64,000 nucleotides of DNA from positions 99,448,001 through 99,512,000 of the forward strand of contig NC_043002.1 in the NCBI RefSeq assembly GCF_006345805.1, in the 5' to 3' direction. Under the pieces are notes generated by a model, which was not told the DNA's origin, ran no database searches, and saw only the letters and a list, made by a program, of their open reading frames with translations. Both the position numbers and the translations under genes were made by a program. This DNA comes from Octopus sinensis (Eukaryota). This document shows positions 1-64,000 of this stretch, piece after piece. How positions within the stretch are numbered: the first letter of the stretch is position 1; the number at the start of each line of letters is the position of its first letter.

Positions 1-117
1 AGTTTTGACTATATATTGGTAACAAAACGAATGATTATGACAATTTGAAGACAAGATAAATTATATATGGAAATATTGATCGATACTTTCCAGTTCATAA
101 CAAATTTTATATTTGAT

Positions 118-422
118 TTATTTACTATGAGTTCTCTGCAGTATTCGCAAATGGTTTCTAAAGTGCAAGCTAAGATCCGCGAGGTTGAGGTTGCGAATGC
201 GAAGCGATAAATGTCCCCTTGTGGGCAATAAAGAAATGAGAAGCGATAAATGTAATTTGCCTTCCCAGTGAGCTGAGAAGTATGGTAAATTCCTAAGATA
301 CTGGAGATCGCATTTGGAGATACAATCCAGTACTACTTGGTCTGAATATAGTGTATTTAATGCCATTTTCTTTCTTTCTTTGTTTTTTTTTCTCTGTTTC
401 GTTCTTTCCATTTCTGCCTCTT
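118..422 (-). CDS. Candidate coding exon/ORF of unknown product
   Basis: Minus strand: (CT)n polypyrimidine tract then ...GTGTATAG| acceptor at 424-423, followed by about 100 open codons of non-repetitive sequence (MERTKQRKKNKERKKMALNTLYSDQVVLDCISKCDLQYLRNLPYFSAHWEG...). No recognisable domain. Confidence 0.3.
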
Positions 423-1209
423 CTATACACAAGGAAATACAGAGAGAGAGAGAGAGAGAGAGAGCTAGAGAGTGAGAACAAAAGAGAGAAAGAGCGATCA
501 AGCGAGGGAAAGGAGTAGGACCATGCAAATAACACGAAAAGCAAAATATAACAATATTACTATTTTGTTATTAGTTTCATTCATACAATATTCTAAAGTT
601 TCTAACGTTATTCTTTTATCAGCTTTCTTTATAACAAAGAGAGCTAAGTGGGATGTGTACAATTCGACTCATAAAAACAATTTAAGTATAATTAAACATC
701 ATTGCGCATTTATATCGATAAAGATTCGATAATGGCAACTATGGAAGCATATACGTGCCGCGTCACACGAATGTCGGCGAATCCGTATTTTTTTTTTACT
801 CCTGTTGGTGTGCAATTTTTTTTCGCTTTATTGGATTAAGTATGTACGAAACGTGTTCATTTCTTTCATTTAAATAAACAAAGCAGTATTATTCGGCAGC
901 GAACTAGCAGAACGAAGAAAACGATTATTTGCAGTACTTACTCTGGTATTTAATCTTCAGTTCAAATTGCACCATCAAATATGCCTAAAACCTTTTTGCG
1001 GGACAGATGAAATAAAATACCAAGAAAATTAAGGGATCCATTTTATCTGCTAATCAAAAAAGAAAAAAAAAATATTGGCTTCTATTGTGTCTTCAAATGT
1101 GAACCATTATTGATAATAGATTTCTTGGTATACAATAGATATATTAATATGGTGATTTTGTTGCACTCATATAAATGTCGTGTGATGTGTGTGTGTCTTC
1201 GTTTGAAAC

Positions 1210-1245
<36 letters not shown>

Positions 1246-1412
1246 GTGTGTGTACACATACATATATATGTGTATGTGTGTGCACACCAGTGAACCAGCA
1301 ACAAAATTTGCGAAGGGTGTGCAAACCCAGGTCCTTTTTTTTTAATGAAAGATGTGGATTTTTCCAATGTTAACATTAAAACAAATGCAGGTATAATGAT
1401 AAATTTTATTAT

Positions 1413-1920
1413 TATGAGGGTCGGCTAAAATGTTCATTATCTGAGCAAGACACTCTCAATGGAATGTAACCAAATGAAGTTCATTTTCTAACATAGTTCC
1501 TCTTGCTGTCCACATACGGCCATTAACAGTTGCAGTGCTTGGGTCGCACTGGTGAAGAAGCTTTTCTGTTGATCAACATGGTCATCAACAACAGATAAGA
1601 TGTTCTCATCATAGTGAAACTAATGCTTATCTGAGTGTTTTTCTATGTTGAGAAACAGATGATAACCAGAAGGAACCAAATCACTAACAGAGGACGGATG
1701 ATCAACCAGTCAAAGCCAGTCACACACAGCAGCCATTTAAACCAAGGACTTACGTTTTGAAGCATTGTCCTAATGAAACAAGACCCCCATTCATCAGTTT
1801 TTCTGGGTGTTTGGTCTTGATAGCCTTTCATAACTACCTTAGGAAGTTGGTATTGACATTTCCATTGATGGTGTGATCATTTTGAAGATAGCCAATAAAC
1901 ACAATATGTTTTGCATTAAT
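1413..1920 (-). mobile_element. Decayed Tc1/mariner (mariner-type) transposase, 3' half plus terminal remnant
   Basis: Minus-strand translation gives NAKHIVFIGYLQNDHTING, VLFH*DNAS (cf. VLFHQDNAP), DHP..SDLVPSGYHLF (cf. HPPYSPDLAPSDYHLF) and VDSKRNYVRK (cf. C-terminal GDYVEK). TATGAGGG at 1413 resembles the mariner TA-CGAGGG terminus. Contains stops and frameshifts. Confidence 0.85.
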
Positions 1921-2230
1921 GCATAGTATATATAATAATGGGAAGTATATTTTGCATATTAAAATGCTTAATTTTGGAAACGTATCAAGCAGAGCTAAAA
2001 TAAGCAGTAAAAATAGAAATTTCAAGTATTTCAAAATGTGGGACACTACATGACAAAGACTAACAAACAAAGGAAGAAAATAGTGGTGCTTGTGCTCCAA
2101 AGGTACAATGAGAAGGCTCAGGAGAAGGATAGAGAGATGGGGTAGAGGAAAGGAAGTTAGAAGAAAAGAAAAGAATGAAAAGTGAAAAGATAACCTGTGG
2201 ATCTGAAATCAGTACTAGGCAGGAAATTGG

Positions 2231-2420
2231 CCCCTGTGCCGGTGGCACGTAAAAGCAGCACCCACTACACTCTCAGAACGGTTGGCGTTAGGAAGGGCAT
2301 CTAGCTGTAGAAACACTGCCAAATCAGACTGGAGTCTGGTGCAGTCTCCTGGCTTCCCAGACTCCAGTCGAACCATTCAACCTATTCCAGTATGGAAAAT
2401 GGACGTTAAATAATGATGTC
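2231..2420 (+). repeat. Interspersed retroposon-derived repeat fragment
   Basis: GC-rich island (GGTTGGCGTTAGGAAGGGCATC...GGACGTTAAATAATGATG) with a short (GAT)-type tail; matches from memory an abundant octopus SINE/LINE-derived repeat. Confidence 0.55.
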
Positions 2421-3311
2421 TTACCTATGCACTGGTCAAGTAGAAAAACGATGAGTGATAAAAAATTGGATTGTCTTTTGGTACCAAAAAGTGAAGAAAT
2501 GTAACGGGACATATGAATGGTCTAAATGCTGTCACGACATATTATATGAAGCCTAAACCTTTCAGTAAATCAATAGCCCTTGAAGATACAGATTTGTAAA
2601 CGAATGTATATAAATATATATATATATATATATAAAACCAGCTGCCAGATCAAAGATATTGTTGAATGTTACTACTAGTTTATCCCCAGGAAGATTCTTC
2701 GCTAGCTGGTTATCGGTGCAACATTGCACTCTTTATAATGCAGGTATCAGTATCGCGAGACTGACTCAGTTTCAAGCCAAATATCTGAACGTTAAATGCT
2801 CACAAAGAGGTCTGCCAATTTGCAGCCTGTGCCATATGTTATTAAATATATCTTATACGTTTGCAATAAAATGTTCACACAATGAAAGCTTTAAACTTTT
2901 GACTTGTCAGATTTTATGCGTCAATATTGATATTTGAATTAATTGCATATATAAGGGGTTTGTCTACATAGCAATAATGTCCAAATATTTCTTCAAAGTA
3001 AAACTCCATTAATATCTAATCTATTGTACCCGTGAGACTAAAATCTGCTGTTCCTTTAATGGGGGTCCCAAAATATTCTCACATAAAATTCTGTTGCATG
3101 ACATTTTTTTTTAAAGATGATATATTAAGACGAGGTTTCAAGAGAGTTTCTTCGCTATTTCTAATAGCCTTTGAGTTATATCAGAAGCTCTCACCAATGG
3201 CACCCCACAACAATTCATGAATATCTTTTAATAATAAATCTTGGTACACATTTTGTGACGTTCATCTCTTTACATAGATGTGATGAGCTACATTACAAGT
3301 AATTTATTCCG

Positions 3312-3342
<31 letters not shown>

Positions 3343-3344
3343 TA

Positions 3345-4015
3345 AATTTAAATGAGGGTGAGAAATTAGATATCAATTTAATTAACATCGATTTCACACC
3401 AGAGGTCTAGCATATCAGAAAACTGAAGGTTCAGTAAAATTGTATTATATACATATTAGAGGGAAACCACTATGTGGACATCCTTATGCTAGAAATAGAT
3501 CCGCTAAGGTCTTACCACTAAGAAATGTTCTCAAGAAAAATTTAGCAAAACAACCAAAACGTAATCGAGTAGGACAAAAGAAAAAGCTATAAAAATATGG
3601 ATTATTCGCATACATGTTTCTCTGTTAACATATTACGTAATTTTACTTACATAAATGTCCGTAAATCATCGGTGCGACCGTCCAGATGAATATAATTTGC
3701 TGGACTGCATATAGGACGTCCTCAAAAAGTCAGACTAGTAAACAGTTCTACCCATTACACTCGTGGTTACTATTTCAAATGTCCTCGTTTTAAATTTAAA
3801 TTTAAATTAATACGTTCTCTAACCTGCAAAGGCCACTGCAGTAAAGTATTATCTGCAGCATCAGTTTTTCCGGTAATTTAGGGCGCCGAAACGAGGACAT
3901 TTGACATAGTAACCACGAGTGTAACGAGTAGAACTATTTACAAATCTGACTTTGTGTGGACGTCCTAGTATGCAGTCCTGCCAATTATATTCATCTGGAC
4001 GGTTGCACCGATGAT
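3345..4015 (-). mobile_element. Penelope-like/retrozyme-type non-coding element with fold-back and hammerhead
   Basis: Begins at a (TA)n tract; imperfect inverted repeat of about 126 bp (3665-3790 vs 3889-4015); HHR motif at 3606-3677. Confidence 0.65.
3606..3677 (-). ncRNA. Type I hammerhead ribozyme motif (U4C core, long stem II)
   Basis: Minus strand reads TCGCA-CCGATGA-[TTT..ACAT.TTATGTAA-GTAAAA-TTACGTAA.ATGT..AGA]-GAA-ACA/TGT-A-TGCGA: 5-bp stem I, palindromic stem III, GUA cleavage triplet. Confidence 0.75.
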
Positions 4016-4607
4016 ATCTTGGACGCAGGAGTATAGCTAGGAAATTCTGGCTAATCTCCCTGTATCATTTGGCTAAACGACTCCTCAATACAGATTCCAT
4101 TAGAAAAGAAGAAACACTGTATTGAAAATTACTACTAGATTTTGAAAGGGTATTACATGGCGAGAAGTCATACGTTATGCAGAAAAAAACCATTGACAGG
4201 TTGAAGAATTTCTGCATTCTTTAAACAAAAATTGTTCTCTAATCACTATAGATAAAGATAATCCGCCTATAGTAAATAATATACAGAAGGATACTAATAA
4301 ACATAATTCAAAAGAAACCATAATATCATATGATTTAGTAACTAGAAGATAACTAAATGATAGTGCATAAAGAAGTGGGTGGAAAAATTGCCATGACAAA
4401 TAAAGAATAATTAGAAAGATTGAAGTAATTAAAATGAGTAGGAAAGATTTCTGGAAATCTAATTATATATGCTATTACTATTAAGGCATTCGTCGTGAAC
4501 GCAAAATGGACTTACAAACTCGAGGTATGCTAATGGTATATTTGCAGGGGATTAATTTTTAAAATAATTAAATCGTAACATAAGTTAAATCTTCTTGTTC
4601 AAAACAT

Positions 4608-4660
4608 TAGACTCTGACGAAAGAATAATCAACGATTATTCGAGGCATAGGTTGTATCTA
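4608..4660 (+). ncRNA. Degenerate hammerhead motif
   Basis: TAGA-CT-CTGACGA-AA-GAATAATC-AAC-GATTATTC-GAGG(for GAAA)-CA..TGT-A-TCTA; perfect 8-bp stem II, but the GAAA core is mutated. Confidence 0.5.
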
Positions 4661-5054
4661 GCCTTCCCTACATTATAAGGTAGAGCACTAGGTGAATATT
4701 GACCATTTGTTATCGTATTTCATGTTTTTATATATATCAACAATCCAAAGCGAACGGCGTAGAATACATTTTATGTTTCCGTGCATAAATTTTCCAGGTA
4801 TTAATGAATTAACCAAAGTAATTATCCGTCTTTAAATACATATAAAAATAAATTTTCTTTTCTTGCTTCGGTACTCATTGACGCATTTAGTTACATCATT
4901 ATTTTTTTCTTTTACAATCATATAAACACGACAGTTGTTGATGACAAGTGGGAATGTTCGATGTAAACATTTGATATCAGTTAAAATATAGATCTTCTGA
5001 CACATCCTATCATATAGAGGTATAATCTGTTTTTCTTCACGCACATAGTGTTAT

Positions 5055-5058
5055 ATAC

Positions 5059-5121
<63 letters not shown>

Positions 5122-5127
5122 TATATA

Positions 5128-5172
<45 letters not shown>

Positions 5173-5285
5173 ATATATTTATATGTATACATATATACAT
5201 ATATACATACATAGTTGCAGTAGTTACAGTTGAAGATGATCATTTGGCGAAAAACACACGCATAATATATATATATATATATATG
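5055..5285. repeat. Compound (TA)n/(TATATG)n microsatellite
   Basis: Directly visible. Confidence 0.95.
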
Positions 5286-5912
5286 CCATGTCATGCATGT
5301 GCATTCATTCAGTAATCAACCTGGAAATACATCATCAGATGCAATTTTATAACTGAGCATCAACAGGAAAAGAGCCAAAAAAGAGAGAAAGTCAATGAAA
5401 TCGACAAACACACATAGACTTAATAAGATTCTGCTTTTAGAAGTTACTTTTCAATGTTTCTAATAAAAATAAATGAGTATTTTGAAATTCTCTCTTCAGA
5501 TGTCAATGAAATAGTGTAAATGCCAATTATTTCATGTTCTTCATTATAAATAACATTCTCTATAAACTATGCTAATGATATTTTATTTGGCATACGTCCT
5601 AATAAACGAAGTTGTTTTCTGTTCACTTATATTAAAAAAGTATTTTCTGGTTTCAAACTGTTTGAGATCAGACATTATAGGCCAATGCCTTGAAAGGTTT
5701 TAATCAGATTATATAAAGAAACTAGTGGCTAGCTTGGTACATATCAAGAGACTTTTTTTCTTATATAACGAATTGCTAAGTCTGAATTAACCGTAAGTGT
5801 TACATAAATATTACTCATATTTATATTTGATTTACTGAACTTAACTTATATAAATGCCGTATACAAAACCTTATCTATCCATTTTATCTATCAGTAATTA
5901 TTTTCTGTTTGA

Positions 5913-5977
<65 letters not shown>

Positions 5978-6135
5978 TGTGTGTGTGTATGTATGTATGT
6001 GTATACCTATATATATATATATATATGCCTGTAACCATTTCATTAAAATTACGTCTTCTGTTTCATTTACAAAGGCTTAGTTGGTACATCCTTTTAATTT
6101 TTCGTCATTTGGATACTGAAAATATAACATCGGCT

Positions 6136-6561
6136 TCAAAATATTTTCGACTTGCAAAGCATCTTCTTTTTTGACGGGGAAGGATGAAAGTCAAAATATA
6201 TCTGGACATGAAACTCAACTCTGTATACGCAAAGATATGAAAAAAATACATTGGATACTCCGCTTTTTCTACCATCCAACATCATCATTATTTCATCGCA
6301 TTTCTTGCACCTGTAAGCTATCAACTTATAAGTCATTGTTATGTCATTAAGGATCTGTATTTGCAATCTTGTTGTGCGAGTGAGATCTGGTAGCACAGCC
6401 CAAGGACAAACATTCTCTACTATAAACTCTGTTCTTCCAATAATGTCAGATCTCAATATTCCAAGTAGAAGATGTGCAGAATTCTGTGGGATGTATCGGG
6501 AGAGTGTACAATCTAGTTGCAGGGCTTTACAATTCAGTTGTAATGTAAGTATATACATCAA
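6136..6561 (-). other. 141-codon ORF in non-repetitive sequence, product unknown (exon or decayed coding remnant)
   Basis: Long for DNA this AT-rich; the antisense strand is also open over 6341-6646; no motif recognised. Confidence 0.3.
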
Positions 6562-6690
6562 CCAGAATAGTCAGAATACAATCTCTCATAAAAATAAAAA
6601 CCATCTACAAATTGTGTGCTGTTTGCTACATTCATATAAATCATAACATATCGTTTATATGGATATGTGTGTGTGTGTATATATATATAT

Positions 6691-6765
<75 letters not shown>

Positions 6766-6788
6766 CACACACACATATATATATATAA

Positions 6789-7040
6789 GTGAGTGGACAA
6801 ACGAAAGAAGGAGACTCTATGAGATATATATGTATATATACACACACACACATATATATATATATAAGTGAGTGGACAAACGAAAGAAGGAGACTCAACA
6901 AATTTATTGGAGATAGATGTAAGGATGGAAATAGTTTGGTTCAAATTCGTTGGTACTCTTGAGTTTCAAGCGTGATGCTAGTCGTCAGCCATTTTGAAAT
7001 TTCAAAATAGCTGAGGACTAGTATCATGCTCGACCCAACG
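6789..7040 (-). mobile_element. Short Penelope-like element with terminal tandem duplication and palindrome
   Basis: GTGAGTGGACAAACGAAAGAAGGAGACTC and the adjacent microsatellite occur twice (6789, 6868); palindrome with about 34-bp arms at 6966-7033; HHR at 6951-6991. Confidence 0.6.
6951..6991 (-). ncRNA. Minimal type I hammerhead ribozyme motif
   Basis: Minus: TGG-CTGACGA-CT-AGC-ATCAC-GCT-T-GAA-ACTC-AA-GAGT-A-CCA; canonical core, GUA triplet, short stems. Confidence 0.65.
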
Positions 7041-8597
7041 TGTAAATAATTAAGTACATGGATGAATATTAAACTGATCCTACGTAATGTTTTCTTTTTT
7101 AATGTTGAATATTGATATATACACACATTTTAACCCATTTTCGTTATGATATCATTTTTGATAATCTTATATTTTATTTTAATTCTATACAATATAACAA
7201 TATTGTTTATAAACATTCACCTATGGAACCCCATAATTAAACTTTCTCTATATTAACATCATAGGTTTTATTAGCGTCTTGCCCATTTAACTGGTAATTA
7301 ACATCATGATTTAGGGTCTTCCCCTACCCAGCCTCCTTTTATAGACAGTTACTCTATACCTAATGTTGAAACATAGGAATAATATAAACTTATTGAATAG
7401 CCGTTTTGATCTAGGATTCTCCTGCATACATTGTGCCACTCGTACTTTTAAGTATTTTAAATAATAGCATTCTGACTATTCCTAAATTTTCAAATCTCAA
7501 TGTTTTGTAACAAAATGAGGAAATAATATACTATACTAGTTTTTATTTTACCTGCATAGATTATTAAGAAATTTAATAATATAAATAAATTGAATAAAGT
7601 GAAACAAAATCTTTTAAAACTTTTCTATATAGGATTGTATAAATTACATATATCTAATGAAGTTATTAAGTTCATCTTGATTACCTCCCTTCCATTACAC
7701 TTTAAAGCATCTTAGAGGCTCTTAATATATGTGCTAATTCATAATTTTTTTTGTTGCAGGAAATAAAAATAATATGTCTAGCATATTCCTTTAATTTAAC
7801 TCATTAATACAAATAAATTACTATTTACTAACTATAAATCTATATTAATAATAATCTGATATATATATATATATATATATATTTATAAATATGAATTGAC
7901 TTTTATGCTCCCCATCCCTATATAAGACACTAAAATTTAATAGAATCCTTCCGAAAAAACTAGCTAAAAGATATTTATTTAAAATCACAGGTAAGATTAT
8001 GGCTGTTAAATGGTAAGACCATTAGAAATCTCTGTTCTCCCCACCCCACTAGCTTCAGCCTACTAACTTTCGCTGAAATGCAGTCAAATGTACCAGATGT
8101 AAATTCCTCATGAAACGATGGATTTAAACTGCCCCTTCCTCTATCTATAAATAGAAACATTCTTGATTGTCTCAACTGAACGTAATAGAAACCTCCTCCC
8201 CATTGGTAAATCTAAATAACAAAGTGAACTCAGTGATAAAAAATCTGCTCATGAGTTAAGATCTACTACTACCATGTTTTTATTGATGAAATTCAACTTT
8301 CTGTCTATATACCTACCCTCTTTGTAATGTTGGCAAATGGAATAAGTATAAAAACGAACATTGTCACTTTAATTTTTAAAATTCTATATATGGCTGAACA
8401 GTGCTCTACATTTTAAAACTGATGTAATACTTAAATTCTTTAGTTAAATGAAGTAGCATGAAACGATCGTACTACACTACCTTTGGATATCCTTGTTGCT
8501 TATTTTGATTATAATTACCCGATTTGATTTATATGGATAATACCATACTAAATTCTGGTGCCTTTAACTTAAGTACCATATTCATCTGAATCTTTCT

Positions 8598-8689
<92 letters not shown>

Positions 8690-8720
8690 ATGTATATATA
8701 TGTGTGTGTGTATACATATG

Positions 8721-8754
<34 letters not shown>

Positions 8755-9377
8755 GGTCTATGTAAATAAGTATCTATGCATATATGCATGTATGCGTGTA
8801 TGTATGTATAATATTTTTCCTTAAACTTTCATGTCCGTATATAGTGAATTGTATAGAATAATATAAATAGAATACTTCGGGAAATTGATACTCCCAAAGT
8901 GTTATCCGAATTCATCCAACATACATACATTATTCTGGCTTCTATATTTGTCATGACATCCTTTATGAATATTAAATGATCACAGTTAGTTTCTCCGTGC
9001 TTTTACTTCTAACTACTTAAAGGTTGCTATGTTACCTCTTACGTATTTAACAATAAAATCAATAGTATATATCAAGGATATGACAAACAGTTTCACTGCT
9101 TATAATTTTGTATTTGTGAAAATGTAAATTATAAGATATACTTTATTCATAAATTTTATATTATGTACAGTTTTGACTATGATACGTTTCACAATATAAT
9201 GTGACAGTGAAATAGATTAAACCAGAAGCAAATAAATAGAGCTTACGATTGTTGATACACACACACACGCACATTTAAACAGTTAAAAATTTGCCACATC
9301 AAATTGGTGACAGACTTTACTGCTTAAAATAGTTACTACTTTATCTTTTCTTGCGATTTTACAACTACGTATATATA

Positions 9378-9506
9378 TAAATGTGAAACAAGGTGGAAAA
9401 AAGAGTACTCAAATACCAGGGGTAGAGTAATATGCTTTATTTAAAAGCAGCAGAAATATAACAAAAGCTGTTACTCGGAGTTTCACGTTCCCGTTCGTCG
9501 GACAAC
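9378..9506 (-). mobile_element. HHR element family B, solo copy between (TA)n tracts
   Basis: Reverse complement of 18879-19005 with substitutions; TA repeats on both sides. Confidence 0.8.
9467..9506 (-). ncRNA. Minimal type I hammerhead ribozyme motif (family B, U4C)
   Basis: Minus: GTTGT-CCGACGA-ACG-GGAA-CGT-GAA-ACTC-C-GAGT-A-ACAGC. Confidence 0.8.
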
Positions 9507-9517
9507 ATATATATATA

Positions 9518-9550
<33 letters not shown>

Positions 9551-9577
9551 CAGATTATATATATATATATATATTAT

Positions 9578-9785
9578 TTGGCAAACGGTCAGCAATTTTC
9601 GGAAAGACGGGGATGAGTAAGTTGAGTATATTGATCCTAGTGACCAACTCGTATATATATGTTCAAGCCAGAAAGAACGACTAGCAAAGTTACCCTAAGC
9701 GCTATTTGAACTCAGAGCGTTAAGACCGACAAAATGCCGCTAAGTATTTTGCCAGTCGAACTAACGATTCTGCCAGTTTGCAGCA
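9578..9785 (-). mobile_element. SINE family 1 (GGCGGCGAGCTGGCAGAA type), diverged copy
   Basis: Reverse complement of the 13494/54603 family (TTTGAACTCAGAGCGT...AACGATTCTGCCAG). Confidence 0.75.
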
Positions 9786-9816
9786 TTTATGACCGTATAA
9801 TATTAATAAATATTAA

Positions 9817-10030
9817 GGCGTCCAGCTTGCATAATCGTTAGCATCCTGGGAAAAATGCTTAGCGGCATTTCGTCCGACGTTACGTTCTGAATTCAAATTC
9901 TGCCAAGTTGGACTTTGCTTCTCATATATCGGGGACGATAAAATCAGTACCAGTTGTAGATTGTGGTCGATATGATCGACATACTCCCTCCCAGGAAATT
10001 AATGACGCTGTTGCCAAAATGAGAAACCAA
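9817..10030 (+). mobile_element. SINE family 1, diverged copy
   Basis: AATCGTTAGCA...AAATGCTTAGCGGCATTTCGTC...TACGTTCTGAATTCAAATTC aligns to the family. Confidence 0.8.
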
Positions 10031-10497
10031 TACCAGTATAATTTATGTACATTTTCTCATGTAGGTTTGACGTATAAAATTAAGAGGCATATTATTAATT
10101 TCTATTCTAAGGATAACTTCGTAAGAAGTTGTAAATATTTCTGTGGTTTTTAGTATAAAACTATGTTTTTCAAAGATAATATCTGGATATATATCTTGCA
10201 TTAATAGTTTAACTATAGAGCTTTATACCCTTCTCTGGACAATTGCAATCAGTAATGTGAAAGGCCATTCAAAATTCCTAGATGTAGTCAATTATTGAAC
10301 AACAATATCTTATTTCTACGGAACTCCATGAAAATAACAGAAAATAATTTCAGCGTCACTTGAACATAGAATATTAAGGGCAAAGACTTATTACGATAAT
10401 ATACTTTGTTTCGACGCCCTACTGTCTCTTCCATGGTTGTATGTCATATCTATGACTACAATTAAATAGTAAGTCATGTTTCATGAACACAATATTC

Positions 10498-10933
10498 GCA
10501 TATTTTCGGTTTGAACGGCAGTTTTTAACATAATTTCTAGGTAACTAAAAAATTTAAAACTTCGTATAGTGCTAGAATGTGTTTATAAAACACCTTTTTC
10601 TCTTGTCTTTATTGAGAAAATTCTATAGTTTGTAAAATATTTGTTGATTTTTTCTTCAATTTCTGCAATTTCAACCAATCAATAACGTGTATTGAGGTAA
10701 AAAACATTCTGTGTCGTATGAATATGCCCCTCGTTTAAGAAACAGATTAGGTTTATTTACATTTGTGAAGAAAAAAAGATACCCTTCCCCCACCCCTAAC
10801 CCTAACTAACCGTAACTAGCCCTAACCCTAAAACAGATTGAAATGCAATAGATCAATACTAGGGTCATAATTATAGGTGACAATTTCATATGACACCGCT
10901 AGAAAAAAACTGCCATTCAAACCGAAAAGATCC
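10498..10933. mobile_element. MITE (non-autonomous DNA transposon) with about 28-bp TIRs, 8-bp TSD and internal (CCCTAA)-like repeats
   Basis: TTTTCGGTTTGAACGGCAGTTTT / AAAACTGCCATTCAAACCGAAAAGATCC inverted termini; CAATATTC at 10490-10497 and 10934-10941; degenerate CCCTAA repeats near 10793-10832. Confidence 0.85.
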
Positions 10934-11439
10934 CAATATTCAACTCTCCTGAAAAGAAAAGACATACATTCTAAAACAGTATCGATAGTTAATGCGCTGT
11001 AATATATTTAAGTATACTTAAATGCTTTTGCTGCAAGCGAGGTATCTTATTAACGTCAAGGACAACCGTTTTTGGTTGTGCTTAGTGAAGCAGTCCTTCA
11101 ACACAGTCTATGCTCTTTTGTGATTCTAGGATATGAGGCATTGTATATTAAAACGCTATATATGCATTATATTACCCAACCGTAAACGAAAATAAATCAT
11201 AAGTTAACGTTGACTATAGGTTGTCTACTTTATATTTATGATTACAAAAGAGAGTATTATACACACACGCGCACGCACAAGAACATATGATATTCTACGT
11301 GTGCGTGGTTGTGGAGATATATATTCGTGCATACATAGCATGTTACGAATGAAATCCTTTTCTCGCTACCTATGCATGTATGTATAAATGTGTATAAAAT
11401 CATCTTATATATATATACATACATACATGCATATATATG

Positions 11440-11494
<55 letters not shown>

Positions 11495-13064
11495 CCAGAG
11501 ACAGAGGCAGAGACAGACAGGTAGAGAGAGTGAGAGAGACAGACAGAAAGAAAAAGAATGCGTATATGCATATTGTATTTTAGTATTGTGAGTGTTCTTT
11601 TGTCCTTCCATATATTTGTTCATGTGCATCAGCAAAAAGTATATCTCGATATTTTTTCCCCCTAAAACTACCAATGAATACTGTCATCTGACATTGTGAT
11701 TGAAATGTGAAAAAATGTTATGGAAGACAGTTAAAACTAATTCTGAGCATAAAAATGACAAAGAAAAACTTTTGTATGACATAACTGATCGCAAAAAAAT
11801 ATAGTCAGCTCAACTTTAGGAAGCTTAAAGTGTCATTATATCGATATTTCATTTTCCTTTATGAACCTTATCGTTCACTAATGTAATGCATCTATTGAAT
11901 AATGGAGATGAAAACATGCTGCAATCCTGGAAACTATGACATCGATTGCTATTCCTATCAAATTATATAAACTGCAAAAAACCATTCACTGAGTCAAAGG
12001 GAAATTCACAAATGCATTTTATTATATCTACGTTTTTCATTCATTTCTTGTCAGGTGAATCAGAGAAAGACATTTTCATGGAACTAAAGAATTCGTAAAT
12101 TTTAGTGTGATTATTTTAAACTTCATTTATCTAAAATATCAAGTTTTTTTTGCCTTGCAGTGAATAACTTGCCCAATGTACATGTACTATTTATTAGCTC
12201 TCCTTTTGAAAAAATATAAACCCCATTTAGTTTTATTCTGTAGGCTGGCCTCGATATCCACATGAATCGATTTCGCCTCAGTTACATTGATATTATACTC
12301 TGAAAAATATGAACGTCTCAAATCAGTAGTGTGACGTTTCAGTCCTACTCTTCACTAGATTCTCTCTACGAATTTTATCGATTTAACTCTTTCTTAACAT
12401 TTCATACTGGAGTTCATATTTTCAACTCTCGAAACATACAAAGTCTCCAGTTAACTTCATTTCTCAACCACCAGCATTTTCTCTTTATTCTGATGAAAAA
12501 CTTTCGTTGGTTTAGTCTGATTCGTTTACAAACAAAAATTGTAGGATCACTATCGGGTTCAAATTTAAAACAAATGCAGTTATATTTATATATATGTAAA
12601 CGTTATCCTCACTATTTTCATCAACTCTAACCTCTAGATCAGAGGTAACATTTTGCTGCAGAATGTTAATCTCACCATATTTTCTAGTGCTTTAAGATAG
12701 CAAACTATATTTAAAAAACATCGTATTGATAGTAAGATTCAATTCCTATTAAACATACAAGAGAATCGAAATATGTTCTCATTATATCAAACTGAGAAAA
12801 AGCGTAAAAGTAACTGAATTGTACAAGAATTCAGTTCATAAATATTTAGTTGTCCATCGACCCTAGCCGCATATGCTGGAGATTCATATATGACTAATAT
12901 CGATAACTGCTATCTCAGATGCGAAAAGAGCACTTGGCTGGTATTTATTTTATCCACCCCAGAAGAATGAAATGTAAAGTTAAAGTAGTTAGACATGAGA
13001 AGGTTTAAATAAAGAAATATGCAGGTACATTTCTAAACATTGCTTTCAAAGTTTTGCACAAGGT

Positions 13065-13215
13065 CAGTAAGTTCGAGGATGAATCGGTCCCATTACCCGA
13101 TTTGTATTTACTTTATCGACCCGAAAGGATGGAAGGCACAGACAGCCTCGGCGGCATTTGGACTTAAAGCGTAAAGACGGACGAAATGCGTGCAAACCAC
13201 TCTTCCAGCTCACCA
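13065..13215 (-). mobile_element. SINE family 1, diverged copy
   Basis: TTTATCGACCCGAAAGGATGGAAGGCA...CCTCGGCGGCATTTG is the reverse complement of the family core. Confidence 0.7.
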
Positions 13216-13493
13216 CCATTTCTATCAGGAAATGTGTTAAAATGTCATACACACACACACACAAACGCACACAAAAACACACACACAAATACATACACAC
13301 AAAAACACACACACAATCAGAATGCTCGATCACATTAGCGATCATGTGATAACATGCTGAAGAAGTCTTAGCAATTTAAGACATGTTATAAAGATCTGTG
13401 AATAAATGAATACTCTCTGTTTTTATATTTATTTATTTATTACTAGGGCACGATTTAAACAAAATGTGCTTTTCAGAAAACATGCCGCCTTAT

Positions 13494-14035
13494 GGCGGGG
13501 AGCTTGCAGAATCGCTAGCACGCCGGGCGAAATGCTCAGCGGTATTTCGTCTACCGTTACGTTCTGAGTTCAAATTCCGCCGAGGTCGACTTTGGCTTTC
13601 ATCCTTTCGGGGTCGATAAACTAAGTACCAATTATGCACTGGGGTCGATATAATCGACTTAATCTGTCTTTCTGTCCTTGTTTGTCTCGTCTGTGGGTAG
13701 TAAAGAAATAGGTATTTCGTCTGCTTTTATGTTCTGAGATCAAATTCCGCCGAGGTCGACTTTGCTTTTCATTCTTTCTGGATCGATTAAATAAGTACCA
13801 GTTACGCACTGGTGTCGATCTAATCGACTTAATCCCTTTGTCTGTCCTTGTTTGCCCGCTCTCTGTTTAGTCCCCTGTGGGCAAGAAATAAATAAAGATA
13901 TTATCATTATCCAACTTTACATTTTGAGTTCAAATTCCACCGTAGTCTAAATGTACCAGTTGAGCACTGGGGTTGATGTAATCGACTTAGCTCCTCACCC
14001 GAAATTGGTGGCCCTGTGCCGAAATTAGAAACCAA
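13494..14035 (+). mobile_element. SINE family 1, young copy with internally repeated body
   Basis: tRNA-like head with B-box-like GAGTTCAAATTCC; core GTCGACTTTGGCTTTCATCCTTTCGGGGTCGATAAA..AGTACCA; body repeated at about 13711-13890 and partially at 13915-14035. Confidence 0.9.
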
Positions 14036-14169
14036 TATTTTATCATTATAATTTGAAGAACTAATTACAAATCTTATATTGTTCCCCATATAACAGTTAT
14101 TTGCATATTTCCTCTTCATATGTCCATACAGATTCAGATGCGAAATATGCATAAATATGAAAATTCAGG

Positions 14170-14310
14170 CCCATAGGTGTTTGCGGGGTAAGAAGATTGC
14201 TTCCCAACCAAATGGTTCCAGGTTCAATTCCTACTGCGTGGTAATATCACCTCGGGCCGACCCAAGCCTTGTGAGTGAATTTGGTTGACAGAAACTGAAA
14301 GATGCCCGTC

Positions 14311-14312
<2 letters not shown>
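14170..14312 (+). mobile_element. SINE family 2, 5' part ending in (TA)n
   Basis: Aligns to the head of the 36290-36763 element (CCAACCA.ATGGTTCC.GGTTCA...GGGCCGACC.AAGCCTTGTGAGTG...GAAACTGAAAGA.GCCCGTCG). Confidence 0.8.
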
Positions 14313-14356
<44 letters not shown>

Positions 14357-14972
14357 GACAATTTAAAATAATGGTCATTACATATAATTCCTTTATTGAA
14401 GCAAATTCGGCTATACTGTTTCCAGTAGATAGGGTTACTCAATTGGTCTATTGATCAATTAAGGTAAATTGAAAGACCTAAGAAAATTAATTAAATATTC
14501 ATCAGAGCTATAGCTGGAAATAAACAGAGCACCTGAAGAATGGCTATTATATGCGCAAAGTGGGGGCAGATTGGTATATTTAAGTAGAAAAATGCTACTA
14601 TGGGATGGTAGCAATTGAAGGAGTGGAACTAAGTAGAAGAAGCGGTAGTAATATCAGTGGTAATATTATTAGTAGATGTAGTAGTAGGAGTGTTGCATTG
14701 CCAAATTTGGGAGAGCAAGAGTCACACACATAGGTCAGCCGCATTTCCACATTGGCTATGAACACATTGGCTGGAGTTCATAATTTACTAGGAATAGACG
14801 ACAAGAACGTAACCTTGTCTTGAGACGAATAAATGCAAGCAAAAGAAAATATGAATGGCATTTCAAAGTGGTATATTTTAAAAGTGGTCTATATTTTATT
14901 CTCCGTATAAAATACTTGCCTTCTATAGGTGTGAATAGACAATCTGTGTCACAAACCATGTATGTATTCTAA

Positions 14973-15354
14973 GTGGAGGCGCAATGGCCCAGTGGTTAGG
15001 GCAGCGGACTCGCGGTCATAGGATCGCGGTTTCGATTCCCAGACCGGGCGTTGTGAGTGTTTATTGGGCGAAAACACCTAAAGCTACACGAGGCTCCAGC
15101 AGGGGATGGTGGTGATCCCTGCTGTACTCTTTCACCACAACTTCATCTCACTCTTACTTCCTGTTTCTGTTGTACCTGTATTTCAAAGAGCCGGCCTTGT
15201 CATTCTGTGTCACGCTGAATATCCCCGAGAACTACGTTAAGGGTACACGTGTCTGTGGGGAGCTCAGCCACTTACACGTTAATTTCACGAGCAGGCTGTT
15301 CCGTTGATTCGGATCAACCGGAACCCTCATCGTCGTAACCGACGGAGTGCTTCC
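14973..15354 (+). mobile_element. Full-length tRNA-derived SINE (family 3) with 11-bp TSD
   Basis: A box TGGCCCAGTGG and B box GGTTTCGATTCCC; ATGTATTCTAA duplicated at 14962-14972 and 15355-15365. Confidence 0.9.
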
Positions 15355-15809
15355 ATGTATTCTAACCATATATCGTTACATACTCAAATAGTCGAGTATT
15401 TTGTGTCATTTAGGGCCACGTTGGCCTACGTTGACTATGCGTCATTTTATGAATGTGCAGCCCTGAGACAGATCATTAGCGAACGTTAGTTGTTGCCCGC
15501 GCAAATACCCCTGATCGGTTACCGCTACTACTATCCAAAGTGGGTTGATACATCATGGAACCTGAGTTGTTTCACTGGTCGCGCTCAGAGCGGAAATAAC
15601 AGGATAATATATCACAATGTACCTCGTTCGATCGTCGAACAGCTTCACCTGTTCGGGAAGGATATTGTTTTTTCAATCTCGAATCAGTGATGTCAACATC
15701 TCCTTTAATAAAAGACATGGTGGCCTTAGCAGAATTTGATCTCAGAATACAAAGAGGCAGGACAAATTTTGAAATGCTTTGTTTCAGCACATTTTCAAAA
15801 CTATAAGAC

Positions 15810-16000
15810 AACGAGCTGGTATAATGGTTAGGCGAAACGCTCAGTGGTATTTTGTCCCTTCTTACATTGAGTTCAAATTCCACCGAGGTTGAGTTTGCCT
15901 TACCTCATTTCGGTTTCGATAAAATAAGTACCAGTTGGAAACTGGGGCAAATGTAATCGACCTACCCATCGCTCAAATTTACTGGCGAAGGCGAAACCAA
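15810..16000 (+). mobile_element. SINE family 1, diverged copy
   Basis: GAGTTCAAATTCCACCGAGGTTGAGTTTGCCTT...CGATAAAATAAGTACCAG. Confidence 0.75.
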
Positions 16001-17867
16001 TATAACCGGCCACGACTAACTTCTATTATTTTTAATTGGAATTTTCCTTTTAAAGTTGTAAACCTTTTATTAAGAAATATTGTGTCATCAACTGTAATTT
16101 GCTATATTTTTTTTATTCTTCTAATCCATGGTCTTAGACAACTTCTAGAAACAAAATAAACAAGGTATAACTTTCTGACACTAAAGAATTATATGTCACT
16201 CCACACCAAAATTTCTTAAAGAAATAAAAATTTTGAAATTTTAGATGAAGTGAAACGAAATATTTCATGCGTTTGATATTAGTGTATTATGTTTTCTGAA
16301 GTTGATTGTAGAGGCACAAATTTGACATCAAAGGAATTTTTGATCCCGCCGTCACCTACGTATGACTTCAATCAATATTTATACAATAAGGATCTAACTA
16401 TAATGTTCATACAGCTTAATGTCCTACACGTCATACCCAAATGTCTAGTAAATTAAGATATTGGATAATATAGTTGAAAATAGACAGGCTGGACATAGTT
16501 GAAACATATTTCATAATAGATTTTCTCTGTCATATTTAACGTCCTAAAATAGCAATGAAAACTCTCTCACATCACATATTTCTGACTTTAAAGTTGCATC
16601 GTGTAGACATGCCTGAAAGTTCTTTGATAACAGAGCTGGTTGATCAAGGCCTAACCATGGAAGAAAAGTCAACAACAATCGACAACAATTTACTTATAAC
16701 AATTTCTTTGAAGAGAAAATAAGGTGAACATTGAAGTTTGGGTATATATTATTGGTACTAATGATACCAGACTTTAGAAAAACGAACCACTGCACTGTAT
16801 ATTGCAAAACATATGGCTGAAATATGGTGGATAGTTTTTATTGTCCATTATAGTGGTTCTAATGAATCAGTTATCCGGTTATCAATGATGGTTTTTCATG
16901 TTGCGTGTGTGGCGAAATTATTTCATACGTAAGCTTTCATATTTGTTGATGTATTTTTCTGAATTGCAGTAACTACCGGCATATTGTCTATATTTGTATT
17001 TACGTTTTATTCTTTATTTGATTTGATCCACTTGTAGTATTATTGCCTCCGTATGAATGTTTTATTTGTGCCTGCAAAGGAAATAAAATGCCACGTTTGA
17101 AAGTTGGAATTTATGATTCTATTGTTTATCCTCGTTCTGCTCCAAATATTCACTTGAAATAGCGTATTAGCAGTCAAGTACTGAAAATGAGCGTGCATAT
17201 GTGCAATTTGTAGAGTCTATATCAAAGTGCAATGAAAGCAAACGCATACCTATTTAACAACGTTTCATGTTCGTAATCTTGAATGTGGAGAGATAAATAA
17301 ATATATTATTGCCGACATAAAGACACATTGCATTCTGTCATATATTTTGTCATAAAAAAGCTCATTCGGTTTATAAAATATATATACATCAATTGATGTC
17401 TTCGTCAATAGTCGTGATCAGTACAGATGTCCAACCTTGTCTCCAGTAGATAAGGGACATAGCCATGTACAGAAATAATAGAACACATTTATACCCAAAA
17501 GTAATTTGCATAATTCAAACAAAATTGAGCTAAGAGAATAACTCAGTGGCCAATGACATGTATTCGAATGACAAATACAAGATTATCAAATATCATGCAA
17601 CATAAATCCTTGATATTTCAAAATATCCTCGTCTCTGGATATGTCATAATTACCAAATGGCAATTAAGGTTAGCTCTATATGAGAAGGAGAGATAATCTC
17701 AAGCATCAAGAACACTCCAAAGTTGACATTGCCATTAAAGAAAAAAATAAATTATTGTTACAGGTGTAGGCTGTCACAGATAATTTTTTTGTCTTAATAG
17801 CCATCTTCATTACATCAACAGTATTAAAATAGTTAAGAGCGTTGCATTTCTATGCGTGCATGTAGTA

Positions 17868-17990
17868 AATGCGCCTGGATCAGAGGTTAAGCTATTCAGC
17901 TGACGGTCGTAGGTTGTGTGTTGTGTCCTTGAGCAAGACGCTGTATTTCACGTTGCTCCAGTCCCCTAAGCTGGCAAAAATGAGTGACAA
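17868..17990 (+). mobile_element. Old tRNA-derived SINE fragment with CORE-like segment
   Basis: GTTGTGTCCTTGAGCAAGACGCTGTATTTCAC resembles the conserved CORE-SINE segment (from memory). Confidence 0.5.
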
Positions 17991-18682
17991 GCAGGCCTTG
18001 CCACATTCTGTTTTCAGGTATGTTAATACTACAATAAATTTTTGGGCGTGCATATAACAGAAATTTCATACTATATAGACTTTAAATAAAATCTTCGTCT
18101 CGGATAATCCTCACTGGGTATAAATAATACAGCCTCTGAGTTTTCCGTCAATAAAAATGACGAGTATACTGCAAAAAATAATATTCAACATAGGCCTATA
18201 CAAATGTAAACCTATTGTATCTAGTATGATATTTATAAACGAGCTGACGAAAACAGTGAATTAATGACAATATGTGGAAGGGAGGGAAAATATATTGCAA
18301 AATTTAAAATATTTGTCGGTAATTATTCAGTAAAAATAATACATGTTTTCTATTTATTCCTTACTGCAGTAATTAGGCTCTCACCAAAGATATAAGTTTT
18401 CTGTATCGTATTTATTTATAGTTCCATAACTTCATTTCTTGTTTTTAAAGAATCGTTATGAAATGAGAGCTTACTCTGTTTAGTTTCCATTTATGTCATA
18501 AGAATACGTATCACATTACTAAATATAGTTTGGGTGCATATATAAAGAAGAATAGATGTGTATGTATGTATGTATGTATGTATGTATGTATGTATGTATG
18601 TGCGTGTGTATGTATGTATTATGTATGTGTGTATGTATGTACATGTGTATGTGTATATGTATGTGTGTGTCTGTGCATGTGT

Positions 18683-18793
<111 letters not shown>

Positions 18794-18825
18794 TTTATTT
18801 GAAGCAGCAGAAAATTCTACAAAAC

Positions 18826-18862
18826 CTGTTACTCTGAGTTTCACGTTGCCGTTCATCGGACA
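18826..18862 (-). ncRNA. Hammerhead motif, inverted copy (family B)
   Basis: Minus: TGT-CCGATGA-ACG-GCAA-CGT-GAA-ACTC-A-GAGT-A-ACA. Confidence 0.75.
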
Positions 18863-18878
18863 TTTTTTCTAGCAAAAA

Positions 18879-18916
18879 CTGTCCGATGAACGGCAACGTG
18901 AAACTCAGAGTAACAG
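18879..18916 (+). ncRNA. Minimal type I hammerhead ribozyme motif (family B, U4C)
   Basis: CTGT-CCGATGA-ACG-GCAA-CGT-GAA-ACTC-A-GAGT-A-ACAG; predicted cleavage between 18912 and 18913. Confidence 0.85.
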
Positions 18917-19019
18917 GTTTTGTAGAATTTTCTGCTGCTTTAAATAAAGCATATTACTCTACCAGTGGTATTTGAGTACTCTTTTTTTCCATCTTGTTTC
19001 ACATTTATGTGTTTACTCC

Positions 19020-19060
<41 letters not shown>

Positions 19061-19062
<2 letters not shown>

Positions 19063-19288
19063 TAGAGTAACAATCAAACTCAAGGTTGCTCAAGGATTTC
19101 AAGTCATTTAGAATAGTTTAATTTGAGGTCTTACAGCCGCTTCTGATATAACCTAAGTGGTAGATTAGCATGTCCAAAATATACGCAGAAGAAAAATGTA
19201 CACAACTCGTATTTTTCCAGAGGATATTGATGTTGGTCGGTACTTGCATGAAGGTACAGTTCATGCAAGTACCGACCAACATCAATAT
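19061..19288 (-). mobile_element. Short (TA)n-embedded element ending in a perfect 29-bp hairpin
   Basis: Arms 19224-19252 and 19260-19288, loop GGTACAG; GGTCTTACAGCCGCTTC at 19127 is similar to GGTCTTACAGCTGTTTC at 53325. Confidence 0.55.
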
Positions 19289-19302
19289 ATATATATATAT
19301 TA

Positions 19303-19360
<58 letters not shown>

Positions 19361-19881
19361 TTATACACACACATATATATATATATTATGTGTATGTATA
19401 TATATATATAATATATATATAATTATATATATATATGCATACATGCATACATACATACAAACATACATATATACACGCATACAAACACACACACACACAC
19501 ACACATAACCATATACACAGACATAATTTTACTAAACTGGATTCTCAAATCGGTTGTCTTGTTATCATTTGTTAGCTTAAGGCCTTTTCTATGTTTCGTA
19601 GTCTGTTTAGGGAAGTGTTATCATTCATTTGATCCACAACGTCCACATATTTAGTATGAATTATATGACACTCTTTCGCATTAATTCACGTATCGACAAC
19701 ATGCCCAAGTGAATAAAGTAGTCTGTTAATAAATCATTTATTTTCAGGCAGTTTGTTGTTTATATGCGAAAAAAGTTATCTTGCTATATATCGGAAATAA
19801 ATTCCGTCTCATTCGCAGCAATCTGGCGCCTTATCCACGAAGCCATCTATAACACATTAGACTCCACACTAAGAAAGATGT

Positions 19882-20325
19882 TTGATCAACGGTTTAAAAT
19901 GCCACTGGTGTCTCAATGGAATTCATAATATTTGCATGTATATTCATACAGATATTGATATCCGAAGGAAAACATTTGTGATTATGGTATTCGTATCGTC
20001 GTATGAAGAATCAAATGTATATACACGTTGGTATTTAAACATTTACATATTACTCTGCGTAAAGCAAGTTATACATTTGATATATCACATTCAGATATAC
20101 ATATCCGATAAATTTATCGACACAATTTATGCGAAGCGCAATTTTAAAAACTACCCAAGACATACATTTTACTATAATTCGACTTGTTTTCCAGAGAATT
20201 TTATATGCAGTGACTTATTCAAATCTGAGACAAACCCATGGAGAAATTTTTTGTTATCACTAAATTTATTGTGTACACATATGACTAATGTGTTTTACAT
20301 AAGTATCCAACAGCTATGTGTATAG
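19882..20325 (+). other. 147-codon ORF in non-repetitive sequence, product unknown
   Basis: One of the longest ORFs not explained by a microsatellite or TE; TTG start in the ORF track; no motif recognised. Confidence 0.25.
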
Positions 20326-20692
20326 AACGAAGATTTCAGAAATAAATTGGAACAGGGTTTATCTTCACTGTCATTATTTATACATATTATTACTTGTCTG
20401 TATATTTCACAGCTTCACATGCACATTTTATAAACTGTTCATTCTTCTCACTACTCTTCGCGGAGTAAAAATCAATTTGCTTCCTGTCATAAATCACTAA
20501 AATTTGGAATATCTGTTTACTGGAAGAAGTTCAGTCCACTACATAAGTCTGTAGTTGTCAAAGGGGCAGTACATGTATATATACATAGGTACATACATAC
20601 ATACCAACGTATGTATGTCTATATGATTATAAATAAATGCATATACATATATCTCTTTCTCTCGCTTTCCATATATTTCTATATATATACAA

Positions 20693-20724
<32 letters not shown>

Positions 20725-20857
20725 TACAAGATTTTTGATGTGAAATCATGTGTTGAAACAGATATTGTATTTAGGAATGAAGCAAAGTAACACCAAATAT
20801 ATAGTGCGTGTGTTTTTATTGGCTAAACTGGCGAAATGACCATTCCTAAATACAACA

Positions 20858-20860
<3 letters not shown>
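20725..20860. repeat. Rearranged copy of a short (TA)n-associated repeat, also at about 29960-30050
   Basis: TGGCTAAACTGGC..ATGACCATTCC.AAATA.AACAAT shared with 29972-30010; internal inversion ATTGTATTTAGGAATG / CATTCCTAAATACAA. Confidence 0.7.
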
Positions 20861-20906
<46 letters not shown>

Positions 20907-21024
20907 GAGAGAGAGAGAGAAATAGAGTGAGATAGATATATTTGTATGTATATACAAATGGACATGGACATAAATGTATACATATATATGTGTGTACGTA
21001 TACATATGGATATTTATATACGTA

Positions 21025-21480
21025 CTCCACCTTCTATATCCTTCCCACCCCCTTCCCCTACTCTACCCCACACCCTCCCCTACACACCTACATACCTCAC
21101 CCCTATCCCACACCTCTCCCTCACATACCTCACCTATATCCCCCCACATACCCACCCTCTACTTACCCCCAACCCCCACTCTACCCCAACCCCCACTCTA
21201 CCCCAACCCCAGCCGAACTCACACTCCACCTGTGCTTTCCCACTCTCACCTTCCCCACCTCCCCACAACATCACACCACACTACACTACACCATACAACA
21301 TTACACATCACATCAAAACACACTACCCACAGCACACCGCCCACACATCAATCCCAACATCTTCACACCTACACATACATACACATATCACCTCACAACA
21401 CACCACCCACACACCCATCCCCACATCTCCACACCCACACATACATACACACACACACGTCCAGACCACCAGCCCTCTTT
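21025..21480. repeat. C/A-rich low-complexity tract (G-rich on minus strand)
   Basis: Almost no G on the plus strand; about 17-bp repeats ACCCCAACCCCCACTCT near 21165-21210. Confidence 0.9.
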
Positions 21481-21499
21481 CACACGCACATATATACTC

Positions 21500-21797
21500 T
21501 CTTATACACACACGCATCTTTGTGTTGGGGGCACCTTCGTTTTGGAAGTCACTTGACCCTGTTATCTCCCCTACTGTCCTTCTCGCGTCTAACCACTGTC
21601 CGAAGTCAGGACGCCATGATAGATCGTTAGCTCCTACACGCATTTTTTCTCTCCTTGTATTTTTCTGTGTATCTTTCTGTCGAAGAGCGTAGGCTCGAAA
21701 CGTAAGAGACTTTTTCTATTTCTATTCCTGAGCGCCATTTGTTTGTTTGTACTCCACCTGCCTTCGTCTTTTGTTTATTTTCGTAAACCTTCCCGTT

Positions 21798-21798
<1 letters not shown>
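21500..21798 (+). mobile_element. HHR element related to family A, ending at (TA)n; HHR at 21672-21709 with A6U change
   Basis: TCTTT-CTGTCGA-A-GAGC-GTAG-GCTC-GAA-ACGT-A-AGAGA; downstream TTCCTGAGCG shared with the 27810 copy. Confidence 0.7.
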
Positions 21799-21836
<38 letters not shown>

Positions 21837-21860
21837 ATATATATACATATATATACATAT

Positions 21861-21961
<101 letters not shown>

Positions 21962-22725
21962 TATGCAATATTCAAATTTCACAGGCATGAAATCTCATGC
22001 AAGCTTTTCATGAGAATGCTGCAACAGCTATAATGTATTATGTATGTCTGTCACTTTGTCTCTCTTTCTCCGCCTGTGTGTGTCTATCTCTGGGCCTTGT
22101 ACAATAATTTTTTTTTGTGTACGAGCCAACTGACTGTTATGTATTGCTTCCTTCATTTGTAGAAATATTATGCGCCTTCAGCCATTTGATCCTGGCGAGT
22201 GACGTATAATCCTAAGGTACGAACGGAATGGTCACACCACGAAAATATATATGCACACACAAACACACCAACACATACACACACATAAGATTAAGGAGAG
22301 GAGAACACAAATTCAAAGGCCAATGGATATATTCATTCAATCCATATTAACGAAATTTTCCCTGTTATAAAAAATACATACATAGATGCATTCATCTATA
22401 TGATATATATTTCTAAGAATTTACAAATACATACATATACACGAAAATTCATAAATATATAAAAATTAATACGCATTAAAAAAATTATGAATACGTAAAA
22501 ATTCATAAACCTACTTGCAAAGTTCGCATGAAGAGGATGATAAAGCGGATGTAAAATGATTCATAGGGAGTATGGAACATGTATGAATTTATTGTGTAAA
22601 AGTCTTTCGGGCGTTTCGAAAATATATGGGTTGCTTTGCTCTCCGTAATTTTATATTCCTGAAGCTCTATCGGAGCGCTAATCGGTTGGGCTGTATAAAG
22701 CGTATAATCACATATTTCTTCAGTG

Positions 22726-23205
<480 letters not shown>

Positions 23206-25574
23206 ATAAATATCTGCCCATATACGACGAGATTTCGCACATTTTCGTCTGTCAAATTTTCTTTATGGTATCGTTCTTTCTAATGCTATTTGGAAAAGAA
23301 AAAAAAACATTTATATCCTACCGCACCCTGAGATTGAACCGAAACCCTCTGGCTGCACAATAACTGCTTAACCCTGGAGATATATTTGTATTTCAATATT
23401 TGTAACTATGAAGTATACATACACGATTGACACTTCGTGTGAATCATACAAACCGAATTTTAACATTGGAAAAATTCCTTCTGCATACCACTTATCTAAT
23501 TTGAAGTTCAAGTGATTTATTTATTTCAAGCCTCAAATTTTCGTGGCATATTCAAACATTTTCAAGCCATATTTAAAAAAAGAGAAAAAAGAAAAATGAA
23601 AATTACACCTTGAAGGAAGACGCATGATTATATCAGAAGATATAAATCGGACATCCTATTGCTTTTTTGGTAATCATGTATGCCATAAATAATCATGTTT
23701 CGTTTCACATGTTTACAAACTGATGGTTGAAATCATAAATAATTATAATTAAATATTGAAATTAAAATTGTGCTGGAGTAATAGATCCTTTGAAAGTTGG
23801 AGGAATATATTTAATTTTATTTACTTTCATCCTCTACAATCTGGCGTTAGATCGCAGGAGGTTTGATTAAATAAGTGTTGCCGTTGCAGGGAGTTTGATC
23901 AAATAAATTTTTACCATGATTCAAATACAGGTGTAGTAAACTTGACTCTAAATCAATATCGCATGATAAACTTGATTACTCTCAAGTAAATGATAATCTT
24001 TAGATAGTATTAGAAAATAACTTTTATTCGCAACCTTCATAAATGAGCTTATAAACACTGAAATGGCAACAGAACGTTTTCGTTTTCCTTGAATTGGCAG
24101 TAAAACCTGCATTAATACGTTACTGGGAGAAAAGCTGTCGAAACCAAGAATGTTGATTTTCTTCGGCTCATGTCTATTTCTATTTGAGACTTCTTATACT
24201 GCCTGCATGTTCTTATACAATCGACAGACGTCGGAGACACATTTTTAATGAATGTTCGTGCACTAGACACTGCGTAGTCAAAACCTAGTGAGATTTGCCG
24301 TGCATTTAATATTTTGGGAATCGAGAAAGTATGGCTTCCCACAATATTGCCTAGTGCCTAATTTTAAAATCATATTTAGTGACATGTCTTTCATTCTGGG
24401 TTCCATTTCGACAAGTTCGACATAAGATTTCGTATTCCCTGCTTAATAAAATAAGTGCGTCGCGGAGTACTGATACCAATATGATAGATGGCTTCATCAC
24501 CAAATTCGTGGCCTACAGCATGGATATCGATTTATTATTTAAGGATTCAGAGAAAATGCTTTTCCACAACACGGCCATAGTAAATTCAACCACGATTATA
24601 TCGTTAACTGATACACGGATATTGTAAATATAATGATTAATTCAATGAACTACTTATTTAATTGGCTTTGTAAAATTGTCAAAAGTGAATATATGAGGGA
24701 GCTAGCTGTAATAGGATTGTTGACGGGAGACCTTAAGCGTAGAGACCACGTTAATGACTACTCTCACCAAGTATTCAACCACACCACAATATCTATTATT
24801 CATTATCATAAATTCTTTTGAAGATTCTCATAGCTAATATTTGCACTTCTATAGCTTCACAGAGAGGAAGTGAATAGCCTACTGTCTTTTAAGCGTCCCG
24901 AGATGATAAGCGATAAGGTAGTTGTCCTCAGATCAGAAATATTATCAAATAATTGCAAAAGTAGTATTAGCTAAAGGTACCCAAAAAGTAGCAGTATTAA
25001 ACCAAGCATCAGTTTAAAGTATAGAAGGCGAATTCAGTCATACACCTCTAAATCCTACCTTCCCTTAAGACATTAAAACAACTATTTCCCTTCAAGCTAT
25101 AAATGGCAGTTGATTTTATTTCATAGGTTTTAAGATCCAATAGGAAATCTTCACATTGGAAACGTTCCAGTTTCAGAAAATATATCTTCTTAATATATAC
25201 AGCATGGTCTTTAAATAAGTTATACGAAAAAGATCCTAAAATATTTGAGAATTACAAAACAAAAGTTGATTTAAATATTTTTAACAGTTCCATAAGATAT
25301 ATAAATGAGCAAATATCTTTTATTTTTTTATGAAAGACATTTGTATAATTCTGCATTTTTCGCACTTCGATATCTTACAATGTTCTTAAATTATCAATTT
25401 AAAAAAAAAAATAAGACGCTTTTTGTACTACTTTCTTCCCTGAAAGGTTTCTATTTAAAATTATTTCGATAAATATTTGTTTAAGAAAATGGTGATTTCT
25501 TAAAGACTAATCGCAAACATACACACACAGCACACCCTCTCAGTTTATGTATGTATGTATACACACACATACAC

Positions 25575-25613
<39 letters not shown>

Positions 25614-26489
25614 TGATATGTGGGTGTTTAGTTCACTTGTAATCTACGCTGTGTAAGCACTATAGTTGTTTGACCGTTAGTCTCCAAGATCACTACTATC
25701 TATCTATTTATCTATCTATATCTATATATCTGTCTATCTGTCTGTATGTCTGTCTATGTGTCTGTCTGACTATGCGTGTGTGTGTGTGTATGTGTGTGTT
25801 TGTGTGTGTGTGTGTGTGTGTGCGTGCGTGATGTGTGTGTGTGTATGTGTGTGCGTGTTCAATAAATCTGGTAGTTGTTATACTGAAAATTTGAAACCAC
25901 ATCAGAATAAATAGATCTACATTGAACCTCCAGACACATGCTACTAAGTTGATTCAATTTCTTTTTACTCTGCTATCTTTTAGTATTTATATAACCTCTT
26001 CACATCATTAAACTTATTTTTATTGACTTGAGAACCTCTCTCAGCTGGGTATTCTTAGTAAGAAATTTAATGCAGCAACTTCTTTCTTGTGAAACAAGAC
26101 ACTGTAAGCTATTTGATATTTTATTAATCCCATTCATTTATTCAATTAAACAGTGTTTAATTTTATTCCCCACTTTCACTACATTTTCCATTGAGATATC
26201 AGCGTCTCGGCACTATCTCACTCTATTCACTAACCATATCGCAGCTGAACTCTGCTTCTAATTTCAACCTTAAATAACAGTTGGTTTGTTTGTTTGTTTT
26301 TTATCTTGAAAGTACAAGATATGATAATTCTGGAGTCACAAACACGCTAGTGCCAGTGCTGTTCAATCGCGCGTAATAAATTTGCATATCAGTCCCTGAA
26401 GTTGGGAAATAGCTATCATCAGATCTTTTGTCGAATCTCTGAATTAATTCACATGTGAGACTCAGAATCAACACACACACAAGCACACA

Positions 26490-26558
<69 letters not shown>

Positions 26559-26711
26559 ACACACACACACGCAAACACACACAAACACACACACACAAAA
26601 CGCACGTGTATGTATAGAATTTTGTTACACTACCGAATGTCTCTCTCTCTCTCTCCTTTCTTAGTTGTTTACCTGTTTTTAAAAAAGAGTTGAACGGCGC
26701 TGCTAACCAGC

Positions 26712-27050
26712 CACAAGTGTCTTCTGCTATAGCCCCGGGCCGACCAATGCCTTGTGAGTGGAATTGGTAGACGGAAACTGAAAGAAGCCTGTCGTATATA
26801 TGTATATTCATAAATATATGTATGTGTGTGTATGTTTGTATGTCTGTGTTTGTCCCCCTATCATTGCTTGACAACCAATGCTGGTGTGTTTATGTCCCCG
26901 TCACTTAGCGGTTCGGCAACAGATACCGATAGAATAAGTACTGGGCTTACAAAGAATAAGTCCTGGGGTCGATTTGCTCGACTAAAGGCGGTGCTCCAGC
27001 ATGGCCGCAGTGAAATGACTAAAACAAGTAAAAAAGTAAAAGAGTAAAAG
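26712..27050 (+). mobile_element. SINE family 2, 5'-truncated copy
   Basis: High identity to the reverse complement of 36290-36690. Confidence 0.9.
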
Positions 27051-27809
27051 AGGGTTACTTGCGGAAGCTGATTAAAAAAAAAAACTGCTGTCTTGTATTT
27101 CATTTAATTATCTTAAGTTAATTAAGTATATTTTACAGTCACTTGAAGCCGAAAATCGTTTACCTGATGTTGAGTCTAATTTATGGGTATTTTAATTTAT
27201 ATTTAAGTGCTTTGTGTCACTTCCAACTTTTCGTCATTTTACGTATTTCATTGAATAAACACTCTGAATCACATTAACGCCGCTTTAAATTTTTCCTTAA
27301 CCTAACCAATTCACAGTTTTCCATTTCTAATTGATTCATAACTTAAAAAAAAACAGCCTTGTGTCCGCTTCCGACCTTTTCAAGAACAGCCTATCATAGT
27401 GTTAGCTTTCCTGAATCATCTAACTTTTTTAGAAAATAATTAGTTACATTGATTCATTTATTTAACAGTAGATAATCAATAGCCGTTTCCTATAAACATT
27501 TTAATGTATCCATTCTTGCTCTTATTTTACTGTTGCCTACACTATATGTATACATGGAAAAGCGGAAGGACGTTTAATTAACTTTTTTGCTGAATTGTAT
27601 CATAAACAAAAGAGACAACAAATTTATCAAGATTCTTCTCTCCTCTCATTCTTCTCTTTTTCTTCTCTCTGTACCCTATCCTTTCTGTCTGTCTATTTGT
27701 CTGTCTCTCTGTCTCCCTCTCTCTCTCTCCCTATATATATATATATTATATATATATATTATATATATATATATAATATATATATATATATAATATATAT
27801 ATATATATG

Positions 27810-28009
27810 CATGCGTGTGTACCGTTGGCGATTTTGTTTCCTCTGTCTTCTCTTCTCTGGATCTTTCCTTCTCCTATGTTTCCGACGAAGAGCTCCGCTC
27901 GAAACGTTAAACCCTCCTTCTTTCCTTCTTTCCTGAGCGTCCAATAATACTATATTTGTTCCACGTCCTCGCGCTGTTGTGTTTTCTCTTTGTGTTTTCA
28001 TGTTTGGAT

Positions 28010-28015
<6 letters not shown>
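27810..28015 (+). mobile_element. HHR element family A (about 205 bp) between (TA)n tracts
   Basis: Homologous to 31690-31893 (-), 52870-53065 (-) and 63360-63470 (+). Confidence 0.85.
27878..27912 (+). ncRNA. Minimal type I hammerhead motif (family A, U4C)
   Basis: GTTT-CCGACGA-A-GAGC-TCC-GCTC-GAA-ACGT-T-AAAC; loopless palindromic stem III. Confidence 0.75.
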
Positions 28016-28042
<27 letters not shown>

Positions 28043-28047
<5 letters not shown>

Positions 28048-28953
28048 ATAAAAATGGTAAATAATTTTCCTGTGGTTTTTCATGTAACCAACAATTATTT
28101 ACCGGTAAATTTCGGTATGTAAATACGACAAATTAATTGTCAGGACCTTTGTAAGGTTCAGTATATAGTAAAGAAAAAATAAGATGGCTAGCAGCAGGCT
28201 GTTTCGCCTCATACCGAAGGAATTAGAAATGGCAGTCAAAGACCGTTTTTTCCATTTTCTATAAGTGGAGATTCCAAAAACGAAGGCCCTTACGGCTAAC
28301 ATACACAAAACCGGAGTGGCAAATACACGAAATCAGTCACTTACCGTTAATAGCGAACACGTGTTTCTGGATCGCAAACATAGAAAAAATTAGTTTGAAT
28401 TCCGTCATCGGCGCTATATTCGATAGCTTTACCAAATGCCAGCAGCCCTCACTTCTGACCCAGCGACATCAGATAGTGGGGGGAAGAGCGCAGATGTTAA
28501 AACTAAGTAACGACTGGGAACGTAAATTTTCCCTCCAAAATCCTGCCATGCGCGCTTTCTGGGTAATCGTAATGGAATGAGGAATCCACATGGTAATGCA
28601 ATAAAAATGGTAAATAATTTTCCTGTGGTTTTTCATGTAACCAACAATTATTTACCGGTAAATTTCGGTATGTAAATACGACAAATTAATTGTCAGGACC
28701 TTTGTAAGGTTCAGTATATAGTAAAGAAAAAATAAGATGGCTAGCAGCAGGCTGTTTCGCCTCATACCGAAGGAATTAGAAATGGCAGTCAAAGACCGTT
28801 TTTTCCATTTTCTATAAGTGGAGGTTCCAAAAACGAAGGCCCTTACGGCTCACATACACAAAACCGGAGTGGAAAAAACGGTCTTTGACTGCCATTTCTA
28901 ATTCCTTCGGTATGAGGCGAAACAGCCTGCTGCTAGCCATCTTATTTTTTCTT

Positions 28954-28962
<9 letters not shown>
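28043..28962 (-). mobile_element. Retrozyme/Penelope-like element: 1.5 copies of a 553-bp monomer plus inverted tail, in (TA)n
   Basis: 28043-28319 repeats at 28596-28872 (2 differences seen); 28870-28962 is the reverse complement of about 28715-28808; HHR at 28350-28417. Confidence 0.85.
28350..28417 (-). ncRNA. Type I hammerhead ribozyme motif (U4C, extended stem II)
   Basis: Minus: ATAGCG-CCGATGA-C-GGA..CAAAC-(loop)-GTTTG..TCC-A-GAA-ACAC/GTGT-T-CGCTAT; perfect 6-bp stem I and 8-nt palindromic stem III. Confidence 0.8.
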
Positions 28963-29009
<47 letters not shown>

Positions 29010-29535
29010 TGTATGTATATATGTATGTGTGTATGTGTGTATGGATACAAGTTACATTATTATGAGTTCCATAACATACCTACTATATTTACGAAACTCA
29101 CTAAAGCCATCTTGTCAATTTTGTTGCCGCAGAAAAATATACTCTCGTTGATCTTTTTTTTATTATTCCAGGTCAGTTATGATGCGCAGATCTATAACTT
29201 AAAGACTTTCAAGCCGTGTCTCTCTTGTTCCTTTTGTATATCCAAAAATATATAGTCTAATTTATATTTGCTTCTTTTAAAGGTAAAACGTGTTTCGTGT
29301 ATATTTGGTTGACATAACTGTCAGTTGGAACAATCATCTAGAGTTTTTATCGTAATCTTTGGTTCCAGAGTTCCGGTTTTGCTTTGATTTGTAACAGAAT
29401 GTTGTAACTCTATTGCTCTTTGTGAATAATTTTGACGTTCAGTTAAGTGACTTTTAGAACGCAAATATCACTTCACCTTTTTACGTAAATGAGTAAACTT
29501 AAACAGCGTCCCAATGTTGTTGCGATTATCGCAAG

Positions 29536-29930
29536 GCGAACTTAAAAATACTATAAACCAACTAAATGATGACCTCGCATTTGCCTACAAAGGAAATTCG
29601 TAGTCCTTTGGTTTGAGATCGGCAATGTTTTCAGATAAAGTCAGATAAATTATTTAGGATATTCTTTACTTGGCACTCCAACGCCATATATTTAAAATGT
29701 TAAATTCACTTAAATTTCAAAAGCTAATAAACTCGATGTTCTTATACAGCTACAGAAAATCATAAAACACAATAAAATGTTGTTGCGAACTTAAAAATAC
29801 TATAAACCAAGTAAATGATGACTTCGCATTTGCCTACAAAGGACATTCGTAGTCCTTCGGTTTGAGATCGGCAATGTTTTCAGATAAAGTCAGATAAATT
29901 CTTTAGGATATTCTTTACTTGGCACTCCAA
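29536..29930. repeat. Direct duplication of 146 bp, offset 249 bp
   Basis: 29536-29681 vs 29785-29930, about 5 substitutions. Confidence 0.9.
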
Positions 29931-31689
29931 ATAAAAATAAGATTAAGATTGATGTAAAAAATAAATAACACTGGCTAAACTGGCAATATGACCATTCCGA
30001 AATATAACAATATCTGTTTCAACACACGACTTCACATAAAAATTCTTGCACAACAAATATTTAAACGTACAATAAAAATAATTTTCTGTTAATTCAAATA
30101 ACAGTTGAAAGGACTGTCATTATAAGAATTTTAAAAAAATATATATCCGACAACCCAAAGAAAAATATTCAGACGTTGACTAGAACCAATATTACTACAG
30201 TAGCTTTTGCCTCCCGTTGGTGTTTGATCACGTTCTACTCCGCCGCCCAACCTATTCACTGATCTCTTTTCTCCTTTCGTACTCCACATTCTGCAACTAA
30301 AGTTCAACCGCTTTCGATAATAGCAATCTCATGGGATTCTCCCAATGACCATTTTTCCAGCAACTATTATTGTCCAAATCTTATTTAATGAATTATATTC
30401 ATGAACAGTATCAGAGAGCGTGCCCAAATATTTCTGCCAGCTCGCCGCCCTTAAATAAAGGGCAAATTACGAATACAAAAAACGCGATTCAATTGATTTT
30501 TCTACCCATAACAGCCACGAGATGCATGTGCATTTCGGAATTCATGACAACAGTTTGCAACTGCCACCCACAGCATTCAAGGCAGCTGCGTTTTGGCGTC
30601 TCGTTCCAGAGAAAGTTGGATGACAACCTGCAATTTGGGTCTCAACCATGAACCAGCATGTCTTAGAATATTTACACATAGATCCCCGAAATAAACTTTC
30701 AGACTGTTGAAAATATCACGTTTCTATTGCAATGTATATACCGTAGTATGTGGATTTGACTGCCTGTATGTGATATTCAGCATACTGCATAATAGTTATA
30801 CTTGAGTAATATATTATTTTGCAACGGTATATACTAAATACTCCCTAGGCATACATCTATTGAAATATTTGTTATAAGTTTTACTACTACAATTAAATAT
30901 ACAATTGATGTTAATTCTGAAAAGAAAATTCTCATTTTTCTTGTGGTAATATTGATTTTAGTAATTTTCTCTATTGAGTTAGTGTTTTTTCAAATAAAAA
31001 GCTCATATGTTTTTGTCGTAGAGTGAACTATTTTCAGTTTGAGGCGACATAAAGAAGCTGTTTAAGTAGCATACTGCACAAGTGATAATGTTTATCGCGT
31101 CTGTTGGGGTGAGCAAAATTGATATACACAAGCGTGACTTTAAATTGAGACTGCAAATAACAAAGTTTTATACATAACAACACTAAAACTAAAATTAAAT
31201 TTTAATCAAAATATAAAATATATTTCATTAAGTTTTGTGTTTAGCAAATGGCAAGAAACCTATGTAAATTGACTTTCAAAGGGAATAGTGTGGCAATTTA
31301 GGGATTTCTTTTTGAATTTTATTATAAATTTTATTATTGTGCAAATATCTCATGTTTGAAGTAAAACATAGTGACGTCAATGTTTCTTCTGTTTGTAGTC
31401 CAAGTGGAATTTAAATTTGATAAATTTAATTAATATTGTTTTAATTAGAAATAAAGCACAACAAAATAATAATACGATTTTCAACAGAAACGAGTGATTA
31501 TTAAAATGTAACATTGTTAAAACTGACATTGAAAAATTTCTTTACTCGTTTCTTCGAGTTCTGAGACTATAAATGATAGTACTGTGTTGTTTCTTTGAAG
31601 AACTAAATGTTGCTTAATGCTATTATATTCCCATTCAGAGACTCTTGTATAAAACTGTATAAAAATGTATGACATTTTATATATATACA

Positions 31690-31893
31690 TAGTTAATCCA
31701 AACATGAAAACACAAAGAGAAAATACAACAACGCGAGGACGTGGAACAAATATAGTGTTATTGGATGCTCAGGAAGGAAAGAAAGAAGGAGGATTTAACG
31801 TTTCGAGCGGAGCTCTTCGTCAGAAACATAAGAAAAGGAAAGATCCAAAGAAGGGAAGATGGAGGAAAAGAATCGCCAACGGTACACACGCGG
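31690..31893 (-). mobile_element. HHR element family A
   Basis: Reverse complement of 27810-28015; flanked by TA/CA repeats. Confidence 0.85.
31793..31827 (-). ncRNA. Minimal type I hammerhead motif (family A, canonical CUGACGA)
   Basis: Minus: GTTT-CTGACGA-A-GAGC-TCC-GCTC-GAA-ACGT-T-AAAT. Confidence 0.8.
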
Positions 31894-31897
31894 CCAT

Positions 31898-31975
<78 letters not shown>

Positions 31976-32162
31976 ATATAGTTCATAAATACACACACAC
32001 ACACACATATATATATTGATTTATGTATATATACCATCATGCTGAAAATAGCAGCCATGATCTTACTCTAAAACCACCTTAATTGTCCTTATGGCAAGCA
32101 CGGAGAGAAAACAGACAATATGAAGCTAGTAAGAAATTACTGGATAATTCTAGATCCCGGAT

Positions 32163-32204
32163 TTCTAGATTTGCATTTCGGAATGCTCAGCCTCGTCAGT
32201 AGAA
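32163..32204 (-). ncRNA. Minimal type I hammerhead motif (singleton)
   Basis: Minus: TTCTA-CTGACGA-GG-CTGAGCATT-CC-GAA-AT-GCAA-AT-C-TAGAA; canonical core, AUC triplet, 5-bp stem I. Confidence 0.7.
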
Positions 32205-32338
32205 TACACACAGGAAAGAAACATAAATACATATATATATAAATACAACATACGGATACTTACATATACGAAAGTATACATACATATATATGCACATATG
32301 CATCATGACCAGTTCAAAATGCCCGCTGTTTTATTCCG

Positions 32339-32391
<53 letters not shown>

Positions 32392-33571
32392 ATGTTCAGC
32401 TCATTTATTTTATCATCAGCAAATAGTTTTCGAGTTTTAATATGTTTCGTGGGGATAATTTCATGTTATATAGTGTTTTGCAGAATGCCGCATTTTAATG
32501 AATGAACAAACAAAATAGATTCTTAAAATTGGATTACAAAATAACTTTAGAGAAAATAAAGGCAACCACGCGCATAAAAGTTATGAGTTATGGGGCATAA
32601 GAAAGTCAGACCAAAACTATCTGTAATTTATGAGAAACCAATGAAAAAAAATCGTGCCCTGTTAGAGTTGTATCTAGATAACAATATGATCCAATGCCTC
32701 GTTTTAATTCCAGAGAGCGTGTGTATTTATTTGAGAGATGTTTAGATGTTATTTCCAGAAGAGGCGAGGGCGTAAGAGTGAATCTCTCGTTGGATCCTGG
32801 AAGAGGAGTAGTTTCGGACAGGAAACCTTAACTGGCATGTGGCAGAGTCCACGCAGATTTTTCAGAAAATACCTTGCGTGTAAAATACCCTTTTCCTTTA
32901 AAATTGGCACTTGATAAATATTTAGAATGAGTTGGGATATAACCGATTGAATTGAGTATCAAAACATAGCCGATTTTGTCAAGTCAGACTCGGGTATATG
33001 TCTATGTTTCTTTGTGTTTATCCGCAAAAACCACTTGACGACCGACGTTGTTTTGTTGACGTTCCCATCACTTAGTGGTTCGGAATAATAAGTCGATATA
33101 TTATACATAAAATTTCAAAATATATAGTGTCCAATTATTATACTAAGCTGTGTAAGGCAGTATTGTATTATGGCCAAACTGCAATGAACGAATGAAGCGG
33201 CTCTATCAATAGTAGAGAAAACCTACTGGAAGATCTTCACACTGAGCTTAAACATAGATTACTACTTCTGCTCTTTAGAAATTAATTTCCAGCCTGGATG
33301 TGCTTCGAAATATAAATGCAATACGTGAATGAAAGAACATATTGAAATCTGAGCGACTTCTTACACTTCATGTCTGTCTAATGAATGACAACCGTTCTCA
33401 CAGTATCGTATGAGTTCGCAACTTAATTGAAAACGATCAATTTAATTGGAACGTCTATATTGATGGTAAATAGATTATTGCACGTAATAAGACAGGAGGT
33501 TGTTTAAACGATATCACCTGGTGGTTATATATGTATATTTATGTCTGAATGTACTCATATATCTATATCAA

Positions 33572-33655
<84 letters not shown>

Positions 33656-34793
33656 CATACATACATACATACATACATACATACATACATACATACATAA
33701 TACTTATACATATGCATGTGTGGGTAGGGTGTCAGTGTATGTGTATGCGTGTGTATATATTTCGATATCGATGTCTGCGGGTATGCCTATGTTAGGTATG
33801 TGTAAGTCTAAACTTTAATTCTGAATTTAAATTCCATGATGTCATATATCATAGTTGTTCACTAATCCTGTTATTAGTCTATTGATGCTAAGATGTCATT
33901 TTTATTAGTATGTGTAGGCGCGCAACGTATTACTGACTGAATCTTTAATTAATTCTTGAAGTCATTGTTCTTTGATAACAATCAAATTTACATAGACCGA
34001 GAAAAATAATTTATAGAAAATGCAACGAATTTTTGACGAATATTTATATATCTTACATTGGAAATTTGATTTCGAATTTCTAGAATAAATATTTTGGATG
34101 TTGGTAGCTGTTTAATTGACAAAACATATTTATATATGTTATGTGGTGCTTTAACTAGTTTTAGTAATTTTGTTATTGTCAAACCTATTCCACAGTCTAT
34201 ATTCTGATGTCACATAAGTAAAATCTGAAGTGGGAGATATTATTTACATGTGAATTAAAACAGAGCAATCAAGAATCATATTATAAATGGATGTCATAAT
34301 TATGAGGTTATAACTGGAATACTTTCGATTTGATATCTGAACGCTCTGTCATATGAAAAAATGAATATATCTTCAAGGTTAAGTTGTCTTTACTTGTAAC
34401 ATTTGGTTTGAAGGTTAATGTATGGTCCAGGATTCTCTAAAGGGTGTCTGAGGCCTGGATGCTAGGTCTGAATATTTTTAATAGAATGAAATCTGCTAAA
34501 GGAGCCATAGTGCGGCAGGTAATGACGTTATACCGAGTGAAAGTTTAAATACTCAGTCTAAGTTGGCAATTAGCGGATTTGAACTCAGACAACAAAGAAC
34601 CAGGTCAAATACTGCAAGGCAACTCACGTTCTTACAGTCCTGTCTGTTGACCGCTCTGGATTGGTAGTATTTTGTTGATCTCAAAAAGAATGACAGGTCA
34701 AAAAAATACGACGATCTAAAGACTTTGCCAGATTTCCACTCTAAAACGATTAGCATAAACATAATACGCGAACAAAGAATATTATTGCTTTCT

Positions 34794-35210
34794 TTACATA
34801 AACCAATATGTAAAATGTATTTCCAGTGTGTACGTGTACTTCAGTAAATTAGTCCTTCTTGGAGACAGTCTTATTTTAATCAGAAGAAGAGCAGTAGCTC
34901 CCCAGCTCTTCCTTAACACAGGGGGAATTGTGTTTAGACTGGATAATGTATTTGTATTCATTACAGGTGTGGCGGCATATATATGTTTGTTTAGTTTTCT
35001 ATTTAATCTAAAATGTGTAGCATTTGAAAATAACCCCTTAAGCATTATCATGCTATAGATCAGAGAAATATAATCTGTGAAAGTTGATCTAAACCTGGAT
35101 ACTAATAATCTTGCGTTTGTATGGGAGCGATAATCTATGAATTGTCTGCAATTGTACGGAAGATTTGTTCTTAGGATAGTATCGGGATTTTGTTTAAATC
35201 GATAAGGCAA
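34794..35210 (-). other. 138-codon ORF in non-repetitive sequence, product unknown
   Basis: Protein-like composition; overlapping antisense ORF also open (34828-35058); no motif recognised. Confidence 0.3.
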
Positions 35211-35306
35211 TATAATGGAATGTTACACTGATACAGGGTTACTTTGAAATATATATATAAGTTATATAAATGTTGGACTCTTTCTTTCAATGCATAACCA
35301 TCTTTA

Positions 35307-35495
35307 TGGCTGTGTGGTAAGGATCTGGATTCCCAACCACATAGTTAAGGTCCAGTCCCACTTCGTAGCAACTTGGGCAAGTATCTTCTACTAAGGTTTC
35401 GGACCAACCAAGGCTTTGTGAGTAGATTTTGTATAAGGACACTGAAAGACGCCCGTCGTATATATATATCTATATATATATATATAGAGAGAGAG

Positions 35496-35566
<71 letters not shown>

Positions 35567-35656
35567 TATAGATGGATGGATGGATGGATGGATGGATGGA
35601 TGGCTAGATAGATAGACAGATAGATAAATAGCTAGCTAGCTAGCTAGCTAGCTAGC

Positions 35657-35687
<31 letters not shown>

Positions 35688-35927
35688 ATACACGTGTGTG
35701 TGCGCGTGCGTGTATGTGTATTTGTGCCCGTGTTTGTCCCGCACCACCGCCTGACAGCCAGTGTTGGTTTGCTTACTTAACGGTTCAGCAAAAGAGAACG
35801 CTATGATAAGTACTAGGCTTTCAAAAAATAAGTCCTGAGGTGACTTTTTTTACGACTACAATCCTTCAAGGCGGTGCCCTAGCATGGCTGCACTCAAAAG
35901 AAATGACTAAAACAACTAAGAGATAAA
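35307..35927 (+). mobile_element. SINE family 2, diverged, with expanded internal (GATA)/(GATG)/(GCTA) array
   Basis: Head and tail align to the 36290-36763 copy; microsatellite at 35460-35715. Confidence 0.85.
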
Positions 35928-36289
35928 GCAAAATAGCAAAATACTAAAATTTCATTTATATAATTTGAATGGGATCAAGTAAAAAATATGCTGGCTAATT
36001 AAAAGGTTGTGATTAGCGTTTCATCATAAAAAATATATAATTAGAATTGAATATTTGCTATAAATATGGGGGTTTGGCATTAAACAAAGGTTACAAGTTA
36101 TTATTTTCCTGTGGCTGTTATTTAGAGCATGTGAGACAAAGTAGATAATAGAGACGAACTACTTTTAATTAAAAAGAAACTAACATAAATCTTTGAACGA
36201 AATCATATGATGCTAGTGTATTATATGTATGTGCTATGAAAGTAAGGTTTGTCTGGTCACAAATAGTTTCTATGTTGTTTGAACGTATA

Positions 36290-36515
36290 TGCTCTTTGCT
36301 CTTTTGCTCTTTTGCTTGTTTCAGTCATTTGACTGCGGCCATGCTGGAGCACCGCATTTAGTCGAGCAAATCGACCTCGGGACTTATTCTTTGTAAGCCT
36401 AGTACTTATTCTATCGGTCTCTTCGGCCGAACCGCTTAGTAACGGGGACATAAACACACCAGCATTGGTTGTCAAGCAATGCTATGGGGATGAACACAGA
36501 CACACAAACAGACAC

Positions 36516-36600
<85 letters not shown>

Positions 36601-36763
36601 CGACGGGCTTCTTTCAGTTTCCATCGGCCAAATCCACTCACAAGGCTTTGGTCGGCCCGATGCTATAGTAAAAGGCACTTGTCCAAGATGCCACGCAGTG
36701 GGAGTGAACCCAGAACCATGTGGTTGGTAAGCAAGCTACTTACCACACAGCCACTCATGCGCC
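36290..36763 (-). mobile_element. SINE family 2, full length (tRNA-like head, CORE-like segment, internal microsatellite)
   Basis: Minus: GGCGCATGAGTGGCTGTGTGGTAAG (A box), GGGTTCACTCCC (B box), CTTGGACAAGTG, (TA)n(TG)n, tail of AAAGAGC repeats. Confidence 0.9.
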
Positions 36764-38347
36764 TATCGTCACTTTTTCTTAATATTAGTAATACAGTAAG
36801 AGAATATCACATTATTTATCAGATAAATTTAAAAGAATGTTTTAAACAGTTCCATTTGAAAGTAAACGATATTGATAAATAATTGTTTATAAAATAACAA
36901 ACAAAATATGTACAAAAACCGTCAGTTCTTATATGAAATGAAGCATGGAGAAATTATAATTGATAGAAAGTACAAAACTGTTACGCTATACTACAATATT
37001 AAAGTGTATTTGCAGTTCAGTGATTACATTAGCTAAAATATTGAACAATAATAAATTAACAATACTTTGATTAATATGACTCAGTACTATCGCTTGACTA
37101 ATTTAATGAAAGCATTAGAACCGTTTCCTTAGAAATTCTGTCCAAATTAAAATATTTCTCAGAACAACTTAAAAAATGAATGTCACCCACTATTGATGTT
37201 GAAATTAATTTAGGACTGTTATTTAGTAGACTATTGGCATTTGATTCGAATAACTTATTTTTTTAACATCAAAATCTACGAACAAAATAACTGCATCAAA
37301 TTCATTATTTCCAGTTGGTTGTATTGGTGGTAGTAGCGGTAGTAGTGGTAATGCCAGTATATAAATATTGTCAAGTTACTTCTCGTTTTTCTTTGACAAG
37401 AATACATCTGTATGAATACTACTAATATGTCAGGTGTCTATGCGAGAAGAGAATAAAACAAATGTATTTCTCAGATGAGTGCTATAGGATATGAAACAAC
37501 TTTATTTTTATTGAGTTGAATATATCCTCAAAATGAATGCCACATGAAAAGTTTATTTTTAAAAACTGTAATCAATAATCTCAGATTCAGATAATCTACA
37601 TGTGATATCTAGATGAGAAAAACATGATAATTCGTTTATAAGTAGATGGAGTTTTAAAAAGTGAGGTTGCAAAGATATAACACAACGGTATCTTAATTTT
37701 CAAATCAAAGAAATATCTTATATTTATTTCACTCTTTATGTTTATTTGAATCTTTCGAATTTAAATTTTCTATAGAAACTCAATTGATAAGAAACGTTGT
37801 GTGAGAATATTAACAGAATCACCTTCATCCTCTTTGATGAAGTTTTGACATGTTAATGCTAATGAAATAGCATATGGAAATTATATTTATTCTGATATAT
37901 ATGATTTATGCCTAAATGTCTGGAGATATAGGTCTCTCTGTAGAAGTATATTTACTGAGTATAGATGTTAGTCTGCTTGTCTTCCGGTGAGTCTTCAGGC
38001 ATCTTATTTGTAACCACACACACACACACACACATATATATACATATATAGAGAAACAGAAAGACATACGTAGATTGACACACACACACACACACACACA
38101 CAAACATATATATATATATATGTGTGTGTGATTAATCAGCCGAAATTGCGAATATGATCCGGTTCTTGACTGAAGATTGAAGGCTTCGAATGTCCCATCT
38201 GTGCTTTTTGTATCGTCTTCTAAATGTTTTGCATTCCTGTCCCAGTTTGTATTTTTTTTACATATACATATATATATGTATATATATATACACATACACA
38301 CACATACATGTATGTGTATATATAACAACTGATGGATAGTGTATTAA

Positions 38348-38433
38348 TTCACGACAGCTGTTTCCAACGAAATTTTAATTGATTAATGGAGATATTACAT
38401 CATTAGATAAAAAATACGTTTTCATCAGGTAAA
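38348..38433 (-). ncRNA. Type I hammerhead motif with long stem II
   Basis: Minus: TTTAC-CTGATGA-A-AACG...TAATG..CATTA...CGTT-G-GAA-ACAG/CTGT-C-GTGAA; canonical core, GUC triplet, palindromic stem III; beside a TA/CA tract. Confidence 0.7.
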
Positions 38434-40974
38434 AAAAAAATCCTGGATCACAACATTTAGAAACATTCGAAATCAACGGCATATGCCATTTCATGATTCT
38501 ACGAGCCTTCATGGTCGTAGAATGAATTTGTCACTTCAGATGAGTAGTATTATAACAGAAAACGACGTGATGTCATGTGTGGGTAGGGATCTACCTATTA
38601 TTTATATCATTGATGGAGGTTAGAGGACTGGGTATTGAAGGATCGAACGACGATGTATCTCGTTCCTGCAATTAAGACAGAGTTAGTTCCGCTTATCGTT
38701 TAATTCAATTGAACAAGAGTTTTAGGGTTAAATGCAAAAGATAAGGTTACCCAGTTATTTACATATTTACTTATTCAATAGACTCTTTTATCTACCCTCT
38801 TTATTGTCAGAATAATATCTGACAGCGACACAAAGTCTAAGATTCTACAATGGGTGGGGGGATAATAGTGGTCATCCTATCAATAATTAGATAAATAAAG
38901 ACGTTTACACACAAGAAAGAGCGTACAATGAAAAAAGAAAGAAAGAAATATAGTAAGAGAAAGAGTATAAAAACAATTATAATGAAAATAAGGGGGTTAT
39001 AATACAACAAGTTATAATAAAAACAACGGGGTTACAATAAAAGAATATAGATAACAATGAAACTGTAATTGGTAGATAGCGACTTTGTAAATATCATAGG
39101 ATTTATAAAGATAAACTAGTCGTAAATAATATAGGAATTATAAAGATAAAATAGTCGTAAATAATATCATAGGAATTATAAATAAAACGTACAATAGCAC
39201 TTTCACTCATTATTTCCTGTTTTGAAACTGTCAAATAATATTCAAGTCAATTTAGCTGTTATTTCTAAAAGGTAATGCTCTATTTTGAAGGTTCACTATA
39301 TTTAAATGACGAAGATAAACTGTTTAAAACGTGCTGTAAATTTCAGTAAGTGGCACATATTGGTGAATGGCGTAAAAGTATAGATTTTCATATAGGATTA
39401 TGTATAATATAAAGCAAATAAATGATAATATAATATTTATACACAATGATAAAGCATCAGATTGCCGACACGTGTGAGTACATTATATTGTATGATATAG
39501 TTTTGCACACAAAAAGATAATTAAATTCATCTGGATATCCTCAAGAGTTTATAGTTTCAATCATAGTGAATGATTATTTTTTTCTCTCAAACAATAAATT
39601 ATGTGTCTAGTTTACTCTTTCTATAGCAACTGTGTTGTAATTGTTTTGAATTCTCTCAGGGAAAGTAGTTAATAAATTGTAATTTTCGCTTGTTTCGTAC
39701 AGGTACACAGCCTGTATATGTTACGATGTTTATGACGTTTGTTCATATTGTAACACTATTTTGCAACGTAAATAGTTTCTAATATATTCAACTGGCGAGT
39801 TGTGGGTTGAAGGGAACCCCGTAGTTAGATGTGTATACTGGCAAAATTTGTGTGTGTGTATGTGTATGAGATTGTATAAATGTGGTTTATATTTGACCGG
39901 CAAAAACATATGCTTCAGCACGATGATAGTGAGATCATTAACTAATAAAGTTATCTATTTTAAACTTTTGAGTAAAATCAGAGATCGATATGTATATAGT
40001 GGAGTCGAATAACTGGGTCTTATGGAGAGAAAGTCCAACATCATTCCTCAAAGGTTTTCAACTGAGAATTGTAAATGTATTTTTGTTGCATTATGATGGT
40101 ATAATTGTTTAATGTCGAAGAAAGCATTAAGTAATTGCATTTGAAATCTAATTTAATCTTTGTGTCCAAAGCAGTTTATTATTTACAGTCTTTAAGTAAC
40201 TCTTGTTTCATAAGTTCTGAATATTACAAAACTTTCCTTTGGTGGTTAAAAACATAGCGACCTGGGAAACATATTCTGCGTGGCACATGTGATACAAAGG
40301 TAAGGCAAGGGGTTAAGGCTTCTTTATTAAAATTAATTTAGACATTTACATAATGCTGTCATAAGAAGTATATACCTGAGGACTGAATTGTCAAGGATAG
40401 ACTACTTAAGAAGTTTCCTCGAAGTCTGTTTCACTAAAAGTGTCAGGTTTGTTGTTACAAACAATAAAATACTGTTAAAATTTTTTTTTTTAATTATTTC
40501 TCCTCTGAGATTGTTTATGGTACAAGAAAAACATTTACCAACCGCATAAAAAAAACAACAATTAAATAAAACTATTATCTTAAGTTTCGTCTATCTCAGT
40601 CTATAGAATAACATAAACGAGAGGCGGCAGAATGGTTAGAATGTTGGATGGAAAGTCTTTGGAGTTTCTTCCAAATCCCTATGCACTTCTTTCAAATTCC
40701 TCCGAAATCAATTTAAGCTTTTCTGTTCCATTTATCTAATTTCTAACCGCAACACATTTGTAGACAATGGTATCAATTTAACACATTCCTTGAATAAATT
40801 AATGGTGGCATGGTAAGCAGAGACTTCCACGAACAGCCGCTAAACTTTCTTCAATAAATCTTGTCCCTAGTCCCGTAGGTACATATTGAACAATGCATAA
40901 TATATATGTGAGTGTAGTGATACGTATCATAAGTAATCCGACAATAAATAAGGTAATATGTTCTTCCTATATTA

Positions 40975-41100
40975 GTTTCAAATTTTGGCACAAAGCCAGC
41001 AAGATCTGAGAATGGAGTAAGTCAAAAATATCGACCCCACTGCTGAGCTTCTACGTATTTCATTAAACCCCAAATAATGAAAGCCAAAGTCAACCTCCCT
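40975..41100 (-). mobile_element. SINE family 1, 3' fragment
   Basis: ATGAAAGCCAAAGTCAACCTC and TTTCAAATTTTGGCACAAAGCCAGCAA match the family, as at 54965-55090. Confidence 0.7.
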
Positions 41101-43429
41101 GGCAATGTAGAAATCTGTATTTATGTTGAAGGAAAACTAAAAATACAGAAAGTAACAAATTTTAGAACAGATCCTTAGTGGCAACAGAATGTCCACCTTC
41201 AACTTTTATCATGTTATGCCATATATTATACAGTACACATTTTGATCGGTTGTTAGGATAAATCAGTGGGCTTTTATATTTATCCTGGAGAATTTCAACA
41301 TTGTCAGTCAATGTTGTATAGCAGCTGCTTCAACGTCAAGATTCAGATCTCTAACGTTTTCCCCTTGAAGACGTATATATACATCCTTTCGATTTGCTAA
41401 GGTATTTATACTCTACACCGATGTTGGTGCATTGAGTTGCTGGAGTTATATCCTGTTACTGAGAGCTAGCTACTGACCTGTATAATATAACACTTTACAG
41501 TGATCTATCGTTACAACAAACCACTTTTCAACTGTTACTGATCGAATATAAATCCAATGATTTGCATGTTTTCAAATATCATTGAAAACGTATCAAATCC
41601 TCAGTACACATTACATCTATTCCAACTCATTTGAATTTAGTTCTATTCATAATCCGTATTATTAACTTTCCTATGTTTCTGCATGTAGAGTAACCTTGCT
41701 ATATTCGGTTAATTTAGTTTTAATTTGTGCTGCAGAAAAATGTTCGAAAGCAAAACTTAATACACTCAAATATTAATCTTGGCTCACAGAATTATTATTA
41801 TATTTCGATATTTGAAATTTCTATTGTATCTCTTATAGATCATCTCATCATATTATTTGTTCAGTTTTCATCGAAGATATTAACCCAGTTTTATCAAATA
41901 AGAATTGAAATATCACCGAAGTTCCAGTAAAATATCACATTCATTAAGAATGCAGATTAGAATATAGATAATAATTAAATACACATTTATTCATATTCTC
42001 CATGAGTATGGCAGGTGTGTCTACTATGTTATATAGAAAAATATATCGACATTTACATTCAGTATTATTCTTTGAAAAGTTACATGTTATGAGAAATATT
42101 ATGGCATTGGTGTGTTTGTTGTCTTTATTATTAGGACGGACATATTCGATTTCCAGCTAATTATAGAAACATCCAGCTTACAGGAAATGCAATCATATTG
42201 GCAATATAAACACAATAGATATATTGGTCTTTCTCCAATAAATATTACTCAAGGAACAAAGGAATTCTAAATTGTATATATTCCAAGAAAGCTTGCATGA
42301 AAAAAGTAGAATATAAATTTATAAAACTAAAAGCTTAGTGATCAATTCACCATGATGTAATTGCATTTTTCCTATTTTTGTTTTACATTGATGGAATATG
42401 AGATGACTATCAGATCAGAATGAAAATATCTGTGGATGTTGATTTAAGATTATCTATATCTAGGAATATATTTTTCTCCAAATCATATCGTGTTTCTGGC
42501 AAAGCAACATTTTTCATTTTCGAGTCACAATATGAAATAGGAGCTCTGATTTCTTCCATAGTAAAAAAGTGCATAATATCTTAAAGACGGTTGTAGTTGA
42601 TTATATGGCGTCCAGTAAAATATTGGCGTTTAATTTGACATGAGCATTCAAAAACTTAATCTAGCGGGCGGCAAAAACTTTGAATAGATCAATATATTTA
42701 CTCTGAGGTCTAAAGATTAAGAAGTTTGTTTAGTGCCCTTGGTGGATTGTATTTCGCTATTTCTTCAAGTTAAACCAGATATTCGGAATTAAATTATATA
42801 TCCAGAAACTGTGCGGAAGCTCAAGGAAACTGTGCTTGGAATTTAGAGACAAAGTCTTTTATGCACAGTGTGATACGTTGACTCTATATCGGCATTACGT
42901 TAATTATACACACGTTTGTGAAATGTTTAGCCACTTAAAGCTGATCTTAAAAAAAAGGTAATAAAATTAAACGAACAACTGGACTAGCATTTTTAAAACT
43001 GACATATTCCTCATTTACATGATTATAATTAAGAGTGAAGTAATAAGATACATTTAGAGAGTATATATTTCCGCCGTAATAACAAAGTAACTGCAAATCT
43101 TTGAATCCTGGTGGAGGGAGAGTAAGGAACAGGTTAAATACAAATTAAACATGAAATTGTGAGCATAACAGGAACAACATATTAAGCAACATAAAAACTT
43201 ATTAACATAAATGCATTTGTTATTCAAAGATCAGCTGTATTACATTCAATTGAAACGGAATAATTTCTTTGGAATCGTAATCATCTTAGAAATGATAGAG
43301 TATTTACGAAGATCGCGTTGCAATGATGTGGTTTCAGGTTTAGCTTAGAGAAATATCTTGTACGATACATTCGAACCGACTGTTACCTTGTGAGTGAAGT
43401 TTGTTGATGGAAGGTGAGTGGAAAGCCCT

Positions 43430-43543
43430 TATATATGTGTGTGTATATGTATGTATGTATGCATGTATGCATGTATGTACGTACGAATGTATGCATGCAT
43501 GTATGTATGTATGTATGTATGTACGTATGTATGTATGTATGTT

Positions 43544-43574
<31 letters not shown>

Positions 43575-43819
43575 TTGTATGTATGTATGTATGTATGCAT
43601 GCATGCATGTATGTATGTATGTATGCATGCATGCATGCATGCATGCATGCATGTATGTATGTATGTATGTTTATATGTATGTATGTATGTATGTATGTTT
43701 GTATGTATGTATGCAAGCATGTATGTATGTATGTATGTATTATGTATTATGTATGTATGTATGTATGCATGTATGTATGTATGTATGTATGTATGTATGT
43801 ATGTTTGTATGTATGTATA
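43430..43819. repeat. About 390-bp (TATG)n/(CATG)n array following a family 2 SINE remnant
   Basis: Directly visible; preceded by CCTTGTGAGTGAAGTTTGTTGATGGAA (family 2 head). Confidence 0.95.
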
Positions 43820-43853
43820 CTAGCGGGATCTGTGGAAATTCCACAGAACGAAA
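43820..43853 (-). mobile_element. Probable Helitron 3' terminus
   Basis: Minus: hairpin TCTGTGGAA-T-TTCCACAGA, then TCCCG-CTAG|T; 5' end not located. Confidence 0.5.
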
Positions 43854-44885
43854 AAGCTTAAGAATTGCTATTTAAGAAAGGAAGGATTATTTGCGTTTTT
43901 AATTTTATTTTACTAACATTTTCCACTTCGTCATAATAATATTCTATATGATTTTAAAATTTCCCTCTGCTAAGCACTTTATATTTCTCTCATTCCCTCT
44001 CTCGCTTCCACTAGCCACGTGAGCAACAGCATAATGCATCGGCTGGCTATCTGCTCCGTTGCTACCTCTCATATGCTGTTTTTCTTTCTTTCACTCCAAT
44101 CCTTCTCCATAACAAACTAAAGCGTAAAGTGTGAAGGAACAAGTAGAAGGATAGTATAGTTTAGTTCAATAAAAAAAGTTCATATCACTATCAACACACG
44201 ACGGCGGCGACGACGACGATGATGATAATGACGACGACGACTACCAGTACCCCCACCATTACCATCATCACTATAGTTTTCAGTAACAGCTCATTTTATT
44301 TCGTTTTAGCCTGTTTATATCTACTTTTTCTAGCTCTCCATGTACCTCTACTTTGACAATACAAACACGATATCTGCCCTCTCTCCTCCTCTCCCACTCT
44401 CTCTCTCTCTCTCTCTCCCTCTCTTAATGTAACTGACTCCTCTGTCCATTTCTATTTGCGTTTCTTTAAACTCACTACCAGAAGATTTATCAACGCTAAA
44501 TATCGTATCCTAAACATATATCTGTCTCCATAGCCTTCCTTCCCCAGCCTACAACCACGTTGTCAATGCTTCTTTCTCCCTCTTTTCTCTTCCCGTGTTC
44601 TACTTCCGCTCTGCGCCTCTCCTTTCAACTAAGCACGTGAAGCATTTCGCCTTCTTATAAATATTTCCCTACTCACACTTATGTCATCTCTTTCATTCAC
44701 TCTCTCCCTCTCACTTTTACTCCATCTCACACTCACTTCACCTCAAACTAACTAAATTGTAACGGGTGAACGAACAAGCCGATAATATGTACGTATGTGT
44801 ATTATATATATATGTATATATAAATATATATATATATGTATATATATATATGCACACACATATATATATATTTACACACACACAA

Positions 44886-44928
<43 letters not shown>

Positions 44929-47900
44929 CTTCCATCCACTTACTGAGCAACGAATTATGAGCAACGAGTAATCTTTCGTAGCTCGCGGTAATTAACATAT
45001 ATTGAGTAAATAATTATTTAATTTCATTGGAATCCATAAGAAATCAAAATTGGACGTAATATAGTATATGAATTCATTACTCAGTGGAAGGAAGATGTCA
45101 CCAAAGAATTAAAGATTATCTTAAGCAAGGTCAACAACTAACTCAACTGCTATGACAAAGGTATACAGCACTTTATTTTCTAACACATACATGGCCATCA
45201 TGTCTACTGGAAATAGAATTAATCAAATCTGTTCTTTGAGTTAAGATTATTCCAAATGACGATTGCTGGTCAGAAAATAGTAAATTTGCTATTTCGATAT
45301 ATATATATTTGATAGAATAATCTCTAGATTGTCAGAAGTATGTTTGCTTTTCATGGTAGTTTTCTATATTAAGAATTTTGCCAACTGAAAGAATTGTGAC
45401 ATCCTAGATGTATTAGATTTGAGATTTATTGATCTTGAATACTTACTAAAATGTTAAGACATCATGCTGATATAAACATGTTATTTAGCTTGTATCGACT
45501 ATGATATCTAACTAACTATAGAATTTTATTTTCCTTAAACCCTCGGTCGATCCTGATCCAGTTGTTCTGCTATGACCATTCCATCTTCTTGTTTACAAAT
45601 GGGATTTTCCGAAATACATATTCCATTGTGTCCTTTATTAAGAGAGAGTAGAATACGATTTGATGGGAGCTTAGCTGCTACATCTAGTTAATTAAGCAAC
45701 GACATAAATTCTCCTATGAGGGTTATTTCACCTAATGTGTTATTTTATGGCTGTCGCTTAATATATTTATTTGAATTAATGTTAAATTTATGTGTCTGTG
45801 CACAGAACTTCAAGTATAAGCATAATGGCAATTTGTGCTGCGATTACATTGAGAAATGGAGCTATTAAAGAATTTAGTTTGAAAGTATACAGGTGTTTAA
45901 ATCTAGCTTTGGAAGATGAATTCCGCAACACAATGATAAATCAAGCTGGCACGAGTTGGAGAATCAGACCCTCCAGTACCATAACTATACCATAACGAGG
46001 ATGATTAAAGATTAATGTTATCTAGCACAAATATTTCCCAAACTCTCCTTTATAATAATATGAATAAAACTCATTTCCCGGCATTACTGAATAATTCATA
46101 CCAAATATTTCTATGAATGGAACTAGTTACTAAAATCTTGCAGGCAATGTAGAAATCTGAGTCTATGTTGAAGGAAAACTAAAAATACAGAAACTTGTTA
46201 TTTCCTATGTTGCTCGTCCAGACACATCGTTTGAAATTGCTTAATATTTTTATTAATACCATATTTAATCCTAATATAGATATTTCTGATATGGATCAAA
46301 TTGAAAATAATTTAATTTAACTTATTGTAATTAGTATCTTGTCAATCACATCCTGTAAATGCTATGCGTAGAACTTGTTGCAGCTTATGCATTATCCGGT
46401 AAATAGGATTAGTTTATGAGGGGTAAATCTATTTGACGATAAACAGCTCCCATTGACACCTGTTCGTGATCTTTCTTAATGTATGTAGGTCTAGGTCTAG
46501 TTTATAGTGACCTATGCCCATTCAACCAGATGGTAGGATGTAATCTAAGAGAAATTAGGGAGCCTTTTATAGTAGACTTAACTAGCAAAAAAAGGCCAAT
46601 GCCGTTTAGTTTCACATCAATTATGATCGAAGAGTTGTATACCAGCGGGTTAATTGTATATACTTAAACAAGTATTTAGATTTCTTTTCTTTCAGTCTTA
46701 AACTTGAAAAGTTACTCTATAATTATAACACAATTTTTGGCGACAGTATGAAATTGCTACCGGAGTTAATCTGTCAATTGATATTTAACACTAATTATCA
46801 CGGACCACTTGCAACGGCTTCGTTTTCCAGAATAGTAATTCTAGTTTCCATTAAATCAATCCTAATTTTCACAGTTACTGTTTAGCTAGCCAAGTAGGTA
46901 CAGCTACAAATCTTACATGAGATCGCTCATGGCAACGATTAAAATTAGCATAGCCAATGTTTCTTTCCTTAAATATTTCCAAGAACGATTGGAACAAAAA
47001 ATATTTAAATGACTTCTAAACATTTCGAAGGAAATTCAGTGAAACGTGAAACAAATTTCATTTGTCATCCTTCGTATATGAAAAGAATATATCATGCAAA
47101 TATTTGAAATTATAATTGTTCCAAAGACAGTAAATGACAGCGCAAATGGGATTTTGTAAGTCAAAGACATGAATCTCTATAAAAGTGGAAATATGAAATA
47201 GGAGATGTGTTTATTGCAGTGAATTTAATCTGCAAAAGGTGTGGTGTAAGATTTGTGAAAGACGGTGCTACAAGTAGTAAATAAAGCAACATTTCTATTA
47301 AAATATGTTAAAATTCGAATTTTTAAAACATCATGCTGAAGCTATAAATTATACAAATGATTGTTTTAAGATTTGATGACATATATTGCTTTGTTTGAAT
47401 TTTGATGATATGGTTTTGATTTGCACAGATTAACAAAGTATAATGCTGAATTTTCAACTGGTGATCAACACTCTAGACCAGTTATACTCATTTGATCAAT
47501 TGGTTAACTATAAAAAATGTCACAACTACTTATCAATATAATTTTCAATTTTTAAACTCACCATAAAAAACTGTCACCATTATCACCTTAAGAAGATGAC
47601 CACGGACTGTTTAAAATAATGAAGATGTTTTCTAGTGTTTAATATTAATGCTGTAAGAGCAGTATCTATATATTTCAGAGTTACCTTTTAAAACTGTTAT
47701 TCTTTATAAAGTTATCTCTTTATTTCACCTGTTAATATGAAAGTAGAGAAATTTGATTCTCAGCGTATATCTTCGCTCGATAAATCAATAAAAGAAAGCA
47801 ATAACACTTCTTAACTGTTGCCATAATATGCTATTATTAATGAGAATTAGAAATATAACTGTGACCTTCTAAAAGATTGCTTTGAAGATTTATGTTTATA

Positions 47901-48929
47901 TTGTTGTTATTGTGATCGATTAAATTCTTTGTTATGATCGCGGTAAAAATAAAATACCTAGCACCTCGTCAATATTATTTTGAAGATCGTTTCATAATGA
48001 TGTGTTATTTTCTCTTGATATTCATAGACAGGAGACCGCCATACACATGATGTTCCTGAAGTATAACAAAAGTCCAAATTCAAACTCATTAGACCATCCA
48101 TATGCTCCTTAATATACATACAAATATATTTCCAAAGAAAAATTACAATCGGTTCCCAAAGTAAGTTACAGTGGCTTTCATTTTAGAAGCAAAACAGATG
48201 TATACATAAGGTATAAAATTTATCACAAAAGAGAACGTTCATATTGTGATGGTATTTTTGATTGTAGTTAGGTGTCCTAACAACACAAATGAGATATATC
48301 TATGCGTTACTTGTAATAGAGACATTTCAATCACATTTAACGAACGAAATTTTTATATTGTGGAAAAAAGCAATTACCCTTCAGTTTAAGTAAACAACCT
48401 ATTAGCAGTAAAGTTGCCATGTCATGTTAAATCACAAAGTTATCACTTCAATGACTACAATATTTAGCCAGATGAAACCACAATAAATTGAATTCTTTTA
48501 CTGTTTTTGAACTACATTTAAATTAGCTAAATCTTTAACTTAGAGAAAATGGGGATAAGTAGAAAATAAGGCTATAAAATCTCATTAAATGAATCTTAAA
48601 TCATATTCTGAGTAGTAGAGAAATATACATATAGATTATTACAGTCTATAGTCGTTTGTATTTTTATAATAGTGACGTAAATAATGCTACTTGAGTATAA
48701 GCAAACCTGAGCAGAGTTTGACTAAAAGAATAGCGGTTCATCTGTGGCACATGGAAGGATATCTATGGGATAATTGTTTGGTGTGTTTGTGGGGAAGAGA
48801 AACTAAGCAACTGACTAGTTGACCAAGAGTTATTTAACCATACGCATAACCATAACTATCATATTTATCTAAGACTGTTCAAATAAAATTGGCATCTAAA
48901 TAAAAATTTATCACGGAAATTATTATCAG

Positions 48930-49645
48930 TCTGTCTATGAACTCCTACAAATAATTCGCATAAAAGGTCTTTTAAACAGTAGTAGTTGTGTTTGTATATT
49001 TTTGGAGCGTATTGGACGTGCAAATGAAGTGAAACAACCTCAACAGAAAATCAAAACCTGGCCGTGCAACGAGTTTCCGAGACCCTTTAGGTCATTCTGT
49101 GAAATTCCCCCACCATTATTAGATGTAAAAAGCATATTTGTCTGCGGAACTGTGCATTTTACAAAATATTGCTGACTTCTGTATAATAATTCCTGATAGT
49201 AATACCTATTCATTGTTGCTGCAAAGAAATAAAAGCTATCGTAAAAGAGATGAATAGAATAATGTGATTGCATTCTGTTAGTAATTTTGCTTCACAGAGG
49301 ACTATGGTGTTCTGCTATACAGAAGGCAATAACATTTCAAAAGACCTTCTGAGGAATGTTTTCCTGTTTTGAGGGATTTGCGTGGTATTTGATGTTCAGG
49401 TGGTTTTTATTGGGTGAGAGCAATAGGGGTTTAATTAAGTACAGAAAACAGAGACTAGCTATGAAGTATTTAAAACTCAGCTGTCGAAAGTTTGTGTTTG
49501 TGTTTATGCTAGGCTTTGGTAAATTACACCATTTAATCTAATGACGGGACCAAAAATAAAAAGAAAAGATCACACAGTTTGAAGTATGTCCAATTACTTG
49601 TACCAATAATTTCTATATCACCAGTATCCTTTGAATATCGACTAT
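48930..49645 (-). pseudogene. Possible decayed coding sequence, unknown product
   Basis: Manual translation gives about 200 codons with only 3 internal stops (includes ORF 49040-49273), plus a frameshifted upstream piece. Confidence 0.35.
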
Positions 49646-49647
49646 TA

Positions 49648-49919
49648 AACAGCAACATCAACAACCCCCACCAACAACAACAATGATAATAATTATAATA
49701 ATATTAATAATAATAACCTTTGGCAGCAGGTTACAAGCCCGCTACGCATGTAAAACTCCAGGAGTTCCAACAAAACCTGTGATAAATAGAAACAACAACA
49801 ACAATAACAATAACAATAGCAACAATAATAATGATAATAATAATGATAATGATGATAATAATAATAATAATAACAACAACAACAACAACAATGACAATAA
49901 CAATAACAATAACAATAAC

Positions 49920-49980
<61 letters not shown>

Positions 49981-49981
49981 G
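49648..49981. repeat. (AAT)n/(AAC)n microsatellite with an embedded unique insert of about 75 bp
   Basis: Directly visible; insert at about 49716-49790. Confidence 0.95.
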
Positions 49982-50092
49982 ATACAGAATAAAAGATCGT
50001 ACATCGGAGACTGTCTCTTTGGTAATATCTAATTCAATGCTTATGCTATCGTACATGAATTTCTCCACCGTTTTGCTTCTGTCGCAATTGTA

Positions 50093-50214
50093 TTAGAAGC
50101 CTTTGAAAAGTTCTGGTGCAAATGCAATCGGAAGATAGATCACAACACCAGTAAACAACATCAAAACAATTAGAGGAACGGTGTTACGTATAAAGTTCAC
50201 ATCCATGCGTTCAT
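50093..50214 (-). CDS. Candidate exon encoding a single transmembrane/signal-like segment
   Basis: Minus: branch point CTAAC (50231-50227), TCGTCTCAACAG| acceptor, then MDVNFIRNTVPLIVLMLFTGVVIYLPIAFAPELFKGF* (37 aa from ATG at 50206). Confidence 0.4.
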
Positions 50215-50623
50215 CTGTTGAGACGAGTTAGAATGCATTACTATTTACTCTTTATAGGACCCCCGCGACTGGTACATGGAAGGGGATAGAGAATGCTTAC
50301 AATAGATTCGTTTTCGCTAAATTAATTTCGGTGTCAGGTAAGTGTATCGGGAAATAGGTCATGGTAGGATTTGAACCATAAAGCAAAGTACCGGAATAAA
50401 TCTTCCGAATAAATCCAGTCCGAAGTGTTCGTATACATCAGCCAAAACACTACTCTGGCTTTCGACTTTTCGTCGACCGTGATATGATACAAGACAATGT
50501 GGATCACGGCAGAATTTCAATTCTAGGCGCTGAGACCCGGAGTATTTGTCGGTATGTTATGACCTGAACGCTGCTAGCATGCAAAAGCAAATTGAAACGT
50601 TCCTCCTCCTCCTCCTCCTCCTC

Positions 50624-50666
<43 letters not shown>

Positions 50667-52119
50667 CTATACTACTACTACTTCCACCACTACCACACCA
50701 CCACAATCACCATCACCACCAGGCACATGCATAGGTATATACACACAAACACACACACACCAATACATACACACGCATTGAACTTTTAGGACGCTGAGGA
50801 AAGGTAGGTAGGTGTGAGGAATACATAGCTTCAAGGAGGGAGGGCGATTGTGAAGTTGACGACAGATGTTCATACTGTCCATCACACTCACACACACACA
50901 CTGACACACAGACACGCACACTGATACACACACACTCACACTGACACACATACATTCATATGTAAAGCCGATGAAACCCTGAATGGAAGCAATGGAGAGG
51001 AAAGGGTTTAAATAAATTAATATGCAGTGGTAGGGGATTGGTGAGTTTATATAAGCTGTTGTTCAGATCGTCAACATACTATCACTCTCTCCGTTCTCTC
51101 TCTCTCTCTCTCTCTACGATTTGCTGGAAATAACAGCCAAATCTCTCTCAATGTCACACTCTAATATTATATAAACGAGAGGACACATTGGATAAGAAGG
51201 AAAAAACTACACCCGTGCACACACACGTATGCATTCCCTATAAAAGAACTTTCTGTTTTCTCACCCACCATTCTTATCTTCTATACTTTCCGCTCACCTC
51301 TCTCCTTCATGACCCGATGACCTGGAAGTTGTTGCTCTTCCATTACTTTCGCAAAGAGCAGTAACTTTCTTCAGCTGAATACACGTTACTGATTGGTTAA
51401 AATTACCCAAATACGACAACTTTAACACGAAATAACTTCTAAAATACAAAATGTTGTGGAAAAACGTTGAGTATACCGTGTTCTACGTGACGCATTCAAC
51501 CAGTGTCCTAAGTTTCAAATTGTTTATTAAAAAATAAATTTATCAAAAAATCTGAGACTGAGATTTCAATCCAAGAATTTAAACAGATATTTTTTAAAAT
51601 ATTTTTTTCATTCAGCTGCTGCCGTTTAAAGTTGTTTGCTTAACGAAAATATATTATTTGTGATATATATGAAAGCTGCATTTAGAAATTTATTTAACGA
51701 CCATTTGGAAATAATCAATTAAATCTCAATTTCAGTTTGAAATATCATATCTACTTTCATCTTTATCAAGGATCTCTTCAAAAACTTAATGTCATTTTGA
51801 AGTCATTCGTATTAATATTCTGATATTTTTTATTTATGTAACATGTTCTTATATAAGGACACACATACACATGAATACGCAATCAAACATACTCCCCCAC
51901 ACGTAACTGGAGTAAGATTGGACTGCAAAGATGTGATTTGTCATCAGTCACTTACAAAGATGTGTTCTGCAAAAAAACATTAGCAAGAAAAGCAGAAACA
52001 ACATGATGATGAACTAGCATTTAACACTATAACTGCAGTGCTCATATGCTCTACTGTATTACTATTGATCATTAATTCAACTCTGAGTTTACTTAATTCG
52101 ATGTTGTCAAATATATTAA

Positions 52120-52497
52120 GGCAGCGAGTTGACAGAAACGTTAGCACGCCGGGCGAAATGCTTTGCGGTATTTCGTTTGCCGTTACGTTCTGAGTTCAAA
52201 TTCCGCCGAGGTCGACTTTGCCTTTCATCCTTTCGGGGTCGATTAAATAAGTAACAGTTACGCACTGGGGTCCATGTAATCGACTTAATCCCTTTGTCTG
52301 TCCTTGTTTGTTCCCTCTGTGTTTAGCCCCTTCTGGATAGTAAAGAAATAGGTATTTCGCCTGCCGCTACCTTCTGTGTTTAAATTCCGCCGAGGTCAAC
52401 ATTACCTTTATTCATTTCGGTGTCGATAAATTAAGTACAAGTTGCATACTGGGGTCAATCTAATCGACTGGTCCACTCCTCCACAATGTTGGGCCTG
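52120..52497 (+). mobile_element. SINE family 1, young copy with duplicated body
   Basis: Near-identical to the 13494 and 54603 copies; second body starts at about 52351. Confidence 0.9.
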
Positions 52498-52833
52498 TCA
52501 AGGATACTGTCAAACACATTCACTCTGACTCTAAGCTTAAGCGTAACAAAAAAATTGATATTGCAACAAATAAGAAAATAACATAGATATTACCGAGTTC
52601 TATAGAAAAACTCCTTTCTCTAATTAATCTATCAATCACGGAAACCAAATTCCGCAAGATAATAGAGCGGCAATACATACATACATACATACATACATAC
52701 ATACATACATACATACATACATACATGCATACATACATACATACATACATACATACATACATACATACATACATACATGCATGCATAGATGCATACATAC
52801 ATATACATACACACACACACACATATATAAATA

Positions 52834-52864
<31 letters not shown>

Positions 52865-52869
52865 ATATA

Positions 52870-53065
52870 TAGTTTATGCAAACATGAACAAGCAAGAAAA
52901 TACAACACGTGGACGTGGAATACGTACAGTGTTATTGGACGCTCGAGGAAGGAAAGTAAAGAAAGATTTCACGTTTCCTGACGAGCTCTTCATCAGAAAG
53001 ATAGAAAAAGTCCAAAGAAGAGATGACTGAGAAAGAAAATCGCCAACGATACACACGCGGTCCGG
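52870..53065 (-). mobile_element. HHR element family A, diverged; HHR 52966-53000 probably inactive
   Basis: Minus: TTT-CTGATGA-AGAGCTCGTCAG-GAA-ACGT-G-AAA; stem II disrupted and G at the cleavage position. Confidence 0.8.
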
Positions 53066-53534
53066 TCACACACACACACACACGAGCACACACACATATA
53101 TATATATATAGGTTATGAGAGGTAATGGTGTCAAGAAGATCCAAAGTTGTCAGGTAATGATGTGTAAGTGCTATGGACAGGCTATAGTTAAGCTCCAGGT
53201 TCGGTGATTATGCGAATGAGGAGTCCAACGTAGGTGATATATTGGCATGCATATATATTAGAAATTAACAGAATGCTATAAAGATACAAGGATGTGAAAG
53301 ATTTCAGAACATTTATAGAGATAAGGTCTTACAGCTGTTTCCGGGATATTTTATATATTTTTATTTTCAAAAAAACCCTCGATTCAATAACACCGTGTAC
53401 AAACTCTATGCTTGGAATGACCAATTTTAAATACTATTGGAACTTACACACAAGGCACAAGAAACTTATATGTATTCCATTCTGCTCAAATAATAGAACT
53501 TCAGATACGATATCCCTGCATATCGCACGTCTGT

Positions 53535-53572
<38 letters not shown>

Positions 53573-53576
53573 CACA

Positions 53577-53627
<51 letters not shown>

Positions 53628-54602
53628 ACACATACACATATATATGACTTTTTAGATATAAGGAGATAACAGATTGATTATATCCTTACATGAAAATGGC
53701 CATCACATGTTAGATATATTAGGGATGTTATTATGAGCACTGTAGTATCAGGCATCGCTAACACCTTAATATTGTAAATTTCAGAGGTGTTACCTTTAAA
53801 TCAATAACAGAGATATAATACAAACCTAATAGAAAGAAAATTGAATCTTTGATCAATTTTTAATATGATATAGATAGACTATCGTATTTAGAATTAAACG
53901 AAATGGAAGTGTATGTGTTTTTACCTGTTCTTCAACGTCTATAGTGACACTTCCACGATATAATCGCTTCCAATTCAACCCCTGTCTCGGATCAAGTCGC
54001 TGAACAACTATAACTAGAAAATGTAATTTATATGCACGATAACATCGTAGATTACTTAATGAGAGACTGCAACCTAGCTTTTCCTCTTGATTAACCTTTG
54101 TTCAGTCCACTTACGTCTGAAAGTAATTTAACTTTACACAAAGCCCTTGACGTTCACCATATCTCAAAGAAAGCAACAATTATTTTTGAGATATGCAGGA
54201 CAATTGATGACTTAAGCGTGAAGATACCTAAACTTTGTATTTATAATATCGGAAATGCATCACCGATATGAAAGAGAATTTGAAAATGAGTTAAGATTGA
54301 TTTATGTTAGTAAATTGGATTTCATGCATCAGAAATCCCACACACAAAACATATATATATACTCAACACACTATTATATACACGCCAACATGATTACATA
54401 TGTGGCATCAAAGAAGTCATTGCGGTATTGCCTCTATACCATAATAATGAACGAAAGATTGCAAAGTGATGAACATTAGAAGAATTTCTGCTTTTTAATG
54501 CATACAATCATATCAGCACAATAAGTATTGGTGGAATTTTTCCCCGAAAGGTTCTACCAAGTGTAAACATAGCAATCCTCATATAGGTATTTAAAATAGA
54601 AA

Positions 54603-54840
54603 GGCGGCGAGCTGGCAGAATCATTAGCACGCCGGGCGAAATGCTTAGCGGTATTTCGCCTGCTGCTACGTTCTGAGTTCAAATTCCGCCGAGGTCGACT
54701 TTGTCTTTCATCCTTTTGAGGTCGATTAAATAAGTACCAGTTACGCACTAGGGTCGATATAATCGACTGAATCCGCTTGTCTGTCCTTGTTTGTCCTCTC
54801 TGTGTTTAGCCCCTTGAGGGTAGTAAAGAAATAGGTATTT
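54603..54840 (+). mobile_element. SINE family 1, young monomeric copy with 20-bp flanking duplication
   Basis: ATAGGTATTTAA(A/G)ATAGAAA at 54583-54602 and 54831-54850. Confidence 0.9.
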
Positions 54841-54964
54841 AAGATAGAAAAGAAAATTCGTATACATTCATAGAGATAAGTTGCTCTTCAGAATATTACT
54901 TTCGAAACCAGTGAGGAAGTAATTATTAAATTACAACTTTCCTCTAATGATATTAATGATAATG

Positions 54965-55166
54965 ATTTCAAATTTTGGCACGATGCCAGAAATTACGGTA
55001 CGGGAATAAGTCGATTTCATCAACACCAGTACTTAACTGGTACTTAGCTTATCGACCCCAGAAGAATGAAAGGCAAAGTCAACCTCGGCGGAATTTGAAC
55101 TCATAATGTAAAGACGAAAGGAATAACGCTAAGCATCTTGCCCGGCGTGCTAACGATTCTGGCAGA
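54965..55166 (-). mobile_element. SINE family 1 copy
   Basis: GAAAGGCAAAGTCAACCTCGGCGGAATTTGAACTC...GCCCGGCGTGCTAACGATTCTG. Confidence 0.85.
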
Positions 55167-55167
55167 T

Positions 55168-55372
55168 CAACAACAACAACAACAACAACAATAATAATAA
55201 TAACGATAATAACGATAATAACTACAGCAGCAACAACAACAGCAGCAACAACGACAACAACAACAACAACAACAACAATAATAATAATAACGATAATAAC
55301 GATAATAACTACAGCAGCAACAACAACAGCAGCAACAACGACAACAACAACAATAATAATAATGATAATAGT
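55168..55372. repeat. (AAC)/(AAT)/(AGC) compound repeat with a higher-order duplication
   Basis: The block AATAATAACGATAATAACGATAATAACTACAGCAGCAACAACAACAGCAGC occurs twice. Confidence 0.9.
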
Positions 55373-55599
55373 GATTTGCCTAGAGACAAACACACACATG
55401 CAACAGTATTTACATCCATTACCACTTCTGCAACCACCGCCGCCAACGCTATCGCCGTCCTTCTGGAAATAGCTCGGAGACTACAAGATGGTTCTGTCTT
55501 TTGTCTCCATATTTGCCTCTTTCTACGATATTGCATGAATTCTATCGGCCTGCCTTTTGTCACCTTCCAAGCGGCAGGTCATGATATGAACTTATTTAA

Positions 55600-57540
55600 A
55601 ACTTCCCAAAATTAATTTACCCGCCGTCCAGAAAATAATGACGCCTGGGACTTCTGAACTTTACCCAAGGAACCAGACAACTGGTTAACCCTGTGCGCTT
55701 ATAACACGGCCCAGGATACAAACCATGGAAATACCCGCTAGAACTAGTGACGTTCGAAGAAATCGTTCATCAGTGACCTTAGGTTCTGACACAGAGCTCG
55801 AAAACCTTTTGAATCAGAACCAACTCCTTCAAGAACCCGTAGGAAATCAAACCAGGGATATTCCCGAGACTGACGCTCAGGATCAACCACCAAATCTATC
55901 TCAGAGAAATAGAAATACAAGACAAAAATGGAGTAAAGAGGAATATAACGAAGTTATGCATGCACTTAAACCCAGAAGCTTCAACCACTCAAAAGGAGAC
56001 CTACAATATCTGGAGGTGTAAAAACCTGCACAGCAGCCTGTACATGGACGGTAATAAACTAGGATCTGTGGGACTTGATATCATATAAAATAAAAAAAAT
56101 ACTGACAACGAAATTGACAAAACAGTCACATCGGTCAAAACTCAGCTCCGTAGAACACACTCACTTATACCCACAGGTAAAAATCCCTAAAATCACTAAC
56201 TCAAACCAGCAAACTAGGTACACAGAACCCTATGAAGTTCGACGGTCAGTTGGAACTAATAAGACCTATAAATGATCATGTCAGCAATGAACTGTCAGAT
56301 GGAATGCTAGAACAATATCTAATACAACTCCATCAACTTTTGCACGAAAGACCCCCACTTACGCAAATTTTTAATACTAATAAGAACAGACAAGCAATCA
56401 AAGAAGTTGATCAAGAACTTGGAAAGCTGATACGACAACTCCTTGAGAATAGTAGTGAAAATGCCCTCGAAGTAGTTGATCAACCTATTTACTCAGCAGC
56501 CTATGTTGCAGCTCAGAAATGCGGTATTAAAATTAGAGTTAGACAAAAGAGCAATGTATACAAACGGTCTGCATGGATAGAAAGAATAAACCGGGAAGTA
56601 ATCCAACTAAGAGCAGATATACTTTCCTTCTTGAAGCAAGCAAAGAGAAAACTAATAAACGCAAGAGACTAATAAGAATAATTGCTAAACATGACCTTTA
56701 CAAGAAAACAAAAGATACGCAGATTGAAATCCTCAAACAAAAACTACAATTAAAAACCAAACGACTGGTAAGGTACAAAAAAAAAAGAAAACGCTCAGCA
56801 TTCCATAAACAAAACTACCATGCAAACATCCTTAAAGACGGATTTGACTCGTCGTGCAGAATTTTCAGAAAATTCACAGAGACAAATGATCATGTTGCTT
56901 CTGGCTGCCTAGTCCTCGCTGAACAGGAGTACCTCATAAGACATGATAGACTAGGGCAGTACATCCACTGGAATGCTTGTAAATACTACAGAATTAAATC
57001 TCACGGTAAGTGGTACAGGCACCATACAGAGGATGTAGTAAATGGCGAGGGCGTCACCATCCTTTGGAACTTCCCAATACAAACAAACAGAAAAGTTAAC
57101 TCCAATCACGGATCAAAACAAAAGAACTGTTTATAGATACGTCTGTACCACAAGATCAAAATGTCTCAGGAAAAAATATACGAAAATATTTCTCGCTATA
57201 AAGATCTGAAAATTGAAATCACAAACATGTGGAAGCTTAGTACTACGATAATAGGTGTAGTAATTGGTGCGTTGGGAATGATAAAGTAGGGAGCTGAGGA
57301 GTATATCAAGCAACTGCTCGGTAACCCCAGTCTCCGTGAACTGTAAAAGATAACCTTGATGGGTACAGCCCATAAACTATGGAAAGCACTAAAATGGAAT
57401 TGCTGTGGTAATTTTAGCATGCATAGCAAAGCAAATGTGCCCTTGCTACTCTTGACCTCCGGAATATGCCTGGTACTAAGTAAGGTAGCTGAAATAAACT
57501 TATAATGAAAAGAAGCCATAATAATAACAACCACAATAAT
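55600..57540 (+). mobile_element. R4/Dong-like non-LTR retrotransposon (RLE type), internally deleted and frameshifted
   Basis: N-terminal RQKWSKEEYNEVM; pre-RT LKQKLQLKTKRLVRY; zinc knuckle CR...ET..HV.SGC..LAEQEYL.RHD; endonuclease remnants ILWNFPIQT, FIDTSVPQDQNV, RYKDLKIEITNMW, VVIGALG; no RT motifs in between. Confidence 0.85.
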
Positions 57541-58722
57541 TGGTGTAGTTTGTGGTATCGATAAATATGTATGCAACAAACTGGAAAGCTAGGATTTTCA
57601 AGCAAAGAAACTTACTAACTCGAACCTTCCAAATATAGTTTAGTAGTGGAAAAATAAAAACATATGCTAGCCCTTGCTAAATGTCAATATATAACTTTTA
57701 TTGCAATTGCTATCCTGTGATGGGGCATTTGTTTCTTTGGTAGAAACCAACCCACTTTTTCTCGGAAAAAAATTCAAATGAATATACATACGTGGGCATA
57801 AAACCAGAGGCAACGACACAGTGCAGTGCAGTGCTATCAACCTGATGCAACTAAAAGCAATTGTACATGATATGTAACCGCATGTAATCAATATTTAGAC
57901 TTTATTCATACCTTTCAAGTGTTATATTTCCATTCACTGATATATATAAATATATATAAAATACAGGCTCGGGTACATGGTTGTACGCAAGCTGTTAGAA
58001 ACATGAGCAATATCTCTCAGAAATCCCTCTCTGCAGTCTTAAGGACTGGAAGATTCTTTATATATAATAGTTCAAAATACATCTAAAAGACAAGTTAGTT
58101 ACGGCTGGGGTGATTTGGGCCGTCGGTCTGTCAGATATGCTTTAAACAATGGGCTAAATGCACCAGATATAGCAGTCGCACCAGTGAAGGATCCTCTACC
58201 AGGTCTCTCACTCTACTAGAAATAGAAGCAAAATATGACTCGTACATTATGGCGGAATTTAAGGGCAGATCGCATTACATAATGCTGTTGTTCTACTCGC
58301 CACCAAATAAGATGGAACAGTCACGAGTAAACTCTTCGATGATAGGTCTGATCAGTCAGAGCTGATCAGGAATCAACCTATTTTCAGTCTTTGCGCTTAA
58401 TATATTAGAAACAAGATCGTCTACAATATTACTGCTCTTCATCTTTATGAGAAAAAGTGGGACATGTTGGATAATGTAGGTTGAAACGCTAATGTTATAG
58501 GACTGATCAGTCGAAGCTGACCTGAGACTAAGCAGGATCAGTAGTTGCATCTTCTCCCCTTCCACTCCTCCGCTTCCTCCCACCAGAGCTTATTATAATG
58601 ACGATATCTCGGCGACAGGGACCCTCTATTCTGTTGATAGACTCGTTATAAAAAGCAACTTAATCTTTCTCTCAAGAAGGTCCTATAAGAAAGGACACAT
58701 TGGTTTCTGTATTGTTTTATGC

Positions 58723-58753
<31 letters not shown>

Positions 58754-60011
58754 AATGTTTGTGTGTGTATGCGTGTATGCATGAATGTGTGTATAGTATG
58801 GATCAGAGTAAGAGATAATCATCGCGGCTCTGATGTCTTTCATCATAGACACGCTTGATCAGGGTTGACCTAAACTTAAAGGAAAGCGATAGTAATTACT
58901 AATTATAAAGATTGCCATAAATGTACGTATTTCTGTGTGTGAGTGTGTTTATGTCGTCGTACAGAGGGAGAGAGAGTGGAGAGGGAGAGAGAGTTGATAG
59001 ATAGCTACATGGATAGATAATCACGTGCATGGATAGACAGACAGACAGATAGAAAGACACATAGATAGATAGGTAGCCGGACAGACAGATAGACGGACAT
59101 ACATGATATTGGTTTTATTTGATAATCAATTGCTTTGCGTAATTTCTAGACGTAAAGTAATTGGATATATAATGATATACAATGAAAGTATTCAGGCAGA
59201 AATTAATAGAAGACAAATATAACTGCTACACCATAATTTACATGCATAGTTATATACGTACATGCTTACACTCGTTTGCTGTACAAACACTCATACGATT
59301 TGTACTGCTCTATTAGACGTTAGACGATATCCATACAAGAGAAAGAAACATAAATGCCTACTTCGAATTCTCATAAGAGTAGTGGCTTTTGTCTCCTGTA
59401 CCTAAAACGGTACCTACATAATTTAAATGGGTTGCATATCCGTTTTCGGTGAAATTTTAGAATTATATCAAAATTTTCAAAATTGATATATTCAAATAAT
59501 CTTCAATTTATTTGGTTATTTATTTGTTCCAGAGGAGTTGCTAAAATTGCTACTGAGGGTTAAAGTTTAATCACTTTTGTCTAATCAGGAAATAGGGTTT
59601 TCAGCATGATAGCTGTTTATCACGAAATGAAACAGAATCATTACGAGGAGATATTTCTATTAAACAAACGTAAGCAAAACATAACGACGACCAAAGTTGA
59701 AGAACCAATGATAATAAGTTTTAATGAGTAAAATCAGACGTGTAAATAATTTTAAAAGGAAAAAAAATCCTAAACAAATTTTTTTGTGAAAAATTGCACA
59801 AATCTGTCCCGATCAAGAGGCCTATCTCTCTTGGAAGGCATGGTCTGACATGTATTAAGCAAAAAATTAAATGACATTGTATTATGAAAATTACCCGGCA
59901 ACGACGGGCTATTCAGTTAGTGTATCTGGTGTGTGTATATGTGTGTGTGTGTGTGTGTATGTGTGCGTGCGTGAATGTGTACATATGTATATATGCATGT
60001 ACATATGTATG

Positions 60012-60700
60012 TATATATATATATATATGTATGCCCTTATTCAGTTTTATTTCAAGATTTCTTGCCAAGAGAGAAAGAGTAAGTTCCTAACCTAGATCCC
60101 ATGCTCCTTCATTTAAATTTCAAAAACATTAACAGAGTATTTTTGTATGTATGTACATGTGCAGATTTGTATGTTTTGTTTAATGTATGTATTTATATGC
60201 ATAGAGTTTGCATATCTAGACATGCTCATATATACGTAAATGATAGAATTCTGGAAAGTTTTACAGATTTTTAGTTTCATTGGTGGCTTCGATCTATAGT
60301 TTTCGAATCAGCTTTCTCCTTTCTGGTTTTGAGAATCTTCATTTCTCAAGATTGGTATTTAAGCAGTCTGTTTTATATATCCCGGTGCCCCTATAATTAC
60401 TGGTATAAACCCGAAATTGTAATCTGGATAGAATTACCGCAGATTTCTCAATTGTTCAGCGTAGGAATTTTCACTTCCACTGACCTTTAGCTTTAGTTCA
60501 CATCCGTGGACAGCTGATTTCCATAACTGTACACAGTTTCATTCTCTATCCTAAATTTCTTTGTCAAGTCTGTTATGTTTACATTTTATTGAGGTTTTCA
60601 CGGGGACATTCCCCCTATACTCCATTTTGTTATGAGTAGCTTTGGCTATGTCCATACTGTGGGTTCTTAATTTTTTATTCCTCGAAATTATCCTTCCGAC
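60012..60700 (-). mobile_element. 3' fragment of a second RLE-type non-LTR retrotransposon
   Basis: Minus translation: KCKHNRLD (cf. HNRPD), LCTVMEISCP.DVN, YAEQLRNL, FIPVIIGAPG; stops and frameshifts. A possible TAEHII..RHN remnant lies near 60970-61040. Confidence 0.75.
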
Positions 60701-60701
60701 A

Positions 60702-60782
60702 GTATGTATGTATGTATGTATGTATGTATGTATGTATGTATGTATGTATGTATGTATGTATGTATGTATGTATGTATGTATG

Positions 60783-60813
<31 letters not shown>

Positions 60814-60828
60814 ATATATATATATATA

Positions 60829-60860
<32 letters not shown>

Positions 60861-60861
60861 G

Positions 60862-60899
<38 letters not shown>

Positions 60900-60900
60900 G
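60702..60900. repeat. (TATG)n(TATC)n microsatellite
   Basis: Directly visible. Confidence 0.95.
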
Positions 60901-61811
60901 CATGTATTTGCTTGATTATTTTATCTAATTCTTTTCCTGATCAAATCCTCCTGCATGTAGATGATTGCCAGGCAACGAGTTTTATGATATTATGTCTCAT
61001 TTCCAAATAATGTGTTCAGCAGTTTTCTTCTATTATAACAAATAAATATCTAAAGTTGATGAGTTCCATCTTTTCACTTAATTATAACATCCTGAATAGT
61101 CATTTTAATAAGCACAATTTCTCTTAATGCTGAAAATGTAGCGTTTAAAGATATAAAGAAAACTAAAGGAAGTATTATGTTCCCTTTTATATTCTTGTAA
61201 TATGAAAATGCATCTTTTTAATATGGCCATGGTGATGAATTTATTAAGAATGCTTTGGTTCGAGGTATAATTATCGTATGCTGCAGAATACCAGGTGAGG
61301 AAATACGTTACAAGCAAAACCATACGTCAGGTACCTAGATAAATTCTACTATACATAGACACCTTTTTGGCCCCATATTTTGAACATTTTAGAGCATCCA
61401 AGATATTACAGCTGGAGGAAAAGGGCCCATCGTAAAGACTGAATAGAGTGTAGCTACATGATATTAAATGCATTGTTCAAGGGCACACCGAGCAGCCGAG
61501 TGGTGGAATTACAACCACAATTTTGTGATCGTAAGCTAAATATTCTCACTAATCAATCATGTGCATTTATCCAATAAAATCTTAAACGTATCGACCGTAA
61601 TGTATCTACAAGCAGCTAATTTACTGCAATGAGTTTATAGCAAGCCGTATCTCTCTATATGAGATATGATACTATGACAAACATGCTGTACAATATAAAC
61701 TGTGGAAAATAAAATCATGATGAATAAATGGTATAAAAATTTACAAGAATGTTTATGAAATACTGTAGTGGAAAAGGTTACTGGAATGTTCCCGATGAAA
61801 TATCTGTAAAA

Positions 61812-62203
61812 TCATTATATATAAAAGAGAGGTTGTGTGTCTTTCTCCTACGATTTAGATTCCTAACTACTCCCACATTTTGCCGTGCAGTTTAACCAAA
61901 ACCGGGTATCTTATAGTCGTGATTCATATCGAGCCCTTCTGGGTATTAGCGCGCGTCTACGATGAGTCTACGATTTAAAAAAAATTACCATCATTTTTTC
62001 CATTTTAATGCATTTTTTCGCTATTATATAAGGGAAGTAACTCACTAAAAATGTCTACGATGAGTCAACGATTAAAAAAAAAAACCATCATTTTGTTTCC
62101 ATTTCTAATGCATTTTTTTGCTATTTTTTGGCTATAACTCTCTAAAAATGCTTATATAGTGATTTCCCTTACAAATCCGAGCAACGCCGGGCGATACTGC
62201 TAG
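61812..62203 (+). mobile_element. Non-autonomous Helitron
   Basis: A|TC 5' end; subterminal hairpin TCCG.GC-AAC-GC.CGGG; CTAG|T 3' end; no TSD; internal duplication of about 90 bp (GTCTACGATGAGTC twice). Confidence 0.8.
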
Positions 62204-63279
62204 TGTAAGGATAAAATACTAGACAAAGATCTAGGGCATTGAAAAAACATAGCAGACAAGGGAAAATGAAATAACTATGTATAACCTAGGGAAATCTGAA
62301 AATACTTCACCGACAATATTAGGATTCAACCTGTAATTACTGGGGTGGTATAATTTTGTCAGTAAATGCCTCCTCGTGAATTTTAATCAGCTGAAGTCCA
62401 CGAAAATACGTTTGTCATTGTCAATTAAGAAACAGCAAATCTAATCCATTAAAAAAACTGTGAGTATATAGACATATATGCAATGATATGCATGACTGTG
62501 CGCAGTCTTGGGATATACAGACAACGTATATATGTGTATATGTGTGAGAATATGTGTGTATATGTGGGCATATAAACAGAGTGGGGTGCATTTGTGTGTG
62601 AGTTTTGTCTATAGCTCTCTTGTCACACTCGCAAATTCGTACACTTGCCATTATTTAATCAAAGAAATCATTCTTTTAGTGCCCGGTTTGAATTTCAAGA
62701 ATTTCTGTAGAAAATTTAACATATTATTAAAAAATAAAAATAAAAAGTCGCCGGTGCGAATTGATGAGAAATCTGTAGACATTTCACACAGACTATAAAT
62801 TTATATTTATACCTGCCATTATTCGAGGAGTTGGCAATGAAATTAATTGCCTTAGCAAGAATCTTGAGAAGCTTAGTTACAGAAAATCAGAAACACAACT
62901 AATTAAAAAGTTACAATTAACTGCCATTAATGAAAATACAAAAATGTCTAAAATAATCCGAACATTAGACAACTTTTTTACGCATACTCACGAATAGCCG
63001 TATAGTTATTGGTATGTGTACATAGAGAGTGTGATGTGCATGGATGGGAAAATACAAGCTCTCGCATACGAGTTCGGATATATAGGAGCATAATTAAATC
63101 ATGTAAGCGTATATGAATTCTTAGTTAATGTTTGTATAAATTCCAATGAATATCAATTACCTCTCGGTTAAAGACTTGCTCTTGTATAGATTTAGCGACA
63201 TAAATGGAAGAAAACCAAAATAATACATACATACCTATATAATTACAGAGATACGTACGTATACAGATATATACAGACA

Positions 63280-63318
<39 letters not shown>

Positions 63319-63359
63319 TATATATACATATGTGTGCGTGTGCGTGCGTGTGTGTGTGT

Positions 63360-63470
63360 GACCGCGTGTGTATCGTTGGCGATGCACACGTTTCCTTTTT
63401 CTATGTTTCTGACGAAGAGCTCCCCTCGAAACGGTAAATCCTCCTTTCTTTCTTTCTTTCCTTTCCTGAA
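63360..63470 (+). mobile_element. HHR element family A, truncated; HHR at 63405-63439
   Basis: GTTT-CTGACGA-A-GAG-CTCCC-CTC-GAA-ACGGT-AAAT; adjacent to a TA/TG tract. Confidence 0.8.
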
Positions 63471-64000
63471 ATATTATAAAGTCAGTAATTAGTGAATTAC
63501 ATTTCACAGACACGCTTTCATTTTATTCATTCCATGTCCCTTTTCAAAACTACTGATCGTTCTGGCTAAGATACGGTCGATAATGCAACGCAGTGGAATT
63601 GCAAGCATCGAAAGACATTTCGATCGGTATCCATGCTCCTAATTCGTCGACTTTATCTGATATCTTACTCTAAAATTTCCCATTTTAGTAATCCTCTAAA
63701 AAACCTAATGGTGTGAGATTTGTTGAACGTGGTGGGTAATTTCCGTCCACTCTGCCTGATTACCAAAATCTCATCAACGTAGACTCTTATATTACAATTG
63801 TATTCTGTGGTGCCCCATCTATAGAAACAAAACTGCGTACCTTCAAAGTACTCTTCACTTGTTGGCATTTTGTCAAAGCATGTTTAAGGAAATGCGAACA
63901 GTCACAGGGTTGTCAAAAAAGAACGGTCTATTTCTACCATTTTCAGGGTAAACTGCAACATACTGTATTCCCTGGCAAATTTGGTAAATTAACATAGTGC

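Follow-up and report, generated by a model that had tools for sequence, protein, structure and literature searches.

A Non-Coding, Hammerhead-Bearing Repeat of 1.5 Units in a TA Microsatellite of Octopus sinensis: A Probable Non-Autonomous Penelope-Like Retrozyme

Introduction

In animals, circular RNAs have been demonstrated for non-LTR retrozymes, and Penelope-like elements (PLEs) are named as their likely mobilisers in the available text of PMC7229834 and of the review PMC7761336. The circle-template model was known beforehand as a published proposal: according to the accessible portion of PMC4209133, minimal, dimer-type hammerheads of PLEs, together with ligation into circles as templates for more-than-unit copies, were proposed in 2014, and the circle idea is also in print in the accessible portion of PMC7229834. 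Li et al. 2026 (bioRxiv 10.64898/2026.07.22.740005), as far as the available part of the preprint goes, linked retrozymes with units of 51–972 bp to the pseudo-LTRs (pLTRs) of PLEs; 24 of the 57 retrozyme families of Xenopus match transposable elements there, with PLEs making up 21 of 22 of those. Partial tandems, adjacent inverted copies and a bias towards (TA)n are typical of PLEs and are also found in Naiads, which are without canonical hammerheads, and the same source, in its available part, states that the origin of the partial tandems and inversions and the role of the hammerhead are open (PMC8557442). One squid genome paper, in the part available, only counts 235 Rfam hammerhead loci (PMC6962438). 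In literature searches, no description of the family dealt with here was found, and a repeat-library entry under a neutral name may exist.

The window, that is, the whole stretch of 64,000 nucleotides analysed here, contains at 28043..28962 a young insertion of a non-coding, hammerhead-bearing repeat, 1.5 units in length, in a TA microsatellite. Its structure, its family, its ribozyme and its fold are described below, followed by its comparison with the systems above.

Structure of the Insertion

The sense strand is the minus strand, and the features are as follows (positions of the window):

27809..28014, plus strand: neighbouring solo fragment of a different PLE type, with a minimal hammerhead motif at 27882–27908
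28014..28044, no strand: left (TA)n target microsatellite, which is also the 3′ tail of the neighbouring PLE-type fragment
28043..28319, minus strand: direct repeat copy 1, the 3′ part of the full unit (self-comparison)
28043..28595, minus strand: complete 553-nt unit, in which no coding signal was found
28265..28589, minus strand: predicted long imperfect arm enclosing the ribozyme, with a side hairpin at 28478–28450 (folding)
28350..28417, minus strand: type I hammerhead motif, predicted cleavage at 28356/28355 (descriptor)
28595..28596, minus strand: unit junction, where the 3′ end of the partial copy is joined to the 5′ end of the full unit (crossed by other copies)
28596..28872, minus strand: direct repeat copy 2, the upstream 5′-truncated partial unit (pseudo-LTR)
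28870..28962, plus strand: inverted 5′ segment, with TGG inside and TATATA outside
28957..29026, no strand: right (TA)n target microsatellite

By self-comparison of the window, the direct repeats of 277 bp (28043–28319 and 28596–28872) stand at an offset of 553 and mismatch at two places only, 28271/28824 and 28298/28851; a second self-comparison lengthens them to 284 nt at 99%. The full unit of 553 nt has 40.1% GC. The direct part comprises 830 nt, or 1.50 units, and at its 3′ end in the sense direction, 28043, a microhomology of 2 nt (AT) joins it to the target. It passes the predicted cleavage site once and ends 36 nt before the second passage; the ends of the duplication lie away from that site, as had been noticed earlier.

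The inverted segment of 93 nt (28870–28962) is a 100% reverse complement of 28715–28807 (and of 28162–28254). Its inner TGG (28870–28872, 3 of the 93 nt) is common to the direct part, and its outer TATATA (28957–28962, 6 of the 93 nt) is common to the right microsatellite; TATATA occurs once in the 553-nt unit, and the outer end of the inverted segment sits there. Since (TA)n is present on both flanks (28014–28044 and 28957–29026), any target-site duplication would be hidden. The repeats with their offset, the inverted tail joined through TGG and the (TA)n borders of the original prediction were all reproduced.

Moreover, each repeat has a private change (28298 in copy 1 and 28824 in copy 2), and the letter at 28292 is common to both repeats, with shares of under 1% and 10% in the two large contig runs described below and of about two thirds, the majority, in run X4. 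Because both repeats have the 28292 letter and one private change each, the insertion is consistent with one event and a short age. The proposed recent event is accordingly borne out as a fairly recent one by the two differences in 277 bp.

The 553-nt Unit as a Family Feature

In public contigs, part of the stretch is found in 20 of the 24 runs listed, from 8 studies and under four organism labels (A–D). None of the runs listed is recorded as RNA, which carries no information about expression. Four runs (X1, X3, X4 and X8) were mapped on 28180–28732, which takes in a full unit and has both the junction and the ribozyme within it. The repeat family is abundant and high-copy: the two large runs, X1 and X3, have 578 and 439 contigs and a summed word depth of 1e4–1e5 in most bins, a quantity that differs from copy number.

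The listed contig records are 28 of 1051 pieces, and at least three of them (X4 records 22 and 23, and X8 record 24) bridge 28595|28596 with 31 or more letters on each side. With 13, 27 and 4 letters unlike those of the window, these records are other copies, and they come from studies P4 and P6 and organisms A and B, the RNA origin of X4 and X8 being a guessed label. In X4 and X8 together, all three contigs that cover the junction cross it, and X4 record 22 also spans the cleavage site; X1 record 5 (26 letters on one side) and X3 records 13 and 14 (2 letters) were not counted as bridging. Since three diverged contigs from two studies cross the unit junction, the unit of about 553 nt is a feature of the family. 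That is to say, it closes on itself as a family trait, and an origin by accidental truncation of a longer element with coding capacity, the alternative named with the original prediction as a longer coding Penelope element, is disfavoured by the diverged copies that cross the same junction. Such read-through of the junction fits a circle and a tandem transcript alike.

Near the junction, the depth in X1 and X3 is 36763 and 48403 at 28584 and 30804 and 29296 at 28598, with no step up at the junction in either run. Among the 21 of 82 loose ends listed, none lies at 28596 and none near 28595 leads into foreign sequence, in contig data from which those with TA tails may have been removed. Go-back joints of 551 or 553 are present in all 4 runs; they show continuity inside the repeated part only, and circularity was not concluded from them. 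X8 has no cover over 28256–28426, and the depth in X1 and X3 dips at 28370–28388; no conclusion was drawn from either. The inversion joint of the focal locus is not listed in any of the 4 runs, and one contig has an opposite-strand joint elsewhere (28211/28378). Within the 64-kb window, the focal family has no second copy.

In addition, depth peaks and diverged loose ends show that related families share the blocks 28639–28678 and 28206–28248 at the same spacing, which are candidate recognition elements for the mobilising reverse transcriptase (RT); one related-family variant has a different ribozyme core. Searches with a 20-nt ribozyme motif in metagenome contigs and with an 18-nt ribozyme motif in viral contigs gave 0 matches each.

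The Hammerhead Ribozyme

The minus-strand type I hammerhead at 28417–28350 consists of a 6-bp stem I, the core CCGAUGA...GAAA (a U4C core), a long stem II and a 2-bp stem III with a palindromic loop, and it has GUU, with cleavage predicted at 28356/28355. A relaxed descriptor gives 8 matches with a stem I of at least 4 bp in the whole window, the focal hammerhead among them, whereas in 2000 dinucleotide-shuffled versions of the monomer it gives 0 matches with a stem I of at least 6 bp on either strand. The descriptor and this control confirm what had been noticed from the letters, a single minus-strand hammerhead in the single-copy middle of the element.

Rfam gives 0 matches at the gathering score in the whole window, and over 27500–29500 at E ≤ 10 there is no hammerhead family among 19 matches, all of which are hairpins or TA repeats far under the gathering score; the best of them, MIR2646, is the inverted repeat itself. 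The 68-nt hammerhead motif alone folds like its shuffles (z 0.09). At the base of stem II there is a C–A mismatch or one extra A. Minimal PLE hammerheads have a G10.1–C11.1 pair immediately ahead of G12 and a single unpaired base following A9; here the unpaired C and the G–C pair are present, but an extra A stands before GAAA, as it also does in printed family variants. Because Rfam sees no hammerhead and stem II has an irregular base, cleavage by the focal ribozyme may be slow or nil. In the available part of the work on Xenopus, 8 of 9 retrozyme dimers did not cleave in vitro (10.64898/2026.07.22.740005).

A dimeric conformation is favoured in folding, with −32.7 kcal/mol for the ribozyme dimer cofold against 2 × −10.1 kcal/mol for the monomers. 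The palindrome of stem III is kept in variants: about 58–60% of the X3 depth has a CG→TA double change, which is also expected from CpG decay on both strands, and another family variant lacks the central CG with the palindrome still kept. The focal locus carries one hammerhead only, so that this copy cannot itself release a monomer.

Fold and Coding Potential of the Unit

Folded as a circle, the sense unit has −137.1 kcal/mol (z −2.1 against 100 shuffles) with 59% of it paired. In the predicted arm, 28589–28507 pairs with 28344–28265 and encloses the ribozyme; the arm domain alone has a z of −1.1 against shuffles. At 7 places, X1 and X3 each depart from the letter of the window in at least 85% of their depth, and at 6 of these 7 the family letter restores a Watson–Crick pair in register, a result that was reached in 1 of 200000 draws of the null; at strongly paired places, 6 of the 16 variants listed break the pair. 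The pairing register of the arm is real, and the focal copy has begun to decay. This rescue of pairs falls short of proving selection on RNA, since an old inverted duplication would also pass. Both outer ends of the insertion are within the top 5% most accessible stretches of the predicted fold. The U run close to the 3′ end was rejected as a Pol III terminator, there being several such runs inside the unit.

As for coding potential, 9 of the 24 frames of the unit (33–117 aa) were compared with Pfam and gave no family at the cut-off. The longest frame in the unit, 117 aa and antisense, has no homologue among proteins of similar length, and the unit contains no RT or GIY-YIG ORF.

Comparison with Known Systems

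The focal family shares with metazoan non-LTR retrozymes, as described in the available parts of PMC7229834 and 10.64898/2026.07.22.740005, a short non-coding unit with a GC content under 50% and one type I hammerhead per unit, and also the head-to-tail arrangement, the self-paired fold and the presumed mobilisation by PLEs. Its unit length lies within the range of Li et al. 2026 (10.64898/2026.07.22.740005) and exceeds the 170–400 nt of the retrozyme units tested by northern in the text available. Unlike metazoan retrozymes, the focal ribozyme is of the PLE-minimal, dimer-dependent kind with a U4C core and a long stem II, and the focal copy spans 1.5 units, with a single ribozyme and an inverted 5′ segment. 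In the definition of Li et al. 2026, an 'active' retrozyme has at least 2 consecutive units with complete hammerheads, and there is one hammerhead at this locus; judged by this two-hammerhead definition, the focal copy is a derived, inactive one. The family as such has the unit, the ribozyme and the non-coding features of retrozymes, and works like a PLE-mobilised retrozyme.

The element is also similar to EN+ PLEs (PMC4209133; PMC8557442; PMC3846280) in its partial tandem, which stands as a pseudo-LTR, and its adjacent inverted 5′-truncated copy, and to the EN+ PLEs Naiad and Neptune in its insertion bias for (TA)n. The small palindromic stem III is like that of PLE pLTR hammerheads, and the unpaired base after A9 may be so too. 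Unlike EN+ PLEs, the focal unit is without an RT or GIY-YIG frame and is not an autonomous PLE, and no tail of 30–40 bp is definable in the focal element; unlike in PLE pLTRs, its ribozyme is in the single-copy part and not in both repeats.

Non-autonomous Chlamys elements of Chlamydomonas (MRC1, Chlamys-N4) are likewise non-coding, form pLTRs and insert head-to-tail into microsatellites, but their target is (C)n or (CA)n, they mostly have no canonical hammerhead and they belong to another lineage, according to the available parts of PMC8557442 and 10.1101/2022.05.23.493040. Finally, the insertion resembles twin-primed 5′-inverted L1 in having microhomology where either end meets the target and where the inverted segment is joined (PMC2912911), and differs from 5′-inverted L1 in the absence of poly(A), in the TA target and in that the inverted segment duplicates copied sequence.

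Proposed Mechanism

The class and mechanism favoured here, with a probability of about 0.8, are those of a non-autonomous PLE or non-LTR retrozyme with a unit of about 553 nt, mobilised in trans by a PLE. Priming of PLEs through microhomology has been the subject of biochemical work. For expression, cleavage, the PLE partner and the order of the steps, we infer the following course. First of all, tandem genomic copies would be transcribed on the minus strand, and their weak ribozymes would pair through the palindromic stem III and cut as dimers. A Penelope-like RT and a GIY-YIG endonuclease would be supplied in trans, the endonuclease would nick the (TA)n tract, and the 3′ end would anneal to an AU in an unpaired part of the RNA (28043). 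The RT would then make a cDNA of 830 nt, i.e., 1.5 units with one crossing of the cleavage site. The other end would be fixed through the only UAUAUA of the unit, by either twin priming (a second target-primed cDNA) or fold-back of the first cDNA, and both parts would be joined at TGG/CCA.

The inverted tail, for which a template switch had been proposed, need not be one: the switch is one option, and twin priming fits equally well because the outer end of the inverted segment is at the single TATATA of the unit. Fold-back of the first cDNA fits the segment too. For twin priming of the L1 type, the stretch over which the inverted segment repeats previously copied sequence is long. In L1, twin priming is recognised by microhomology at three places, the two target junctions and the inversion joint (PMC2912911), and a fold-back of the first cDNA was suggested for the palindromes of Penelope (PMC3846280).

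Form of the Template

The original prediction held that RT had copied about 1.5 turns of a circle. What stands of it is a reverse-transcribed, more-than-unit copy of a genuine unit of about 553 nt, with the circle as one possible template. Among the possible templates, most weight is given, tentatively and at less than even odds, to a linear transcript of several units in which one ribozyme had not cleaved; it would give the same footprint as a circle. One uncut ribozyme is enough to explain the single crossing of the cleavage site, and the cDNA stop 36 nt before the second passage is near the expected end of a linear RNA cut by a ribozyme further upstream, where the chance of stopping within 40 nt of the site on a circle is, by our own estimate, about 7%. 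Moreover, partial tandems of this kind also arise in hammerhead-free clades of PLEs, as the available part of PMC8557442 has it.

Next in weight, and close behind, comes the possible template of a ligated 553-nt circular RNA, round which RT would have passed 1.5 times; the present copy fits, without proving, copying from such a circle. The unit closes on itself in the contigs of the family with no depth step at the junction, a depth that is summed and no copy number, from data in which TA-tailed contigs may be filtered out. The predicted arm and stem I would keep the two cut ends together for a ligase, and the insertion ends at accessible AU stretches away from the cleavage site. In addition, the retrozymes of coral, mussel and axolotl accumulate as circles, according to the accessible text of PMC7229834. 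The inversion and the TA targeting are routine in the window and no special sign of a circle, because the copy at 18788–19022 and the neighbouring fragment show such anatomy too.

A small share of the weight is left to templates of other kinds, and a monomer with a template jump is unlikely. In this last case, the 3′ end of the element at 28043 would be fixed, as in the pLTR of an ordinary PLE, and the tandem would arise by a jump of RT to a second template, a route that has been proposed for PLEs and for the head-to-tail insertions of non-autonomous Chlamys. It is in its favour that the neighbouring PLE-type family in the window has both ends common to 3 of 4 copies and the 5′ end common to 4 of 4, and that, in the available part of PMC8557442, non-autonomous Chlamys form pLTRs and multicopy head-to-tail insertions without canonical hammerheads. 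Against it, the junction is precise and identical in diverged copies, no loose end at 28596 appears among the 21 of 82 listed, there is no depth step, and the 28292 letter, rare in the two large runs, is in both repeats, which points to one template, although the letter is the majority one in X4.

It is improbable that these 553 nt form the end of a longer PLE with coding capacity, with a junction made by a locus-specific 5′ truncation. The homology of Xenopus retrozymes with PLE pLTRs (10.64898/2026.07.22.740005, available part) and the two blocks shared with related diverged families agree with such an origin, but the at least three diverged records bridge the junction, no listed loose end leads into foreign sequence, all 9 tested frames are without a Pfam family and the 117-aa frame is without a homologue; an autonomous relative may still exist, yet the unit is not merely a piece of it.

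Very improbable is a duplication by slippage or unequal exchange after insertion, or an artefact of assembly: the inversion joint of the locus was not seen in the 4 runs and such structures trouble assemblies (PMC8557442, available part), but the offset equals the unit length of the family in other copies (551–553), each repeat has a private change not expected of a collapsed or duplicated contig, and the junction microhomologies are at sensible places.

Significance

The locus represents a known class cleanly, the literature searches found no description for its lineage, and the family, being young, high-copy and short with a fixed unit length, is a good test case for the form of the template. 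One copy cannot separate a circle from a linear multimer; the distribution of 3′ ends and the copies that run past the second cleavage site can. A wider reading, which we consider doubtful, is that the family propagates via a covalently closed RNA of 553 nt, its thousands of genomic copies being circular permutations primed at a few unpaired AU sites, in which case many more-than-unit copies would run past the second cleavage site. If true, this would support the circle-template model for the retrotransposition of PLEs and retrozymes directly and on the scale of a genome, and the dimer-dependent minimal hammerhead would be shown to be functional.

Other Repeats in the Window

The focal element is inserted in the TA tail of the different PLE-type fragment at 27809–28014 (+). 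This fragment belongs to a solo family of about 200 bp with a minimal hammerhead, fixed ends and microsatellite flanks, whose other copies are at 31691–31891 (−), 52871–53058 (−) and 63364–63462 (+); they are probably solo pLTRs of another PLE family. A second hammerhead-bearing family in (TA)n is present at 18788–19022 (+) and 9369–9504 (−), and the former copy has a 5′ inversion of about 80 bp that ends at an internal ATAT within (TA)n.

At 3611–4015 there is an old head-to-head inverted repeat (75%), followed by decayed frames at about 4050–5050. Within it, a hammerhead-like motif at 3672–3611 (−), with a CCGAUGA core, a long stem II and a z of −2.1, resembles the focal ribozyme in architecture and has no BLAST similarity to it. 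Further matches of the relaxed hammerhead descriptor with a 5-bp stem I are at 32168–32199 (−) and 38353–38428 (−). The direct repeat of 146 bp at 29536–29930 (spacing 249, 97% identical) has no Rfam match at E ≤ 1 and contains a 21-nt stretch that is 76–81% like a conserved block of the focal unit.

The broken frames at 55689–57136 (+) gave no Pfam family at the cut-off, and we take them to resemble a non-LTR retrotransposon with a restriction-like endonuclease. A dispersed repeat with a tandem unit of about 170 bp, presumably a SINE-like family of octopods, is found at 13490–13894, 52110–52469, 54593–55168, 9615–10038 and 15831–15964, its copies being 70–89% alike.
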